DNA from: Candidatus Bathyarchaeia archaeon | Lineage (GTDB): Archaea > Thermoproteota > Bathyarchaeia > TCS64 | Direction of reading: 5' to 3' | Length of the DNA stretch: 64,000 nt | Assembly (NCBI GenBank): GCA_050014495.1 | Contig: JBEKDF010000001.1 | Coordinates: 32,001 to 96,000 of the forward strand | Shown here: one piece after another, positions 1-64,000 of the stretch | Layout of the letters: each line of letters starts with the position of its first letter | How positions within the stretch are numbered: position 1 is the stretch's first letter | Position numbers and translations under genes: made by a program | The notes under the pieces: model-generated | What the model was told of the DNA's origin: nothing | The model's database searches: none | What the model saw: the letters and a program-made list of their open reading frames with translations, nothing else

Positions 1-35
1 TCAGATTCATATAGATCTCTTTGAAAAAAAGGATT

Positions 36-111
36 TGGTGGACTGGGGGGGATTTGAACCCCCGACTTCCTGATTGCAAGTCAGGCGATCATACCACTGA
101 TCTACCAGCCC
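36..111 (-). tRNA. tRNA-Ala(TGC), intronless, CCA encoded
   Basis: Reverse complement GGGCTGG...CCAGTCC-A-CCA. Acceptor stem has G3:U70, anticodon arm is CCTGA-CTTGCAA-TCAGG, T loop is GGTTCAAATCC. Confidence 0.96.
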
Positions 112-153
112 GCCGAAGATACTCTTTAGAGTCTAGATTTTAACCTATTGGAC

Positions 154-1284
154 TCAGATGAGGTAAACCTCGGGCTTGAGCCCCGTGACCCTAGCGTACC
201 AGGCAGGTACCTCCTCGACGAACTCCGCGACGTTTCGTAGGTGTAAAAGGTTGATAGTGCATCCACCCCAACCCGCCCCTGTGAGGCGTGCACCCAGAAC
301 GTAGCCTGTCTCGTGAGCGTGGTCGACGAGGGCGTCGAGCTCCGGACAGCTCACCTCATAGTCCTCCCTGAGGCTCTTATGTGATTCATACATCAGGGCC
401 CCAACCTTAGCAGGATAGTCTATCTCCATTGCAGCCATCGCGGATAACACCCTCTCGTTTTCGAGGACCACATGCCGGCACCTCTTATACACGACCCCAG
501 ACATCCCACCAGATGCCTTCTCTAAGTCTGCGATTGTTGCGTCCCTAAGCGAAAAAATCTTGGGGTTCACCCTCTTTATAGCCAAAACTCCCGTACTACA
601 CTGCTGAACCCTCTCATTATAGGCAGAGGAATCCAACTTCCTCTTGATCCCGGTATGGATGGCGACGAGGGCATAACCGTCCGGTATCTTGACATTCCTA
701 TGCTTGTTCGTCTTACAGTCTATCAGAAGGGCGTGACCAGGCTTCCCCAGGGAGGCGCAGAACTGGTCCATTATCCCGCTTTGCAGCCCAATGAAGTCGT
801 TCTCAGCAGACTTCCCAATATAGGCAAGCTGAACGGGTGAGACTTTGAGGTCGAAGAGCCCCACTAAAGCCCTAGTAGTTGCGACCTCAAGTGCAGCACT
901 CGAGCTGAGGCCTGCCGCCTGCGGCACATCACCCTTTATGACCAGGTCGACTCCATGCAGGCGGAGCCCCTTTCTTTGCATTGCATCAACGACCCCCATG
1001 ACGTAATTTGCCCAACGCCTCTCCCCACTAAATTCCTGCTTACCGAGGGTGAAGCTGTAGCTCTCCCCGTAGTCCTTCGCGTAGAGCCTGAACTCCTCGT
1101 CGCCCCGCATCCGGCAGGCAACCCAGACCCGGTGGCTAATAGGGGTGGGTAGGACGAATCCCTCGTTGTAGTCTGTGTGTTCACCGATTATGTTGACTCT
1201 GCCAGGAGCGCTCGCAACGGTGATCCCCTCATGAGAATCATACTTCTCCTCGAAGACGCTGAGCATCTCCGCCTCATCCGTCAA
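154..1284 (-). CDS. galK: Galactokinase
   Basis: Motifs APGRVNIIGEHTDYN, GLSSSAA, GIMDQF and GARLTGAGWGG. Probable TTG start at 1284 after SD-like GGGGTGAG; alternative ATG at 1266. Confidence 0.93.
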   Translation of the reverse strand: MTDEAEMLSVFEEKYDSHEGITVASAPGRVNIIGEHTDYNEGFVLPTPISHRVWVACRMRGDEEFRLYAKDYGESYSFTLGKQEFSGERRWANYVMGVVDAMQRKGLRLHGVDLVIKGDVPQAAGLSSSAALEVATTRALVGLFDLKVSPVQLAYIGKSAENDFIGLQSGIMDQFCASLGKPGHALLIDCKTNKHRNVKIPDGYALVAIHTGIKRKLDSSAYNERVQQCSTGVLAIKRVNPKIFSLRDATIADLEKASGGMSGVVYKRCRHVVLENERVLSAMAAMEIDYPAKVGALMYESHKSLREDYEVSCPELDALVDHAHETGYVLGARLTGAGWGGCTINLLHLRNVAEFVEEVPAWYARVTGLKPEVYLI

Positions 1285-1288
1285 ACAC

Positions 1289-2320
1289 TCACCCCGCGTG
1301 GAACCTGAACACAGTCCTCTCGCCGTACTTCTCCCCCGGCCTAAGCACAGTGGTGGGAAAACCTGGCTGGTTGGGTGAATCAGGGTAGTGCTGAGTCTCG
1401 AGACAAAGACCACTATGTTTCGAGTATACTCGCCCCTTCCCATTCATACTTCCGTCCAAGAAGTTCCCCGTGTAGAACTGGACACCGGGCTGCGTCGTTA
1501 GCACAACCATAGCCCGCCCACTCAAAGGGTCCCTCACAGTCGCTGTCCTCCTAAGCTTCCCTGACTCCCCAATTATAACCCAGTTACAGTCATAGCCTCC
1601 GCCAATGACGATCTGCTCGTCACGTGAGTTGATCCGCTCACCAATCTTGTGGGGACCCCTGAAGTCCATTGAAGTTCCAGCTACGCTCCTCAACTCACCA
1701 GTTGGGATCAGCCCCCTTCCAATGGGAGTGAAGTAATCAGCATCCAAAGTCAAGTCGTGCCCAAGGACATCTCCGGTGCACGCCAGGTTGAAGTATGTGT
1801 GGTTTGTGAGGTTGACGACCGTGGGCTTATCGGTCGTTGCATGATAATCAATTATCAGCTCCGATTCCTTGAGGGAGTATTCGACCTCAGCACGAAGCTC
1901 CCCAGGGTACCCCTCCTCCCCATCACCGCTAATGTAGATGAGTCTAAGCGAGTCGCCCCAGACTTCCCCACGCCAAAGGACCTTATCGAAGCCCCTGAAA
2001 CCACCGTGGAGACTGTTCTCCCCGTCGTTCTTAGCTAACTGGTACTCGTGGCCGTCGAGGGTGAATCTAGCCCCACCTATCCTATTCGCGTAGCGACCTA
2101 CGATGCAACCAAAATAAGGGTGAGGACCCAAGTAGCCCTCAAGAGACTCAAAGCCATGAACAATATCCCCCATCACACCCTGGCAGTCGGGAACCTTAAT
2201 CGAGGTGATAGTGGCACCGTAGTTCATCACCTGGACTTCAATCCCACTCGTGGAGAGGGTGTAAAGGTCTACATCACGCCCGTCTGGGAGCATCCCAAAG
2301 GAGTCCCTCAGTATACCCAT
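1289..2320 (-). CDS. galM: Aldose 1-epimerase (galactose mutarotase)
   Basis: Motifs GRYANRI, LHGG, NLTNHTYFNL, QPGVQFYTGN and CLETQHYPD. Confidence 0.94.
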   Translation of the reverse strand: MGILRDSFGMLPDGRDVDLYTLSTSGIEVQVMNYGATITSIKVPDCQGVMGDIVHGFESLEGYLGPHPYFGCIVGRYANRIGGARFTLDGHEYQLAKNDGENSLHGGFRGFDKVLWRGEVWGDSLRLIYISGDGEEGYPGELRAEVEYSLKESELIIDYHATTDKPTVVNLTNHTYFNLACTGDVLGHDLTLDADYFTPIGRGLIPTGELRSVAGTSMDFRGPHKIGERINSRDEQIVIGGGYDCNWVIIGESGKLRRTATVRDPLSGRAMVVLTTQPGVQFYTGNFLDGSMNGKGRVYSKHSGLCLETQHYPDSPNQPGFPTTVLRPGEKYGERTVFRFHAG

Positions 2321-2399
2321 GTGTTTCAATCAACAACCGGCTTTTAAAGAGATTAGGGTCAACGCATCGTTCATAAGTAGTGGAAACATAGGTGTCTGC

Positions 2400-3071
2400 G
2401 TGCGGCTCAAGGCTGTCGTCTTCGACCTCGACGGGACTTTGATCGATTCCAAGATCGACTTCGAGCACATGGCCGGATTGATCAGGGAGGTGCTATCCGC
2501 TGCTGGTGTCCCCGAAGAGCACCTCACGGATAGGAGGAAGATATACCAGATAATACGCGGAGGCGAGAGAGTGCTAGCTGAGATGGGAGTCGACCCAATC
2601 AAACTCCCAGCAATCACCTTGGAGATGGAGAGGATCATGAATCAAGTCGAACTTGAGGGGGCCCATCTCTCGAAGCCTATGAGGAACGCTAGGGAGACGT
2701 TGCGAATCTTGAGGAGCCGTGGACTCGGCATCGGAATAGCAACGAGGGGATGCAGAGAGTATGCTATCGAGAGCATGAGGCTGACCGGCATCCAGAACTA
2801 CGTGGACAAATGCCTCGCTCGAGATGAGGTACTCTACCCGAAGCCGGACCCCCGACACCTACTCGACGTCGTCACCCGCCTTGGAGCCAAAACCGACGAA
2901 GTCTTCTATGTCGGCGACACCTCCACGGATCTGGAGACCGCCAAATCAGCGAACGTCGAATTCATCGGCTACAAGAGGGATGAGGAGTGGGGGAAGAGAC
3001 TCACCGACGCTGGCTGCACGAGGATAGTTGAGGACCTCCTCGAAATAATAGAGATCGCCGACAGCTTCTAG
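2400..3071 (+). CDS. HAD-family hydrolase (phosphoglycolate phosphatase-like)
   Basis: Motifs FDLDGTLID, KPDP and VGDTSTD. GTG start inferred. Confidence 0.85.
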   Translation: MRLKAVVFDLDGTLIDSKIDFEHMAGLIREVLSAAGVPEEHLTDRRKIYQIIRGGERVLAEMGVDPIKLPAITLEMERIMNQVELEGAHLSKPMRNARETLRILRSRGLGIGIATRGCREYAIESMRLTGIQNYVDKCLARDEVLYPKPDPRHLLDVVTRLGAKTDEVFYVGDTSTDLETAKSANVEFIGYKRDEEWGKRLTDAGCTRIVEDLLEIIEIADSF

Positions 3072-4075
3072 CCAAGACCAGCTGTAAAACGCTCAAGAGC
3101 CTCATCATCCGGGATGCTATTGATCCTCTTCTTGAAGTCCTCCGGCATCAGGTTCGACTTCAGACCACTATCCGTCACGATGCAAACTATGTCGCCCTTA
3201 TGCTTCGCCTTCAACGCACCGGCAACGCCAACTGCCCCAGTGGGGGAGGCATATATACCGTTGAGCGCGAGCAGCTCGAGGGCGTGGTAAACGTCGTCAT
3301 CGTCAACTACCCAACCATTCCCCCCAGTTGACCGAATCGCCTTCACGGCTTCGTCCTTCCTCTCAGAGACGGGGACGATGACACCCTCAGCGAGGATACT
3401 TTTAATCGGCTTATACTCCGTGAACTCCCCAGAGATTGGTGCACAAGCAGCGGATTGAACACAGTGTATCTCAGGGATATGCCCGACCTCCCCAGACTTC
3501 TCCATCTCCCTATATCCCCTAGTGATAGCGACCAGGTTCGTCCCGCTCCCAGTGGGCACGAAGATGGCCTCCGCATCAAGTTCATCCTTTAACTCGTATG
3601 AAGTCGTCTGAAACCCTGGTACGGCAGCGGGCTCGAGGGCGACCCCAATGTACCTTACACCAAGCTCCTTCGAGATGCGCCTCGCGTAGATGCGGGCAGT
3701 CTCCCTGTCAGCTACCTCCAATACCTCCGCGCCGTGCCATAAGACTTGAGTCTTCTTCTCCGCGTGGCTGTAGCCAGGCATCACAGCAACGAGCTTTATA
3801 CCAGCCCTGGCGCAGTATGCGGAGGTGCTTACAGCGGCGTTGCCACTCGAGTCGATGACGACCCGCTTCACACCCTCCTCAGCCACCTTGCTGATGAGGT
3901 ATGCAATGCCTCTGTCCTTGAAGCTGGAGGTCGGGTTCATCGCCTCCACCTTAGCCCAGATGCGGGTGCCCCTGAGCCTGATCAGAGGTGTGCTCCCCTC
4001 GCCAAGCGTCTGCCTCCACTCCTCCCTGATAGGCGGAAGCCTCTCAGCGAATCTCCATATTCCTATGGTCGTCAC
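3068..4075 (-). CDS. Threonine synthase-like PLP-dependent enzyme (fold type II)
   Basis: Motifs LGEGSTPL, NPTSSFKDRG (PLP Lys), SSGNAA and PTGSGTNL. Confidence 0.85.
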   Translation of the reverse strand: MTTIGIWRFAERLPPIREEWRQTLGEGSTPLIRLRGTRIWAKVEAMNPTSSFKDRGIAYLISKVAEEGVKRVVIDSSGNAAVSTSAYCARAGIKLVAVMPGYSHAEKKTQVLWHGAEVLEVADRETARIYARRISKELGVRYIGVALEPAAVPGFQTTSYELKDELDAEAIFVPTGSGTNLVAITRGYREMEKSGEVGHIPEIHCVQSAACAPISGEFTEYKPIKSILAEGVIVPVSERKDEAVKAIRSTGGNGWVVDDDDVYHALELLALNGIYASPTGAVGVAGALKAKHKGDIVCIVTDSGLKSNLMPEDFKKRINSIPDDEALERFTAGLG

Positions 4076-4121
4076 TGTCTATCTCGTCTTTGTGGGAAGC
4101 CTGGCTAAAAAGAATGGTGCC

Positions 4122-5627
4122 CTATTCTAGGGTCGCGACGACGAGTGCCGCCAGCTTCTCATCAGCGGAGTTAAGTTTCTTGGCTCTAGCCTCCAAGAAG
4201 TTGATATGTTCCCTCACCTTTTTCCTCTGTTCCTTAATCATCCTCGCCACCTCCTTGGGAGCGGGACCGCCGAGACTGTCGTGGCTGAGGGCGCACTCGA
4301 CTGGGTCAAGCACCTCCTCGAGGTCCTTCTTCTTCACCTTGACCTCTTTACCGATTGTCTCCCTCGAGACCTTGGAGAGGAGCTCGGGAGTGAGCTCAGC
4401 GAAGGACTCCTTGAGATAACCGCCCCTTATGAGCTTCTTCACCACAAGATAGCAACTGCGGAAGTCTATACCAGACTTGAAGGCGAGCTGCGTCGTTACA
4501 TCGGGTGCGGTGGCGAAGTTCCTCCCGCTTAAGCTCCTCATTCTCTCCTTGTTCAACTTCATAGTGGAGACGACGCCGCGTAAGACGGGAATAGTCTTCT
4601 CGACGATATCGACGGCCTCGAAAACGCAGCTCTTCGTCTCCTGAGTGTCCCGGTTATAACCACTAGGGAGAATATCCATGATGGCTATGACCTGGTTGAG
4701 CTTACTGTATACCTTAGGTGCTTTAGCCCTAACCATCTCGAGAGCGTCCGGGTTCCTGAGGTTAGGCTGGGCCGTGCCTCCCGTCGTATATCCGTCATCA
4801 AGCTCTATGAAGCCGAACTCGTAGCTCGACCAGAGTATAAGCTCCTGCACCATACGACGACAGTGGAGCATCAGCAAGCTGAGGTCGCATAGGAGCACTG
4901 CCTCTACCTCGCCCCGGCTGTTCGAGGCGTAGAGGCTGTTCTCCAAAACGCCGTCGAAGCCTAGGAGATCCGCCTCATACTGGCGGTCTATGGTGAGGTG
5001 GGTTCCCGCCATCTCAACGATACCGAGGGGGGAGTCGTTGATCTGCCCGAATGTGAACTCGAGACGCTCGATGTCGTCGAAAAGGTGGCTAACCTTCGCT
5101 GTGAGCCAGTGGGCAAGGGTGATGGGTTGACTGATCCTTAGGTGAGTGTAGCCAGGCATCACCGTCTCCAAGTTTCCATCAGCGAGTTCAAGCAGAGTGT
5201 CGATGAGCTTCAAAAGTTCAGTGATGACGACGTTAACGTGCTCACGCATGTACATGCGGGTGTCGGTGTAGATCTGGTCGTTCCGGGCTACGCCGAGACG
5301 TAGCCAGCCACCGTTCTCGATGCCAACATCCTTGATGACGGTGCTCTCAATGTTGCTGTGGACGTCCTCCAACTCCTTCTGGAGCTTGTACTCACCCTTT
5401 GCGTCGAGGACCCTGATCTTTTCAAGGCTCCCAAGCGTCTTCGCTAGGACGGAGCCCGATATGAGGCCCACCTTGTTGAGCATGAGCATGTGTGCCTCGA
5501 GGGTGTTGAGGTCATGTTTAATGAACTGCTGATCAAGGATGATGTCCTGCCCAGCCATGTACTCCTGGGCGATCTCCGTGGGGGCCCTGCCACCCTCGGA
5601 TAGCCATAGTGGGCCCTCGGGCTTCAT
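4122..5627 (-). CDS. Argininosuccinate lyase-like protein (divergent signature loop)
   Basis: Retains EDVH, RNDQ, MPGYTHL, QP and LPSGYNRD. The signature reads GGTAQPNLRNP instead of GSSxMPxKxNP. Confidence 0.88.
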   Translation of the reverse strand: MKPEGPLWLSEGGRAPTEIAQEYMAGQDIILDQQFIKHDLNTLEAHMLMLNKVGLISGSVLAKTLGSLEKIRVLDAKGEYKLQKELEDVHSNIESTVIKDVGIENGGWLRLGVARNDQIYTDTRMYMREHVNVVITELLKLIDTLLELADGNLETVMPGYTHLRISQPITLAHWLTAKVSHLFDDIERLEFTFGQINDSPLGIVEMAGTHLTIDRQYEADLLGFDGVLENSLYASNSRGEVEAVLLCDLSLLMLHCRRMVQELILWSSYEFGFIELDDGYTTGGTAQPNLRNPDALEMVRAKAPKVYSKLNQVIAIMDILPSGYNRDTQETKSCVFEAVDIVEKTIPVLRGVVSTMKLNKERMRSLSGRNFATAPDVTTQLAFKSGIDFRSCYLVVKKLIRGGYLKESFAELTPELLSKVSRETIGKEVKVKKKDLEEVLDPVECALSHDSLGGPAPKEVARMIKEQRKKVREHINFLEARAKKLNSADEKLAALVVATLE

Positions 5628-5630
5628 CGC

Positions 5631-6818
5631 CTATCCTTCCTTGTACATAGCGAGAACCTGCGGGTTCGCCTTGATGAAGACGGCGTCCTCGAGCCCGTAG
5701 GGAACCTGGACGACGCTGTCCTTATCGTAGGGGATGATGAGGCTGTGCTTAGTGCTCCTCTTCATCATCTTGGTGTTACCCTTGTAGAGCTTGAGAGTCA
5801 CCTCGCCATTGACGTATCCCTGCATCTCCTCCTCGAATGCCTCAAGCCCCTTGATGAGGGGATTGAACCAGAAGGCATCGTATGCGAGCTTAGCCCATTT
5901 CTTGTCGACCTCGTCTTTGAAGATGAGGGTGTCCTTCGTAAGCACGATCCTCTCCAGCTCTTTGTGAGCCTCGACGAGGATCTGGGCAGCGGGGACCTCG
6001 TAGACCCACTTAAACTTGGTCCCGTAGATCCCGTCCTCGATCATATCGACACGCCCTATGCCATGCTTACCCCCAACTTCATTCAGGGTCATTATCAGCT
6101 CAACAGCGTCCATCTTCTCACCGTTGATGTGCGTCGGGATACCATCCTCGAACTTGAGGTTGATGATCTCAGCCTTGTCGGGCGCCTGCTCAAGTGGCAC
6201 CGTCCACTTGAAGCAACCCTCGGGAACCATCTTCTCGATGTCGTCGATGTCACCGTAGTTGATGGCGTTCCCCCAGAGGTTCTCGTCGTAGCTGAATGGC
6301 TGATCCTTACTGATTGGAACCGGGATATTATTCTGGTAGGCGTACGCGGCCTCCTCGTCCCGTGTAGGCCACCAGTCCGTGATGGGACTGACAATCTTCA
6401 GCTCAGGTGCGAAGTGCTTGAGGAAGACCATGAACCTGAAGTAGTCCGCGCCACGCCCCTTACAGCCATGGGCGATGTTGGCAGCCCCCTCCTTCTTCGC
6501 GATCTCAATCGCCTTGATAGCGATTATTGGCCTCGCTATACTCGTCGAGACGGGGTAGTAGTCACAGTAAAGAGCGTTAGCTTTTAGCGCCTTCCAAACG
6601 TACTTCTCGGCGAACTCCTTCTTGCAATCTACTGTGTAATGTTTCACTGCACCCAGCTTTAGGGCCTTATCCTCAAGTGCCTTGAAGTCAGCCTTTTGGC
6701 CGACATCCCCGAGGACAGTTATTACCTCGAGCCCATACTTATCCTGAAGCAGCTTCACGCAGACGGAGGTGTCTAGGCCCCCGCTGTACATTAAAACGAC
6801 TTTCTTGTTGTCAGTCAT
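5631..6818 (-). CDS. Argininosuccinate synthase-like protein (divergent substrate site)
   Basis: PP-loop YSGGLDTS, plus ARP, DENLWG and YEVP. Has HGCKGRGADYFRF in place of HGxTGKGNDQxRF. Confidence 0.88.
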   Translation of the reverse strand: MTDNKKVVLMYSGGLDTSVCVKLLQDKYGLEVITVLGDVGQKADFKALEDKALKLGAVKHYTVDCKKEFAEKYVWKALKANALYCDYYPVSTSIARPIIAIKAIEIAKKEGAANIAHGCKGRGADYFRFMVFLKHFAPELKIVSPITDWWPTRDEEAAYAYQNNIPVPISKDQPFSYDENLWGNAINYGDIDDIEKMVPEGCFKWTVPLEQAPDKAEIINLKFEDGIPTHINGEKMDAVELIMTLNEVGGKHGIGRVDMIEDGIYGTKFKWVYEVPAAQILVEAHKELERIVLTKDTLIFKDEVDKKWAKLAYDAFWFNPLIKGLEAFEEEMQGYVNGEVTLKLYKGNTKMMKRSTKHSLIIPYDKDSVVQVPYGLEDAVFIKANPQVLAMYKEG

Positions 6819-6946
6819 GGTCTTCATCCACTGAATTTGCGACGTCGTGGACTTAACAGGAGACACTATTATATATTTTACGACATATATGGTGCATTTA
6901 TATTTTAAATGTAATATTTAGAACAGATATCTCTTTTTTAGTGGGG

Positions 6947-7666
6947 CTATTGGAGTCCCTTAAGGGCCTCGGGTAAATCGCCAATCCGTTTAATGACAGC
7001 GTCAGAACACTTCAGCTGCTCCTCAGACGCCCCATAGAGATCGATTAAAACGCAGCGTATACCTAACGCGTGGGCTCCGACAATATCGGCCTCATATGTG
7101 TCACCAACCATCAACGCGTTCTCGGGCCTCGACCCAAGCTCCCCAAGAGCCCTCTCGAAAAGGATTGGGGCCGGCTTCATGTAGCCCACCTCCGCTGACA
7201 CAATCAGGCTACCAAAGATCTTCTTGTAGCCCAAGTCATCAAAGACCTTGCGAGCAGTAGGGCCATCCATGAAGTTGGTAACTACGCCGAGTTTGTACAT
7301 CCCCCGGAGCTGACCCAGAAGGGCGGGGGTATCAGGATAGAAACTAGTCTGGCGGGGCCACTCTGCGAGGTACTCATCCCAAGCCATTTTAGCGTAAGTG
7401 CTCCTCTGAGGCTCCCCCACACCCAACTCCTCCAAGGTTAGGACCAGTCGCTTCACGTAGTCGATCTCAGTCCAACCATTGGCCTCGGCCTCAGCAACCT
7501 GACTTCTAGCGATTCTCCGATAGGCCTCGACAAACTTATCACAATCATAATTTAGACCCTGGCCTAAGAGACTGCGCTGGAAAATTTCTAGGGAAGCACC
7601 ACGTTTCATGAGCGCGGGAGCCTGGACTAGGGTGTTCCAGTTGTCGAATAGGATTGTATTGATCAC
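6947..7666 (-). CDS. HAD-family hydrolase
   Basis: Motifs ILFDNWNTL, VVTN, KPAP and VGDTYEADIVGA. Start uncertain. Confidence 0.82.
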   Translation of the reverse strand: MINTILFDNWNTLVQAPALMKRGASLEIFQRSLLGQGLNYDCDKFVEAYRRIARSQVAEAEANGWTEIDYVKRLVLTLEELGVGEPQRSTYAKMAWDEYLAEWPRQTSFYPDTPALLGQLRGMYKLGVVTNFMDGPTARKVFDDLGYKKIFGSLIVSAEVGYMKPAPILFERALGELGSRPENALMVGDTYEADIVGAHALGIRCVLIDLYGASEEQLKCSDAVIKRIGDLPEALKGLQ

Positions 7667-7841
7667 TACGCCGACTCTGTCCGTCTTCCCACCTGACTTG
7701 TTGGATTGTGGAATTCTATCAGGAGTTCGCCTCATACCCCACAAAGAAAAACGGGGAATCATAAGGGCTTACCGGTTCAGAGCGTGCTACTAGTCAAATT
7801 TCAAAAAGCTCAGATGTAACCTACTCTTGGAGACATTAAAA

Positions 7842-8306
7842 ATGGTAACCGAGAAGACACTCAGAAACCGCGTAGTCCGCATAATAGCCGCGACAAGATT
7901 CCCATTCGTCGACCAGGAGAACTGGGGTGAAGGATATGTCACTATAGTCAACGACGAGGTAAAGCGCAGGGGAATTGATACGGATGAAGCTGTGGTCTAC
8001 CCAAGTATAGTAATAACAAAACCCGACGGCAGAATACAGGAACTGGCAGATATAGCAGTAGCAAAGGAAGTATCACCTTCATCCGTGAATAGGTGGAGAC
8101 TAATCTCAGGGAAGGCAGGGTTAGGTAAGAAAGAGAAAAAGTTCTTTCTCTATGTGCCACCTGGGAGCGAGAAGAAGGCACTCCAACTCCTCGAAAAAAA
8201 CAAAATATCCTATGCAGGTCTGAGAGTATACAAGATCATCGACGGAATACTCTCCGTGACACCCATCAAAACCCCCGACGACGACTACGACCACCGCCGA
8301 ACATAG
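7842..8306 (+). CDS. Hypothetical protein (possible degenerate PD-(D/E)XK-like fold)
   Basis: Clean ORF with protein-like composition, co-oriented with the downstream genes. Confidence 0.7.
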   Translation: MVTEKTLRNRVVRIIAATRFPFVDQENWGEGYVTIVNDEVKRRGIDTDEAVVYPSIVITKPDGRIQELADIAVAKEVSPSSVNRWRLISGKAGLGKKEKKFFLYVPPGSEKKALQLLEKNKISYAGLRVYKIIDGILSVTPIKTPDDDYDHRRT

Positions 8307-8364
8307 AATGCAGTACCATATACAACAAAATAGGAATTATATCCCCGCATGCGAACATTCAACT

Positions 8365-9567
8365 ATGTTCAAGCTACTAACCGGTGGAGAAGTCTACGCA
8401 CCCGAGAAGCTCGGCAAGGTCGATATTCTAGTCACAAACGATAGGATAGTCGCTGTAGAGGAGAACCTTGAACTCCCAGGCAAATACGAGTGCGAAGTCG
8501 TTGACGCCACCGACAAGATCATTTATCCAGGCTTCGTCGACACACACATCCACTTCACTGGAGCTGACGATGGGCAGGGTCCCGTCGGCCATACCTATGA
8601 CGTCTCTTGGCAGGACATCGTGGAGAGCGGAGTGACAACCGCTGTTGGCACCCTAGGGGGCGAGATGTGGGTCAGAACCCTCGAGCAGCTCTACTGGAAG
8701 GCCGTCGAGCTGGATAAGATGGGGCTCACCACATACATCTACACGGGTGGCTTCCACATCCCACCTATCACGATAACGGGCAGCGTGAGGAGAGACATCA
8801 TCCTACTCGAGAAGGTCAGGGGACTGAAGACCGCTATCTCAGACGCGACCACCAGTCACCACACATGGAGAGAGCTCGCGGAGCTAGTCAGCGAGGTCAA
8901 CATCGGAGCCGAGACCGTAAAGAAGACAGCTGTGACTCACGTTCATGTTGGAAGGCGACCCCAGAGGATGGATATGCTCTTCGAACTCATCGAGAACACC
9001 GGCCTCGACCCTAAGGGAATAGTACCGACACACGTCAACCGAATAACGCCAGACGTAATAGCCCAGGGCATTGATTGGATAAAGAGAGGTGGTGTAGTCG
9101 ACCTTACCACACAGATGCGCAGGGAGGAGGGAACCCTAACCGGCGTCAAAACCGAGTACGCGGTGAAGAGAATGTTAGACGCGGGTTGCCCCATAGAAGG
9201 CATCACGATCAGCAGCGACGCGAACTGCCCAATGGCGATAAGGGATAGCAGCGGCAAACAGATAGGACTCTATGTAGCTCTCGTCGACTTCAACAGGAGA
9301 GAGATTAGAGACATTGTCCGAAACAGCGTCGCACCTTTTGAGGAGGCCTTAAAGATGGTGACAACAAATCCGGCCCGCGTTCTAGGTATAGATGACAGAA
9401 AAGGCAGAATCAAGCCAGGATACGATGCTGACATCGTGATCGCGAACAAGCCAGAGGACCTTAAAATCGATAAGGTCTACTCCAAGGGGAATATGCTGGT
9501 AGATGGTGGAAAAGCGCTGTTCCAAGGACACTACTGGATGGATCCCTATTACGAGATGTACCAGTAA
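8365..9567 (+). CDS. Isoaspartyl dipeptidase-like amidohydrolase
   Basis: Motifs PGFVDTHIH, GVTT, GLKTAISD, HVHVG, PTHVNR, SSD, TTNPARVLG and GYDADIV. Confidence 0.85.
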   Translation: MFKLLTGGEVYAPEKLGKVDILVTNDRIVAVEENLELPGKYECEVVDATDKIIYPGFVDTHIHFTGADDGQGPVGHTYDVSWQDIVESGVTTAVGTLGGEMWVRTLEQLYWKAVELDKMGLTTYIYTGGFHIPPITITGSVRRDIILLEKVRGLKTAISDATTSHHTWRELAELVSEVNIGAETVKKTAVTHVHVGRRPQRMDMLFELIENTGLDPKGIVPTHVNRITPDVIAQGIDWIKRGGVVDLTTQMRREEGTLTGVKTEYAVKRMLDAGCPIEGITISSDANCPMAIRDSSGKQIGLYVALVDFNRREIRDIVRNSVAPFEEALKMVTTNPARVLGIDDRKGRIKPGYDADIVIANKPEDLKIDKVYSKGNMLVDGGKALFQGHYWMDPYYEMYQ

Positions 9568-9613
9568 GCCCGACTAAGAAAACCGTTTTAGCCCGTCCAA
9601 CCACCAATACTCC

Positions 9614-10690
9614 ATGTCACAAAGCAACAGCAAAGAGAACATCAAAGAACTAGCCAACATATACAATAAACTCCATCCACAAATACACAGCGACTTCGGA
9701 GAGGAGATGCCTAAATACTGGGGAAACCGGTGGAAAGCGAACACCAGCATCGGCAAGCTCCGCACAGTCTTCGTCCACCGACCCGGTAAGGAGTTTCTAA
9801 GCGTCGGGAAGAAGACCCCATGGCCACCCCACGAGGATAGCCTTGCAGCTTGGAGGATGACCTTCAAACCGGACCTCAACGAGTTGATCAAGCATCACGA
9901 GAACCTACTAAAAGCCTACAAGGACGAGGGCATCCGCGTAGTCGTCAGAAAGCCAGATCCCAATGACCCACCCTACCAAGTGAAGAGCATCTATACCGAT
10001 GATGTCTGTCACCCCGCCGTCTACGGCCAGATCATTCTACGAATGTACGACTGGATCCGAAAAGGCGAGGAGGTACCAACCTATCAAACACTCGCCGAGG
10101 CTGGATGTCCAGTCGTCGGCATGATCGTGGGCGACGGCATGGTCGAGGGAGGATCATGCGGCTGGCTTGACGAGAAACACCTATTCATAGAGGTGCATTT
10201 CCCCAGGGGTAATACGTCAGACCCCATCATCGCAAAGGCGAATGAATTCGGTCAGGAGCAATACGCTAGAATAGTCAAACTACAGGATCCAGAAGTCGAC
10301 ATCAAGATGGACCCAGGATACGGCACAAGCAAGGGAACAATCGACTACGCCATGATTGACCGTCATACAAGCGTAGGAGATCCAATCTGGTTCGACCCAC
10401 ACCTCGTAGCGTGGATGAAGAATGAGATGAACTGGAAATTCATCGTACCACCTGACGAACTAGTATACACCGACACACATGGCGCTAAAATCGGACCAAA
10501 CACTGGCATCGTCCTAGAACCCATGAAACTAATGGTCCCAGTCGGCAATCCTAAGAACACTAAGTGGCTCGAATCCATCGGTGTCGAGGTTGTGGAAGTA
10601 GAGTGCAGTAGCCTAGTCAGGCCGAGAAACAGTGGCAGTATCCACTGCACAAGTGGTAGCCTCGAAAGGGACCCCGAGCCCTGCGATTAA
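9614..10690 (+). CDS. Amidinotransferase / arginine deiminase (pentein) superfamily protein
   Basis: Motifs SIGKLRTVFVHRPGKE, VEGG and C-terminal GSIHCTS (catalytic Cys). Confidence 0.82.
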   Translation: MSQSNSKENIKELANIYNKLHPQIHSDFGEEMPKYWGNRWKANTSIGKLRTVFVHRPGKEFLSVGKKTPWPPHEDSLAAWRMTFKPDLNELIKHHENLLKAYKDEGIRVVVRKPDPNDPPYQVKSIYTDDVCHPAVYGQIILRMYDWIRKGEEVPTYQTLAEAGCPVVGMIVGDGMVEGGSCGWLDEKHLFIEVHFPRGNTSDPIIAKANEFGQEQYARIVKLQDPEVDIKMDPGYGTSKGTIDYAMIDRHTSVGDPIWFDPHLVAWMKNEMNWKFIVPPDELVYTDTHGAKIGPNTGIVLEPMKLMVPVGNPKNTKWLESIGVEVVEVECSSLVRPRNSGSIHCTSGSLERDPEPCD

Positions 10691-10808
10691 TCACAATCAA
10701 CACTTAGTATCCGGGTTCACCACAAAAAATCGTCAAATATGCTTCTAATTGATGATCAATAGTTCAACTATCAATCATCATCCAAAAAAGGCTAGATTTA
10801 GGAATAAT

Positions 10809-10943
10809 CTAAAGGTCCTCGTCCTTACCCTGCCTCAGGCTCAGAATCAAGCCCCTGAGGACCAACCAGGTGAAATATGCTCCAGGTATCATACTGACAA
10901 TAGCTGCGATCACAACGAGTGAGTTCGAGCCCTGCTCAGCCAA
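10809..10943 (-). CDS. Putative 44-aa single-pass membrane protein
   Basis: TTG-started ORF MAEQGSNSLVVIAAIVSMIPGAYFTWLVLRGLILSLRQGKDEDL in otherwise empty space, below the ORF-track cutoff. Confidence 0.45.
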   Translation of the reverse strand: MAEQGSNSLVVIAAIVSMIPGAYFTWLVLRGLILSLRQGKDEDL

Positions 10944-11052
10944 CGCTTATCTCATGGAGCCGGGTGCCAGTTGCTAAAGAAGATTATGATTCACCGAGCT
11001 CAGTTTAGTGTCCTTAGACTCTCTGAGATGCGCATTATTAATTGATTGTAAT

Positions 11053-11337
11053 TCAAAGGTCATTATTTCTGCGTTTAGGAAACGAGTCTCTAACCTCTTT
11101 CAACCGCACCTCTGAGAGGTAGTACTTCCCACTAACCTCAACAACTATCCCTGATTGACCAAGTCGTCTACTCATCATATCCTTGAAAACTGGCGGAAGA
11201 CCAAGTTCCTCGATGGTCATCGCTCTTTCGCTACTAGTAGCGCCCTTAAGCCTAAATTTCTCAACAATATCCTGAGACTCTTTCAAACGATCCCTAAACT
11301 GCGATTGTCTACCTCTAAACATGCTATTCACTATCAT
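11053..11337 (-). CDS. Hypothetical small basic protein (possibly winged-helix-like)
   Basis: Helical region followed by a beta-hairpin-like VVEVSGKYYL. Confidence 0.65.
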   Translation of the reverse strand: MIVNSMFRGRQSQFRDRLKESQDIVEKFRLKGATSSERAMTIEELGLPPVFKDMMSRRLGQSGIVVEVSGKYYLSEVRLKEVRDSFPKRRNNDL

Positions 11338-11356
11338 TTTCGAGTTTTATTCATGC

Positions 11357-12247
11357 TTATGGGCACACCTGTGTCCCACCATTCTTCAAAGCGGAGTTTG
11401 TCCTGCTTAGTCTGTAAATTGTGTTGGGTATCTGGGGGACGAATGTGTCCCGGACGGAGAGGCTCCTAGGCCCTATGAAGTGGTTCGTATGTGCTATGTA
11501 CCCATTCTCTGGGACCATGATCGATGTGTCGAGGGGGCTCATCTCGAGATCGATGGCGACTCCTCCCGCCTGGGCGAGGATGAGATTGGAGGACACGCTA
11601 TGCTTAGCATTCAGGACACCCATTATCGCTTCATTCAGCCACCTACTGTTCAGAGCCTTCCTACACTGCACGAGAAGCGGCGGGTTAGGGGTAAATGTGT
11701 CTTTATCACTGACGAGGGCGTTTAAGACTATTCCAAGGCCATAAGAGTTGACACCCTTGTGTCCAACTGTGCCAGCTTCGGCGTGCAGAAGAATCGAGGG
11801 CTTCCCATCCTGCCTGATCTCAAGGGTCACACATCCATCTGTTATACCGGGGCGGTAATCCCAGTTCTGAGCGAGCAGAGAGTGCCTAACAGTCGTGGCG
11901 TCTGGGAGTGTGGCAATCGCAGTACAACCATCTGGGGGCAGCTTCACCTGGCTGAAGAGCAGCTCGTACCGCGTGTTGAGGGCGAGGATTTCCTCGAGCT
12001 TCGACTCTGACCCCTCCGCTATTCCCTCAATCTCCTCGTAGATACTCGCATCATATCTCTTGATAGGCTCAGCGGTCATAGATGCCTTATTGAGTGCCTC
12101 CCTCTCGGTCATGCCGCAGATTCGACCCCAGAGGCCAATGTAGTAGTCTACATTGTAGCGTATCTGCTTCTTCGTGGCTTTACCATACTTCAAACCACAC
12201 TCGTGTGCAGAACCAGCGACCTTGATAAAGGGGAAGGGATCGGGCAA
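11357..12247 (-). CDS. C45 family Ntn peptidase / acyltransferase, possibly C-terminally truncated
   Basis: Motifs LNTRYE, GCT (autocleavage Cys), AQNWD, GVNSYGL and HTNHF. Confidence 0.8.
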   Translation of the reverse strand: MPDPFPFIKVAGSAHECGLKYGKATKKQIRYNVDYYIGLWGRICGMTEREALNKASMTAEPIKRYDASIYEEIEGIAEGSESKLEEILALNTRYELLFSQVKLPPDGCTAIATLPDATTVRHSLLAQNWDYRPGITDGCVTLEIRQDGKPSILLHAEAGTVGHKGVNSYGLGIVLNALVSDKDTFTPNPPLLVQCRKALNSRWLNEAIMGVLNAKHSVSSNLILAQAGGVAIDLEMSPLDTSIMVPENGYIAHTNHFIGPRSLSVRDTFVPQIPNTIYRLSRTNSALKNGGTQVCP

Positions 12248-12497
12248 GGATTCACCGGAGGAAGTTCTGTTGAATGAGAATAAATCATTTTATCTTTAAA
12301 TAATCATTGACAATAAAAAATGGCTTTCGTATGGAAACGCGGTTATCATATACATGCTCAGTACCTCCGCTCAGACGGGAACCTACAAGGTTACAGCGAC
12401 CGCCACCAAGACGGGGTATACATCAGCATCAACTTCGACCAACTTTACATTACATTAGAACTCGTACACCCATCCATCGAGCGCGCTGATAGACACG

Positions 12498-13064
12498 TCA
12501 CTCCTTCTGCTTCTCCTTCTTCTGCTGGAGATCTTCTGCCTCAATCTTATGGAAAAGGCTACGGAGTTGCCGCTTCATGTTGCTGCGATCTCTGCTGAGG
12601 CCGAGGGAGTCCGCGAATTCATTCGTAGTCTTCAGAAACTTCGCTCTCCCGTCCCCCTTCTCCCTCTCGACGAGACCCATCTGGACGAGCTGCTTAATGT
12701 GCTGATAGGACTGGCTACCCCGGGCGAGGGCCACCTCTCTCTGCTCAATAGGCTGGTTGTACGCGATGTAGCTGAGAGTGCGCAGGGGACCTGTAGTTAG
12801 GAGGGGACGGATGCTAAACTTGCGCGCCTCCTTAGTGTAATCGGTCTTAAGCTGGATCACGACTCGGTCCTCGGGGAGATGCTTCACCTCTAATGGGCTG
12901 CGGTCCTGTTCATAGATCTCACCGAGACGGATGCTGAGTTGCTTAGCCTCCTGCTCGCTATCCAGCTTCAAGTGGGCAACTATAGTAGCGAGACTGAGTG
13001 GTCTACCCGAGGCATAGAGTATTGCCTCGAGGCGCGCTAACATGTCGTATTTGCTACTCATCAA
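12498..13064 (-). CDS. scpB: SMC-Scp complex subunit ScpB
   Basis: Motifs LEAILYASGRP, TLSYIAYNQP, ARG and TTNEF. Confidence 0.9.
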   Translation of the reverse strand: MMSSKYDMLARLEAILYASGRPLSLATIVAHLKLDSEQEAKQLSIRLGEIYEQDRSPLEVKHLPEDRVVIQLKTDYTKEARKFSIRPLLTTGPLRTLSYIAYNQPIEQREVALARGSQSYQHIKQLVQMGLVEREKGDGRAKFLKTTNEFADSLGLSRDRSNMKRQLRSLFHKIEAEDLQQKKEKQKE

Positions 13065-13113
13065 CCCACCTAGTTACCTATCCCTCTAGGCGTTTCCTAA
13101 TAACTTGTGTGGA

Positions 13114-14352
13114 TTAAACCCCAGAGCCAATATCACGCCTGTAGAACAGAGTCCCTTTGACTGCGGATGCGTCTGAGTACACCTTCTCACGTGCCTCAGC
13201 GACGGACTTTCCCTTGGCTAAGAGGGCTACTGCCCTGCTGCCGGTCGTCCTAATGACTCCTCCCTCCTCGTAGACGGAAGCGTAGTATGGCTCCGAGTTC
13301 CTTAGGCTACCCACAGTTAGAGGCTTATCCCTCTGCGGCGCCTCGGGGTAACCCTCTGGAACTATGTACACGCAGACGGTGGCCTCCCTCCGGAAAGTTG
13401 GCGTGCTTAGCCTACCCTCGACAACCTTGAAGCCCGTCTCAACGAGTGAATCGTCGAGGAGTGCAAGGACGTTTATCGCTTCGGGGTCTCCCAGACGAGC
13501 GTTGTACTCAATCAGGTATACGCCATGCTCAGTGTTCATGAATCCACCGTAGAGAAAACCGTGATACTCGCCCACGGACTCTGAGAGGGCGGAAACGGTC
13601 GACCTCATAATCTCAACACCCTTCTTAACAGCGGAGACAGGAAGGTCAGGGAGGCTGTGGTCGGGGCAGCTATAGCTACCCATACTCCCCGTATTAGGGC
13701 CCCTGTCCCCGTCGTAGGCACGCTTGAAGTCTCGAACGAGTGGCATAACCTCGATGTGCTCGCCGTCGACGAAGGCCTGAAGTGTGAACTCCTTCCCCAT
13801 CAGCTTCTCCTCGAGAACGACGAGGCCGTCGTTTCGTATACACTCAGAGGCGTACTCCTCAACCTCCCTCTCTGTCTTCAGGTGCTCCCCCGTCAACTTG
13901 ACGCCCTTTCCCCCAGTGAGTACATCCGGCTTGACAGCCACATCCGGATGCTCCCTGAGAAACGTTCTAACTGAAAGGAGGTCTCTACAAACCCTGAACT
14001 CCGGGTTACCAGGAATACCATTCTCCTGCAGGACTAGGCGCGCATAGCTCTTGCTCCACTCAAGGCGAGCCAAGCTCTTCTTCGGCCCGACAACGGGGAC
14101 TCCAAGGGCGCTGAGGTGATCAGCGATCCCAGCGGCCAGCGGTGCCTCCGGTCCGATGAAGGCGATATCGACACCCCTGAAGCGGTTGTACCCCTCGGGT
14201 TTATCGATGTCCATGATCTCCACCTTCTCGGATAGGGCAGCGATGCCTGGGTTCCTTTTCGACATCGCGGAGACCAGCTCCGCACCGTCGGCGTGAACTT
14301 TCTTCGCGATCGCGTGCTCTCTCGCGCCGTTACCAACAACCAGGACCTTCAT
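13114..14352 (-). CDS. purD: Phosphoribosylamine-glycine ligase
   Basis: Motifs GNGAREHA, GPEAPL, GPNTGSMG, EYNARLGDPE and YRRDIG. Confidence 0.95.
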   Translation of the reverse strand: MKVLVVGNGAREHAIAKKVHADGAELVSAMSKRNPGIAALSEKVEIMDIDKPEGYNRFRGVDIAFIGPEAPLAAGIADHLSALGVPVVGPKKSLARLEWSKSYARLVLQENGIPGNPEFRVCRDLLSVRTFLREHPDVAVKPDVLTGGKGVKLTGEHLKTEREVEEYASECIRNDGLVVLEEKLMGKEFTLQAFVDGEHIEVMPLVRDFKRAYDGDRGPNTGSMGSYSCPDHSLPDLPVSAVKKGVEIMRSTVSALSESVGEYHGFLYGGFMNTEHGVYLIEYNARLGDPEAINVLALLDDSLVETGFKVVEGRLSTPTFRREATVCVYIVPEGYPEAPQRDKPLTVGSLRNSEPYYASVYEEGGVIRTTGSRAVALLAKGKSVAEAREKVYSDASAVKGTLFYRRDIGSGV

Positions 14353-14394
14353 AGGACCACCTGAACTCGATACCCGCGTCGGGAAGAAAAGTGT

Positions 14395-15570
14395 TTAATG
14401 CGGTCTTGTGACCTCGCGGAGGGCCTTCACCAGGGCGAGAGCCTCCTCCTCAGTGTTGTAGAAATGAGGACTCATACGTAGCCCACCTATCCTCGGGGCG
14501 ACGTAAATATTCCTCGTAAGGAGTTTCTCCCCAACGGCCTTGAAGTCGGGGACCTGAACATTGACATATATCCTCTTTTCCTCCTCCTTTGGGGTCTGAA
14601 GCTTGAAGTGTCTCTTCGTCAGCTCCTCGATGAGGACATTGTCTACGTCCCGGACCTGCCTCTCCACCGCCTTCTTCCCATGGGCGAGGAGCACCTTCAT
14701 CGAGTTCTCAACAGCCACATAGCTGATCTCCTGCCTAGGGAAGACCTCGATGCGCTCGATCCCCCTGCGAGGCTTAAACTCATAGAGCGTGAACTCGTCG
14801 GTGGTGTTTCGCTCACCCACCTCCGGCTCGAGCGTCTTCTCCCCAACATATACAGGCTGACTCGCGTCTATGTTGGGCTTCGAGACGAAGAGGAAGCCCG
14901 CGGACTGCCCGTAGTGCCCCCCCATGAGCCACTTGTATGTGCTGGTGGCCACGAAGTCGACCCCCCAGCGGTCAGCCTCCCAAGCGAGGCTGCCGACACA
15001 CTGTGTCCCGTCAACAACGAGCTTCGCACCGTGGGCGTGGCAGACCTCCGACAGCGCCTTGAGATCGTGGAGGTATCCATTGAACCAGCTAGGTTGGTCG
15101 ACGACGACAACAGCCGTCTTATCATTGACGGCCTTCTCAAACTGCTCGAGGGTGACGACGCCTCTCTTACTCTTTAAGAACTTTGGTTTAGCTCCGCGAT
15201 CCCTCTGCTTGTTAACTACAGTGGCAGTCATGGGGTAGCTGAGATTTGTGCAGATGACATTACTGCCCCTCTTGACGGAAACCATGCTTAGGGCGGTGTT
15301 GATACCCGCAGTGGCGTTGGGGATGAAGGCGATCTCCTCCACCTTACCACCGATGACCTCGGCGAAGAGTTTCTTCGAGTTTAGGCGACGCTTCGCCCAG
15401 TCAGCTGTGCCACTCTGCCAAGCGCGCTCCCCACAGAACATCGCGGTGACGTCAGCGATATACTCCTCCATGACCCTCAGGGTCGATGCCGGGACAGCGC
15501 CAGTTGTGGCCGTATCGAAGTGTATCTTTCCCTTCAATAGAGGGAACTCATCTTTCAGTTTGAGAACCAT
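14395..15570 (-). CDS. Class V PLP-dependent aminotransferase (cysteine desulfurase/kynureninase-like)
   Basis: Motifs VVDGTQ, STYKWLMG and RMSPHFYN. Confidence 0.85.
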   Translation of the reverse strand: MVLKLKDEFPLLKGKIHFDTATTGAVPASTLRVMEEYIADVTAMFCGERAWQSGTADWAKRRLNSKKLFAEVIGGKVEEIAFIPNATAGINTALSMVSVKRGSNVICTNLSYPMTATVVNKQRDRGAKPKFLKSKRGVVTLEQFEKAVNDKTAVVVVDQPSWFNGYLHDLKALSEVCHAHGAKLVVDGTQCVGSLAWEADRWGVDFVATSTYKWLMGGHYGQSAGFLFVSKPNIDASQPVYVGEKTLEPEVGERNTTDEFTLYEFKPRRGIERIEVFPRQEISYVAVENSMKVLLAHGKKAVERQVRDVDNVLIEELTKRHFKLQTPKEEEKRIYVNVQVPDFKAVGEKLLTRNIYVAPRIGGLRMSPHFYNTEEEALALVKALREVTRPH

Positions 15571-15666
15571 GATACAGGTAACGCAGAATAGCCAAAAAAA
15601 CTTTGCAGGTGGATTAGCCTACCCAATCTTAAATCCGATACTACAGTGTCTAGATTAGTGATTAAC

Positions 15667-16120
15667 ATGCCGAGAAGGCTTGAGATCGAGGACCTCGACA
15701 GATTTGTTATGGCCTCCAACCCGCAACTATCGCCGAATGGCAAGAGCTTAGTCTATGCGCGCGCGCAGCATCTGCAACTGGACTAGTTTCTTCGGCACAT
15801 CAGATATTGGCTTCCATTTCGGTCCCGACCAGATCGGCGGCGATCCCTGGAGCAACCCAAAGTCCTACACTGAGAAGTCGCCACTCACATATGCGAAGAA
15901 TGTTATAACCCCAACCATGCTCATCCACAGCTACAATGATAACAGGTGCTGGATAGATCAGAGCATACAGATGTACACTGCACTAAGGTACCTAGGAGTG
16001 GAGACAAAGTTCATCCTCTACACGAAGGGGAGCCACTCGTTCAGGAATCTAGGGAGGCCAACGATCAGGAAGCACCGCCTCCACGATATGATCGACTGGT
16101 TTAACAGCTACCTAAAGTGA
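15667..16120 (+). pseudogene. S9 family (acylaminoacyl/dipeptidyl) peptidase with large internal deletion
   Basis: N-terminus MPRRLEIEDLDRFVMASNPQLSPNGKSLVY is joined out of frame to a C-terminus with SPL, TPTMLIHS, DNRC and GSH. The GxSxG motif and the propeller are absent. Confidence 0.75.
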
Positions 16121-16153
16121 CCCATTTTTAAACAATGATGTGGCTCTTTCCTT

Positions 16154-16597
16154 ATGGTTACTCGGGGGAGCTACTGCCTCTGCATCCACGTTGAAAGGGA
16201 CTTAGAGATAAAAGTCGGCTCACTCGGCCTCATCCACTTCCGGAAGGGACGTTACGTCTATGTGGGCTCTGCACTAAACAGCCTTATTCCAAGACTCGGG
16301 AGACACCTCAGGACCAGCAGAGGCGAAGGAAGGATCGCCCACTGGCACATTGACTACCTACTCCGTGAACCCGGCGTCGAGATCGAAGCAATCTACGCAA
16401 CGGACTGGGCAGTACGCATGGAGTGTGAGATAGCCACACGCGTCGCAGAGAAGGGTGAACCCATCACCCGATTCGGCTGCAGCGACTGCTCCTGCGAGAG
16501 CCATCTCTACAGAGTAAAGTCCTTCGGATTCATAAGAGAAATCGGGTTAAAAACGGTGGATCTATCTAATTTTACTTCTTCGCCAGCTCCTCGATGA
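16154..16597 (+). CDS. GIY-YIG (DUF123/Uri-like) nuclease family protein
   Basis: Motifs GSY, YVYVGSA, HWHIDYL and FGCSDCSCESHL. Confidence 0.88.
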   Translation: MVTRGSYCLCIHVERDLEIKVGSLGLIHFRKGRYVYVGSALNSLIPRLGRHLRTSRGEGRIAHWHIDYLLREPGVEIEAIYATDWAVRMECEIATRVAEKGEPITRFGCSDCSCESHLYRVKSFGFIREIGLKTVDLSNFTSSPAPR

Positions 16598-16877
16598 TTG
16601 GAATGGCGAGTTCCGCATTCGTGACCCCTGTATTAAAGGCCATTAGGGCAGCGGACTCTATCTGCTTCTTAGGTATCCCCGCCTTAAATGCGAGCCCGAC
16701 GAAGTAGCGCAACGCAACCGGGTCACGAGTCGTCGAATAGATCCCAATTAGAATGAGGAGCCTCGTCTTCTCATCTAAGCCACCATGGGCACTAATGGCC
16801 TGGCTCAGCTTCGTATAAGCGTCACTTACACTGGGACACTCCCCAGCGAATATCTCCCAAACACTCTTCTCAGGCAT
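16572..16877 (-). CDS. Carboxymuconolactone decarboxylase / AhpD-like protein
   Basis: Helical CMD pattern LDEKTRLLI...AFKAGI..QI. Confidence 0.75.
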   Translation of the reverse strand: MPEKSVWEIFAGECPSVSDAYTKLSQAISAHGGLDEKTRLLILIGIYSTTRDPVALRYFVGLAFKAGIPKKQIESAALMAFNTGVTNAELAIPIIEELAKK

Positions 16878-16987
16878 TTATAGTCTAGTATCTGTGACCC
16901 ATCGATCTATTTATCCATCTAGGTAAGGCCACCGCTTCGCTTTAATAGTTAGTATCGCTAAATGAGAATAAGGGCTTAGGTGCGTAA

Positions 16988-17638
16988 ATGGGAGCTAAGG
17001 GGTCTACGGAGGAGTTCATGCACGACGTAGACTCCGTAGTCTCCAAGATTCTAGAAAAACTTGACCCGGTATATCACCCGAAAATCCATGTCCTACGCGA
17101 CGACCTCGAGAGGATGCACAAGCAGAACAGAGTGAAGATCAACCACTCGGTGATGGAGCTCGTCTGCGCTGCCCACCTGATCCATGCAGGATTCGACGTT
17201 CAGCTCGAGACCGCGGTAAATGGGATAAGCACCGATGTCTACGCCGAGAAGGGGCTCGGGAGCCTCATGGTCGAAGCGGAAACAGGCTTCGTGCCACCTG
17301 AAAACGCTATCGACCCCCTCGTGTACCTACGAGCCAGAGCAGCGAGCAAGATAACGAGATATAGTGGCTATGCAAGCAAATTCGTTCTAGCGACTCCGCC
17401 CTACTACGTCCTCCAGATACCGCCGAGCCTTACCAAGCCCCCCAGATTCCGCACTGAGGAGGAGATCGCCTCCATCAAACGCCTCTGCGACCTCTACTAC
17501 AGTAACCCACCGGTGAGTATAGAGGAGATTAGAAACGCCCGCCTCCACGCGATATACGTAGTAGACGTGGACAACGTCTCCATCCGAGAGTGGGAGGTAA
17601 ACGAGTATATGGGCAAAGCCAGTCTCTGGACCACATAA
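16988..17638 (+). CDS. Conserved hypothetical protein with PD-(D/E)XK-like motif
   Basis: E...TDVYA...VEAETG pattern in a long clean ORF. Confidence 0.65.
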   Translation: MGAKGSTEEFMHDVDSVVSKILEKLDPVYHPKIHVLRDDLERMHKQNRVKINHSVMELVCAAHLIHAGFDVQLETAVNGISTDVYAEKGLGSLMVEAETGFVPPENAIDPLVYLRARAASKITRYSGYASKFVLATPPYYVLQIPPSLTKPPRFRTEEEIASIKRLCDLYYSNPPVSIEEIRNARLHAIYVVDVDNVSIREWEVNEYMGKASLWTT

Positions 17639-17739
17639 AATATTTATGATTCTCTCACTTGGTGAAGGAAAAAAGTTATAAAAAAAAAGCGGCTAGAAAG
17701 GTTTAAGATAACCGAGTTATCCCTGAGAGGGAGGTTCAC

Positions 17740-17982
17740 GTGAGCTCCTCAATAGCGTTGATCGGCGTCGGGTTCTTAATCGCATGGCTAGGTGTGATTA
17801 TGGTCTACCTAAGTCTACGCGTTGAGCCAGTCGATCTCTATAGGAGACACCTAGGATTCCTAAATGCGCCAATCGCCAAGGTTAATGAGAGCAGGAGGGC
17901 GATAAAGTTCCTAATAGTCGTTGGAATCTTGGTGACGGCCGCGTTGTATGCTGCCTCTTGGGTGGGATTGATAGCCTGGTGA
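17740..17982 (+). CDS. Small two-TM membrane protein
   Basis: Two hydrophobic segments, GGAGG SD before the GTG start, stop overlaps the next start. Confidence 0.65.
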   Translation: MSSSIALIGVGFLIAWLGVIMVYLSLRVEPVDLYRRHLGFLNAPIAKVNESRRAIKFLIVVGILVTAALYAASWVGLIAW

Positions 17983-18647
17983 CTGAAACAAGAGACGATG
18001 TTTGCTGGGTCTGCGGAGGGGATGGGGCGAACACCCTATGCCCTCGCTGTGGCCACCGCGTCTGCAGAGACTGTTTCGACGAGGAGACCCAAACATGCCT
18101 TGAATGCGTAGAGGAGAGAGTAAACTCTAAGGCGCGAACCAAGAAGGTTATGCTAGTGGGCGGACTTCTCATGCTAATCGTGGGACTATCAGCCACGGCC
18201 GCTGGAATAGTCGCAAGCATTCCCACAGAGGGAGTCACTGTGGCATTCCCATTCATTTTCGGTGAAGTGAGCCCAATCACCGCAGGAGCCTACAGCTTCA
18301 TCTTCTTCCTCACAGTAGCCGCGGCCTCGTTACTCCCTTGGTACATACACACACGAGCAAAACCAACCTCCAGCAACAACGAGGAAGTGACCATAATCGA
18401 AGGAAACCTGCTTGGCGGGGAGCACTTCGAACGCGTCGAGTATGTAATAACCGCTGAGATGCCTAAGAGACTAGAGAAGACCATTCTGGTTGAGACAAAC
18501 GGGGCCTCGATCCATCTCCACAGTACATCTGATAAGGAGTTCAGAAGGAGCTACCCTATCCCGGAGGGGCATGAGTTGGAGGGACTCGACTACGACTATG
18601 ATGAAGGCTACCTCGTACTCCGCCTACACCTCGTGAGGATTCCATAG
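17979..18647 (+). CDS. Zn-finger + 2 TM + Hsp20-like domain protein
   Basis: Four CxxC pairs, two hydrophobic helices, and an alpha-crystallin-like C-terminus (YVITAEMP...FRRSYPIP...YDEGYLVL). Confidence 0.7.
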   Translation: MTETRDDVCWVCGGDGANTLCPRCGHRVCRDCFDEETQTCLECVEERVNSKARTKKVMLVGGLLMLIVGLSATAAGIVASIPTEGVTVAFPFIFGEVSPITAGAYSFIFFLTVAAASLLPWYIHTRAKPTSSNNEEVTIIEGNLLGGEHFERVEYVITAEMPKRLEKTILVETNGASIHLHSTSDKEFRRSYPIPEGHELEGLDYDYDEGYLVLRLHLVRIP

Positions 18648-18688
18648 AAGCCTTTTAACAAGCCCTCAATAAAATTACCCCGATAGAG

Positions 18689-19339
18689 TTGCCTCAGATC
18701 ATTAACCTAGTCGAGGACTCACCGATTCTCCGTGGCGTCAACATGATTGTTGGAGACGGACTCTGCAGTAACATATTCGTCGTAGGCAGGGAGAGGGCGA
18801 CGATTATCGATACTGGCGTCGGGAACCGCCTAAACCCCGTCTGGCCCCAGCTTAAGGAGCTCAAGGTGGAGCCCCAGAACGTGGAGAAGATCATAATCAC
18901 ACACGCCCACCACGACCACGCAATGGGGGCATTCCTCATTCTCGAGAGGGCAAAACCAAGGGTCTATATCCACGAAGTGGATGCAGACTTCATAGCCTCG
19001 AGCCTCGGGGACTCACTCGTGAAGGTCAAAGAGGAGGATATAATCGAGACTGAACTCTGGCCACTCGAGGTGATTTGGACACCAGGCCACACATCAGGTG
19101 GCATATGCCTATATGCGAGGGAGCATAGGATACTTTTCTCGGGGGACACAGCCTTCTCGGATGGCTACTTCGGTAGATTCGACGGAGAATCAGGTAGCCT
19201 CGATGAACTCATAGAGTCCCTCAGGAAGCTTACGAGGCTTAGAGTCGACGTGATGCTTACCGGTCACGGCCTCCCAGTTCTAGATAGAGCCGAGGAGAAT
19301 CTGAAGCTTGCCCTAAGAAACGCAGAGCTCTATGCCTAG
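18689..19339 (+). CDS. MBL-fold metallo-hydrolase
   Basis: Motifs THAHHDH, TPGHT, SGD and GHG. Confidence 0.9.
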   Translation: MPQIINLVEDSPILRGVNMIVGDGLCSNIFVVGRERATIIDTGVGNRLNPVWPQLKELKVEPQNVEKIIITHAHHDHAMGAFLILERAKPRVYIHEVDADFIASSLGDSLVKVKEEDIIETELWPLEVIWTPGHTSGGICLYAREHRILFSGDTAFSDGYFGRFDGESGSLDELIESLRKLTRLRVDVMLTGHGLPVLDRAEENLKLALRNAELYA

Positions 19340-20220
19340 CCAACTTTTCTCGTCAGGATTATATGTTCATACTGGTAGCTTATCGAAGAGTCGACCTTGA
19401 AGAAGAGTCCATTCGCGCCATCAATAGTTCCATCAACCGCCATCCTCAGCGGGGTTGAGTACCTTGCCTCCACCCAGGTCCTCAGTAGTATGTCTCCACC
19501 CTGCTGGATTGAGGGAAGCTGTATCGTGTACTTCGCACTGTGGGCCGTGTAATTGAACGTTGTTGGATTCTTGTACTGCCATATTGCCTGGTAGGCGGGG
19601 GGATCACAGACCGCCGGCGGGGCTGTGGATACGTCGCTGATATCTGTCACTGCGTTTGTAAACCAAGAGTATACGCCAACTTCGGTTACATTAGCCGTCT
19701 TAGCGACTCTAAATGGGGTGATGGTGATGTTGACTGTAGCCTTATCTCCCCAGTATATGTCAGCCGGGTTTACGATCGTATGTGGAGCCTCGCTGACGGA
19801 GAATATATCGACAGGATCCATCTTAAAGGCGGCTTGCCCAAACACCTCGTCCTTTGTCTTTAAACCGGTGGCCACGACGGTTATGTCTCCGGTCGTCGAG
19901 TCGTATGAGACCTGTATATTCGTGGTATCCTGATCGATTGGAATCTGTGTGAGGCCGGGATCGGTCTTATCATGAATAGTAACAGTTGGGGTATCTTGTA
20001 TTACGGCTATCCCATAATCTATGAGATACCTTGAATCCGTCGTGTTACCAGTCTTGTTAGACCAATAGGACTCGCTACGACTCACATTCACGTACCCAAC
20101 TAAGCTCTGAGACGCAGGTGCTGATCGAAATAGTACAGCGGCTACGCTGACCGTGAACAAAGCTATGAATACTATGGCTAAAATGACCTTTTTGTTGGTT
20201 TTCCCCAGTCTCAATGGCAA
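19336..20220 (-). CDS. Secreted / N-anchored hypothetical protein
   Basis: Basic N-terminus plus hydrophobic helix, followed by a Thr/Val-rich beta-like body with NxS/T sequons. Confidence 0.72.
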   Translation of the reverse strand: MPLRLGKTNKKVILAIVFIALFTVSVAAVLFRSAPASQSLVGYVNVSRSESYWSNKTGNTTDSRYLIDYGIAVIQDTPTVTIHDKTDPGLTQIPIDQDTTNIQVSYDSTTGDITVVATGLKTKDEVFGQAAFKMDPVDIFSVSEAPHTIVNPADIYWGDKATVNITITPFRVAKTANVTEVGVYSWFTNAVTDISDVSTAPPAVCDPPAYQAIWQYKNPTTFNYTAHSAKYTIQLPSIQQGGDILLRTWVEARYSTPLRMAVDGTIDGANGLFFKVDSSISYQYEHIILTRKVG

Positions 20221-20320
20221 AGCTATCAGTCCAGCTTCGGGTTGGTCGCTGATAAGGCTTATTCAGGATCACCCCCAAATCCCTTAAGCACCGTCCGCCC
20301 TCCTAGGTATTCGACAATTC

Positions 20321-21349
20321 ATGGTCGAGAAGAACCTAGACTTCCGAAGTGACACCGTTACATGGCCCACACCCGAGATGAGGGAGGCAGCCTTCAAGGC
20401 GAAGGTTGGGGATGACGTTTACGGAGACGACCCTACCGTCAACGAGCTCGAGCGAATAGCCTCCGAGATCACGGGTAAAGAGGCGGGTCTCTTCGTCACA
20501 AGCGGGACTCAAGGAAATGCAGTCTCCGTTCTCGCACACACCCAACGCGGGAACGAGATAATTCTGGAACAGAAGAGCCACATATACGTCAACGAGGTTG
20601 GCGGCCTCGCGGTTATGGGGCAGCTCATGGCGCGCACCGTACCCGGCGAACTCGGGTGGATGAAACCAGACGACATCGAGAAGGCCATAAGAGTGGAAAA
20701 CATCCACTACCCCAGGACCACCCTCCTATGCGTCGAGAACACACACAACTCTGCCGGAGGCATCGCACTTACACCAAAACAGCTCAAAGCAGACTGGGAC
20801 ATTGCGAAGAAGCATAACCTCGGCGTACACATGGATGGGGCGAGGGTCTTCAACGCCTCCGTTGCCCTAGGCGTCAACGTGAAGGAGTTGACCAAGTACG
20901 CGGACACCGTCCAGATCTGCCTCAGCAAAGGACTTAGCGCCCCCGTAGGAAGCCTCGTCGTGGGCTCAGCAGACCTTGTCAATAAGGCTAGAAAGTATAG
21001 GAAGATGCTTGGCGGAGGTATGAGGCAGGCAGGTATCATCGCAGCCCCCGGGATCATTGCCCTGACAAAGATGGTGGATAGACTCAAGGACGACCACGAC
21101 AACGCGAAACTACTAGCGCAGGAGCTATCCAAGATGGGTATAAAGGTCGTCAACCAAGTCCAAACGAACATGGTCTACATAGACTACACCCCAATAGGGT
21201 GGAAAGACTCTGACTGGATCAGCGCAACAAAGAAGCTGGGGTGGCTAAGCGAAGGCCATGGTGGGGGTACACGCCTTTGCACCCACTACGGCATTGAGCG
21301 AGAAGACATCAAAAGTTTCGTAGAGGGGCTTGGAAAACTCATCAAGTAG
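20321..21349 (+). CDS. ltaE: Low-specificity L-threonine aldolase
   Basis: Motifs DFRSDTVT, GDDVYGDDP, SGTQGN, ENTHN, HMDGAR, CLSKGLSAPVGS and GGGMRQAG. Confidence 0.93.
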   Translation: MVEKNLDFRSDTVTWPTPEMREAAFKAKVGDDVYGDDPTVNELERIASEITGKEAGLFVTSGTQGNAVSVLAHTQRGNEIILEQKSHIYVNEVGGLAVMGQLMARTVPGELGWMKPDDIEKAIRVENIHYPRTTLLCVENTHNSAGGIALTPKQLKADWDIAKKHNLGVHMDGARVFNASVALGVNVKELTKYADTVQICLSKGLSAPVGSLVVGSADLVNKARKYRKMLGGGMRQAGIIAAPGIIALTKMVDRLKDDHDNAKLLAQELSKMGIKVVNQVQTNMVYIDYTPIGWKDSDWISATKKLGWLSEGHGGGTRLCTHYGIEREDIKSFVEGLGKLIK

Positions 21350-21387
21350 CCAATCCTTTTTTACCACCTATACCAGCTTCCTTCTCT

Positions 21388-22434
21388 ATGATCATCACCG
21401 AGGCCCAAGGGCTCAGGGAGCTCGGGACCAAGATATTCGTCGCTCTAGGGGCGCCGAAGAGCAAAGCGGAGTTCGTCGCTGAAACGTTGGTCGAAGCGAA
21501 TCTTTGCGGACACGATAGCCACGGGGCATTTTACTTCCCCGTTTATGGGGAGAGGATTAGACAGGGCTACATCCAGCCAAAGGAGAACCCACGCATCGTA
21601 AAGGAGACGCCAACCTCGGCATACATAGATGGACGCTGGGGCTTCGGCCAGATCGCAGCTAAGAAGATGATTGCGACCGCTGTGGAGAAGGCGAGTACCA
21701 ACATGGTCGCCGCTGTCGGTGGTTTCAATATAAATCACATCGGTCGACTCGGCTACTACACGACCTGGGCCACGGAGCAGAACATGATCGGAATGATGTT
21801 TGCCAACGTGGGAAATCCTATTGTATCCCCATTCCACGGCGCCGAGAAGGCCTTCGGCACAAACCCAGCTAGCATAAGCACACCAACTTCTACCGGTGAG
21901 AATTTCCTCATGGACTACGCCACGAGCCTAGCCGCCGCTGGAAAGTTGAGCGTCGCACGCGCTAAACACGTTAAGGTACCAAGCCACTGGATCAGGGATA
22001 AAAACGGAAATCCCACCGACGACCCGAACGCCTTCTACGATGGAGGCTACCTCGTAGGATTCGGTGAGCACAAAGGCTACGGCATCCAGATGGCATCGGA
22101 GCTCCTCGGAGCTGTCCTCACCGGCAGCAGAGCGAGCATGGATAACAGCCAGAACCCCCCGAGCCCGAATGGAGTCTTCTGCATAGCAATTAACCCCGAG
22201 GCTTTCATCGGCCTCGATGCCTTCAAGAAAAAGTCCTCTGAGGTGATCAGTTATGTGAAGTCGAGGAAGCCCGAGAGGGGTGAGACTGTCCTTATCCCAG
22301 GAGACCCCGAGAGAATATCCAAGAAAAAGAGGTTAAGCGAAGGAATTCCCCTCCCAGAGGATAGTTGGGATCAGATAATTAAGATCAGCCTTGAGCTCGG
22401 TATCGACCCGAAGATTGCATTAAAGAAAGGATAA
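21388..22434 (+). CDS. Ldh_2 family NAD(P)-dependent oxidoreductase
   Basis: Motifs GHDSHG, HIGRLG, FGTNP, DYATS and HKGYG. Confidence 0.9.
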   Translation: MIITEAQGLRELGTKIFVALGAPKSKAEFVAETLVEANLCGHDSHGAFYFPVYGERIRQGYIQPKENPRIVKETPTSAYIDGRWGFGQIAAKKMIATAVEKASTNMVAAVGGFNINHIGRLGYYTTWATEQNMIGMMFANVGNPIVSPFHGAEKAFGTNPASISTPTSTGENFLMDYATSLAAAGKLSVARAKHVKVPSHWIRDKNGNPTDDPNAFYDGGYLVGFGEHKGYGIQMASELLGAVLTGSRASMDNSQNPPSPNGVFCIAINPEAFIGLDAFKKKSSEVISYVKSRKPERGETVLIPGDPERISKKKRLSEGIPLPEDSWDQIIKISLELGIDPKIALKKG

Positions 22435-22460
22435 TAGACGACGCACCCTCTTCAACCGTC

Positions 22461-23645
22461 ATGGAGTTCTGGTTCCCCGTCGAAGAGGCCACAGAGGGGG
22501 CCGCGAGACTACTTATACCCACACTTGGTAGACGGGAGGGGGAACCACTCGACCACGCTCGTAGCAGGGCGGCGGTCTTCTATAATCCATTAATGAGGCT
22601 CAACAGGGACACTGCTGTCCTCGCCGTCTCGGTGCAGGGGAAACGCCTCGGCAGACCAGTGGAGGCGTGTGAGCCAATGTGTGGCTGCGGTGTTCGCGGG
22701 GTCCGCCTCGCCTTAGAGGCGAGGGTGGGAAATGTTCTGATGGGGGACCTCAACCCTAGTGGTGTCCAGATATCAGAGGAGAACACTCACAGAAACGGGG
22801 TCTCAGACAAGGTCAGCATTCGCCTAATGGACGCGAACCTAATGCTAAACCTTCGCAGCAGCCCGATGAACAGATTCGACTATCTCGACATAGATCCCTT
22901 TGGCTCCCCCTCAGAGTTCCTGGATTCAGGCGTAAGGGCAACCCGAGATGGTGGAGTGATCGCCCTAACCGCGACGGACATGGCGCCACTCTGCGGCGTC
23001 AGCCCCATGGCCTGCCTCCGAAAATACGGTGGGAGGCCCCTCAGAACGGTATATACCCATGAGGTCGCGTTACGTCTCGTAATTGGTGCAGCTGTCCGAG
23101 TTGCAGTGATCCATGAGATGGGGGCTAGACCCCTCTTTGGATACTACGCTGACCATTATGTCCGTGTCTACCTGGGACTCAAACATAGTGCCAAGCCCGC
23201 TGATGCGGCCCTAGCGGAGATGGGATTTATAGCCCATTGCTCGAGGTGCCTTCATAGGGAGGCGGTTAAGGGTGCCTACTTTAAGATGTCTAGCTTGTGT
23301 CCAATATGTGGCAATAAATTAGTCATTGGTGGCCCAATGTGGCTCGGGGACATCGCTGATAGTTCATTCTCCGAAGATATGCTGGGTAAGGCCGCTAAGA
23401 CAGGTGGTTTGGAGCGCCGCCTAATCCCCCTCATCGAAACGTTACGCGGAGAGATAGGATTCCCACCGACATACTTCCACCTTGATGAGTTAAGCTCCCG
23501 CGCGGGGAAGTCGAGCCTAAGCAGGGATGATGTACTGGAAAAACTCAGGACATCTGGGTTCAAGGCTACCCGAACTCACTTCGACCCAAGGGGGGTCAGG
23601 ACAACTGCTAGCGCAGCTGATTTGGCAAACGTTATTAAAGGATAG
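22461..23645 (+). CDS. trm1: tRNA (guanine-26,N2)-dimethyltransferase
   Basis: Motifs VFYNP, NRD, DIDPFGSP, TATD and GPMWLG. Confidence 0.93.
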   Translation: MEFWFPVEEATEGAARLLIPTLGRREGEPLDHARSRAAVFYNPLMRLNRDTAVLAVSVQGKRLGRPVEACEPMCGCGVRGVRLALEARVGNVLMGDLNPSGVQISEENTHRNGVSDKVSIRLMDANLMLNLRSSPMNRFDYLDIDPFGSPSEFLDSGVRATRDGGVIALTATDMAPLCGVSPMACLRKYGGRPLRTVYTHEVALRLVIGAAVRVAVIHEMGARPLFGYYADHYVRVYLGLKHSAKPADAALAEMGFIAHCSRCLHREAVKGAYFKMSSLCPICGNKLVIGGPMWLGDIADSSFSEDMLGKAAKTGGLERRLIPLIETLRGEIGFPPTYFHLDELSSRAGKSSLSRDDVLEKLRTSGFKATRTHFDPRGVRTTASAADLANVIKG

Positions 23646-23669
23646 ACCCGCGAAGGGATCGTAAAACCC

Positions 23670-24416
23670 ATGCCCAGCAGATGGCTCCACGAGCGAAAGA
23701 CGGAACACTACTACAACAAGGCCAAAGAGGAGGGCTATAGGAGCAGGGCAAGCTACAAACTCAAACAACTCAACGAGGAGTTCAAGTTCTTTGAGGGGGC
23801 GAAGAGGGTACTCGACATGGGTGCAGCTCCCGGTGGCTGGCTTCAGGTCGCAGGTGAATCTATCAAGGGAGGCCTAGTCGTGGGCGTCGATCTGAAAGAG
23901 ATCTTCCCACTCTACATGGAAAACGTCGAGACCATCGTCGGCGACGTCACAGACCCGGTTGTGCAGGAGGAGGTCCTAGGCAGGTTCCAAGGTGAGAAGG
24001 CGGATGTGGTGCTTAGCGACATGGCTCCTAACGTCATGGGTGTATGGGAGGTTGACGACCTTCGCCAAATCTATCTCGCCCACACAGCTCTCAGCATCGC
24101 AGACAAGCTCCTTAAGGAGGATGGCTGGATGGTCGTCAAGGTATTCCAGGGTAAGGAACACGAGGCATTCATCAGGGACATGAGGGCGATGTTTGAGAAG
24201 GTCTACATAGTTAAGCCGTTAGCATCCCGGAAGGGGAGTGCTGAGGTATACGTGGTCGCTAAGGATCTGCGAAGGGATCGGGTTCTACCTGAAGAGTTCA
24301 GAAATGACAAGAAAAATCTGCAGATCGTTGAAGAGGAGGAAACTGAGTCTCTCCCGGGCGAGAACCTCCCCGACTATGGGGAGCCCGAAGAATACGGAAA
24401 AAAGAAGCCTAACTGA
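23670..24416 (+). CDS. rlmE: 23S rRNA 2'-O-methyltransferase RlmE/FtsJ
   Basis: Motifs YRSRASYKL, DMGAAPGGW, SDMAP, KVF and ASRKGSAE. Confidence 0.93.
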   Translation: MPSRWLHERKTEHYYNKAKEEGYRSRASYKLKQLNEEFKFFEGAKRVLDMGAAPGGWLQVAGESIKGGLVVGVDLKEIFPLYMENVETIVGDVTDPVVQEEVLGRFQGEKADVVLSDMAPNVMGVWEVDDLRQIYLAHTALSIADKLLKEDGWMVVKVFQGKEHEAFIRDMRAMFEKVYIVKPLASRKGSAEVYVVAKDLRRDRVLPEEFRNDKKNLQIVEEEETESLPGENLPDYGEPEEYGKKKPN

Positions 24417-25074
24417 GTAGTTCGGCGAGGACGTGGGCGACCATCGTGTTCGCCTGTACCACTGGCTTCCCCGTCTTCGTAGCAACCTTCTTCCTGATCT
24501 CGATTGGGAACCCGAAGCAGTTGAGGAGGATTAGGTCTAGATTCTGGTCAGCTAGACGGTTGCAAAGTCCCTCCACATCTTTCGGCTCGTATGGGCTCAC
24601 GGTGTCGCTGTAGACCTTGACGCCTGGGCGGCTCCACTCCCTCTCCCCCATCGGTATCTGCTCCGCAGTTGGATAGACGATGCCTAGTTTCCCCTCCTTG
24701 AGGCATCCCTCGAGGACCCCCTTGAGGATCTCCATCGGTGTGACGACTAGACCCTTCGACTTGAACTGGGGGAACTTACCCGTGCACATGATGACGGTTA
24801 GCCTGATCCCCTGTGACTCCAGCCAGTCGAGCCTCTCCTGCATCATGGGGAGGATGTACTTCTTCGTGATCTTGATCTCAGTGCCATTCCTCATCCTGCT
24901 GACTAGGATGTAGTCCTCTACCCTGAGGGGGATCTTCTTAACATCCTCCATAGTCTTCCCGTCTAGTGCCCCCGCCTCGACTACCTCCACGTTATTCCCG
25001 AGGATTTCTCTGAGACCGGGGAGGATGTCGTTTCGGGGCGACTGCCCTATCGTTAGCATCCCGATCTTCTTCAT
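24409..25074 (-). CDS. AroM family protein
   Basis: Motifs TIGQSPR, GALD, MCTG, SPY and LNCFGF. Confidence 0.85.
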   Translation of the reverse strand: MKKIGMLTIGQSPRNDILPGLREILGNNVEVVEAGALDGKTMEDVKKIPLRVEDYILVSRMRNGTEIKITKKYILPMMQERLDWLESQGIRLTVIMCTGKFPQFKSKGLVVTPMEILKGVLEGCLKEGKLGIVYPTAEQIPMGEREWSRPGVKVYSDTVSPYEPKDVEGLCNRLADQNLDLILLNCFGFPIEIRKKVATKTGKPVVQANTMVAHVLAELLS

Positions 25075-25114
25075 GTCGAGAAGAGAGACGCGTCTTCCAT
25101 GTTAAAATCTTCGG

Positions 25115-27982
25115 CTAGATGAACCGCTTCTTCAGAGCGTCTCTTTCAGCGTCAATTATCCTATTGAAGAACTCGTCTGACTCACCCTCTGTCTGGGCGA
25201 GTATATCCCAAGCCGATGTGAGATCAACACGCTTCGCCGAGCCAATAATGGCGGCTCGGCGCCCATACATGGACACGAGTTTGCTGATATCCCTCCCCCT
25301 CTCCCACCACTTAGGCTTCTCCTTCGAGCTCCGACCCCTCTCCTGGCTAAGTATCTCCTGGACTTCCTCCATAGAGCGATCGTAGACGGCGATCTCGGTG
25401 GAGCCACAGATGGGGCAGACGAGCTTCCCGGGCAGGTCCCTTATCCTTTGGGATTCGGCCCAGTCGTGCTTCCCGTGACAGGTCAATATTCGAGTCTCAC
25501 CGTAGAGTCGTGCCTTAGCCGACTCAAGGATGATCCTGTCCATCTTCTCAGGTGGCACAATATCGGTCTTCATGCTGATACCCTCGACCGCCATTTTACC
25601 CAGGGGCGTCAGCTGACCCTTTGTATCGAGGACGACGACCTCTATATCCCCCTCAGCCATCTTCTTGAGAAGACTGATGGTTCCCTCAACGTCGAGGTCG
25701 AGCCTGTAAGTGTCCTTGAGAGCCTCCTCGTAGACTGCGGTGTTCTCGAAGCTCTTCATAAGTCGACCAAGGGTTACATTGCTGAAGTCAGCGAATTTAC
25801 TCAGCGCACCAGCCTTCCGTGCGACATTAATTAGACGACGCTTGAAGAGCCCCGTCTTCTTCACAGCATCTTCTATGATCTTCTCCACGTCCTTGTTGGC
25901 GAGGGTCTTGAGCATCCTGGCGACATATCGGGTGTCAATCTCACCCACGGTCTGAGTTGCCATCATATAGGTCTCCTGCTGGACGCCAACGGGATACCCA
26001 GTTTCCTCACTTATGACGTGGCCAATTACACGGGCTAACGTTCGATTAACGAGCGTCCCAAAGTTGGCGTGGATTAGAACATTGTCCTCCCATTCCTCGA
26101 GTAAAACACGCTTGTCTGTGGGGGCGGGGTATCCTGCCATGTGGTGGTCGACCTGTTCCCTGATGACGCGCTCCATTGTTGATTGGGTAGCAGGATAGAT
26201 CTCAGCGAGGGCGGAGGCAATGAGCCTCGGTGAATCACCATTAACGAGACCGTCTTCGATCTGTGCCTTGATTCTTCCAACCTCAAGGGCGACTTCGAGG
26301 GGCACAGGTATCTCCTCACCGATCCAGCTCGGGATTGCACCAGTGGGGTCGTCCTCAGCCTTGACATATATCTTGTCGTTGTGGACATTCAAGATCTTCC
26401 AAGCTCTTCCCCGAAGGGTGAATTTCACACCAGGCTTTGCATACTCAGCCACAAATGCTTCTTGAAGCACACCGACGGGGGACTCGTCCTTCGCCTCGAG
26501 GACAAGGTAGTCCTTTTCATCTGGTATCATGCTCAGATTGTTGAAGAAATAGGTGTAGATGGTCTTCCGACTACCCCTCGGGCGGATGATTAGCTCGTCC
26601 TCCGCCGAGACCCAAGCGAGGCGTGGGAACCTATTATGCATATAGCTGGCCACGAACTTTACATCCTCTGTTGTGAGGTCGCGAAATGGGTACGCACCCT
26701 TGAAGAGGTTGGCAACTTGGAGGAAGTAGAGGCGCCCCCGTGCCATCAACTCCGCTGTTATCTGGTTGACCATCACATCATATGGTTTATCTGGAACCCT
26801 GAGTGGTTCCATAACTTCACCGAGAGCGCGACGACAGATCGCCATAGACTCGAAGGCGTCATTGCTGTTTAGGCTGATGATCACGCCCTTCGAGACCCTG
26901 CCTAGACGGTGCCCACTCCGCCCCACCCTCTGTAGGAGCCTCGTCACCTGTCTAGGACTGTTATATTGGATTACGAGGTCGATGCTACCGATATCGATGC
27001 CCAACTCTAGGCTGCTCGTGCAAATGACCGTTCGAATGTTCCCCTCCTTTAACCCCTGTTCTGCTGCAATCCTGCTAGTCTTCGCCAGCGAGCCATGATG
27101 AATACTTACTGGGAACTCCGTGTCCCAGAGATTGAATCTGCTCGCCAGCATCTCGCTAGTGCTGCGTGTGTTTGTGAACACGAGTGTTGTTTGATGCTCC
27201 TCAATTAGGCGACGGATTGCACGTAGGCGCGCCGAGACCTCGGGGTGAGTGAAGAGCGTCGTCGCTGTCTCAAAATCCTCCGCCTCCGGCTCGGGGAACA
27301 TAATTTCAAACCTCGTCTCTCTGAGGGCGGAAACCTGTATGATCTCCACTGATCTATCCGTCCCAACGAGAAACTGAGCTACCCTCTCCGGGCTACCAAT
27401 GGTGGCACTAAGCCCAATCATCTGGGGTGGCTCTTGTGTCAGTTCTCTCAATCTCTCTAATCCAAGAGCAAGTTGACTCCCCCTCTTGTTGTCAGCCAAC
27501 TCGTGAATCTCATCGATAATTATCCAGCGGACACTTTTCAGGTACTGCTTCAGAGTTCTCCCAAGTAGAATAGCCTGGAGGGTCTCTGGCGTCGTAATGA
27601 GCATGTCAGGTGGGTTCGTTCGCTGCCTATTTCTCTCCTGGTCCCCAGTATCGCCATGGCGTATCCCGAGCTTGATGTCGAGCCTGTTACACCAGTAGGT
27701 CATCCTGTCGAGGATATCCCTATTCAAGGCGCGGAGTGGGGTGATATAGAGGATACTAATCCCGGGTCTTCGTTGCCCCAACATTAGGAAGCGATCCATT
27801 ACGGGGAGCATCGCCGCCTCCGTTTTACCCGTCGCAGTGGCCGAGATCAAGAGGACGTTCTTCCTCTCGAGGATGAGAGGAATGATCCTCCTCTGCGGCT
27901 CAGTCGGCTCCGTAAACCCACGCTCTTCTAGAAGGCGCCGAACAGGCCTGCATAATAACTGGAAGACATTATCCTCGGCCAA
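25115..27982 (-). CDS. Lhr-like SF2 ATP-dependent helicase
   Basis: Motifs TGKT, PLRAL, TTPE, DEIH, SAT, HHGS, LELGIDIG and QRVGRSGH. Confidence 0.93.
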   Translation of the reverse strand: MAEDNVFQLLCRPVRRLLEERGFTEPTEPQRRIIPLILERKNVLLISATATGKTEAAMLPVMDRFLMLGQRRPGISILYITPLRALNRDILDRMTYWCNRLDIKLGIRHGDTGDQERNRQRTNPPDMLITTPETLQAILLGRTLKQYLKSVRWIIIDEIHELADNKRGSQLALGLERLRELTQEPPQMIGLSATIGSPERVAQFLVGTDRSVEIIQVSALRETRFEIMFPEPEAEDFETATTLFTHPEVSARLRAIRRLIEEHQTTLVFTNTRSTSEMLASRFNLWDTEFPVSIHHGSLAKTSRIAAEQGLKEGNIRTVICTSSLELGIDIGSIDLVIQYNSPRQVTRLLQRVGRSGHRLGRVSKGVIISLNSNDAFESMAICRRALGEVMEPLRVPDKPYDVMVNQITAELMARGRLYFLQVANLFKGAYPFRDLTTEDVKFVASYMHNRFPRLAWVSAEDELIIRPRGSRKTIYTYFFNNLSMIPDEKDYLVLEAKDESPVGVLQEAFVAEYAKPGVKFTLRGRAWKILNVHNDKIYVKAEDDPTGAIPSWIGEEIPVPLEVALEVGRIKAQIEDGLVNGDSPRLIASALAEIYPATQSTMERVIREQVDHHMAGYPAPTDKRVLLEEWEDNVLIHANFGTLVNRTLARVIGHVISEETGYPVGVQQETYMMATQTVGEIDTRYVARMLKTLANKDVEKIIEDAVKKTGLFKRRLINVARKAGALSKFADFSNVTLGRLMKSFENTAVYEEALKDTYRLDLDVEGTISLLKKMAEGDIEVVVLDTKGQLTPLGKMAVEGISMKTDIVPPEKMDRIILESAKARLYGETRILTCHGKHDWAESQRIRDLPGKLVCPICGSTEIAVYDRSMEEVQEILSQERGRSSKEKPKWWERGRDISKLVSMYGRRAAIIGSAKRVDLTSAWDILAQTEGESDEFFNRIIDAERDALKKRFI

Positions 27983-28209
27983 GGCGTAAAGACCTTCAGT
28001 CGGCTCAGATAAAAACCATATCCAACATGTAAGACATCATCGTGAAACTATCAACACTACGCTTGAATGCTTATTTTCTAAACACGTTGAAAATATAGCA
28101 TAAACAACGCTTTAACATACATAGATTTAAAGGCGAGTAATACAGCCCATCACTCCGTATATCGGGCTCCTAAAAGGTGGCCGAGTATACAAAGAAAGGA
28201 GTGAATGGA

Positions 28210-28377
28210 ATGGATTACCGCGAAAGGCGCAGCTTCGACCGTGGACCACGGGAAATGTACAAGGCGACTTGCTCAGACTGCGGAAAGGAATGTGAGGTTC
28301 CTTTCAAGCCAACCGAGGGCAGGCCCGTCTACTGCAACGAATGCTTCGCTAAACACAGGCCACCGAGAAGGTACTAA
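28210..28377 (+). CDS. CxxC-x17-CxxC domain small protein
   Basis: Sequence MYKATCSDCG..CEVPFKP...RPVYCNECF, with SD GGAGTG upstream. Confidence 0.9.
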   Translation: MDYRERRSFDRGPREMYKATCSDCGKECEVPFKPTEGRPVYCNECFAKHRPPRRY

Positions 28378-28396
28378 GCCCGAAAGTGAGCCGTAT

Positions 28397-28428
28397 GCGG
28401 GACGAGCCCGCGCGAGAATCAGTTTTTT
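28397..28428 (+). terminator. Hairpin plus T-run downstream of the CxxC gene
   Basis: GCGGG-ACGAG-CCCGC followed by TTTTTT. Confidence 0.4.
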
Positions 28429-28511
28429 AAAGTTTTTATGATTAAAGATGTCCAGAAACGCAACACCTTTTTAATTACCCGTCAACCCCTCGAAGGGTTG
28501 AGGACTAGAAT

Positions 28512-29966
28512 ATGACCGGGAACCAATCCTCAGAGAAGAAGGAACTCATCAAGAAAGAGAACTTCAGCGAGTGGTTCGACAACATTCTACTGGAGGCAAA
28601 GATTGCGGATGATCGCTACCCTGTAAAGGGCTTCACGGTCTATACGGGGTGGGGCTTCGCCACGGCCAAGCGTATTATCGCGATGTTAGAGGAGAAGTTG
28701 GATGCCTCGGGTCATGACCCAATGCAGTTCCCGGTTGTAATACCCGAGGACAGCTTCCAAAAAGAAGAGGAGCATATCAAGGGGTTCAGCGGTGAGGTTT
28801 TCTGGATTACTCACGCGGGGGAGAACGAGCTTGAGAGGAGGCTGGTACTCCGCCCAACAAGCGAGACAGCTATTTACCCCATGTTCAAACTATGGACTCG
28901 AAGCCACGCCGACCTCCCAATCAGGATGAATCAGACCTGTAACGTCTACCGCTATGAGACTAAAGCCACCCGCCCGCTGTATAGGGGGCGCGAATTCCTC
29001 TGGAATGAGGGGCATACCGCCCACGCAACCTATGATGAGGCCGAGGCTAATGTTAGGATGGCAATCGACATCTATAGCCAAGTCTATGACACTCTTGGCC
29101 TCGCATACATCCGCCTCAAGCGCCCCGATTTCGACAAGTTCGCGGGAGCGGACTATAGTGTCGCATTCGATGCATGGAATCCAGATGGTAAGTCAAACCA
29201 AATCGGCACCGTCCACCAACTAGGCTTCAACTTCGGTAAAGCCTTCGAGATCATGTACGAGAACGAGAAGGGGGAACAGGTCTATGCCACAAACACATGC
29301 TATGGGATGGGTTTTGGGAGAACGCTGGCAGCAGTCATCAGTCAACACGGTGACGACCACGGACTTATTCTCCCACCTGTAATAGCCCCGAAGCAAGTGG
29401 TGATCATCACAATCCCGGTCAAGGGGAAGGAGGAGATAACAAAGACTTACGCACGTGAAGTCTATAGAGTCCTCACAGACGCTGGAATCAGGGTTGTAAT
29501 AGACGATGATGACCGACTCCGCCCCGGGGAGAAGTACTACAAATGGGAGATGTTTGGAGTCCCGCTCAGGGTTGAGGTCGGGCCAAGGGAGGCAGAATCC
29601 AAGACGATCACGTTCGTACGCCGCGACACCTTCGAGAAGAGCAAAGCAGAGCTTAATAATCTTCCAAATGCCACAAAGGCACTATTTAAAATAATTCAGG
29701 ATAGCCTCGCGTCAAGAAGCAGAAAGGTATTCGAGGAGCGTCTCACGACTGCATCAACAACGGAGGAACTTCGCGACTACATGGAACAGAAAAAGCTCGT
29801 CCGAATTAACTGGTGCGGTGACGTTAGCTGCGCTGAGAGGCTGAAGGAACAGGTTAGTGGCGAGATAAGAGGCACACTGTGGGACCACCACGAGGAACCC
29901 ACAGGGCCCTGTTTAGTCTGTGGAGATCCAGCCAAAAGCGTAGCTTACGTCTCGAGAACATACTGA
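28512..29966 (+). CDS. proS: Proline-tRNA ligase (archaeal/eukaryotic type)
   Basis: Motifs FSEWF, LRPTSET, YRYE, REFLWNEGHT and C-terminal Zn site ending RTY. Confidence 0.96.
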   Translation: MTGNQSSEKKELIKKENFSEWFDNILLEAKIADDRYPVKGFTVYTGWGFATAKRIIAMLEEKLDASGHDPMQFPVVIPEDSFQKEEEHIKGFSGEVFWITHAGENELERRLVLRPTSETAIYPMFKLWTRSHADLPIRMNQTCNVYRYETKATRPLYRGREFLWNEGHTAHATYDEAEANVRMAIDIYSQVYDTLGLAYIRLKRPDFDKFAGADYSVAFDAWNPDGKSNQIGTVHQLGFNFGKAFEIMYENEKGEQVYATNTCYGMGFGRTLAAVISQHGDDHGLILPPVIAPKQVVIITIPVKGKEEITKTYAREVYRVLTDAGIRVVIDDDDRLRPGEKYYKWEMFGVPLRVEVGPREAESKTITFVRRDTFEKSKAELNNLPNATKALFKIIQDSLASRSRKVFEERLTTASTTEELRDYMEQKKLVRINWCGDVSCAERLKEQVSGEIRGTLWDHHEEPTGPCLVCGDPAKSVAYVSRTY

Positions 29967-30060
29967 GTTATAGGGCATAATTAAAAAGTTCACAAACCCG
30001 TGGTTCGCACAAGGTCCACATATAGTAAGACCAATCTGGAACCAGAACATAGAGTATTGT

Positions 30061-30597
30061 ATGGAGCCCATCTACCAGCCTTCAGAGGACTCGTACCTCC
30101 TAAATAGGCACGTCAAGCGACTTGTTGAGGGACAAGTCCTAGATATGGGGACAGGTAGCGGTATACAAGCAGTGACCGCGGCTCTAAAGTCAGAGGTTAG
30201 CCACGTCTTGGCAACAGATTTAAACCCTTCAGCCATCGAGGCGGCGAAGATTAGGGCTATCGATGCAGGAGTCATCGACAAGATAGACTTCGTAGTGACG
30301 GACCTCTTCGAAAATGTGCAAGGCGTCTTTGATTGGATCGTCTTTAACCCACCTTACCTCCCATCAGAGGGAGGCCTATCCGATCATACATGGAACGGAG
30401 GTCTTAGAGGCGATGAAGTGATCGAGCGTTTCCTCATAACCGCAAGGGATCATCTAACCCCCAAAGGCTCCATCTTGCTCGTATTCTCATCAGAAACAGG
30501 GATCAATCCCGAGGGGCATGGCTACAGCTGGGAAGTCCTTGAGAAGATCACTCTCTTCTTCGAGTTGCTCTACTGTGCGAAGCTCAGCCCAATTTGA
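30061..30597 (+). CDS. HemK2/MTQ2-type protein methyltransferase
   Basis: Motifs YQPSEDS, DMGTGSG and FNPPY. Confidence 0.9.
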   Translation: MEPIYQPSEDSYLLNRHVKRLVEGQVLDMGTGSGIQAVTAALKSEVSHVLATDLNPSAIEAAKIRAIDAGVIDKIDFVVTDLFENVQGVFDWIVFNPPYLPSEGGLSDHTWNGGLRGDEVIERFLITARDHLTPKGSILLVFSSETGINPEGHGYSWEVLEKITLFFELLYCAKLSPI

Positions 30598-30663
30598 GAC
30601 CAATAACGAAAACTACTAGAAAGCTCGCCACGCAAGTGTGTGTGACAGCTACTTCAAAGAGAA

Positions 30664-31611
30664 TTAAGCTGGGACTATATGTGTCCCCGTCTTGCCATTG
30701 AGTGCATCCACGGCCTTCTCGAGGCTCGTTATAATGGCACGCTCGCCACCTCTATCGACGAAACCGAGAGCAGCCTCCACCTTAGGACCCATGCTTCCCG
30801 CCCCAAACTGCCCTTCTTGGAGACGCTTCTTGGCCTCAGGAACAGTCATCTTATGGATTGGGGCTTGTGAAGGTTTACCATAGTCCATCATTGCATACTC
30901 TACGTCGGTTAGTATTAGGAGGATGTCGGAGCCTACCTCCTCCGCAAGCTTCGCACCAGCCCGGTCTTTGTCAATAACTGCATCTACACCCTCAAGGTCA
31001 CCTTGTTTATTTCTGAAAACGGGTATGCCGCCGCCCCCAGAAGCTATGACTACCATTCCAGCCTCGACCATGATGCGTATAGCCTTAGCCTCGACTATGC
31101 CTAGGGGGAATGGGGAGGGTACAACGCGCCTCCATGTCTTGTCACCAGTTGGTCGGACTTTCTTCACCACATAGCCCCGTTCTGCTGAGAGTCTCTTGGC
31201 CATCTCCTCTGTGTAGAAGGGGCCTACAGGTTTTGTTGGGTCCTTGAAGTCAGGGTCTTCGGGGCTTACTAGAACCTGCGTGACGATGGTGGCAACCTGC
31301 TTTCCATCGACGTCTAATATATTGTTTAGATGCTGCTGCATCATGTAACCTATCTGGCCCTGTGTCATAGCACCGAGCACGACGAGGGGCTGAGGTGGTA
31401 CCTGGTCTGTAGCAGCCTCCTGCTGGATCGCAAGGTTACCTACCTGGGGACCGTTGCCATGGGTGATCACGAGTTGGAATCCATGTCTCACGAGCTGGGC
31501 TATCTGTTTGGAGGCGATCTCGACGTTCTTCATCTGCTCTTCGAAGGTCCCCTTCTCATCGGGTTGCTTGATGGCGTTCCCGCCTAGGGCGACCAGGACA
31601 CGCTTGGCCAT
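30664..31611 (-). CDS. arcC: Carbamate kinase
   Basis: Motifs ALGGNA, THGNGPQVG, PTKPVGP, RRVVPSP, GGGGIP, VIDKD and GSMGPK. Confidence 0.95.
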   Translation of the reverse strand: MAKRVLVALGGNAIKQPDEKGTFEEQMKNVEIASKQIAQLVRHGFQLVITHGNGPQVGNLAIQQEAATDQVPPQPLVVLGAMTQGQIGYMMQQHLNNILDVDGKQVATIVTQVLVSPEDPDFKDPTKPVGPFYTEEMAKRLSAERGYVVKKVRPTGDKTWRRVVPSPFPLGIVEAKAIRIMVEAGMVVIASGGGGIPVFRNKQGDLEGVDAVIDKDRAGAKLAEEVGSDILLILTDVEYAMMDYGKPSQAPIHKMTVPEAKKRLQEGQFGAGSMGPKVEAALGFVDRGGERAIITSLEKAVDALNGKTGTHIVPA

Positions 31612-31910
31612 ATTTCACGCTTCCTTGGAAGGATTAACCGTTGAACGAATCTCGTTAAAAAAAGTTGTCCTAGATGATGCAGAAAAGGCATCGATAAGAC
31701 ACGAATGGATCAGCTAGCTTTCATCTCCACTCGTACCCTATAACATAAAACTCTACCAAACGGGGTATAACGCGTCAAATCAACATTAAAAAATCGGTAG
31801 TGGGTCTCGCGCCCTACAAAAACAAAACATAATCCTATAGATTTAGCCTGCGCTCTCTAATATACTGAATTAAAAGAACTCATTGATGAGAAACTGGAGT
31901 AACCCAGTCA

Positions 31911-32219
31911 TCAATTAATTTCCATCTCTATGTATACTTCGTTGGGTACTCTTATGCGCATTATGCTGCGCATTACGCGGTCGCGTGCATCGATCTCGAT
32001 GAGCCTCTTGTGTATTCTCATCTCGTAATGATCCCAAGTCTTGCTGCCGTCTCCGCAGGGGGTCCTCCGTGTGGGGACTACGAGCTTCTTCGTCGGTAGC
32101 GGTATGGGTCCCACAAGTTTGACGCCTATCTTTTGGGCGATGTCCCTGATCTCGTCGCATACACCCTCGAGCTTCTGGGTGTCAGTGCTTGTGAGTTTGA
32201 TTCGTGCGCGCCGCGCCAT
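31911..32219 (-). CDS. rpsJ: 30S ribosomal protein uS10
   Basis: Motifs GPIPLPT, RTPCGDGSKTWD and IHKRLI. Confidence 0.97.
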   Translation of the reverse strand: MARRARIKLTSTDTQKLEGVCDEIRDIAQKIGVKLVGPIPLPTKKLVVPTRRTPCGDGSKTWDHYEMRIHKRLIEIDARDRVMRSIMRIRVPNEVYIEMEIN

Positions 32220-32284
32220 ACCTATTCCCCGTCTTTTCAGATTGCCGAGAACTTAAAGGTATCGAAAAAAGTGGATGAGATGGT

Positions 32285-33580
32285 TTAGCTCTCGATCTCG
32301 AGTACGATGCCAGCGCCGATTGTGGTTCCCATGTCACGTAGAGCGAATCTGCCGAGCTGTGGGAAGTCCTTGAAAGCTTCGATGGCGATGGGCTGGAGAG
32401 GTATGAACTTCACGATCGCCGCCTCTCCTGTCCTGAGGTAGGTGGGGTTCTGCTCCACGACCTGGCCTGTCCTGGGGTCGAGCTTGGACTCGATTGCCTC
32501 GAACTTGACCGCGATTTGAGCAGTGTGGATGTGAAGCACAGGTGTATAGCCTGGACCGACAGCGGTTGGGTGGTGAATGATGAAGATCCTACCCTTGAAC
32601 GCCTTCGCGACCGTACAGGGGGTGTTAATGTGGCTCGCTACCTCGCCACGCTTTAACTTCTCGCGTGCGACACCCTTGACGTTGAATCCGATGTTATCGC
32701 CGGGGACGGCCTGCTCTAGGCGAGTATAATGGGTCTCAATGCTGTTTACCTTGCCCTTTTCTCCGCTTGGCATGAAGACGATGTCTTCATTCACCTTGAG
32801 TATACCGGTTTCCACCTTCCCGACGGGGGTTGTACCTACACCACGAATGGTGTAGATCTCCTGTACGGGTATTCGGAGGGGCTTATCGGTTGGCTTGGGT
32901 GGCATAACGAAGCTATCGAGGGCCTCGATGAGTGTTGGGCCCTTGTACCAGGGCATATTGGTGCTCCTCTTGACGAGATTGTCACCACCCCATCCACTTG
33001 TGGGGACGAATTGGACTTTACTAGCGTCGTAGCCAACCATCTGTAGGAGGCGGGTGATGCCATCTTTTACCTCCTGGTACCGCTGTTCGCTCCAGGCGAC
33101 AGTCGGGTCGTCCATCTTGTTGATTGCGACGACGATCTGGTTGACACCCAGAGTCTTGGCGAGGAAGGCATGCTCACGTGTCTGTCCGCCAGGGTTGGTT
33201 CCTGCCTCGTACTCGCCTTTCTTAGCGGAGATTAGGAGGATCGCACCATCTGCCTGACTTGCACCTGTGACCATGTTCTTGACGAAGTCGCGGTGGCCTG
33301 GGCTATCGATGACGGTGAAGAAGTTCTTCGCCGTCTCTAGCTTGTAGAAGGCGAGGTCGATCGTGATACCACGTTCGCGCTCCTCCTTGAGCCTGTCGAG
33401 GAGCCATGCATACTTGAAGGACTCCTTACCCATGGCCTTAGACTCGGCCTCCATGTCCTTCGCATACTTCTCATCGATTGCGCCGGCGTCATAGAACAGG
33501 TGGCCAATACTCGTGCTCTTACCGTGATCAACGTGTCCGATGATGATCAGGTTAATGTGTGGCTTCTCTTTACCGCTCAT
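32285..33580 (-). CDS. tuf: Elongation factor 1-alpha
   Basis: Motifs GHVDHGKST, RGITI, PGHRDF, NKMD and GRFALRDMG. Confidence 0.97.
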   Translation of the reverse strand: MSGKEKPHINLIIIGHVDHGKSTSIGHLFYDAGAIDEKYAKDMEAESKAMGKESFKYAWLLDRLKEERERGITIDLAFYKLETAKNFFTVIDSPGHRDFVKNMVTGASQADGAILLISAKKGEYEAGTNPGGQTREHAFLAKTLGVNQIVVAINKMDDPTVAWSEQRYQEVKDGITRLLQMVGYDASKVQFVPTSGWGGDNLVKRSTNMPWYKGPTLIEALDSFVMPPKPTDKPLRIPVQEIYTIRGVGTTPVGKVETGILKVNEDIVFMPSGEKGKVNSIETHYTRLEQAVPGDNIGFNVKGVAREKLKRGEVASHINTPCTVAKAFKGRIFIIHHPTAVGPGYTPVLHIHTAQIAVKFEAIESKLDPRTGQVVEQNPTYLRTGEAAIVKFIPLQPIAIEAFKDFPQLGRFALRDMGTTIGAGIVLEIES

Positions 33581-33748
33581 TTCTCAAATCTCCTACTCAA
33601 TCCGAACTGGATGGTGGATAAAAAGGTTAGGTTCACATCTATAAACCATACTGATCCTTGGGAGTTGGCTGATTGCAGCCGTTTTTACTAAACTAATGAG
33701 AAATTTAGAGAATGCGTAAAGTTTAAACATGTCAGCCTACACCGGAAG

Positions 33749-34189
33749 GTGGAGAATCGTTTGACTAACGGTATGTTCTGTGCCCGCAGGCTAAAAAATA
33801 ACAGGAGGGCTATGCGGTACAAGAGCAAGGACTACGTCCTCCGCAGGAAGCGCAGAACGGAGAATAAGGATCTCCTCCAGGGCGCTCCCATGGGTAGGGG
33901 CATCGTACTCCAGAAGGTAGGCGTTGAGTCCAAGCAGCCTAATTCCGCCATTCGCAAATGTGTTCGTATCCAGATCATTAAGAATGGCCGACTTGCAACG
34001 GCTTTCCTCCCCGGCGACGGCGCCCTCAACTTCGTTGATGAACACGATGAGGTCACCATCGAGGGTATCCACGGTCCCCGCAGCCGTAGCATGGGCGACA
34101 TCCCCGGCGTCCGCTTCAAGGTGAACGCCGTTAACGGCGTCCCACTCAACCTCCTGGTCATCGGCAAGGTCCAGAAGCCAGCTAGGTAA
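33749..34189 (+). CDS. rpsL: 30S ribosomal protein uS12
   Basis: Motifs [14 protein letters not shown] and MGDIPGVRF. Start may be TTG at 33761. Confidence 0.96.
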
Positions 34190-34219
34190 AAAATTCTTAA
34201 CTGAAAAAGTTCTACTGGT

Positions 34220-35413
34220 TTAATTTTCCAGTTTCTTTACAGAGGGTTTAGTTTCCCCCGCCATAATGCTAGGTATTAAGGCTATTACAAGAATAATGGA
34301 GGACAGATAGAATGTCCATGAAGCCCCTCGAGTCTCCTGCACCCAAATCATGATGATAGGGCCGAATATCGACCCGAGGTCGAAGAAGGTGCGATAGGTC
34401 CCGATGGCAGCACCCCTACTCTCCACACCAACAGCTTCAGCAGAGAAAACTGGTCCGACTATCCAGACCGCACCTGTCGTGATACCAAGGAGGAAGAATA
34501 CCACCAAGCTCGGGAGTAGCCCAGATACAAATACGAGGGGAACCATCATGAGGGCAGTAGAGGCGATCCCAAACATCAACACGGGCTTCCTCCCGATCCT
34601 GTCGGAGATCATCCCCATCATGAATATTGCGAGGACATATCCGATGGAATTAGCACCCATAATAAGGCCTATGTCAGTGAAGCTCATCTTCAGCACCCCA
34701 TTGGCATAAAGCGGATACGTTGTGGAGATTACACCCGAACTCACTACGAATGAAACGAACGTGGCAAGGCAGACGACAATTAATGTCTTGTTCCTGAACA
34801 TCAGAGGGAAATCAGAGAGCTTCATTGGTCTAGATTTAGGGGTGTTAATTGTGTCCCTCTTAACCCTAGGAATCAGTATAAGGGCCACGGCAATAACGCA
34901 GAGTATCGCCGAGAGAATGAAGCCCCCGAAGAAACCCAGCTCAGTTATTAGGAAGCCACTAGCTGTAGCACCGAGTATGCTTCCACCGAACTCGATTCCC
35001 TGGAATACTCCCATCGCGCTACCCCGACCCTCGATGGGAAACATGTTCAGGATGAGAGTCATCGACACAGCGAAAAAGAGGGGTGAGCCGAATCCCTGTA
35101 GCCCCCTCGCGATTATGAGCTGAAGTGGATCGGTTGCGAAGGCGATGTAGAATGTACCCACCGTCGTGAGTATGAGGCCGAGGAACATCGGCCAGAAGTA
35201 GCCCCACCGTGAGGACAAGAAGCCGCTCGGTATTTCGAGTAAAACCTTTGCAATCCCGTATGCAGCAATGCTTAGTCCAATCATCATACCAGTCGCTCCT
35301 ATTGACTTTGCGAATATCGAGAGTAGAGGGCCGATTAGGCTCGTGGATAACATGGCGAGGAGAGCTACGGCGCAGAGTATCAGGTAGGAGGTGCTGTAGC
35401 TTTTTTTCGACAT
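34220..35413 (-). CDS. MFS transporter
   Basis: About 12 hydrophobic helices with motif A GMISDRIGRK. Confidence 0.9.
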   Translation of the reverse strand: MSKKSYSTSYLILCAVALLAMLSTSLIGPLLSIFAKSIGATGMMIGLSIAAYGIAKVLLEIPSGFLSSRWGYFWPMFLGLILTTVGTFYIAFATDPLQLIIARGLQGFGSPLFFAVSMTLILNMFPIEGRGSAMGVFQGIEFGGSILGATASGFLITELGFFGGFILSAILCVIAVALILIPRVKRDTINTPKSRPMKLSDFPLMFRNKTLIVVCLATFVSFVVSSGVISTTYPLYANGVLKMSFTDIGLIMGANSIGYVLAIFMMGMISDRIGRKPVLMFGIASTALMMVPLVFVSGLLPSLVVFFLLGITTGAVWIVGPVFSAEAVGVESRGAAIGTYRTFFDLGSIFGPIIMIWVQETRGASWTFYLSSIILVIALIPSIMAGETKPSVKKLEN

Positions 35414-35517
35414 TATACACCTATCGCATTTCGTAGCGTAATAAGTCTGGTGATCTTCGGTAGCCTTTTATTCACGTTCCCACTCTTCCCCTCTGCAATC
35501 CGAGGCGAATCGGCCAA

Positions 35518-36129
35518 GTGAGCGACGAACAAGAAGTAACAATCGAGGCCACTACAGCGGGAACAGGCGGCATAAAGCTGTTTGGCGAGTGGAGCTTCGA
35601 GAACATTGAGGTCCGGGATCCCGGTCTCAAGAGGTATCTAAAGATCTCTCCGGTCTTCATGCCCCACTCAGGTGGTCGCCACGAGGCCAGGAAGTTCCAG
35701 AAGAGCGAAATGAGTATTGTTGAACGCCTTACAAACGACCTACTTAAGCCTGGAAGCAGTGGCGGTGATAAACCTCGGGTAATGAATGCGGTAAGGACGG
35801 CGTTCAAGATCATTTACATCAAGAGTGGGAGGAATCCCATCGAGGTACTCGTCCGCGCAGTCGAGAACTGCTCGCCTAACGAGGACACGACCCGCATCGG
35901 CTACGGTGGAGTAGTCTATAGGCTAGCCGTAGACATCTCGCCACAACGCAGGATCGATCTTGCCCTTAGGTTCATTGCGAAGGGTATCAAGGAGCAGACC
36001 TTCGGTAACAGGAAGACCTTCGAGGAGATTATCGCAGACCAACTCGTCGGTGCTGCCCAGAACGACGGAAACAATTTTGGTGTCCGCCGGAAGCGTGAAA
36101 TGGAGCGAGTGGCGCTCGCCTCAAGGTAA
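35518..36129 (+). CDS. rpsG: 30S ribosomal protein uS7
   Basis: Motifs KLFGEW, IVERL, NPIEVLV, AVDISP and ERVALASR. Confidence 0.96.
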   Translation: MSDEQEVTIEATTAGTGGIKLFGEWSFENIEVRDPGLKRYLKISPVFMPHSGGRHEARKFQKSEMSIVERLTNDLLKPGSSGGDKPRVMNAVRTAFKIIYIKSGRNPIEVLVRAVENCSPNEDTTRIGYGGVVYRLAVDISPQRRIDLALRFIAKGIKEQTFGNRKTFEEIIADQLVGAAQNDGNNFGVRRKREMERVALASR

Positions 36130-36150
36130 GCCTAGTTATTAATTTCTTTT

Positions 36151-36993
36151 TTAAATCGCTCCTGCCGTGAAGGCTAGGAGTCCGAAGAGCATCCAATAGA
36201 GGATCTGATTCTTCACCTTTCTGCTCGATTCTCGACTGTGGTCACGCAGTAGTGTGATGGTGCCGTAGACAAGGCCCAAATCTGTAACAATCACGAATGG
36301 AATATACCAAGGTGAGACGAGGTTGAGCAGCAAAGGTATGATCGACGCCACTACTGCGATAATGTACAATACGGAGACGAGGTGAGCCGCGGCATCAACT
36401 CCATACGCGACGGCGATTGTCTTTACACCTCGGGAAGAATCACCCTCCGTGTCAACGATGCCCTTCGTAACCTCCCTCCCTGTATTGGTTAGAAAGGCTA
36501 AGGCACTGAATAACAGAGAGGTGGATACGTTACCTGCTAAGACGCCACCGTAGACGAAGGGGAGGCCTATACAGGTACTCACCATGAGGTTTCCAAGAAA
36601 CCCAGTCCTCTTTCCCCAGGCAGAATAGATCATCATCAACAGTAAAGAGAAGACAGCGATGGCGAGGCTTGGGAGACTTGTGAGGTAGGCAGCAGCTAAC
36701 CCGACAGCATTCAGTATTAGAGAGTAGATGACCGCTTCTTTGGGCTTCACTTCACCACTGGGGATAGGACGACTGGGCTCGTTAACCGCATCAATTTCTC
36801 TGTCGAAATAGTCGTTGATGACCATTGCGCTCCCTGTGAGGGTGAATCCAGTGACAAATGCTAGGGTAAGGTACTCGAGGGAAATGTTTGATCGGAGCCC
36901 GCCAGCAATCACAACACCGACTAGTATGCCGACCCCCATCATAACGGAGTTGATAGGTCTAATGATATTGAGGAAGCCACCCGCTCTGCCCAT
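36151..36993 (-). CDS. UbiA-family prenyltransferase (DGGGP synthase-like)
   Basis: Motifs NDYFDREIDAVN..RPIPSG and REVTKGIVD.EGD. Confidence 0.9.
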   Translation of the reverse strand: MGRAGGFLNIIRPINSVMMGVGILVGVVIAGGLRSNISLEYLTLAFVTGFTLTGSAMVINDYFDREIDAVNEPSRPIPSGEVKPKEAVIYSLILNAVGLAAAYLTSLPSLAIAVFSLLLMMIYSAWGKRTGFLGNLMVSTCIGLPFVYGGVLAGNVSTSLLFSALAFLTNTGREVTKGIVDTEGDSSRGVKTIAVAYGVDAAAHLVSVLYIIAVVASIIPLLLNLVSPWYIPFVIVTDLGLVYGTITLLRDHSRESSRKVKNQILYWMLFGLLAFTAGAI

Positions 36994-37060
36994 TGCATAG
37001 GCAGATACCTGCTGCGTTATTAAAATCCCCATTGTAGGCGTAGAAGGCAAATTATTTGAG

Positions 37061-37249
37061 CTAGTTTAGGTCGTCTTGCTCCCACTCATCCTCGCTATAC
37101 TCTTCCTCTATCTCATCATCGTTCCAGCCGAGGCAGTCGTAACAAAGGCACTTCTGAGCGTCTCCACACTCAGTGCAATACTTCGCACCGCACTCCTTAC
37201 AGTCGTGGAGTTCCTGTACGTCCATACCGCAGATCTCGCAGAGTGGCAT
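37061..37249 (-). CDS. Small Zn-finger protein with acidic tail
   Basis: CEICG, CKECG, CTECG and CYDC, followed by a D/E-rich tail. Confidence 0.75.
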   Translation of the reverse strand: MPLCEICGMDVQELHDCKECGAKYCTECGDAQKCLCYDCLGWNDDEIEEEYSEDEWEQDDLN

Positions 37250-37298
37250 ATGCGATCCCATTTGGAGCCGGAGGTGCGGAAGCTATAAACCTATTGAG

Positions 37299-38251
37299 CT
37301 ACCCGGAGGCGACACGGCGAAGAAACTCCATTTCTATGTTACCACCACTGATGATTACCCCAACACGTCTACTCTCGAATCGGTTTGGGTTCTCCATGAG
37401 GGCAGCGACTCCGACGGCGCCTGAGCCTTCGATAACCTCATGGTGGCGAAGGAGCATAAGGCTGAGGGCGTTGACGATTGTCTTCTCCTCGACATCTATC
37501 CAATCATCCACAAAACTTTGGCATATAGGGAAGGTGACGCTCCCTTGCTCGATGCCGCCATGGAGCCCCTCAGCAACGGTGTCAAACATGGGTATGTCGA
37601 TGATCCTCCCCGCCTTGATGCTTTCGTGCATTACAGGACTCGCCTTTGTCTGAATGCCGATGACCTCGGTGCTTGATGCGGCTTTCATCACTGTGGCAAT
37701 GCCCGAGATCAGCCCTCCCCCACTCACTGGCACAAGGACGGCGTCGAGTACCGGGCCATCCTCCACCATCTCTAGCCCAACCGTGCCTTGGCCAGCGATG
37801 AGGTCGGAGTCGTTGTATGGACTGAGGAAAATCATACCATTATCTCGGCTCATGGACTGGGCGAGGCGCTCAGCCTCAATATACTCTTCTCCATGGATGG
37901 TGAGGTCCGCATCGAGGGCCCTTATGGCGTCTCTCTTCACTTTTGGAGTGTTTTCTGGCACTACTATGGCTGTCTTTACGTCAAGCTGTCTCGCTGCGTA
38001 AGCGACCCCCTGCGCATGGTTCCCCGAGGAGGCCGCTACTACCCCTCTCCGCCTCTCATCAGATGTGAGGAGGGCGATCTTGTTTGAAGCACCCCGTATC
38101 TTGAATGAGCCGGTGAGCTGCCTATTCTCCAGTTTGAGCCAAACCTCCCCCCTGTTAGCTCGCTGAGGAATGGGGAATACTCGAAAGGAGTCCTCCTGAT
38201 CCAAGGGCCCATCCGCTTTTGGGCGGCGTAGACATCGCCGAGAGTTACCAT
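37299..38251 (-). pseudogene. Threonine/serine dehydratase (catabolic type), frameshifted at a G6 run
   Basis: N-terminus MVTLGDVYAAQKRM..RTP is in one frame. KLEN.Q.TGSFKIRG, SSGNHAQG and SGGN are in another. Junction at 38147-38152. Confidence 0.85.
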
Positions 38252-38282
38252 AGTTGTAAAAACGTAATTGGATATTTCAAAT

Positions 38283-38406
38283 CTGGGCTCAAAGCAGCTA
38301 CCGAGTATACATAGACTGCGGTAGAACGAGGGGATTAAACAACCTCGTTGAGGGCTACTCCCGGAGTATAGCCCATAGGAGGAGCCAGTAGATTTACATT
38401 TTTCTT
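38283..38406 (+). ncRNA. Candidate structured non-coding RNA (multi-branch)
   Basis: Three abutting hairpins inside a closing stem, with an AT-rich TATA-like element upstream and a T-run downstream. Strand is inferred. Confidence 0.35.
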
Positions 38407-38689
38407 GGCCTTGGCTGGCATGGAAGTAATGTAGGAGTAATATTATCGATCATTTAACTGAAGTTTCTGGTTTCTCAAAATCTCGGAGAGGGGTGCAGAC
38501 TCCATCACCTCCTTTCATTGACTCGAAGGATGTGGCTTACAAGGCTGGATCTCTGCTAGATAGCGCGCGAGAGTTTCAGCCAAGGCATGACTAATAGATG
38601 TAATTTTTATGCCAATATTAGGCAAAAGATGTGATGCGGTAAAGCTCTTAACCCTAGTGGCTCATCGGTCTATCAACCGGTGATTTTGT

Positions 38690-39631
38690 TTGAGGCGTAT
38701 CATCCTCGACACGGATCCAGGCGTCGACGACGCGCTGGCCTTCCTCCTCGCCTTCTCGAGCCCAGAGATTAATGTTGAAGCTGTAACAACGGTCGATGGT
38801 AACGTTGACGTTGATAAGGGGACTCGAAACGCTAGGCAGCTTCTGGAGTTTCTTGGTAGAGGCGATGTCCCAGTGGGGCGTGGCGCATCGCACCCTATGC
38901 TGAGACCCATGGGGAACGCGGAGAGCTTCCATGGCAAGACGGGACTTATGGACGCGGTACTCCCCGAGCCAAAGATGAGGGTGGATAAACGTGGCGCTGC
39001 CCAGCTCATCATTGATGAGGCAAACAGTCTCGGCAAGGAACTCACCCTCGTCGCCATAGGTCCTCTCACCAACATCGCAGCAGCGATTCTCGCAGACCCT
39101 ACAATACCCATGAAGGTGGGTGGTCTCGTCATCATGGGTGGTGCCTTCGGTCTCACCCCTTACGGCTCAGGGAATGCGAACGCTGTCGCCGAGTTCAATA
39201 TTTGGCATGACCCTGACGCGGCTAAGTTAGTCTTCGACAGCGGAATCCCGGTCGCTTGCATCGGACTCGATACCACCACGCACCCCGACTATAGGATGAA
39301 TAAAGTCATGTATAGCGAGATGATCGCAAGGAAGACAAAGCGTTCCAAGCTTATCGAGGGTCTCTGTGGTGCACTCGTGGAGAGGTTTAATGGCTTCAGC
39401 CTACACGACCCTATGGCGATGGCTTACGTCGCGAACCAGACCATGTTTAAGACGGAGAAATATAGGGTTGAGGTCGAAACCACTGGCACTCATACCATAG
39501 GTATGACCGTCGTCGACCGACGTAAGTTCCATCGCGAGGAGAATCAGGGGGCAAGGCACGAGATAATCGTTGAGGTGGATGCACCTCGATTCCTAGAGAT
39601 GATCTCGGAGAGGGTTGGCAAGGGGGGCTAG
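38690..39631 (+). CDS. Nucleoside hydrolase (IUNH family)
   Basis: Motifs DTDPGVDD, GPLTN, MGG, AEFNIWHDP and LHDP. Confidence 0.93.
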   Translation: MRRIILDTDPGVDDALAFLLAFSSPEINVEAVTTVDGNVDVDKGTRNARQLLEFLGRGDVPVGRGASHPMLRPMGNAESFHGKTGLMDAVLPEPKMRVDKRGAAQLIIDEANSLGKELTLVAIGPLTNIAAAILADPTIPMKVGGLVIMGGAFGLTPYGSGNANAVAEFNIWHDPDAAKLVFDSGIPVACIGLDTTTHPDYRMNKVMYSEMIARKTKRSKLIEGLCGALVERFNGFSLHDPMAMAYVANQTMFKTEKYRVEVETTGTHTIGMTVVDRRKFHREENQGARHEIIVEVDAPRFLEMISERVGKGG

Positions 39632-39632
39632 G

Positions 39633-40586
39633 GTGGCCAACCTCATTACCTGCGGCGCTATAAACTGGGACATAAATCTCTTCATGGAGAGACTCCCACG
39701 GGCGGGGGAGGAGGTTCCCGTTAAGGAGATACAGCGTGTTAGTGGCGGCACCGCTGCGAACGTCGCCGTGGCTGCTGCCCGACTCCTCGGAAAAAAGAGG
39801 GTCGCCTTCATAGGCGCTTTGGGTAAGGATGAGATAGCTGACAAACAGAGGAGTATCCTCTGGGAAGAGGGAGTCGACGATTCGGGGCTCCTATTCGTTC
39901 AGGGGGAAGAGTCAGGACAGGCCTATATTAGTATAGGTGGCGATGGTGAGAATGAGATTCACACATATTTTGGGGCCAACCTGAAATTAGATGGTGTATG
40001 CCTTCATGACTCAGAACGGCTCAGGCTAATCAAGGGAGCGAGAGTTTGCGTCATTATGGACCCACCCCTAGAAACTGCGCGGTGTCTAGCAGAAATATGC
40101 CGGGAGCAAGGCGTCACGGTTATATGGGATCCGGGGGTCTACGCCGAGCTTGGCCTCGACGCTCTAACACCCACCTTAGTCAACACAGACTACTTCATTC
40201 TTAACCATCTTGAATATGAGAATCTACTCGGCACGAGTTCGGCTCACGAGATCGCAAGAATGATGCATGAAAAGTTCAGGGGACTTAAATGCATAATCAA
40301 ACATGGCTCGGAGGGATGCACTCTTACACAGGATAGCGTCGGAGCCATGATCCACGTCGACGCGGTGCCACTTGAGAAATTGGGGATGACTGTGGTAAAT
40401 AGGGTGGGATGCGGCGACGCCTTCATCGGGGGTTTTGCCTCGGCGAAGGTCGAGGGACTGGAGGATACGGAGGCGCTCCGCTGGGGGAACGCAGCAGGTA
40501 GCTTTAAGGCGACACGTAAGGAGACACGGGGGGGTCCTTCGAAGGCGCAATTAGAAGACCTAATCGAGAAGTGGAGGCAAATTTGA
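39633..40586 (+). CDS. PfkB family carbohydrate kinase (ribokinase-like)
   Basis: Motifs GGTAANVAV, WDPG, LNHLE and GCGDAF. Confidence 0.9.
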   Translation: MANLITCGAINWDINLFMERLPRAGEEVPVKEIQRVSGGTAANVAVAAARLLGKKRVAFIGALGKDEIADKQRSILWEEGVDDSGLLFVQGEESGQAYISIGGDGENEIHTYFGANLKLDGVCLHDSERLRLIKGARVCVIMDPPLETARCLAEICREQGVTVIWDPGVYAELGLDALTPTLVNTDYFILNHLEYENLLGTSSAHEIARMMHEKFRGLKCIIKHGSEGCTLTQDSVGAMIHVDAVPLEKLGMTVVNRVGCGDAFIGGFASAKVEGLEDTEALRWGNAAGSFKATRKETRGGPSKAQLEDLIEKWRQI

Positions 40587-40587
40587 A

Positions 40588-41058
40588 GTGTATAACAACC
40601 TGCACGGATCAAAACGCGTCTCCGCTTACCTGAACGAGAAGGGGATTCAAAACAGAGTTGTGACCCTCGACGAATCGACGAGAACTAGCCAACTCGCTGC
40701 TGATGCACTTGGATGTACTTTGGCGGAGATAGCGAAGAGCATAGTATTCAAGGGCGGTGAGCAAGCTGTAGTCGTAGTAATCAGTGGTGATAAGCGCGTA
40801 GATGCGAAAAAGGTCTCCGAACTTATAGGCTTCAATGTTGCAAGCGCTGATGCTGACACTGTAAAGGCGATCACTGGCTATGCCATAGGTGGAGTCCCAC
40901 CCTTCCCACATGACGCGAGGGTGAAGGTTCTTCTCGATAGGAGCCTCACTCGGTTCGAGAAGGTCTGGGCCGCAGCGGGCACGCCGAACTCTGTTATAAA
41001 CCTAAATGTCGAGCAGCTAATGGATATCGTTGGCAAATTTGTAGACGTTGCCGCATAG
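40588..41058 (+). CDS. YbaK/EbsC family aminoacyl-tRNA deacylase
   Basis: Motifs IAKS, TGYAIGGVPPF and WAAAG. Confidence 0.9.
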   Translation: MYNNLHGSKRVSAYLNEKGIQNRVVTLDESTRTSQLAADALGCTLAEIAKSIVFKGGEQAVVVVISGDKRVDAKKVSELIGFNVASADADTVKAITGYAIGGVPPFPHDARVKVLLDRSLTRFEKVWAAAGTPNSVINLNVEQLMDIVGKFVDVAA

Positions 41059-41096
41059 TCACACCTATCTTATACACATTTGAGCATTATAGATTC

Positions 41097-41792
41097 ATGT
41101 ACAAAAGGATAGGTATCCTCGGCGGGCTCACTCCAGAGTCGACGGTCCCCTACTACATGCACATCGTCCACAGGTACGAGGAGATTTTTCATAACCACTC
41201 CTATCCAGAGGTCATCATCTTCAGTGTCAGTTTCCAGAAGTTCGACGACTGGATGGAGGTGGAAGACTGGGACAGTATGGAGCTTGAGTTGGCGAAGGGA
41301 TTACAAGCTCTTCATGATGCTGGAGCAGATTTTGCAGTCATCGCTACGAACACGATGCACAACCTATACGAGAAGCTCAACAGAAGAAAAATAATTCCAC
41401 TCCTTAGCCTTGTAGACGCCACAGGAGCCGAAGTGAAAAAGGCGGGGTTAGAGAGGGTTGGCCTAATCGGGACAAGGTTCGCTATGAATAAGCCCTATTA
41501 CCGAGAAGGGCTCGCGAAGTATGGCGTCAAGGTAGTGGTCCCTGATGTGGAGGACCAAGCGTACATAGGCAAGGTGATCTTCGAGGAGCTAAGCTATGGA
41601 ATTCTTAGGGAGGAGAGCCGCAAAGGCTACCTGGAGATCATGGATCGGCTCAAAGCGAAGGGGGCACAGGGGATAATTCTCGGCTGCACGGAGATACCTT
41701 TGCTCATCAAGCAAGAGAATACGAAGATACCTGTCTTTGACACAACGACTATACACGCCGAGGCAACACTTCAGTACGCCTTGAATGGCTAG
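41097..41792 (+). CDS. Aspartate/glutamate racemase family protein
   Basis: Motifs IGILGGL.PEST, ATNTMH and LGCTE. Confidence 0.9.
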   Translation: MYKRIGILGGLTPESTVPYYMHIVHRYEEIFHNHSYPEVIIFSVSFQKFDDWMEVEDWDSMELELAKGLQALHDAGADFAVIATNTMHNLYEKLNRRKIIPLLSLVDATGAEVKKAGLERVGLIGTRFAMNKPYYREGLAKYGVKVVVPDVEDQAYIGKVIFEELSYGILREESRKGYLEIMDRLKAKGAQGIILGCTEIPLLIKQENTKIPVFDTTTIHAEATLQYALNG

Positions 41793-42445
41793 CAGCTTAG
41801 CAGATACCTCAGTTCTGGTAATTCATCAATTATATAGTCGGGGTGTAGGGTCAAAAGTTTCTCTCTGTCATGTGTGCCTGTTGTAATGCCAACGGTATGG
41901 ATGCCTGCTCTGATCCCTGCCTCCAAGCCTATAGTAGTATCCTCGACGAAGACGGCTTCTTTGGGCTTCACTCCGATGCGTTTTAGTGTCTCTTCAATGA
42001 TGTCAGGAGCGGGTTTCGGAGAGGCAACGTCGTTTATCCCGAGGACTAGCTCAAAGTAGCACCTGAGGTGAAGGGTTCTGAGTAAGCGGGAGGCTACATC
42101 ACCGCGCTTCGTGGTGGCGATGCTCTGGAGGAAACCTGCATCCTTGAAGTAAAGGAGGGTCTGAGGTACCCCGGGTAATATTCTGGTCTTCCTCGGCCCG
42201 ATGTCGGAGTATATCTCGACATATCTGTCCCAGCAGGATTGGATTTCTCCATGTTTCTTCGCAGGAAGGACCCTTAGGAACATCTCGGTTAGGGGGAGTC
42301 CAATCATCTCCTCAATCTCCTCCTTGGGACAGCTTGGCTCGTCCTGCTCTTCGATGACGCGGTTGAAAGTCTCGACTATAGCCTCAGTGGAGTCTATAAG
42401 GGTCCCGTCGAGATCGTAGATGACTAAACGTATCCCATGAAGCAC
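41789..42445 (-). CDS. HAD-family hydrolase (PpaX/Gph-like)
   Basis: Motifs YDLDGTLIDS, ATTK, KPAP and VEDT. Confidence 0.87.
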   Translation of the reverse strand: MLHGIRLVIYDLDGTLIDSTEAIVETFNRVIEEQDEPSCPKEEIEEMIGLPLTEMFLRVLPAKKHGEIQSCWDRYVEIYSDIGPRKTRILPGVPQTLLYFKDAGFLQSIATTKRGDVASRLLRTLHLRCYFELVLGINDVASPKPAPDIIEETLKRIGVKPKEAVFVEDTTIGLEAGIRAGIHTVGITTGTHDREKLLTLHPDYIIDELPELRYLLSC

Positions 42446-42523
42446 GACTGGAATAGGGGCATCCGGGCCATTAAATGGTTCCTAGCACTCAACCTTTTTC
42501 CACGCGCCTTCCATCAACTATTC

Positions 42524-42877
42524 ATGAGACACTTTTACCACGCTGAAATTCCCCTTGAGGATATAAAAGCCCCCGCTGTGGGGGCTAGAAGGAGATGGCT
42601 CGTCGATGTTAGCGTTGATTCGCCTAACTTCACGGTGGCCGAAGTTGAGGTCAAGCCGGGTGGCAGCACACTCTATCACTCCCACCCCTATGAACACGCC
42701 ATGTTCATCCTTGAGGGTACAGGTGAAGTGGTCGAGTCCACAGGAACCAGCCCGCTGATGCCATGGGAAGTTCTATACATCATATCCAACGAGTTGCATC
42801 AGATTAGGAACACCGGGGGGAAGATGCTCAAGTTCCTCTCAGTGGAACCAACACAGAAAGAGGAGAAGAAGCCCTAG
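42524..42877 (+). CDS. Cupin domain protein
   Basis: Motif HSHPYEH..FILEG...NELH. Confidence 0.85.
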   Translation: MRHFYHAEIPLEDIKAPAVGARRRWLVDVSVDSPNFTVAEVEVKPGGSTLYHSHPYEHAMFILEGTGEVVESTGTSPLMPWEVLYIISNELHQIRNTGGKMLKFLSVEPTQKEEKKP

Positions 42878-42989
42878 GGTTCTAGGGGCTTTCCGTAAGC
42901 GCGCATTTTTCGGTCATTGTTTTTAGCGCCAATCTGAGTGGAGATATAAGTTTGAAAGAAAACGGTCTGAAGACCTAGTGTAAAATGGT

Positions 42990-43847
42990 TTACTTGGAGG
43001 GCTTCTTCGCATCAACCTTTTCTAGCAGGCTCTTCGCCTGAGCGTTGGCCTTCGCGATTATCTCAGCTGCGGTGTCCGGCGTAATATATCCTGCATCGAT
43101 TGCAACCCTCTTCGCATTCTGGAGAGCCATTGTTACGAGTGTGGGTGTAGTCAATGTGGTGAGGTATTCACCTCTGAGGGCGACCTGGAATGCACCACTC
43201 GCTGCGTCCGTGAGCTGCTTTCTGTAGCTTGGGATGTCGAGTACCAGTTCGGAGCCGGGTATGATAGTTCCCCTTTCGTAGACGGCTTTGAGGCTGAGTC
43301 CACTCTGTGCTGCTTTGATACCGAGTCTCTGGAGGAGGTCCGCCATATCCGCCGTGATCTCGTCACCCTTCTCCGCGACGACCGTGTCCGCGACCACCCA
43401 GATGTTCCCTGCCTCAATGCGGGTTTTTATCCCGAGGCCACCGAATTTACTTATCATAGGGCCTGGACTGATACCCGTGTTTCCTGCGGGTATGGTCAAC
43501 TCCTTGAGTGCTTTGTCCCCGGCCTTGGCGAAACTTTCAACTTTGCTCTTCTCGAGGTTCATCGCCAGCTTGAAGGGGTTCCCGTTGGTGAAGAGGAACA
43601 TGTTCTGCCCCTCCACAGCCTTCATGAACTCCTTCGTGAGTGGCTTCTCCGCCTTCTCCATACTGATCCTCATCAGTGTGTTCTTGACGGTCTTGATCTC
43701 GAGCTGCCCCCTCAGGCTCTTCCTGAGGTCCATAAGCATCCCGCTCTGAACCTTGTAGAGGTCAGCCGCAGCTATGACTTCGTACTTCTTTAGCAAATCT
43801 ACTGTTTTCTCGACAACCGCCGTTTTCTGATCAGATACCTGCGACAT
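42990..43847 (-). CDS. rplJ: 50S ribosomal protein uL10 (P0)
   Basis: Motifs KNTL, NPFKL, AKAG, TGISPGP and LLQRLGI. Confidence 0.94.
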   Translation of the reverse strand: MSQVSDQKTAVVEKTVDLLKKYEVIAAADLYKVQSGMLMDLRKSLRGQLEIKTVKNTLMRISMEKAEKPLTKEFMKAVEGQNMFLFTNGNPFKLAMNLEKSKVESFAKAGDKALKELTIPAGNTGISPGPMISKFGGLGIKTRIEAGNIWVVADTVVAEKGDEITADMADLLQRLGIKAAQSGLSLKAVYERGTIIPGSELVLDIPSYRKQLTDAASGAFQVALRGEYLTTLTTPTLVTMALQNAKRVAIDAGYITPDTAAEIIAKANAQAKSLLEKVDAKKPSK

Positions 43848-43857
43848 TCATGTCACC

Positions 43858-44502
43858 TCAGAACAGCTTGACGGCCTCACCCATGGTCGTCTTCAGGTAG
43901 ATACTCTTGATGTTGGCGTAGCCTCTCTTCGTTGCCCCTACGAGGTTGTTTAGGACAGTTTCGATGTTCTGGGCTACCTGCTCGTCCGTCATGTTCTCTC
44001 GTCCTACCATGCAGTGGCAGAACATCTTGTCCCTGCTCCTCAGCACCACGGCCCGACGCTCACGTTCTATGACGTTGTCGACTGGTGCCTGTGGCGGCAC
44101 TGGGGTAGGCATTTTACCGCGGGGGCCCAAGATGGGTCCGGCTACACGACCAACTGTCGGCATCAACGGCGCCTCGCTAATGAATATGTCGAAGTCCTTG
44201 AGTCTCTTCTTCGCCGCCTTTTTGTCCTTAGCAAGCTCGTTTAGCTCCGCTGGCTCGATGACCTCGTCTGCCCCGCTCCTGCGAGCCCTGAGGGCCAGAT
44301 CGCCACCTGCGAAAACTAGGACCTTCTGCCCACCTATACCGTTGGGGAGCTGAACACGTAGGTTGACCCTGTTCTCGGGACGCTTCATGTCGAGCTCGCG
44401 GAGGTTAATAGCTAACTCGAAGGTCTGCTCGAAGCGACGCTTCTTAGAGGCTTGCCTCGCCTTTGTGATAGCCTCGTTAATATCCTTGCGTTGGAGTGAC
44501 AT
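43858..44502 (-). CDS. rplA: 50S ribosomal protein uL1
   Basis: Motifs RRFEQT.EL.INL, LGPRGKMP and KTTMG. Confidence 0.96.
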   Translation of the reverse strand: MSLQRKDINEAITKARQASKKRRFEQTFELAINLRELDMKRPENRVNLRVQLPNGIGGQKVLVFAGGDLALRARRSGADEVIEPAELNELAKDKKAAKKRLKDFDIFISEAPLMPTVGRVAGPILGPRGKMPTPVPPQAPVDNVIERERRAVVLRSRDKMFCHCMVGRENMTDEQVAQNIETVLNNLVGATKRGYANIKSIYLKTTMGEAVKLF

Positions 44503-44504
44503 AT

Positions 44505-44990
44505 TTAATTCTCCTTTAGCTGGGCATCGTAGGCCCCGCTCTTTATGAGGTCTTGGACCTCCTTGGCGGACTTACCGTCGACCGTAACACCCATGCTATG
44601 ACATGTGCCGAGGACTTCACGCGTCGCCGCTTTAAGGTTAGCTGCGTAGAGACCCGCTCTCTTCTTCTTGGCGACGTCCACGAGCTGGTCGAAGGACAGG
44701 TCACCCACTTTAGCTGAGTGTGGCGTTCCTGAGCCCTTCTGGATACCTACCGCCTGAGTGAGTAGAGCGAATGTGCTGAGCATCCCGACTTTAACAGTGA
44801 ACGCTCTAGTGTCAGTATCTATGAACACATCCACAGGAACGGGTGTCCCCTTGTACTCGTCGGTCTGATTGTTGATCTCGGCGACGATCTGCATGATATT
44901 GACGCCCATCGGGCCAAGCGCTGGACCGATTGGCGGACCACCTGTCGCCCCCCCACCGGGGACGATAAAGTTGAATTTTTTCTCGACCAA
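44505..44990 (-). CDS. rplK: 50S ribosomal protein uL11
   Basis: Motifs GPPIGPALGP and GTCHSMGV. Confidence 0.96.
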   Translation of the reverse strand: MVEKKFNFIVPGGGATGGPPIGPALGPMGVNIMQIVAEINNQTDEYKGTPVPVDVFIDTDTRAFTVKVGMLSTFALLTQAVGIQKGSGTPHSAKVGDLSFDQLVDVAKKKRAGLYAANLKAATREVLGTCHSMGVTVDGKSAKEVQDLIKSGAYDAQLKEN

Positions 44991-44992
44991 AC

Positions 44993-45445
44993 CTAGTTAG
45001 CTCCTTTAACCTCCCGGACATAGTCGGCGTGAACGGTTATCGGCAGGCTAAAAGCCGCCTCCAAGATCTCGATTGTAACTTCCTCCTTGGAGGTATCCAC
45101 GCGCACCACTCTCGCCTGCATTCCCTTGAAGGGCCCAGCTACCACGTCCACAAGGGTGCCCTCAGCCAAGCCCTCAATTGCCGGCTTCGTCTCCAAGTAG
45201 TGCTCGACCTCTTGAGGCGAGACGGTTCCTTGGATGCGCTCCCTTGCGTATCGGACGCCCCGAATAAGCTCATCAACCATGTGAGGATTGACGCTTTCAA
45301 CGATTATGTAGCCCTTCAGCTCCGACGGCGCGAGTATGGCGAGTATAGCTATATGCTCGATCTTCGCCTTATCGGCTAGCATATCAGCTACTGTCCTCTC
45401 CTGGCCGTTTGTGACCTTCACCGCGTAAAGCTGGGTCTGGGGCAT
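44993..45445 (-). CDS. spt5: Transcription elongation factor Spt5/NusG
   Basis: Motifs GQE, KGYIIVE and KOW GPFKG. Confidence 0.94.
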   Translation of the reverse strand: MPQTQLYAVKVTNGQERTVADMLADKAKIEHIAILAILAPSELKGYIIVESVNPHMVDELIRGVRYARERIQGTVSPQEVEHYLETKPAIEGLAEGTLVDVVAGPFKGMQARVVRVDTSKEEVTIEILEAAFSLPITVHADYVREVKGAN

Positions 45446-45546
45446 GTCTGGCACATCTGCCACGTCCGGTTGCACCGTAAGCGTAAGTGGATGGCTAATA
45501 TTAATATTGCTGAACCTAGAAAACGTAGCCACTTGGAATGGCTTAT

Positions 45547-45720
45547 TTAACCGACTGGCTGCAGGACAACAGCGACGAGACGTATAATGTAACCGATAGC
45601 CCCGAGAATGACGATGCCTAGTAGCACAATCTTCATGCTTTGGCTGAAAGTTTTCCAGTCAGGCCTGTTGATCGTAACAAGAAGCCTTTTAGCGCTATCG
45701 ATGAATTCCCTAATTCCCAT
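45547..45720 (-). CDS. secE: Protein translocase subunit SecE / Sec61-gamma
   Basis: 57-aa ORF MGIREFIDSAKRLL...RPDWKTF...GIVILGAIGYII between ftsY and spt5. Not in the ORF track. Confidence 0.9.
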   Translation of the reverse strand: MGIREFIDSAKRLLVTINRPDWKTFSQSMKIVLLGIVILGAIGYIIRLVAVVLQPVG

Positions 45721-45761
45721 GAGCTATCGCCCTTTTGAGGGGTGCACTAGCTTTAAATTCT

Positions 45762-46673
45762 TTACGAATCTCCGAGGAGCTTCTCAGCGAACCAACCCGC
45801 ATCGAAGGGCTGTAGGTCATCGTATCCCTGCCCGACACCGATATAGATGATCGGTTTCCCCGTGAGAAAGCTCACACTAAGGCTAGATCCACCCTTAGCG
45901 TCTGCGTCCACCTTGGTGAGGATGACCGCGTCGAAGCCAACTGCCTTATTGAAGCTGAGGGCCTGCTCCGTCGCGTCGTTCCCGATGAGACTGTCAATGA
46001 TCATGATGGTAAGATCAGGCCCGACTACGCGTTTGATCTTCGTCAACTCGTCCATCAGGTTACGGTTCGTCTGCATCCTCCCAGCGGTGTCTATAAGGAC
46101 AGCGTCTACTCCCCTTGCCTTGGCATATTGGATGGTGTCATAGCCTACTGAAGCAGCGTCGCTGCCGTATTGATGCTTGATAACCTTGACGCCTAGACGC
46201 CTCGCATGCTCCTCGAGTTGCTCAATGGCCCCCGCACGGTATGTGTCCCCGGAGGCGATCACAACGCTGAAGCCGTTCTTCTGGAGTAGCCTTGTGACTT
46301 TGGCAATGCTCGTGGTCTTTCCTGTGCCGTTTATGCCTACAAACATAATGACATAGGGACGACCTTGACTCTTACTCTCCCCGACAGCTTTGACGACATC
46401 TACCCCCTTCCCTGTCTGCATTACAGACTCTATCGACTCCTTGAGCGCCTTCTTAACCAGGTCAGATTTGCTTCCAAATCGGTTAGCCTCCTCTCCCTTT
46501 AGGCGCTCCTTGAGCTCCTCGCAGACCTTCTCCGCGACCTGAACAGAGACATCGTTTCCTATGAGCTGCATCTGGAGGTCCCAGACTAGAGGTTCAAGGT
46601 CCTTCTCGGTTAAACCCGTCTTAGAAATCTTCTCAACTATGCCCTTGAGACCCTGTTTGAGCCTATCGAACAT
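45762..46673 (-). CDS. ftsY: SRP receptor FtsY
   Basis: Motifs GINGTGKTT, DTYRAGA, DTAGR and TKVDADAKGG. Confidence 0.96.
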   Translation of the reverse strand: MFDRLKQGLKGIVEKISKTGLTEKDLEPLVWDLQMQLIGNDVSVQVAEKVCEELKERLKGEEANRFGSKSDLVKKALKESIESVMQTGKGVDVVKAVGESKSQGRPYVIMFVGINGTGKTTSIAKVTRLLQKNGFSVVIASGDTYRAGAIEQLEEHARRLGVKVIKHQYGSDAASVGYDTIQYAKARGVDAVLIDTAGRMQTNRNLMDELTKIKRVVGPDLTIMIIDSLIGNDATEQALSFNKAVGFDAVILTKVDADAKGGSSLSVSFLTGKPIIYIGVGQGYDDLQPFDAGWFAEKLLGDS

Positions 46674-47109
46674 TGGCGGCCCCACCCTGAAGCTCGGCCG
46701 AGAGCCGATTCCCGACTTCCTGATGACTCTGCATCTGGGCTAGAACCTGCCCCAGCTGCTCTTCGACGGAGGCCAGTGTCTTCTCAACCTCCTCGAGACG
46801 TTTATTGACGTCATCAAGGGCCTTTGGGAGCTCCATCTCGATGGAGACATCAGCCCCGACGCCAACTATCACTTTATCAATAGGACCCATTTTGGCATGA
46901 ATGAACGCCGCGCCACCGATGGGTACAAGCATAGGTGTTTCAGGTTGCAGTGCCTTCATGTCGTTAAGGCTCTGCTGACTCACACTCAGCTCCGTCTGGA
47001 CGCTGGTGAGTATCTGGAGCCTTTGTTGAAGGACTTGTGCAGTACTCTCCATCATCTGTAACTCATATAGAATCCTACGTAGCTGGTCCTCTTTATTCTG
47101 GGAGGCCAA
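46663..47109 (-). CDS. pfdA: Prefoldin subunit alpha
   Basis: Coiled coils flanking LVPIGG...VGVGA, with conserved context. Confidence 0.92.
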   Translation of the reverse strand: MASQNKEDQLRRILYELQMMESTAQVLQQRLQILTSVQTELSVSQQSLNDMKALQPETPMLVPIGGAAFIHAKMGPIDKVIVGVGADVSIEMELPKALDDVNKRLEEVEKTLASVEEQLGQVLAQMQSHQEVGNRLSAELQGGAANVR

Positions 47110-47113
47110 ACTT

Positions 47114-47323
47114 CTACCCTACCTTCTCCGGCTGGACCTCTTCTACGCTGAAAATGGTTATCTGATTGCGTTTAGCACGATGGCGGCTACCCATCTCGGC
47201 GTAGACCCGCTCGACTGCGTGCTCCATCTTCACTGCTCTAATCTCCTGGTTGAAAGCCATAGGAACGAAGAACTTCTGCTTGTTTATCTCACCCTTTACA
47301 CGAAATACCTTGACATCGCTCAT
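47114..47323 (-). CDS. rplX: 50S ribosomal protein eL20 (LX)
   Basis: Motifs FRVKG and AVERVYAEMGSRH. Confidence 0.92.
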   Translation of the reverse strand: MSDVKVFRVKGEINKQKFFVPMAFNQEIRAVKMEHAVERVYAEMGSRHRAKRNQITIFSVEEVQPEKVG

Positions 47324-47613
47324 TCCTTCTTCTCAGCCTCCGTCTGCTTTACGTCCTCCGTCTCAGCCATTGTTATGGTGACCATTCCTTCGTCGTCCTT
47401 CGTCATCCTTACCCTAATCTTATGAGGCGGGCTCTTTATTCCCCTCGCCCAGATAGCCTCGTTGACGGTAGTATCGACGCTGATATCCTTCGCCTTCATG
47501 TGACGGACAGCGAACGCTTTGAGTACCATCATAGCTCTTTCGCTTCGCCTATACCTTTGGGCGTTCCATGCTTCCTTAAGAGGAACCGTATAGATGCGTT
47601 CCTGCTCAGACAT
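47320..47613 (-). CDS. rpl31e: 50S ribosomal protein eL31
   Basis: Motifs ERIYTVPL, RHMK and NEAIWARG..PP.KIRV. Confidence 0.95.
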   Translation of the reverse strand: MSEQERIYTVPLKEAWNAQRYRRSERAMMVLKAFAVRHMKAKDISVDTTVNEAIWARGIKSPPHKIRVRMTKDDEGMVTITMAETEDVKQTEAEKKE

Positions 47614-47619
47614 GTTTCA

Positions 47620-47778
47620 TCAGTCCTTGAGCTTCCTCGTACGCCATGCACGCACACTCTTTGGGCTCCAGCGTACTTTACCGTTGGTTTTTGCTATGAT
47701 CCAAGCTGGAACCGACCTACTGGACTTTCCCGCCTTTATTAGGCGAAGCTTATACGCTAGAGGCTTGTTCCTTGCCAT
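47620..47778 (-). CDS. rpl39e: 50S ribosomal protein eL39
   Basis: 52-aa [16 protein letters not shown]...VPAWIIAKT...RAWRTRKLK. Not in the ORF track. Confidence 0.92.
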
Positions 47779-47780
47779 CG

Positions 47781-48119
47781 TTAAACTCTCCTTATGCTAA
47801 TGTCCCTCTTCTTTTGTTGCCCCTCTATCTGGACGAGAAGCTTCTTCAGCTGGTCGTCCGTAATGGGGAGGGGAACCCTGCCTGTTTGTGCTAGCTGGAC
47901 TAGCTCGAGTTCGAGCTGCTTGCCGAACTCTTGGCGGACCATCTTTATATTTGCGAGTCTTTGCCGGGCCTCGGGAGTCAGTAGTCTACGCATCAGCGTC
48001 TGCTTCTGGGCCTCAGCTTCAGCTGCGGCTCGCTGCTGTTCAGCACCCTGCTGCTGTCTGGCTTGAAGCTCGGCCATTCGCTGGGCTTTGAGCCTCTCAA
48101 GCTCTTCGTCCCCCGACAT
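47781..48119 (-). CDS. PDCD5-like DNA-binding protein
   Basis: Motifs [14 protein letters not shown] and ITDDQLK, with conserved context. Confidence 0.92.
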
Positions 48120-48131
48120 CTATGACCACGC

Positions 48132-48587
48132 CTAGATTGCCTTTAGCTCTGGCTTCTCCCTATCCAGGTCCTTTTTTATCTGGGTAGACATAGCATCGAG
48201 TAAACTCCGCCCCTTCTTGCTGACGACACGGCCAGACTTTTCTACCTTGTCTACGAGGCCAGCTTTCTCGAGCTGCTGAAGTGAGAGGCGAATGATACTA
48301 CCACCAGCTTTCCTGTGGTGAGCTGGTGAATCACCCTTCCTCTTCCGACCACCGTACTCCTTCCTCAGCCTTTGGATCCCGATAGGACCCTCCATATAGA
48401 GCTTTCTGAGTAGGGAAGCGGTCCTGACGTACCACCAGTCCGGCACCTGCGGTACCCTCTCGACGTGACTTCCCGTCTTCACGTGGGCTGCCCACTCAGG
48501 AGGCGTAACTTCTTTGATGTTCTCCTTGATGTAGCCGCTAAGTTTCCCTATGAGCACGTCCGCTGGTACGTCGTAAGCTGTCGTCAT
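48132..48587 (-). CDS. rps19e: 30S ribosomal protein eS19
   Basis: Motifs PEWA..VKTG, DWWYVR.AS and LQQLE.AG. Confidence 0.96.
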   Translation of the reverse strand: MTTAYDVPADVLIGKLSGYIKENIKEVTPPEWAAHVKTGSHVERVPQVPDWWYVRTASLLRKLYMEGPIGIQRLRKEYGGRKRKGDSPAHHRKAGGSIIRLSLQQLEKAGLVDKVEKSGRVVSKKGRSLLDAMSTQIKKDLDREKPELKAI

Positions 48588-49010
48588 CTCGTTTCCTTTT
48601 CCCAGATGCTACTCTATCGGTGCAGGGACCGACATATATAGATGTGCCTTTCCCTGCTTTTTAGCAACTGTTAACCACACCCTCCAAATTTAAAGGTTTA
48701 GCCACGGCCACATTATACCCCTGAGGGCGCCTAATAGGGCTAGGATGCGCATTATTCTTTTTAATTACAGATCAGATGAGGCCATCTCCCAGTGTACAGT
48801 CGATGTGATTTAATTTGCATACACTTTCACTCTTTATCGACCAGCCACATGGTTGTATACTCGTCTACTAGCGCACGCGACTGAACTGTTAGGTATACTG
48901 ACCATGTAAACATACATCTTGTAAGATATTATGGAATAGGTGTCGAACCTAAGCCCAACTCAATAATAGTTCCCCAACACTTCGGACACTTCATGTTCAA
49001 TTAGATCAAC

Positions 49011-49937
49011 CTACAAGTACGCCTTCGATATCTTAGCCACTACTGTGTACAGTGGGTCTACTATCTGAGCTATCCTCGACTTCGAGGCTATGCTGAGGAA
49101 CATATAAGCGTCGTCCCGGGTCCAGCCGTAATCGACCACCATCCATTTGATGAGTTCACGGTAGGCTAGCCGTGCAGCGTCTTCTAAGGGTTTAGCGCTA
49201 CAGATAGTCATGATCTCTTCAGCGGACTCGACTCTGGGCCAGGCTATGGAGTAGCTCTTTCTGAGGCCGAACCTTAGCCTAACTTTAGCGGATATCTCGA
49301 TTGCTGAGCCACCGACTTCGCCGTCTCCCTGCAAAGCGTGGACGTCACCTAAGCCGAATAATGCACCAGGCTGGTTCACTGGAAGGATAAGGGTGTTACC
49401 AGGTCTAATATCAGGGCAATCCATGTTTCCGCCGTGGGAGCCTGGAGTTAGTGTATTTATGGCCTCGTAAACGGGCGAGTTACCGATAGTTCCGATGAAT
49501 GAGTCTGCTGAGATTTCTATGACCCTACCACGGTCGGTCCTGTAAAGGACCTTACCCGCTCTGATCCCACTGGTCTTCGTCCGAGGAGTCATAAGGTTGA
49601 GCCAACCCTCTAAAGAGCCGAATCCAGGATTGATCGTTGTAGTACCATTGTCGGGGAGCTCGATCCCAAGGATCTCCACTGTGAGGCTATCACCGGTCTC
49701 TGCTCCCTCGACATAAATTGGGCCTGTTATGGGATTTACTGGTACCCTTATCCCCTTCTCTGTTACCTGTGCACGGGTCTGCCCCTCCTTTACACAGCCC
49801 CCAAAGGCATCCCATGTTTCTATTTCGACTTCCTCCCCCAGCTTGACGGTGGCGATGGGTTTGTTAAAAGGGCTGAGAGTGGAGGTCCCAGAGGGCGTGA
49901 GTCTCTCGAAGGGTATCTTTGATATACTTTTAACCAT
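49011..49937 (-). CDS. Acetamidase/formamidase family protein
   Basis: Motifs NPITGPIYVEGA, HGGNMD and GDVHALQGDGE. Confidence 0.92.
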   Translation of the reverse strand: MVKSISKIPFERLTPSGTSTLSPFNKPIATVKLGEEVEIETWDAFGGCVKEGQTRAQVTEKGIRVPVNPITGPIYVEGAETGDSLTVEILGIELPDNGTTTINPGFGSLEGWLNLMTPRTKTSGIRAGKVLYRTDRGRVIEISADSFIGTIGNSPVYEAINTLTPGSHGGNMDCPDIRPGNTLILPVNQPGALFGLGDVHALQGDGEVGGSAIEISAKVRLRFGLRKSYSIAWPRVESAEEIMTICSAKPLEDAARLAYRELIKWMVVDYGWTRDDAYMFLSIASKSRIAQIVDPLYTVVAKISKAYL

Positions 49938-50065
49938 CGGAATCAATTCAAGAGGAGCTTATACTCCCTTAAATGATTGTCACGCTACGATGCTTCGGTA
50001 TAGGAAAGATTAAAAGGAGGATACATTGTCCTTTTCATAGCAGTTCAAGAAAAGGTGTAATTATA

Positions 50066-50371
50066 ATGGAGTACATGTACGCCGCTATGCTTCTCCACAG
50101 CGCTAAGAAGCCCATCACTGAGGAGTCAGTAACCGCAATCCTCAACGCCGCCGGTGTCCAAGCCGATGGTGTACGCGTCAAGGCTCTTGTCGCTGCCCTC
50201 GCAGAGGTCAACATCGACGAGGCCCTTAAAACGCCGGTCTTCTCCGCTGCCGCAGCCCCAGTCGCCGCTCCGGCTGCTGAGGTTAAGGAGGAGAAGAAGG
50301 CAGCTGTGAAGCCAAAGGTTGAGGAGAAGAAGGAAGAGGATCTTCAAGGTCTGGGCGCTCTATTCGGTTAA
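50066..50371 (+). CDS. rpl12: 50S ribosomal stalk protein P1/L12
   Basis: [11 protein letters not shown], Ala-rich hinge and C-terminal GLGALFG. Confidence 0.96.
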
Positions 50372-50451
50372 CCTCCTAAACCTTATTCTATTTCTTCCCC
50401 TATTCACATTTCAGTTTCCGGAGTCTGACCATGTTGCATCATTCTCCTATA

Positions 50452-52353
50452 ATGCTCACTTCTGACGAAATCCGCAGTCGATACCTCGCCTACTATATGA
50501 GGAGAGGACACATCGAGATCCCGTCATCCTCTCTTCTACCCGAAGGCGACGTGACGACCCTCTTCACGGGATCAGGCATGCAGCCTCTGATCAAGTACCT
50601 TCTTGGCGAGCCTCATCCCTACGGAAGCCGCCTAGTGGACTCACAGAAATGCTTCAGGTCAGAAGACATAGACGAGGTGGGGGACAACAGGCACACGACG
50701 TTCTTCGAGATGCTGGGTAACTGGTCGCTGGGTGACTACTTCAAGTCGGAACAGCTTCCATGGGTATTCGAGTTTCTGGTGGAGGAGTTGGGGATAGACC
50801 CGACCCGGCTCTACGTCACAGTCTTCTCCGGAGAGAAGAAGTACGGGATCCCGAAGGACGACGAGTCCGTCGAGATCTGGCGCTGCCTCTTCAAGAAGGT
50901 GGGCATTAAGGCGAAAGCCGTCCAAATCGGTGACCCCAACCGAGGAAGCGAGGTAGGTATGCGGGGCGGTAGGATATTCTACTATAATAGCATGAAGAAC
51001 TGGTGGAGCCGGGCTGGCCCACCGGAGAAGATGCCGGCCCGCGAACCCGGGGGACCCGACTCGGAGATCTTCTACGACTTCGGCACCCCCCACGACCCCA
51101 AGTATGGGACTCACTGCCACCCGAACTGCGAATGCGGTAGGTTCATGGAGATTGGGAACTCGGTGTTCATGGAGTACAAGAAGACCGACGATGGAAGATT
51201 CGAGAAGCTACCCCAGAGGAATGTTGACTTTGGAGGAGGACTTGAGAGGATAAGCGCGGCAGTCACCGGCAACGCGGACATGTTCGCGATTGATACGCTC
51301 AAGTGCCTGACCGACGCGCTCCCAGGGGGCATCGAGGCAATGCGCTCCAAGAGGATCATAGCTGACCACGTGCGCGCCGCGGCTTTCCTCATCACCGATA
51401 GCGTCGAGCCCTCGAACAAGGATCGCGGGTATATGCTCCGCAAGCTCCTGCGGAGGTCGATCGTCCATGTGAGAATGCTTGGGCGCTATGAGGGAGACGT
51501 AAACAACCTGAGTGCTGGCTCCGATGAGATCCTTGAGCGGCTCTTCGGGATCATTTGCGACGAATACGCTGGGACGTACAAGCTCGACAGGGAGAAGATA
51601 CTCGCTGTGTTCCGGGGTGAATCCCAGAAGTTCAGGAACACCTTCACCGCGGGCATGCGCCAACTGGGACGCTATGAGACCGTGGACGTGGACACGGCCT
51701 TCAAGCTCTACGAGAGCTTCGGGCTCCCATACGAAGTGATCAAGGAGTTCGGGGGAGCCAAAGCAGCCTCCCTCACCCGTGAGGCTTTCGAGGAGAGGCT
51801 CGACGTTCACAGACAGCTCTCCCGTGCTGGAGCGGAGAAAAAGTTCGGAGGGCACGGACTAATCCTCGACACGGGGGAGCTGAAGGCGAAGGATCAGGCG
51901 GAGATGGAGAAGGTGACGCGCCTGCACACCGCGACGCACCTGCTGCACGCTGCCCTCCGAGAAGTTCTCGGAGACGAGGCGAAGCAAGCGGGATCAGACA
52001 TCACCCCCGAGCGGCTACGCTTCGACTTCACCTTCCCCCGGAAGCTGACGGAAGAGGAGATCAAGAAGGTAGAGGAGATAGCCAACAGGATCGTCCAGCA
52101 GGACGTCAAGGTAGAGTGCCGCGAGATGCCTAAAAGCGAAGCGGAGAAGACCGGAGCGCTCTTCTTCTTCAAGGCAAAGTACGGGGATAAGGTAAAGGTC
52201 TACTACACGGGGGGTAGCCTCGAAGGAGCCTTCAGCAAGGAGTTCTGTGGAGGACCCCACGTCGAGCGGACTGGCAAGATAGGTAGGATCCGAATCACGA
52301 AGGAGGAGGCGGTCGCTGCCGGGGTCCGTAGAATCAGGGCGGTTGTCGATTGA
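50452..52353 (+). CDS. alaS: Alanine-tRNA ligase, short bacterial-type form lacking C-Ala
   Basis: Motifs TLFTGSGMQP, HTTFFEMLGNWS.GDYFK, VDFGGGLER, ADH, editing HTATH and FCGGPH. Ends GVRRIRAVVD. Confidence 0.94.
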   Translation: MLTSDEIRSRYLAYYMRRGHIEIPSSSLLPEGDVTTLFTGSGMQPLIKYLLGEPHPYGSRLVDSQKCFRSEDIDEVGDNRHTTFFEMLGNWSLGDYFKSEQLPWVFEFLVEELGIDPTRLYVTVFSGEKKYGIPKDDESVEIWRCLFKKVGIKAKAVQIGDPNRGSEVGMRGGRIFYYNSMKNWWSRAGPPEKMPAREPGGPDSEIFYDFGTPHDPKYGTHCHPNCECGRFMEIGNSVFMEYKKTDDGRFEKLPQRNVDFGGGLERISAAVTGNADMFAIDTLKCLTDALPGGIEAMRSKRIIADHVRAAAFLITDSVEPSNKDRGYMLRKLLRRSIVHVRMLGRYEGDVNNLSAGSDEILERLFGIICDEYAGTYKLDREKILAVFRGESQKFRNTFTAGMRQLGRYETVDVDTAFKLYESFGLPYEVIKEFGGAKAASLTREAFEERLDVHRQLSRAGAEKKFGGHGLILDTGELKAKDQAEMEKVTRLHTATHLLHAALREVLGDEAKQAGSDITPERLRFDFTFPRKLTEEEIKKVEEIANRIVQQDVKVECREMPKSEAEKTGALFFFKAKYGDKVKVYYTGGSLEGAFSKEFCGGPHVERTGKIGRIRITKEEAVAAGVRRIRAVVD

Positions 52354-52425
52354 TACAGCCCCAATTTTTCGAATAAGGATTATTCTATAACCGAAGCGCG
52401 TCAAGCCAATTTTCTAAGGGACAGA

Positions 52426-52650
52426 GTGGCGACCGACTACTTCATCGAGATCGGGAACCGCCATCGCGGGCACGAGACACTCTTTGCCTCCGTCATGTAC
52501 ATTGAATCGGAGAAGAGGATCGCCGTAAAGGTCGAGGACCCGGCAACAGGCCAAGGCCTCCACGCAGGTAAGCTCATCAAGGAGATCGCCAAGCCTATGC
52601 GTGGTAGTGGGGGAGGACAGCAGCACCTGTGCAACTCTTTTTGCTCATAA
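52426..52650 (+). pseudogene. Remnant of an AlaRS C-Ala (DHHA1) domain
   Basis: GLHAGKLIKEIAKPMRGSGGG matches the DHHA1 A..L.K......GGxGGG pattern and then terminates early. Confidence 0.65.
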
Positions 52651-52701
52651 CCTTTATTCTCGAAGCTACCCAAGGAAACAATAGAACAGAGGTTACTCCG
52701 A

Positions 52702-55617
52702 ATGGTTGACTGGAAAACACTGGAACAGAAGTGGCAGGGGCGCTGGACGGAGGCTGCAGCCTTCGAGACCGACCCCGATCAGGAGAAGCCCAAATATTAC
52801 CTGACCGTTGCATATCCGTACCCCAACTCGCCTCAGCATATTGGCCACGGCAGGACCTACACCCTGACTGACGTACACGCCCGCTACATGAGGATGAGGG
52901 GATACAATGTCCTCTTCCCCATGGCATGGCACTTCACAGGCACACCACTATTCGCTATGGTAGAGCGCCTCAAGGAGCACGACCCGAGCCTCGTCGACAC
53001 CTTCCTCAACCTCTACGGCATACCTGAGTCAAAGCTGCACGAGTTAGAGACCCCTGTCTCAATGGCGACGTACTTCGCAAACGAGATCAAGGGGGGCATG
53101 AAGAAGATCGGTTACAGCATCGACTGGCGCCGGGAATTCACAACAGTCGATCCCTACTACAGCAAATTTATAGAGTGGCAGTTCGCCAAGCTGCGCCAAA
53201 AGGGGTACATCACACAGGGTAGCCACCCAGTCGGTTGGTGTCCTCATTGTGGTAACCCAGTCGGGCAACACGACACAATCGGGGACAAGGAGCCAGAGAT
53301 CGAGGAATTCACCCTGATAAAGTTCAGGAAGGTTGACACGGTTTTCCCCGCAGCTACCCTGCGCCCTGAGACCATCTATGGCGTCACCAACATGTGGCTC
53401 AACCCCGATGCGGTCTATGTCGAGGCTAACGTTGATGGAGAGACATGGATTGTGAGCGCTGACGCTGCTAAGAAGCTCGAGATGCTAGGACATAAGGTCC
53501 AGGTCGAGACCGAGTTCCAAGGGTCCCGCCTCATCGGTCAAACATTGACGAACCCGGCAACGGGTAAAGAGATTATAATACTACCAGCGCCCTTCGTCGA
53601 CCCTAAGAATGCTACGGGTGTAGTAATGAGCGTCCCCGCACATGCTCCATTCGACTATGTTGCCCTAGAGCAGCTGAAACGCGAGGTCAAGACAAACCCA
53701 AATGCCTACAGCATCAAGCAGAGCGATATTTCACTACTTGAGCCAATCAGTGTTATTGAGCTACCCGGCTACGGCGAGTCACCCGCCATCGACATCGTCA
53801 AAAAGATGAAGATCACAGACCAGAGCAGCCCCGACCTGGAAAAGGCGACCAAGGAGATCTACAGCGACGAGTTCCATAGCGGAAAGATGAGGGGAAATAC
53901 TGGCCAGTACGTTGGCCTAAACGTACAGGCTGCGAAGGAGGCTGTCAAAAATGACCTAATCGCCAACGGAAACGCTTCGACGATGTATGAAATGATAGAA
54001 CCCGTCAAGTGTCGCTGCGGGACAGATGTCGTTGTCAAGATATTCGAGAATCAGTGGTTCATCAACTACGGCGACGAGGCGTGGAAGAAGCTAGCGCGAG
54101 AGAATATCGATGAGATGGAGATAGTTCCTCGGGAGCTGAAGCAGGAATTTTTAAATGTCGTCGACTGGCTGAAGGCGAAAGCATGTGCAAGGAAGGCAGG
54201 GATGGGTACACGTCTGCCGTGGTCACCAGACTGGATCATCGAGTCCTTATCAGACTCCACCATCTATATGGCGTACTATACAGTAATCAAGGGCATTAAT
54301 GAGGTCAAGCCAAAGCCAGAGCAGCTGACTGAGGCCTTCTGGGACTACGTCTTCCTCGGTATAGGCACGCCCATCAAGGTCGAGGCAACCACGGGAATTC
54401 CGATGGAGAAAATTGAGGAGCTGCATAATGAGTTCAGCTACTTTTACCCCTTGGACGCCCGACACAGTGGAAGGGATCTGATACCTAACCATCTGACCTT
54501 CATGATCTTTATCCACGACGCTATCTGGGGGAGAGAACTCTGGCCCCAGGGCATCTTCGTCAATGGCTCCGTCCTCATGGAGGGTGCGAAAATGAGCAAG
54601 AGCATGAACAACATCATTCCCCTAGTCAATGCCATAGACCGCTTCGGCGCTGACCCTCTGAGACTCAGCCTCATGATCACAGCGGAGCCGCTTAAGGACG
54701 CAGACTTCAGCCCAGACCTCGCTAAGAGCATGATTGGGCTACTCGAGAACCTATACATCCGCGCACAGAGAATAGTCTCAGAGAAGCAAGACAGCGACTA
54801 TGAGCTGCAGGAGATAGACCTCTGGATGCTGAGCAGGCTGCAGAGCCATATCAGCGACGCAACCGAGGCTATGCATGAACTCAAGGTCAGGAAGACGATA
54901 CATGCTGCTACCTACGATATCGAGGGAGATATGGACTGGTACCTGAAGAGAGTAGCCTTTGACAGGGAGCATGTGGAGAGGAAGAATGCGATAAGCCACG
55001 TCGAGTGGACAGTGCTAGACACGCAGGTTAGATTGCTTGCCCCTTTCACCCCTCACATTTGTGAGGAGATCTGGGAGCAAATGGGTAATGAGGGCTTCGT
55101 CGCCTTCGCGCCTTGGCCCGAGGTCGATGGAACGCTCATCAGAGAGGACGCTGAGGAGTTGGAGACCATCATTAAAACCTGCGCCGAGGATGTCTCAAAC
55201 ATTACTAAGGTTATAGGTATCAAGCCTGAGATTATCCATTTCTACACTGCCGATAATTGGAAATGGAAGATGTTAGAGAAGGCGATAGAGATGCAAGCAA
55301 AGGGCGCAGTGGATATCGGAACCCTGATCAGGGAGGCTTTCAAGGACGAGGAGATGAAGATGAAGCAGAAGGAGGTCCCAGCCTATGCTAGGACCCTAGT
55401 GGAGGAGGTCAAGAAGATGCCCGATGCCACCCTAAAGCTTCGACGCGAGATGGGCTTCGTCAATGAGACTTCACTCCTGCAAGATGCAGAAAAGTTCCTG
55501 AGGGCAGAGTTCGGCTGTGATATCACCGTCTCAGGGGAAAGCGACCCATGGATCGTTGACCCAGCGAAGAGAGCGAGCCGCGCCAAGCCATATAGACCAG
55601 CCATCTACGTTGCCTAG
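52702..55617 (+). CDS. leuS: Leucine-tRNA ligase (archaeal type)
   Basis: Motifs AYPYPN, HIGH, ATLRPET, MSVPAHAP, KMSKS and P.RPAIY. Confidence 0.96.
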   Translation: MVDWKTLEQKWQGRWTEAAAFETDPDQEKPKYYLTVAYPYPNSPQHIGHGRTYTLTDVHARYMRMRGYNVLFPMAWHFTGTPLFAMVERLKEHDPSLVDTFLNLYGIPESKLHELETPVSMATYFANEIKGGMKKIGYSIDWRREFTTVDPYYSKFIEWQFAKLRQKGYITQGSHPVGWCPHCGNPVGQHDTIGDKEPEIEEFTLIKFRKVDTVFPAATLRPETIYGVTNMWLNPDAVYVEANVDGETWIVSADAAKKLEMLGHKVQVETEFQGSRLIGQTLTNPATGKEIIILPAPFVDPKNATGVVMSVPAHAPFDYVALEQLKREVKTNPNAYSIKQSDISLLEPISVIELPGYGESPAIDIVKKMKITDQSSPDLEKATKEIYSDEFHSGKMRGNTGQYVGLNVQAAKEAVKNDLIANGNASTMYEMIEPVKCRCGTDVVVKIFENQWFINYGDEAWKKLARENIDEMEIVPRELKQEFLNVVDWLKAKACARKAGMGTRLPWSPDWIIESLSDSTIYMAYYTVIKGINEVKPKPEQLTEAFWDYVFLGIGTPIKVEATTGIPMEKIEELHNEFSYFYPLDARHSGRDLIPNHLTFMIFIHDAIWGRELWPQGIFVNGSVLMEGAKMSKSMNNIIPLVNAIDRFGADPLRLSLMITAEPLKDADFSPDLAKSMIGLLENLYIRAQRIVSEKQDSDYELQEIDLWMLSRLQSHISDATEAMHELKVRKTIHAATYDIEGDMDWYLKRVAFDREHVERKNAISHVEWTVLDTQVRLLAPFTPHICEEIWEQMGNEGFVAFAPWPEVDGTLIREDAEELETIIKTCAEDVSNITKVIGIKPEIIHFYTADNWKWKMLEKAIEMQAKGAVDIGTLIREAFKDEEMKMKQKEVPAYARTLVEEVKKMPDATLKLRREMGFVNETSLLQDAEKFLRAEFGCDITVSGESDPWIVDPAKRASRAKPYRPAIYVA

Positions 55618-55793
55618 TTTACGCGCGCGTTTCAAGTTAGATTATATTTTTTTTACTAATCGCAATTGAAATAGCATATTTTTAGGAGTCTAGAGATTTG
55701 AATTTTTTTTATGGCAACTGTTTTCTCAGTTTCTTAGCTCAATTTTTTTTGATGAGTCTGTTAAACGCATGCGAACTAGAAAACAGTACCGTC

Positions 55794-56402
55794 TTAGACG
55801 GTAGCGACTGGGACTTCTACTGGTGTAACGATGGGTGCGGCTATCAACTCGCTCTTCCTGACGCCCACGTGGCGGAGAGCTGTTACGTTCTTTGCCTGAT
55901 TGTAGACGTCGGACGCGAGCTTGCCAAGGACCATTTCGTGAGCGATCTGGTCAAAAGTGAGTGTCTTAGCCTTCTCGTCTACTATCGTCGTCATTATGGC
56001 ACGTATCTCGTGTTCCTGACTCGTCTTGATCCTGACCTGCGTCATCGCTGTGACGATGATCTTTACTTTATAGCCATCGGTTGTGGTTACACGGAATATG
56101 CCGTCCACTTTGGTGCTTCTGCGACGAACTAGACTACGTAGGTAGTCACGTAGGTACTCGTGGCCCTTGAAGATGGTAGATGCCTTGTGATCCTCGACTC
56201 CAGTTACCTGGAAATACATCTTGATGTACTCCTGGCTGAAGTCGCCTGTGATCTGTGCGAGTGTTGTCTCAAAGACGCGGCCTTTGAGGAGGGCCTCCTC
56301 CTCTGCGGGTGTCTCTCCGACCTTAGTCTCGCCGAAGTAGCGGGGTAGGATGATGTCGTACCAGTCCTTCCTACGCCATTTATCCTTGACGGCCTTAGAC
56401 AA
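55794..56402 (-). CDS. rps3ae: 30S ribosomal protein eS1 (S3Ae)
   Basis: Motifs DKW..K.WY, GRVFE and RSLVRR. Confidence 0.95.
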   Translation of the reverse strand: MSKAVKDKWRRKDWYDIILPRYFGETKVGETPAEEEALLKGRVFETTLAQITGDFSQEYIKMYFQVTGVEDHKASTIFKGHEYLRDYLRSLVRRRSTKVDGIFRVTTTDGYKVKIIVTAMTQVRIKTSQEHEIRAIMTTIVDEKAKTLTFDQIAHEMVLGKLASDVYNQAKNVTALRHVGVRKSELIAAPIVTPVEVPVATV

Positions 56403-56479
56403 GCGTTTGAGTCTCTCCTATTTTCAGCACCAAGTAACAGCTCGGCGCTAATTTATACCTTTCTCTAAAAACAGCGACA

Positions 56480-56737
56480 CTACCTGAGCCCGTCGAGTAC
56501 CTTCTCCGCTGCACCAATACAACTGAGAAGGTCATCGAGAGTCGTTATAAGGCTCCCCACCCCTTTGGGACAACGTACATTAACTGTAATTTCATTATTT
56601 ATCCGATCTATTTTGAGTTCGAGCCCCTCGGGGGCCTGATAATTATCAGGACTCACAGCCTCAGCTACAACCCTTGCGGTTTCCTCGTCGGGATACTGGA
56701 GTTTTAACTCAGCTTCCGCTCCACTTTTTGGCGACAA
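56480..56737 (-). CDS. pcc1: KEOPS subunit Pcc1
   Basis: A..V..AVSPDN...SL..TLDDLL, in the S15-DHH-Pcc1-S3Ae context. Confidence 0.88.
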   Translation of the reverse strand: MSPKSGAEAELKLQYPDEETARVVAEAVSPDNYQAPEGLELKIDRINNEITVNVRCPKGVGSLITTLDDLLSCIGAAEKVLDGLR

Positions 56738-58136
56738 GCTCGTCGACCCTCCTCATGAACTCGTCTTCAACGCCCTTGGGTATGAATGCTCCGGCGGCGT
56801 TGTCGTGCCCCCCGCCAGCGCCGTTGACCCCTATAGCCGCCTCTTGCATTATCTTACCGAGGTGGATGCCTAGGTAAGCTGTGCCCTCAGCTATTCGTGA
56901 GGATATCTTGATGGTGCCATCGTCACTGTTGGCGGCGGAGACTATAGGTTTCGTGTTCTTGAGGATGCCTTGGCCAAGTAGAATACTAGAGACGACACCA
57001 ACTATATTCTCGTCTATGTCGTTGCCAGCGCTGAGGACGTAGATGCTGTTAAGCTCTTTGACTCTGTCGCCGCCCCTGACCCAGTCTAGGTAACCACCTA
57101 TTCTGCGACGGTACTCGTCAACAGTCTGCTCTGCTTCCTTCATGGCTTCACCCCGGTCGCCCAAACAGATGCCTATGCCTAGGCTTGGGCGCCTCATACG
57201 TGCGCAGGCATTGAGGAGGCTGGAATACTCCCGTCCATCGCGGAGAGGTGTCGTCGCCTCTTCCCTCTTGAAGGTGTAGATGGTGCCGATGAGGTTGTGG
57301 ATGGTCTTTGTATCGCAGCCCTGGGCTACCATATGGCTACTGAGAGCTGAGAAGAGTTTCTTTTTCTCCTCCTCGTCGAGGTCGCTGAGGCTCCTCATCC
57401 TATCGCCAGTCTTGAGGGAAACCCCGATGTGATTGAGGAAGGCAACGCAGTTATCCTCTTTGCCACTGAGTCCGGGAATGAAGGGAGTAGTTGTATTTGA
57501 GATTGCGCGGGCTATGGGGCGAGTCTCGTGGCCATAAAAAATGAGGTCGACATCCTTAGAGAGGAGTCCAGCGGCTGTAGCCTCCTCCTCGATGAGTGTG
57601 TTGACCCCTCTGAGACTCTTCTTCTCCCCTTTGTCTTGCTGATCGCCCAGGGCTCCTACTAGGCCAAGGAGAGAGAGATCGACGTTCTTAGGGTCAAGTG
57701 TCTTAGCGAAGAAGTAGCATACCCCGGAGGCGGCAATGTCCCTGGAGCCGTCGATGCCAAATAGGAGGGGATTGATCTGGAGGACGCGTGTAGGCGCTTC
57801 TCCCATTGGCATATGATGGTCTAGGATAATCACATCTATGTTCGGTAGTTGATTACCCACCATTTCGAGGTAGCCGGAACCAAAGTCGGTGAGTATGATG
57901 AGGGATGGTTTCTCCTCTGCTAAATCCTTGAGCATCTGATTATCGAGACGTTTCTCGACCGATGTCTTGAAGGGTGCGCCTGCTCTAAGAGCGACTTTAC
58001 TCAGTATTCCACCGCTGGCGACGCCATCGGCGTCATTATGTGTGAGGATGTGGATGAATGAGCCTTGGTGGATATGTGTGTTGAAAAGTTCGGCGGCAGG
58101 TTTGAAGGAAGATAGAAATTCCTTAGTTGACTCCAT
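56709..58136 (-). CDS. RecJ-like DHH family phosphoesterase
   Basis: Motifs HNDADG, TDFGS, DHH, GD.Q and GGGH. Confidence 0.92.
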   Translation of the reverse strand: MESTKEFLSSFKPAAELFNTHIHQGSFIHILTHNDADGVASGGILSKVALRAGAPFKTSVEKRLDNQMLKDLAEEKPSLIILTDFGSGYLEMVGNQLPNIDVIILDHHMPMGEAPTRVLQINPLLFGIDGSRDIAASGVCYFFAKTLDPKNVDLSLLGLVGALGDQQDKGEKKSLRGVNTLIEEEATAAGLLSKDVDLIFYGHETRPIARAISNTTTPFIPGLSGKEDNCVAFLNHIGVSLKTGDRMRSLSDLDEEEKKKLFSALSSHMVAQGCDTKTIHNLIGTIYTFKREEATTPLRDGREYSSLLNACARMRRPSLGIGICLGDRGEAMKEAEQTVDEYRRRIGGYLDWVRGGDRVKELNSIYVLSAGNDIDENIVGVVSSILLGQGILKNTKPIVSAANSDDGTIKISSRIAEGTAYLGIHLGKIMQEAAIGVNGAGGGHDNAAGAFIPKGVEDEFMRRVDELVAKKWSGS

Positions 58137-58147
58137 GCCGGATCATA

Positions 58148-58594
58148 CTATATGGTGACGATCTCGTCCCTATAGTTCCAATCCTTCGGAAGAACGCCCT
58201 TACTCTTGTAGTATTTCGTCACTCTGTAGATCATTGATTCTGTTAAGTGTAGACCTCTCTTGTTTCCGTAATCTTTGGGGTTACGCTCCATATGGCGCTT
58301 CATCCTTGTGGCGCGGACCATCAAATTGTAGAGGTCCTCGGGTATGGTACTTGCTAGGCCAGCTTCTGTTAGTACCTTGCGTATACCGTAGCCAACGATG
58401 GGTTTCACGAGTGGAATGCCATGCTCGTCGCGGAGGGTATTTCCGATCTCGCTCTGTTTACGCCCCTCTCTAGCTAAATTGATTATAAGCGCCTTGACCT
58501 CGTCTGGCTGGTAGACCACCCAGGTTGGGGGCCTCTTGGAGACGGGCCTCTGGGAGAGGGATCGCCCCCGCATACTTGACAACTTACCGACCAT
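58148..58594 (-). CDS. rps15: 30S ribosomal protein uS15
   Basis: Motifs IG..LRD.HGIP, PEDL, KRGL and YYK. Confidence 0.95.
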   Translation of the reverse strand: MVGKLSSMRGRSLSQRPVSKRPPTWVVYQPDEVKALIINLAREGRKQSEIGNTLRDEHGIPLVKPIVGYGIRKVLTEAGLASTIPEDLYNLMVRATRMKRHMERNPKDYGNKRGLHLTESMIYRVTKYYKSKGVLPKDWNYRDEIVTI

Positions 58595-58664
58595 GTTGAT
58601 TTTCGCCTACCCGGGTGACCCGGAATGCGTCAGTGTATGAATCGGAGTGGTTTAAAAAACTTTA

Positions 58665-59222
58665 CTAAATTTTAGTAAGCCACTCAGCGAGGGCTCTGAA
58701 GGCTCTTGCACGGTGACTGATCATATTCTTTTCCTCCGCCTCCATTTCACCAAATGTTCGCCCGTCACCCTCGGTAGGTATGAAGATTGGATCGTAACCG
58801 AAACCACGGGTGCCTCGAATGTTATGGGCGATCAAGCCATCGACTATGCCACGAAAGATGTGGATACCTGATTCATCTCGGTAGGCGACTGCTGAAACAT
58901 AATGTGCCTTCCGGCTTTGCTCACCCTCCATAAGCTTGAGAATACCTGGGTTGCCAAGGCGTTTGAGGACGTAGTTACTGTATGGGCCAGGAAATCCATC
59001 AAAGCGGTCGATCGAGACGCCTGCGTCCTCAACACAGATGGGTAGGTTCTCCTTGACTATACTGAGACTATAAGCAGCGATGTCAGCGGGATCGTCCGCT
59101 TGTATCTCTACTCTTTCCAGGGGATAGTGTTCGAGGGTAATTCCGTAAGGGGAGAGAATCTCAGCGGCCTCTTCGACCTTGTGACTGTTGCGGGTAGCAA
59201 ACCAGATCTTAATCTTTGTCAA
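58665..59222 (-). CDS. Non-canonical purine NTP pyrophosphatase (RdgB/HAM1)
   Basis: Motifs ATRN..K, EDAG, PGPYS, FGYDPIF and SHR. Confidence 0.93.
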   Translation of the reverse strand: MTKIKIWFATRNSHKVEEAAEILSPYGITLEHYPLERVEIQADDPADIAAYSLSIVKENLPICVEDAGVSIDRFDGFPGPYSNYVLKRLGNPGILKLMEGEQSRKAHYVSAVAYRDESGIHIFRGIVDGLIAHNIRGTRGFGYDPIFIPTEGDGRTFGEMEAEEKNMISHRARAFRALAEWLTKI

Positions 59223-59847
59223 TGTAGCGTCCCCTGCGCCTAATATCGTCGGCGCGCTGAAATATCTCCTCGGCTTCAGCGCCCATGATTGCTCGGTAGC
59301 CATCTTTGAATGACTCGAGCAGGGGATCCATGACTGTGTAGTGGGTGCTGGCGAGCATCCTCACCATTAGGTTGAAGTCGACTCCGCGTTTCTCTACCTC
59401 TTTGCTGACCTCGCCAAGGCCGAAGTCTATGAAGACTACACGGTTCCCGGTTTTTATCATGTTACTGGTTGTGAGGTCACCATGGATTATCGAGTAATTG
59501 TGGAGTCTTCCGGCCTCCTCTCCGATTAGGTGAAAGAGGGCGCGATTCTCCTCAAGACTCAACTTGGGGACTACGTCTCTAACCTTCTCCCCCTCAACGA
59601 ACTCCATGACGATGGTGGCGCCCTCAGGGTCGAGCTGGTAGATGAGAGGGGTGGGAACCCCAGCCTCTTTAGCACGGTGTATGAGGTCGGCCTCATGAAG
59701 AGTCCTGTACCTGCGAATATCTCGGTCTATCTGAGGATGTCGATATTTCTTGGCACCGCGGCGCTTGAGGAGGACTTTTCTGCCATTCCAGTCGATATCA
59801 ATGAGGATATCCGCCTCGGCACCCTTTGCGATGAGAGTTAACGCCAA
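59209..59847 (-). CDS. bud32: KEOPS kinase Bud32
   Basis: Motifs GAEA, HGDLTTSN, DFGL and RRGRY. Confidence 0.94.
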   Translation of the reverse strand: MALTLIAKGAEADILIDIDWNGRKVLLKRRGAKKYRHPQIDRDIRRYRTLHEADLIHRAKEAGVPTPLIYQLDPEGATIVMEFVEGEKVRDVVPKLSLEENRALFHLIGEEAGRLHNYSIIHGDLTTSNMIKTGNRVVFIDFGLGEVSKEVEKRGVDFNLMVRMLASTHYTVMDPLLESFKDGYRAIMGAEAEEIFQRADDIRRRGRYIDKD

Positions 59848-60851
59848 GGTATCTCCACCTCATCAAGCCTCCACCTAGGGTCAACGTAACTAGTCTCTAT
59901 GGGGGTCCTTATGCCGTGTGTGAAAGCGAGTATTCCGGTCCATGCTATCATAGCGCCATTATCGGTAGCGAGACTAATGGGGACATAGTAGGGCTGAGCA
60001 CCCTGCTCCTCCGCGATTTCCTTGATGACTCCACGGAGCCTCTTATTGGCGCCGACTCCGCCGGTGAGGAGTAGTTCAGGCTTCTTCGTATGGGCAAGGG
60101 CTCTCTCAGTCACTTCCCCAAGCATTGCATAACCAGTCTCTTGCAGGCTATAACATAGGTCTGGGATACTATGCTTACCAGATTTGAACTCGTTGCTTAC
60201 AGCGGTTAAGAGGCCGCTGAAGCTCATGTCCATCCCCTTGACGGCATAAGGTAAAGGGATTAGCTTCGACCCTTGCTGGGCTAATTTTTCTATGGCGGGG
60301 CCACCTGGGTACTCTAGACCAGCTAGGCGGGCGAAGGTATCGAGGCAGTTCCCAATGGCGATGTCAAGGGTTTCCCCAAAGACGCGATAACGCCCAGACT
60401 CAAAACCAGAAACTATAGTGTTTCCTCCGCTGACATATAGTGTAAGAGGGTCCTTTGCACCTGTGGCAAGGCGCCCAACCTCGATGTGACTTACGCAGTG
60501 GTTAACACCTATTAGGGGTACCTTTAGGTAGCTAGCGAGGGCACGTGCCGATGTTGCGCCTGTGCGTAGGCAGGGGCCTAGGCCAGGGCCTTGAGCGAAT
60601 GATACGAAGTTGATGTCCTTAGCAGTGACCTGCGCCGTTTCAAGCGCAGTTGCAATGACAGCACCAATGTTGTCGGAGTGGTGGCGTGCTGCTTCGCGTG
60701 GGTGGATGCCACCGAGGTCGGGGACATACACCTTCACCTCGTTTGCTAGAATCTCTCCGTCGCTTGATGCTATGCCTACTCCTAGGTTGTCTGCAGTAGA
60801 CTCGATCCCCAGGCAGATTAGTGGATCTATTCCCGCCACCTTCAACTGCAT
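59838..60851 (-). CDS. kae1: tRNA t6A synthase Kae1
   Basis: Motifs LGIESTA, GPGL, NHC..H.E, SGGNT, DIAIGN and DNGAMI. Confidence 0.96.
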   Translation of the reverse strand: MQLKVAGIDPLICLGIESTADNLGVGIASSDGEILANEVKVYVPDLGGIHPREAARHHSDNIGAVIATALETAQVTAKDINFVSFAQGPGLGPCLRTGATSARALASYLKVPLIGVNHCVSHIEVGRLATGAKDPLTLYVSGGNTIVSGFESGRYRVFGETLDIAIGNCLDTFARLAGLEYPGGPAIEKLAQQGSKLIPLPYAVKGMDMSFSGLLTAVSNEFKSGKHSIPDLCYSLQETGYAMLGEVTERALAHTKKPELLLTGGVGANKRLRGVIKEIAEEQGAQPYYVPISLATDNGAMIAWTGILAFTHGIRTPIETSYVDPRWRLDEVEIPWR

Positions 60852-61185
60852 CGTGAGGGATACCGATAAAAACCTTTAGAAAAAGGAGTTCTTTACACCA
60901 GAAGCATTTTTCAAATCAGTAAATGTTTGCTCTCCTGAATAAATAGGAGTAGAATAATCGAGTTTAGAGCTGAGGAGGTGAGGAACCACCAGCTGAGGGC
61001 TAAGAGCCCATCATATCCACCATCCACCGAAGATGGGTGGTCCGATAAGATTGCCTTTAAGAGATCAACCTTAAACCATTATCTGGTGAGACAACAGATA
61101 CCTATCGAAAGCTGTACTGCTCCCAACCATAGTTAAACATTCTTTACATGACTAAAGGTGTGAAAAATCAATGGATGACTATTCA

Positions 61186-61770
61186 CTAGCGCGCGCTCGC
61201 GTCACCACCCACGGAAGCGCTATGCCTCTTCACAATCTCCTCGATTTCCTTCTGCATCCCCGGGTTTTCCTCGATTATCTCGTTGAGCTTGGCGACGTTG
61301 CTTCTCCACATATTTTCAGAAGTGGAGTCCCATTCCCAAGCAAAGTCGAAGAGCTCCATTAAGCTGCGAATCGAGCCCTTCATGGAGTCGAATGCTATCT
61401 CCAAGTTCCTAGCTACCTCCCGGTCCTGGATGAGCATCTCGAGGATCGGGAAGTAGGCGATCCTCGCGTCCCCCCCAATGGTGACTTCAACGCCTGCGTC
61501 GAGAGATCTGATCCGTTCACGAGGGACCCCCATCCCCGAGAGAAACTCGACAGCATTCCCGGTAGCAATCTCCATAACCTCTGGAGGAAGGTACCCGAAG
61601 AACTCACGGTAGACAAGTGAAAAAGAGCCCGAGGGAGCACGCTCCAGCTTAACTTCAAGCCTATCCGGGACGAAGCCTACGCCCTTCCCCACACCATATT
61701 TCTTGAAAACATCGTTGATTTCCTTAAAAAGGAAACCAGCATCCAATCGCCCAGAGATATCCATCGACAC
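61186..61770 (-). CDS. Hypothetical protein
   Basis: Clean ORF of about 190 aa with no recognised motif. Confidence 0.6.
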   Translation of the reverse strand: MSMDISGRLDAGFLFKEINDVFKKYGVGKGVGFVPDRLEVKLERAPSGSFSLVYREFFGYLPPEVMEIATGNAVEFLSGMGVPRERIRSLDAGVEVTIGGDARIAYFPILEMLIQDREVARNLEIAFDSMKGSIRSLMELFDFAWEWDSTSENMWRSNVAKLNEIIEENPGMQKEIEEIVKRHSASVGGDASAR

Positions 61771-61803
61771 GCATACTCTGCAGAGATGATATAAACGAGA
61801 CCC

Positions 61804-62073
61804 CTATTTTGGGAGGGCCATCGTAGCCTTACGGAAATACTTTAGGACATTCATCCCCGACTCTGTAATCTCATATCTTTTGACGTCTCTCTCCTTCCCA
61901 GCCTGCTCCTCATTCTCAGTTATTAAGCCCTGAGTAATGAGATTGTTGAGAATATTTTGAAAAACCTTCCAGGAGAGGTTAGCACTATACATTATCCTCG
62001 TGGGCTTGGCTTCACCTTTCATTATAATCTCGAGGACTTCTATGTATATCTCGACTTTACCTCTCCTAGGCAT
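61804..62073 (-). CDS. Winged helix-turn-helix transcriptional regulator
   Basis: Pattern RR.K.EIY..IL...PTRIMYSANLSW...YEITE.G. Confidence 0.88.
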   Translation of the reverse strand: MPRRGKVEIYIEVLEIIMKGEAKPTRIMYSANLSWKVFQNILNNLITQGLITENEEQAGKERDVKRYEITESGMNVLKYFRKATMALPK

Positions 62074-62565
62074 ATTGAACACATGCTTGATGTGGCGCAA
62101 ACATAAGGTTTTCCCAATCAGCCAATAATATACATATGATTTACCAAATCCATCTGTGCAGATACTCCTGAAACTATTTTTTAAAGGCAGATGGTGGGGT
62201 GACTTGAATACAACAAAAGAATGTGAGAGGAAGGTGGACAAGATGCGCGCGTGACCGACTTATAATCCAGCCAATATGAAGCCCTCATCCTTCGAGGACA
62301 GTATTAGTCAAAAAAATTCAGCATTCAACATTTAGGACCATCTTAAGTAATTATCAGTTGAAGTAGAGGAAGCGACGTAAATCTGTGTTATATCAAGAGG
62401 CTCACCGAAGACTAACTCGCTTAGAATTATGGACCAAAAACCTAACTTCTTGCTTAAAAAAAATGCTTAAAACACGTTAAAAACACAAAAATCTATATAA
62501 AAAATATGAATCAGGGAACCACAACGGCTTTTATCATCAACGTCTTAATGATATCGATCTTAGTA

Positions 62566-63123
62566 ATGTCTCTGAAGGAGAAGATAGACGTCCTTGACTT
62601 CCTCATAAGTATACTAAAGGAGCATGAAGAGAGCTTGTACGAGATAACCCAAAGACTCGAAAAGCTCTCCGAAAGGCTTGAATCGGGAGAGGTCAAGCCA
62701 GAGGATAAAACTCTAATAGAGGAGGCGAAAAGGCAAGCTGAAAATATTGTCTCAGACAAGTCCAGTATCTTGATAGTCGATGACGATGAGTTCCTCACCG
62801 AGACATTCAAGGTCATCCTGGAGACTGTAGGCTATAATGTGGAGATCGCTGCATCGGGTATGCAGGCGATACACAAGACTAAGGACCGGGACTTCGACTT
62901 AATAATTCTGGATATAAAGCTCCCCGACATCAATGGGGACGAAGTTGCCCGCATTATGAAAAAGCAGGGTAAGAAGACGAAGATAGTCATGATAACCGGC
63001 TACGAAAAACTCGCAGAGGGACTTAAAGGTGAGCCAATGGATGTAAAGGAAGTCCTTATGAAGCCTGTAAGTCCGAATAGTCTTCTTACTGTAACTAAGA
63101 AGGTTTTACAAGACAATAAGTAG
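62566..63123 (+). CDS. Response regulator receiver with N-terminal coiled coil
   Basis: Motifs ILIVDDD, LDIKLPD..G, MITGY and KP. Confidence 0.9.
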   Translation: MSLKEKIDVLDFLISILKEHEESLYEITQRLEKLSERLESGEVKPEDKTLIEEAKRQAENIVSDKSSILIVDDDEFLTETFKVILETVGYNVEIAASGMQAIHKTKDRDFDLIILDIKLPDINGDEVARIMKKQGKKTKIVMITGYEKLAEGLKGEPMDVKEVLMKPVSPNSLLTVTKKVLQDNK

Positions 63124-63188
63124 ACATTTTTTTTCACGACGTAACAGGAGAGGGATTTAATCTCTGGATGCAGTTTCTGTTTATTGAA

Positions 63189-63782
63189 TTGGGCGAGAGA
63201 TCAATTATCGCTAGGGAAGCGGCGAGACTTCTGTACATAGGAGCAGCTGAGGAGTACATACAAGCAAAGGGGATGGCTGCCTCGAGTCTCGGGATGAGGT
63301 CGATACCTAGTAATTTTGAGGTTGCTGTGGAGCTTGATCGTCTCGCTGATGAAGCAGAGGGAGGGGAGAGACAGAAGCGCCTCGAGGAGATGAGGAAAAT
63401 TTCCCTTAGAGTGATGAGGGATCTAAGTTCTTTCTCTCCTCGCCTCATCGGGAGCGTCTGGAGGGGAACTGCCCGAAAGGGGAGCGACATAGACATAGTT
63501 GCCCTCGCTCGGAGCCCTCTTGATGTCGAGAACTCCCTAAAGGAGTATAGGATCAAGGAGAAGGGGGAGGTCAATTTCAAGAATGGCGTTTATGCCTACC
63601 ATTTCAAGTTGGAGGTCGGGGAAGATGAAGTGGAGGTCGTTGTCAGAGATCCCGCTGGATATACGGAGAACCGTTGCGATATTTATGGTGACATTAAACG
63701 TGGTATCATGCTCCCGGAGCTGGAAAGACTTTTGAGAGTTAACCCATTAAGAAGATTCGTCCCTCGGAGGCGCTCTAGCTGA
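63189..63782 (+). CDS. Nucleotidyltransferase (Pol-beta fold) domain protein
   Basis: Motif LIGSVWRG....SDIDI. Confidence 0.85.
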   Translation: MGERSIIAREAARLLYIGAAEEYIQAKGMAASSLGMRSIPSNFEVAVELDRLADEAEGGERQKRLEEMRKISLRVMRDLSSFSPRLIGSVWRGTARKGSDIDIVALARSPLDVENSLKEYRIKEKGEVNFKNGVYAYHFKLEVGEDEVEVVVRDPAGYTENRCDIYGDIKRGIMLPELERLLRVNPLRRFVPRRRSS

Positions 63783-64000
63783 ATCTATTCGGTTCTTCAG
63801 GAATACGTGGTGTCACAAACACCGAGATCACCCCAATATTAGCCCAGAAGCTTGGGTCAGCCCTCGCCACAATCCATGAAGGGGGGGAGTTCGTCGTGGG
63901 AAGAGACGCCCGAATCACTTCTCCTATGCTCGAGGCAGCGCTATCCGCTGGTATCACAGCCTGCGGTGGAGATGTGAAGCTCGTCGGCTTGCTACCTACA
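63779..64000 (+). CDS. Phosphoglucosamine mutase / phosphomannomutase family (5' part, runs off the window)
   Basis: Translation NLFGSSGIRG...VVGRDARITS.ML...GLLPT. Probable CTG start. Confidence 0.88.
   Translation, partial: MNLFGSSGIRGVTNTEITPILAQKLGSALATIHEGGEFVVGRDARITSPMLEAALSAGITACGGDVKLVGLLPT

Follow-up and report, generated by a model that had tools for sequence, protein, structure and literature searches.

Analysis of a 64,000-nucleotide stretch of a Candidatus Bathyarchaeia archaeon genome (hereafter the window) revealed a conserved two-gene cassette, argG*/argH*, which stands in place of the lost canonical argG of this genome. Judging from the altered residues and the gene neighbourhoods, the encoded pair probably, though far from certainly, makes arginine from citrulline, the nitrogen coming from O-phospho-L-serine (OPS) and not from aspartate. 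We are inclined, with some reserve, to regard this as a third citrulline-to-arginine route, in which a ligase of the ArgG fold and a lyase of the ArgH fold would be co-rewired for OPS and release pyruvate and phosphate. In its passages on this conversion, PMC11032458 describes it only via aspartate-using ArgG and ArgH, with ArcE as a recent exception, and no paper describing such a phosphoserine-fed pair was found in the literature searched.

The cassette region comprises three co-oriented minus-strand open reading frames: argG* (5631..6818, 395 aa), predicted to encode an ArgG-fold ATP-dependent ligase with an altered amine-donor site; argH* (4122..5627, 501 aa), encoding an ArgH-fold enzyme that lacks both the catalytic Ser of the superfamily and the signature Lys; and a gene for a ThrC-like PLP enzyme (3068..4075, 335 aa). 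The intergenic gaps of 3 bp (argG*/argH*) and 46 bp (argH*/ThrC-like), first described from the sequence alone, were confirmed from the reading frames. The start of argG* may lie further upstream, as a 398-aa member of its protein cluster implies an ATG at 6827. The sequence-only reading had treated the three genes as one operon, which was not supported: in the same-genus genome G016 the ThrC-like gene lies directly behind the upstream HAD hydrolase gene (6947..7762 in the window, minus strand), with argG*/argH* absent between them. When the window was compared to G016 by blastn, 35-4116 and 6954-7665 matched, nothing matched in between, and the flanks meet in G016; relative to this genome the cassette is a 2.8-kb insertion with an approximate extent of 4117..6953 (minus strand). 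The HAD and ThrC-like genes are ancestral neighbours at its two edges, and the latter is co-oriented because of where the pair inserted. The ThrC-like protein belongs to a Bathyarchaeia-wide clade with orthologues in six genomes; a canonical-type argG match was obtained in five of these six, and synteny (G016; orthologues without the pair) led us to reject it as a third pathway member. It scored below ThrC cut-offs (TIGR00260, 100 versus 167; PRK05638, 186 versus 421), and another gene of the window's genome, at C15, passed TIGR00260 (197 versus 167). Upstream of argG*, within the insertion, an AT-rich stretch with TATA-like words (6867..6946, minus strand) is possibly the cassette's own promoter. 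A promoter/terminator scan of the window gave chance-level results only, and an Rfam search of it found a tRNA at 39-111 and nothing else.

In the window's genome argG* is the sole ArgG-family gene found. Canonical argG is absent from its native locus, where 258 bp without any N lie between folC and the usual argG neighbour, a gene flanking argG in 12/13 same-genus loci (one being the query's own source). An assembly gap was rejected as the explanation, as the native locus is closed on an unbroken 170-kb contig. Contamination or misassembly of the cassette is likewise unlikely: it lies mid-contig, its GC3 is 0.74-0.75 compared to 0.61-0.73 in ten neighbour genes, one contig from run X6 reaches from 4175 to 7721, and X9 contigs bridge both insertion junctions. 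A second canonical argG/argH pair, suggested as something to look for, was found in part: canonical argH is retained (C42) and canonical argG is missing. That argH is kept, and that carB was not found in the window's genome, casts doubt on its supply of citrulline, and we count this against the proposed pathway.

ArgG* passed the curated ArgG cut-off (TIGR00032, 413.8 versus 268.2), and its AlphaFold model (pLDDT 90) matched solved ArgG structures with a Foldseek TM of 0.82-0.84. It shares with ArgG (EC 6.3.4.5; T. thermophilus 1j1z, human 2nz2) the fold, the PP-loop, the pairing with ArgH and, with the exceptions given below, most citrulline contacts, being about 38-40% identical to the solved enzymes and 44-51% to the ArgG of relatives. 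However, it fell into a small monophyletic clade, separate from the genus's own ArgG. Among 121 ArgG-family proteins compared (the query and the best 120 of 7134 matches; 43 clade, 78 canonical), the substitutions of this clade are common to 43. The PP-loop SGGxDTS is retained (S12 and G14 in 42/42; D16 and T17 in 43/43). In the donor loop HGCKGRGADYFRF (6432..6470, minus strand; D125 and R128 retained), the aspartate contacts are changed to T120K and N124A (human T119 and N123) in 43/43 clade members, compared to T/S and N in 78/78 canonical proteins; the third aspartate contact, human D124, is D in 22/43 clade rows and G in about half. The relevant part of PMC13289927 reports that T119 and N123 of human ASS1 contact aspartate and are highly substitution-sensitive, and that R127Q inactivates the enzyme. 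Human R127 corresponds to Q in 21/43 clade rows, while the window protein retains Arg (R128); R127Q and D124G mark a derived HGNKG subclade.

On the citrulline side, Y88, S176, E261 and Y273 are retained in 43/43 clade rows, and two contacts, human E191 (N) and R272 (G), are altered in all of them. The corresponding minus-strand motifs are NLWGNAIN (6258..6281; E187N, R184N) and EDGIYGTKFK (6009..6038; E261 retained, R263G), the latter including Y265, which together with W271 is a new invariant residue of the clade. Within the citrulline-contact set of the window protein, Y88, R128, E261 and Y273 are kept, and N124 and E187 are lost. Human S189 is A in the window protein, as in 11/78 canonical ArgG. 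The altered motifs read from the sequence alone are all present; two of the listed differences are not diagnostic, GKGND K-to-R occurring in 13/78 and ENR N-to-D in 65/78 canonical ArgG.

ArgH* passed TIGR00838 (383.6 versus a cut-off of 279.5) and likewise formed a small monophyletic clade, its changes being common to 19 of the 160 ArgH-family rows compared. The ArgH signature GSSxMPxKxN, which carries the catalytic Ser and Lys, reads GGTAQPNLRNP (4749..4781, minus strand), with duck S283, S284, M286 and K289 replaced by G284, T285, Q287 and L290, and N292 retained. G284 and L290 each occur in 18/19 clade rows (S and K, respectively, in 140/141 canonical rows), and Q287 in 18/19 (M in 136/141). 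A further substitution overlooked by the sequence-only reading, S114A in GVARNDQ (5274..5294, minus strand; R115 and N116 retained), is fixed in the clade, compared to Ser in 140/140 canonical rows. Also overlooked were the clade-specific new residues K178, E205 and Y233, of which E205, in GIVEMAG (5004..5024, minus strand), is a candidate new acid/base; D184 and H181 are new as well. In contrast, the His162-Glu296 relay and Thr161 are retained (H 15/15, E 19/19, T 14/15), as are R115, N116, R238, Q329 and K332, presumably the arginine-moiety residues, in every clade row covering them. In the numbering of ArgH/delta2-crystallin (EC 4.3.2.1), ArgH* keeps T161, H162, N291, E296, R115, N116, R238, Q328 and K331 and differs by S283G, K289L, M286Q and S114A. 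The signature Lys positions the fumarate moiety, according to the pertinent part of PMC2779060. As the aspartate contacts T119 and N123 are K and A in all clade members and the lyase Ser and Lys are replaced, the donor is very unlikely to be aspartate.

At least 10 distinct bacterial loci carried the pair (Patescibacteria where named), all counts being lower bounds; GTDB and metagenome-contig pattern scans, which returned mostly canonical argG, gave 2 and 7 clade loci among the 80 matches listed each. In 10/10 of these distinct loci argH* lay at most three genes downstream of argG*; argS was nearby in 7/10, argF adjacent in 4/10, and either of them present in 9/10. The recurrence to be checked for the three-gene cluster was thus found for the pair, no ThrC-like gene being recognized in the gene lists of these loci. 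In G177, G334, G370, G389 and G042 the pair is the sole ArgG and ArgH found. Among 401 genomes sampled for wider spread in Bathyarchaeia the clade occurred only in the window's genome, and the five next-best matches were canonical. As part of the third route, the cassette would, by our somewhat favourable estimate, move between Patescibacteria and Bathyarchaeia and displace canonical argG. Three further close protein clusters exist, to which gene context was not attached.

The argF and argS context and the loss of canonical argG favour an acceptor that is citrulline and a product that is arginine. Of the two options offered by the sequence-only reading, a non-aspartate donor is supported and a non-citrulline acceptor disfavoured. 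Another acceptor or product (e.g., N-carbamoylputrescine to agmatine, or a stable modified arginine) seems rather unlikely, although the clade-wide E191N and R272G, and R127Q and D124G in the HGNKG subclade, about half of the clade, would suit it and are counted against our own proposal. It would also suit the YgeW carbamoyltransferase of L077, whose substrate is not assigned, and ArgH*, lacking the canonical base, might be another kind of enzyme. Nevertheless, argS or argF stands beside 9/10 loci listed, the OTCs of L077 and L115 score above the ArgF and below the putrescine-carbamoyltransferase cut-off, canonical argG was lost where the pair arrived, and the arginine-side residues of ArgH* are retained.

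The third partner that recurs with the pair is a predicted SerK-type serine kinase, which points to OPS rather than cysteate as donor. In L033, L113 and L114 a minimal kinase gene (~130 aa) stands next to the pair, and in L077 it is fused to ArgH*, which makes 4/10 bacterial loci (at least 10 in total); none is adjacent in the other six or in the window, which we count against OPS. Its best PDB matches (E 3e-18) are SerK and SbnI, both of them free serine kinases, and it is homologous to both ends of SerK. It lacks the ~100-aa insert of SerK and scores below the SerK cut-off NF053625 (about 53-73 versus 380 bits), which we count against OPS as well. Retained are Glu30, DGHHR and KTT[KR]H, which we take to be the catalytic and serine-binding residues of SerK (H14 and E15 in 117/117); Glu30 is the residue mutated in SerK PDB entries 5x0e/5x0j (E30A/E30Q). 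In 7/8 loci elsewhere, the minimal kinase gene is at most two genes away from one for TrpB2 (4) or for a CysK/CBS-family enzyme (3), with a matching tRNA synthetase beside five of them; TrpB2 uses OPS, as stated in a passage of PMC11917138 citing Busch 2014. The family counts 1232 matches, for which the Atlas search names only 'ParB N-terminal domain'. An AlphaFold model of the minimal kinase built from 4 sequences had a pLDDT of 40. In the window's genome there are two SerK-like genes of full length, one of which directly follows cysK, and such genes also occur in G177 and G370; none was found in the incomplete MAGs G334 and G389, likewise searched, which we again count against OPS. Genome-level co-occurrence of the pair and SerK-like genes (3/5 versus 19/396 genomes, Fisher p 0.001) is confounded by kinship, 13/21 genomes of G370's order carrying the gene as common background, and was discarded as support. 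DUF1015 (SerBK) was rejected as an OPS source (0/5 genomes).

The fusion of the kinase to ArgH* rather than ArgG* in L077 would fit a different order of steps, in which ArgG* joins citrulline and unphosphorylated L-serine, the hydroxyl of this adduct is then phosphorylated by the kinase, and phosphate is finally eliminated by ArgH*; the missing inserted domain could open the kinase site for such a substrate. We consider this order unlikely, as TrpB2 and CysK-family enzymes, served by the same minimal family, depend on free OPS, the kinase is absent beside 6/10 bacterial loci listed and the window, and T120K suggests an anionic donor. An ordinary if divergent ArgG/ArgH pair, taking aspartate and releasing fumarate with compensating changes (e.g., Thr285 as base), would agree with the NCBIfam scores of both proteins, the modelled fold of ArgG*, and the pair's place as sole ArgG/ArgH in several genomes, sited with argF or argS. 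It appears improbable: near-invariant residues are replaced at donor-contacting positions in both enzymes, such changes cripple human ASS1 in the part of PMC13289927 concerned, and kinase adjacency and fusion would be left unexplained.

The sequence-only reading had suggested the ThrC-like enzyme as a possible source or recycler of the donor; the enzyme would then make, e.g., cysteate from OPS and sulfite, which ArgG* would couple and from which ArgH* would release sulfoacrylate. The 46-bp gap and shared orientation speak for this, a Lys at 120 would suit a sulfonate too, and XcbC yields sulfoacrylate (PMC9457059, in the section on this enzyme). However, the ThrC-like gene was there before the insertion and is found in genomes lacking the pair, no such gene was recognized beside the 10 bacterial loci listed, cysteate synthase was not among the matches listed for the protein (25 of 34 families), and the C3 base missing from ArgH* should be required for releasing sulfoacrylate; we regard this source of the donor as very improbable. 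Decay, for which the lost catalytic residues speak, is effectively refuted by intact reading frames, identical substitutions across proteins 48-59% identical in two domains of life (T120K/N124A in 43/43), and purifying selection in 6/6 bacterial gene pairs (dN 0.12-0.35 versus dS 1.9 to saturated). What stands of the original proposal is a candidate undescribed pathway built on a ligase and a lyase that are conserved, travel together and have their amine-donor site rewired.

In the OPS-dependent pathway, ArgG* would adenylate the citrulline ureido oxygen using ATP, as ArgG does, and the amine of OPS, its phosphate bound by the new Lys120, would displace AMP, the product being arginino-phosphoserine, an N-omega-linked adduct. 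The following steps are the least certain. ArgH* would bind the arginine half, yet the C3 carbanion through which fumarate is eliminated would be beyond its reach; the enzyme might instead remove the C-alpha proton via the kept His162-Glu297 pair or the new Lys178/Glu205, and expulsion of phosphate would leave N-amidino-dehydroalanine, which would hydrolyze to arginine and pyruvate. OPS may come from a SerK-type kinase (adjacent and minimal in some bacteria, full-length in the window's genome) or from SerA/SerC. If true, the pathway would provide the first example of an ArgG/ArgH-type amino-transfer cassette (cf. PurA/PurB, PurC/PurB) not run on aspartate, a new reaction type for two classic enzyme families, and a case of an aspartase/fumarase-superfamily enzyme operating without the catalytic serine. 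It would suit fermenters unable to recycle fumarate, and the large family of minimal ParB-like proteins would gain a function. As both proteins pass curated cut-offs, this new core metabolism would be hidden under routine argG/argH annotation.

A precedent for the proposed ArgH* reaction is XcbC of bacterial coenzyme M synthesis, an ArgH-like enzyme that, in the portion of PMC9457059 describing it, eliminates phosphate. Its substrate is phosphosulfolactate, with the phosphate on C2; ArgH* scores 203 bits against a cut-off of 575 (NF052535), no coenzyme M genes were seen with ArgG*/ArgH*, and no ArgG partner was seen for XcbC. ArcE arginine synthetase, the one aspartate-independent link between citrulline and arginine in the relevant passages of PMC11032458, is an unrelated protein acting in one step with free ammonia, ADP-forming and mainly catabolic. 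SerK/SbnI with OPS-dependent TrpB2 and CysK show the same layout of kinase, OPS user and tRNA synthetase as the ArgG*/ArgH* loci. They differ in that the kinase here is ~130 aa without the inserted domain, and OPS would donate nitrogen, not its carbon skeleton, with no PLP involved. Other repurposed ArgG folds are the ArtA nitrile synthetase (PDB 9leh/9lei), to which ArgG* is 28-29% identical, and argG_rel (NCBIfam NF038212), for which ArgG* scores 200 bits against a cut-off of 425.

Judged from their sequences, argG* and argH* form a two-gene cassette that is real, conserved and mobile, with the donor sites of both enzymes rewired together; a sequence-only reading had proposed a ligase and a lyase altered at one shared chemical handle. 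Re-reading the DNA also bore out the three ORFs, gaps and motifs described there. ArgG*, an altered ArgG-fold ligase (5631-6818, minus strand), and ArgH*, an altered ArgH-fold lyase (4122-5627, minus strand), exceed the NCBIfam argG and argH cut-offs, respectively; the third gene (3068-4075, minus strand) is ThrC-like and lies under all family cut-offs shown. The window's genome, assigned to Bathyarchaeia by the names of the ThrC-like protein's close homologues, is 96% complete, with 7.5% contamination.

The three genes had been taken for one operon and pathway; the unit, however, is two genes, argG* and argH*. In the same-genus genome G016 the block around the cassette is syntenic, and the upstream HAD gene (6947-7762, minus strand) directly abuts the ThrC-like gene, without argG* and argH* between them. 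Window positions 35-4116 and 6954-7665 align to G016 and the interval between them gives no alignment, the order HAD then ThrC-like is also found in G027 and G029, and contigs of other runs span the cassette junctions. ThrC-like orthologues occur in six other Bathyarchaeia genomes (201 sampled), whereas ArgG* was found in the window's genome only (401 sampled). The ThrC-like proteins make up a Bathyarchaeia clade of their own, in which 60 proteins match at 58-87% identity and beyond which matches reach at most 40%; HAD phosphatases flank their genes. In a second block missing from G016 (7827-11337), one gene is isoaspartyl-dipeptidase-like (8308-9567; 329.5 against a cut-off of 331.25) and another is amidinotransferase/arginine-deiminase-like (9614-10690; weak matches only). 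These could act in breakdown of beta-Asp-Arg or arginine and citrulline supply; as far as tested, the block has no relation to the cassette.

In the window's genome the cassette took over from canonical argG. An ArgG match is present in 16 of 17 same-genus genomes, all 13 argG loci fetched from them encode HGCTGKGNDQ, and in 12 of these 13 (among them the source of the query itself) argG is next to a gene for a 150-aa membrane protein. In the window's genome the contig is unbroken here, and the 258 bp that separate this membrane gene from folC contain no N and no argG remnant; argG* is the sole ArgG-family gene found. Of a possible second canonical pair, argG was thus not found and argH was, persisting alone as an orphan after argG loss (contig C42:7914-9422). 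Another gene of the lyase family (C9:66480-67985), its signature intact, lies beside a lipoate-ligase-like gene. The genome also has OTC-like genes and a carbamate kinase above its cut-off (window 30664-31611); no carB was found in it.

Homologues share the substitutions, which on the alignments define a conserved clade and are not decay. In the ArgG-family set (the query and the best 120 of 7134 matches, n = 121), 43 proteins have the clade signature, and T120K, N124A, E187N, R263G, Y265 and W271 occur in 43/43 of these and in 0/78 remaining rows. Named ArgG* members are Patescibacteria, and the window's ArgG* groups with three close protein clusters that are 79-98% identical. A profile built from 10 ArgH* sequences was run against 1.84 billion representatives; its best 150 rows comprised 9 clade members and 141 canonical-type proteins. 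At the signature positions, Ser is replaced by Gly, Lys by Leu and Met by Gln in 18 each of 19 clade rows, and S114 by Ala in 13/14; canonical-type rows have S in 140/141, K in 140/141, M in 136/141 and S114 in 140/140. In FastTree analyses of 114 ArgG rows, for which two of every three canonical database rows were dropped, and of 71 of 162 ArgH rows, each clade formed a single branch with SH-like support of 100 and the window's proteins were sister to the bacterial members; the trees were midpoint-rooted and give no direction of transfer. Decay of argG* and argH* is ruled out by the shared fixed substitutions and by dN of 0.12-0.35 against dS of 1.9 to saturated in six bacterial gene pairs.

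In human ASS1, aspartate is contacted by T119, N123 and D124 and citrulline by Y87, N123, R127, S189, E191, E270 and Y282, and both sets of sites are highly substitution-sensitive (PMC13289927, text available in part). ArgG* keeps the ATP loop, Y87, E270 and Y282, with R127 kept in the window and half of the clade; T119 is replaced by Lys and N123 by Ala, which would suit a bulkier anionic donor. Aligned to delta2-crystallin, ArgH* keeps H162, E296 and T161 and lacks K289, S283 and S114. In the canonical lyase S283 is the base and S114 a beta-carboxylate ligand; the residues that bind the arginine half are retained in ArgH*. H162 and E296 form a charge relay, and K289 positions the fumarate moiety (PMC2779060, accessible portion).

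These sites make a donor other than aspartate very likely, and the cassette probably converts citrulline to arginine; that the donor is free O-phospho-L-serine (OPS), and that pyruvate and phosphate are released alongside arginine, is slightly favored. The OPS adduct would have no carboxylate to activate C3 and the canonical base would therefore be useless; ArgH* would deprotonate the alpha position and expel phosphate, and enamine hydrolysis would then give arginine, pyruvate and phosphate. The ArgH-like XcbC eliminates phosphate (PMC9457059, in the text available) and is a precedent for this step, but its geometry differs from that of the proposed reaction. The known synthetic links are ArgG/ArgH and ArcE (PMC11032458, sections available). 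Our full-text literature search, with most subscription journals outside its coverage, found no description of such a ligase/lyase pair; in their accessible text, GapMind 2026 includes DUF1015 serine kinases and mentions argininosuccinate on another topic, and PMC12704722 does not contain the word.

Alternatively, the acceptor may be other than citrulline, as ArgG* is altered at E191 and R272 and, in one subclade, at R127; the bacterial gene neighborhoods point to arginine. The pair recurs in ten bacterial loci after removal of duplicates (L033, L077, L113, L114, L115, L117/118, L224, L225, L226, L310), in all of which ArgH*, with an identical GGTAQPNL loop, is encoded no more than three genes downstream of ArgG*. 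Arginyl-tRNA synthetase is nearby in seven, argF adjacent in four, and either in nine. No ArgG or ArgH beyond the pair was found in genomes G177, G334, G370, G389 and G042; G041 has a second, gap-broken ArgG ahead of upp. The clade is rare (5/401 genomes of G041's class, 2/223 of another order, 1/16 of G042's order).

The arginyl-tRNA synthetase carries an N-terminal B3/4 domain fusion in three loci (L115:4741-7440, L225:3336-6179, L226:13462-16215), and B3/4 is a separate gene in L118; this domain possibly proofreads arginine analogues. In two related genomes a cyclase-family (PF04199) hydrolase gene (L115:4115-4744, L226:12848-13465) separates argH* from argS; this gene, which is absent from L225, might assist hydrolysis of the proposed enamine. 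A YgeW knotted carbamoyltransferase gene (L077:4572-5741) directly follows argF in an argG*/argH* operon. In protein P0125, conserved Gly positions are occupied by Trp, as though TGA=Gly was read as Trp, and P0126 (named Gottesmanbacteria) is a divergent clade member with GATAAPGVKN and an altered YTHL motif.

The third partner that recurs beside the pair is a serine-kinase homologue, consistent with OPS as donor. This gene of ~130 aa is found ahead of argG* in L033; in L113 and L114 it separates argG* from argH*, and in L077 it forms an N-terminal fusion with ArgH*. Among PDB entries it matches best SerK and SbnI, both free serine kinases; it covers the two ends of SerK, the middle domain missing. 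SerK phosphorylation is specific for free serine (PMC5120207, text available in part). This minimal kinase family has 1232 matches, with HE, DGHHR and KTxxH near-invariant. Three genome samples (401, 16 and 241 genomes) yielded eight other full-length loci. Four are ahead of TrpB2, in three a CysK/CBS-family enzyme is encoded at most two genes away, and one has neither enzyme nearby; five adjoin a tRNA synthetase of the Trp/Tyr class or for cysteine. TrpB2 enzymes use OPS (PMC11917138, citing Busch 2014, in the part available). Because the minimal kinase elsewhere neighbors TrpB2 or CysK/CBS and tRNA synthetases, and TrpB2 uses OPS, the arrangement of kinase, OPS-using enzyme and tRNA synthetase is a recurrent layout, which kinase, argG*, argH* and argS fit.

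Full-length SerK-like genes are also present in the window's genome, which carries two of them, one immediately following cysK, and in G370; in G177 serK is part of an aminotransferase-serA-serK operon. Counting against this reading, no adjacent kinase was found in the window or in 6/10 bacterial loci, and none at all in the incomplete genomes G334 and G389. SerK-like genes co-occur with the clade in 3/5 against 19/396 genomes, a comparison confounded because these genes are background in one order (13/21). Most of 18 genomes out of 401 sampled (L238-L254, L256, L279) have an aminotransferase-serA-serK-like operon whose kinase motif is the DGMNR variant. In the Patescibacteria group, minimal-kinase modules with TrpB2 and a tRNA synthetase, or with CysK/CBS and cysS (L265-L267, L318-L321), may serve to salvage Trp and Cys.

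Follow-up and report, generated by a model that had tools for sequence, protein, structure and literature searches.

Divergent forms of one synthetase, termed homeoalleles, have been reported for TyrRS, ThrRS and SerRS (PMC3191353) and for the LeuRS of haloarchaea (PMC3436685), and a sequential displacement of genes by homology-facilitated illegitimate recombination has been described for the T6SS effector modules of Vibrio cholerae (PMC5361080). For AlaRS itself, a small-AlaRS group has been defined (Alvarez-Carreno et al., bioRxiv 10.1101/2023.05.29.542759), and a split enzyme is known from Nanoarchaeum equitans (PMC10036535). Here we analyse a window of 64,000 nucleotides from a Candidatus Bathyarchaeia archaeon (assembly GCA_050014495.1, contig JBEKDF010000001.1, positions 32,001 to 96,000). 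In this window a CPR-related alaS very probably sits inside the limits of the former native alaS, in a cassette likely derived from a related archaeon through recombination anchored on short conserved stretches at its two ends.

The window genome (G000) is a bin with a completeness of 96% and a contamination of 7.5%. The gene order is rpl12-alaS-leuS, and all features of the locus lie on the + strand. The gene for the ribosomal stalk protein P1 (rpl12, 50066..50371; TIGR03685, 110.6 bits against a cut-off of 100) is followed by a relic of the 5′ end of a native alaS (50420..50438), which aligns with the native alaS start in genomes G002 and G016, and by a donor-side leader (50439..50451) that by eye resembles the leaders of similar small alaS genes in G006, G008 and G012. 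The small alaS itself (50452..52353) encodes 633 amino acids. A non-native tail of about 40 nt (52354..52393), similar in G011, marks a common 3′ junction and leads into a decayed 3′ fragment of a native archaeal alaS (52394..52627). This fragment was delimited by DNA alignments to G002, G016 and G004, and corresponds to native nucleotides of about 2390-2634, which encode the C-Ala globular domain. A 74-codon open reading frame (ORF; 52426..52650) comprises 67 codons of the remnant and then seven codons of a conserved element upstream of leuS (52628..52659), a likely promoter that has counterparts at 43 of 50 family loci. The leuS gene (52702..55617) is native and archaeal (TIGR00395 leuS_arch, 1039.9 bits against a cut-off of 648.5). 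The spacing given in a preliminary description of this DNA, which puts 72 bp between the alaS stop and the ORF and 51 bp between the ORF and leuS, is correct. The best runs containing the window stretch are peat and wetland metagenomes, with no RNA runs among those listed.

The alaS product carries the motifs LFTGSGMQP and HTTFFEMLGNWSLGDYFK and ends in GVRRIRAVVD, all as first described. In Pfam it matches tRNA-synt_2c (PF01411) over positions 1-451 of 552 and tRNA_SAD (PF07973), with no match to DHHA1; positions 452-552 of PF01411 are uncovered, which indicates that the barrel and C-Ala are absent. At 571.6 bits the protein exceeds the cut-off (529) of the NCBIfam small-AlaRS model NF002436/PRK01584; on the archaeal model TIGR03683 it stays, at 204.8 bits, below the required 744.7. 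Its 633 residues compare with about 900 for the archaeal form, and its initial description as short and bacterial-type was justified. It is the only AlaRS of G000, other matches in the genome being short editing-domain (AlaX-like) genes. The nearest named relatives of this form, which we call type A, are proteins of Paceibacterota, Parcubacteria and Sungbacteria at 60-61% identity; another group is nearer, at 65-71%, and homologs at 81-82% identity to the window gene are labelled Bathyarchaeota or Bathyarchaeia by their sources. Mostly Patescibacteria are found among the best 80 GTDB loci matching type A. In trees of 192 and of 39 proteins, type A nests within a starred Paceibacteria/Parcubacteria clade, joined to Sungbacteria/Paceibacterota at 99 SH-aLRT; the phylogeny proposed earlier as a check therefore places the enzyme among CPR proteins and far from native archaeal AlaRS. 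None of the nine viral-collection loci that matched type A was a close carrier (best 47% identity), and a chimera search found no native-derived patch inside the coding sequences of this or the other two small types described below. Base composition proved uninformative as a signal of foreign origin, GC3 included. alaS (58.1% GC) is indeed richer than leuS (53.0%), as had been noticed by eye, but the same holds for the remnant (59.2%) and for rpl12 (58.1%), so that alaS looks host-like and its GC content is no evidence of foreign origin.

Two results indicate that the resemblance of the 74-codon ORF to C-Ala is not due to chance: it passes the DHHA1 cut-off of Pfam, if narrowly (26.4 bits against 25.9, E 1e-5), and over 72 amino acids it shares 66.7% identity (E 4e-28) with residues 810-881 of the AlaRS of G002, a genome of the same genus that carries a full-length 906-residue AlaRS between rpl12 and leuS. 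The C-Ala signature claimed at the outset is thus substantiated, and the best match of the remnant is, as anticipated, the C-terminus of a full-length enzyme encoded at the same locus in the same genus. The native gene is kept at the rpl12-alaS-leuS site by relatives from the genus up to the class. These comparisons mark the ORF as the fossil of a native archaeal alaS. The remnant extends further than the ORF, beginning about 30 nt 5′ of it, at 52394.

The remnant is damaged in several ways. A stop in the native frame (52415-52417) is followed by a 1-nt deletion just 5′ of the ORF, and a +1/-1 pair near 52458-52477 scrambles five codons. A deletion of 92 nt joins native position 2634 to 2727. 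It took away the final 29 codons of the native gene together with its stop, and the ORF consequently continues for seven codons within the leuS upstream element. A sister strain was present in all four runs compared over 52300-52760, which all date from 2025 and possibly belong to one campaign. Single nucleotides are deleted in this strain at 52363 and 52458, and a stop lies at 52579; since the strain lacks the +1 at 52458, the frame of its ORF is broken. It carries 8 substitutions within the remnant portion of the ORF, 7 of them non-synonymous or nonsense, against 14 of 34 in alaS among the differences listed (Fisher p=0.045). Compared with G002, the remnant differs at 25 of 134 first and second codon positions and a functional pair at 16 of 134 (p=0.17), and lineage-specific synonymous to non-synonymous changes are 4:15 and 6:8, respectively (p=0.26). 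A dN/dS test was rejected as proof of decay, the ratio being raised against G002, G016 and G004 at non-significant levels with synonymous sites near saturation. Non-significant divergence from G002 would fit a recent death of the remnant, which it does not prove.

At the other end of the gene, the relic at 50420-50438 is a scar beyond those recorded in the preliminary description. Its ribosome-binding site reads GGAG, and two start codons follow, a new ATG at 50431 and the native TTG at 50434, which lie 21 and 18 nt 5′ of the foreign ATG. Both are in frame with the foreign gene, which would therefore be able to use the native initiation signals. The foreign gene is enclosed between the native start and a native 3′ remnant, and the overwriting of the native alaS in place, as originally proposed, is supported. 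The earlier account had envisaged a single event; the family data point to a recurrent process.

A survey of the family found an AlaRS match in 59 of 71 genomes, comprising 10 genes of type A, 28 of type B, one of type C and 20 native genes; among these 59 genomes, 39 small genes thus stand against 20 native ones, with one gene per genome and never both. The three types were defined by identity before any tree was built. Type B enzymes have about 588 residues and are 39-44% identical to type A. The type B clade also includes small genes from three other families of the class Bathyarchaeia and a gene on a contig whose AlaRS cluster bears the name Aenigmatarchaeota, and its sister is a Komeilibacteria protein; transfer between Aenigmatarchaeota and Bathyarchaeia in either direction fits this tree. 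An Atlas search with type B returned generic AlaRS clusters only, and an Atlas search with a neighbouring gene pointed to DPANN, as a lead only. The type C gene (G007) is inverted in the slot, lacks a stub and nests among Microgenomates (Woesebacteria, Collierbacteria). The closest relatives of types A and C are 61-72% identical to them. A tree uniting A, B and C in one clade is rejected (p-AU 6e-81), and the phylogenies show three unrelated small lineages in the same slot. Among the 39 small genes, 36 follow rpl12 and 33 precede leuS, 31 having both neighbours; this places 38 beside at least one of the two, and the contig of the last shows neither. Across the class, a small gene is present in 54 of 401 genomes searched. 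Sixteen of these genes lie outside the family: two between rpl12 and leuS, nine downstream of rpl12 on the same strand, three (family f29) near an oppositely oriented rpl12, one on a short contig and one (G163) elsewhere. None of five small-gene genomes tested outside the family has a full-length archaeal alaS. In a sample of the phylum, the small gene occurs in 7 of 401 genomes, all of them in the class Bathyarchaeia.

Remnants of the native gene are present in 9 of the 38 small-gene loci (G000, G005, G009, G011, G041, G046, G061, G066 and G079) and in 7 of 80 metagenome loci. Their limits vary, N-terminal, linker and editing-domain pieces also being represented among the nine. The foreign gene is bordered by native pieces at both ends in G011 (native nt 1-33 and 2401-2721), G009 (nt 1-33 and 2623-2721), G061 (native aa 1-36 and 656-703) and G041 (aa 1-64 and 294-326), and G005 retains nt 1369-1656 and about 2341-2721. 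In G005, a C-Ala piece of 126 codons is open to the native stop without an indel, while several indels and a stop interrupt the piece preceding it. The 3′ junction falls at the same position in G000 and G011. Since their stubs lie only about 0.03-0.05 above functional divergence from G002 at non-synonymous sites and the two cassettes are 0.32 apart at neutral sites, the two lineages would have been converted separately and recently, by crossover in the donor's stub. In G046/G048, G014 and G005, most of rpl12 is recipient-like; the sequence becomes donor-like in the last 20-40 nt of that gene and reverts to the recipient type at the leuS upstream region. In G041, the recipient type extends through the spacer and 64 native codons, which puts the left joint within the native gene. 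The left switch of G046/G048, G014 and G005 lies at the conserved 3′ end of rpl12 and right joints are variable, as homology-facilitated illegitimate recombination would produce, although short-homology crossovers on both sides would fit too. In its flanks, G000 is as close to vertical relatives as to the candidate donor. A further layer is seen in G017, where the 3′ stub of an older type-A gene lies 1.3 kb downstream and shares 76% identity with the allele now in place.

For comparison with the species, we built a tree of 59 rows from the linked markers leuS, rpl12, amidase, rps19e and rps3ae with two outgroups added; G054 and G086 were dropped for low coverage, and 11 rows were less than half filled. 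On this tree the native and small states require at least 10 changes, all forced by starred branches, a count that cannot separate gain from loss. Native alaS forms one clade per genus in four of four genera, with 4-fold-site distances like those of leuS in all five comparable pairs. Type-B genes of three other genera, on the other hand, nest among those of genus g8, and monophyly of the g8 type-B genes is rejected (p-AU 7e-4). At 4-fold sites, the type-A alaS of G000 is 0.31 and 0.32 from those of G009 and G011, against 0.64 and 0.66 for EF2, and that of G005 is 0.41 and 0.40 from those of G003 and G015, against 0.66-0.71 (leuS 0.69 and 0.68). The native control pair G002-G016 gave 0.64 for alaS, 0.60 for leuS and 0.66 for EF2; leuS distances of G009 and G012 were left out owing to breaks in the extracted frame. 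An EF2 tree had a poorly resolved backbone and did not recover G000 with G002. These trees and distances show native genes that follow the genus tree and small genes that jump between species and genera, and many rounds of overwriting, from at least three foreign sources, have likely affected this slot in the family.

The replacements may be pictured in two stages. The first captures, from CPR or DPANN donors, would have been rare illegitimate insertions into alaS, survivable only as the insert itself supplied the essential AlaRS function. By this logic, only an insert carrying an AlaRS could disrupt an essential alaS, and the rarity of insertion elsewhere would need more than that. Later spread would then proceed as allele replacement, anchored on the left by the 3′ end of rpl12 or by the remaining 5′ stub of the native gene, and ending on the right in the 3′ stub of the dead gene or at an illegitimate joint. 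Each replacement would leave behind a new fragment of the native gene of the recipient, as in recombination of the homology-facilitated illegitimate type. A one-way bias from native to small may reflect selection, be it that the small form escapes an inhibitor directed at the archaeal-type enzyme or that a protein about 270-320 residues shorter is more economical; this is the weakest step of the scheme. The wider proposal, that small AlaRS is sweeping the Bathyarchaeia under positive selection after at least three captures from CPR and Aenigmatarchaeota-related DPANN, through conversion between genera over tens of nucleotides with the stub as landing arm, we put forward only tentatively and regard as rather doubtful.

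Other origins for the arrangement have to be weighed. That the locus is a chimeric assembly or a binning error involving a CPR gene, or that core and remnant form one protein by read-through of the TGA, would be in line with the contamination of the bin and with the single frame shared by alaS, the remnant and leuS. Contigs from 4 of the 24 listed runs, none of them flagged as a possible source, were however compared over 50000-53200. Those of run X4 (50036-51402 and 51398-52970) bridge both junctions with 0 differences, run X7 bridges the 5′ junction, and a single 4515-nt contig of run X12 covers 50311-53200, from the end of rpl12 into leuS, with 74 differences; the continuity of both junctions, raised at the start as a check, is thereby established. 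With the same allele type at the site in nine other genomes, with the 1-nt deletions at 52363 and 52458 of the sister strain and with other remnant frames in other genomes, we give neither an artefact nor a fusion any real credence. A split enzyme, in which the small ORF would be a retained C-Ala acting in trans and giving the foreign core its binding to the tRNA elbow, deserves more discussion, as C-Ala is the main tRNA-binding module of E. coli AlaRS (PMC10036535, in the part available). The ORF passes the DHHA1 cut-off, the +1/-1 pair restores its frame, and C-Ala is the commonest leftover, found in 4 of the 8 type-A genomes whose contig extends past the stop. The 126 open codons of G005 make the best case, with a near-functional dN of 0.163 against 0.141, yet that piece has no ATG, GTG or TTG before codon 53. 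G000 has lost the last 29 codons, in the sister strain the frame is shifted and interrupted by an internal stop, G009 retains only 32 codons, G011 is frameshifted, and G003, G012, G015 and G017 retain none; other remnants are not C-Ala at all, and a C-Ala-like ORF lies beside alaS in 0 of 80 mostly CPR loci. The preliminary description had already rated this alternative as the less likely one, and for G000, where the piece is truncated by deletion and broken in the sister strain, it is further disfavoured; we consider it very unlikely.

Two further alternatives concern the family as a whole. An ancestral tandem of native and small alaS, resolved by differential loss and without repeated transfer, could account for the patchy distribution of the two forms on the species tree and for remnants that adjoin the small gene. 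Native pieces flank the small gene on both sides, however, the two forms occur together in none of 59 genomes, the type-B tree conflicts with the genera (p-AU 7e-4), type-A synonymous distances are about half of the species distances in some pairs, and the small genes come from three unrelated lineages, so that such a history seems highly improbable. Exchange in both directions, with a single gain of each small lineage and the native gene re-acquired in the scattered full-length genomes, would be compatible with flank recombination, which could go either way, and with the position of the full-length genomes G002, G016, G065 and G069 deep among small-gene genomes. It is contradicted by the clustering of native genes by genus, with 4-fold distances equal to those of leuS in all five pairs, and by remnants in G000, G011, G005, G041 and G046 that are young and recipient-like, as fresh losses predict, and we assign it a very small probability. 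Reversions from small to native may have occurred within genera. Replacement of the native gene in place by a CPR-related alaS therefore remains our preferred reading.

The host tRNA-Ala genes have G3 and U70 in three of three cases, and the enzyme keeps the Asn equivalent to E. coli N303. Less favourable to the preferred reading is the position of E. coli D400, occupied by Glu in all 10 type-A proteins and by Gln in type C and in 27 of 28 type-B proteins; this residue varies among CPR relatives. The editing motifs HTATH and CGGxH are present in all eight complete type-A proteins. The enzyme is predicted to charge the G3:U70 tRNA-Ala of the host on its own, without C-Ala. Such stand-alone activity is plausible by analogy, since a viral AlaRS without C-Ala is active (PMC10036535, in the part available).

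The locus offers an unusually well-resolved natural record of the in-place, cross-domain swap of an essential universal gene, in which breakpoints and relative ages can be read because intact relatives and both fresh and decayed scars coexist. It records gene flow from ultra-small CPR and DPANN lineages into an archaeal group abundant in sediment and peat, and it counsels caution in the use of alaS as a marker gene in Bathyarchaeia. It also provides natural enzymes that lack C-Ala, have a changed G3:U70 contact residue (Asp to Glu or Gln) and presumably work with archaeal tRNA, and that make the C-Ala requirement directly testable. Parcubacteria are reportedly possible ectosymbionts of archaea. 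Should the small gene indeed be sweeping the Bathyarchaeia, this would be direct genetic evidence of CPR and DPANN symbionts donating core translation genes to them, and an essential synthetase would be acting like a conflict locus.

AlaRS replacement in Bathyarchaeia was found in no paper of the open literature searched, subscription journals falling mostly outside that search, and it is absent from the available portions of PMC9425974 and PMC8407114. The window enzyme is a member of the small-AlaRS group of Alvarez-Carreno et al. (NF002436/PRK01584). In the accessible text of that study, the main text does not contain 'Bathyarch', the supplementary Figs S1-S3 may list Bathyarchaeia, and genomic context is not treated; here, three small-AlaRS lineages share one native locus with scars. 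In situ replacement by homeoalleles is already known, and it is a recurrent replacement from several donors with mapped scars that we did not find in the literature searched; with three donors, at least ten switches and scars that can still be read, the case goes beyond the routine. As in homeoallelic synthetases, at least in the parts of those reports available, divergent forms swap among relatives with usually one per genome, and some of the swaps proceed by recombination in flanking genes with synteny kept (PMC3191353); G000 likewise has a foreign ortholog at the ancestral locus, one form only, and a conflict between gene and species trees. Unlike those cases, the sources here are CPR and DPANN, the exchange is seemingly one-way, fragments of the displaced gene are left behind and the anchors measure a few tens of nucleotides. 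A possible mechanistic parallel, as far as the available portion of PMC5361080 goes, is found in the T6SS modules of V. cholerae, with their upstream homology anchor, illegitimate downstream joint and displaced 3′ end pushed downstream, and the layers of G017 resemble the serial T6SS layers. T6SS modules are conflict cargo, however, while the gene replaced here encodes an essential translation enzyme of an archaeon and the leftover is non-functional. As in N. equitans (PMC10036535, likewise in part), AlaRS domains lie on two reading frames; both subunits of the N. equitans enzyme belong to one intact native AlaRS, whereas here a foreign core stands beside the decaying piece of the gene that it displaced.

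The gap between alaS and leuS is an insertion-prone site. It is often filled by unrelated inserted genes of 0.8-3.5 kb, as seen at loci L039 (genome G012), L147 (G041), L162 (G044), L140 (G071), L153 (G060) and L049 (G021), and the genomes with such insertions include one that carries the native alaS. A conserved element of ~30 nt (window 52628-52659), present in 43 of 50 family loci, lies upstream of leuS and is likely a promoter. The same element is the endpoint of several deletions or right junctions.

At locus L036 of G017, a second type-A small alaS, of the Paceibacteria-like kind found in the window, is represented by its 3′ end ~1.3 kb downstream of alaS, past intervening genes. This fragment comprises 51 codons, matches the resident allele at 76%, and is the older of the two; one foreign allele has thus been serially overwritten by another. 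The strongest candidate for a free-standing C-Ala is at L034 (G005): between alaS and leuS, 126 open codons span the entire globular C-Ala, with functional-like divergence and a start that offers CTG only.

At the 5′ junction of L035/L040 (G009, G011), eleven native codons precede the foreign ATG and are fused to it out of frame, creating a short leader frame whose stop falls just within the foreign gene; translational coupling is possible. The Microgenomates-type small alaS at L043 (G007; 8414-10279) sits inverted in the rpl12-leuS slot, and the native stub is absent around it. In other families, the small alaS is placed off this slot or adjoins an inverted ribosomal operon (L198, L205, L199 and L206), and the native alaS was not found in the corresponding genomes (G163, G149, G155 and G391).

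Near the window end (61500-63000), GC falls to 38-44% across ~1 kb. AlaRS relatives are also encoded on nine viral-collection contigs (L187-L195), at 32-47% over long matches. In the window alaS (50452-52353), residue ~419 is the equivalent of the conserved Asp that reads G3 (D400 in E. coli); type A carries Glu at this position, and types B (the clade including Aenigmatarchaeota genes) and C (Microgenomates-like) have Gln.
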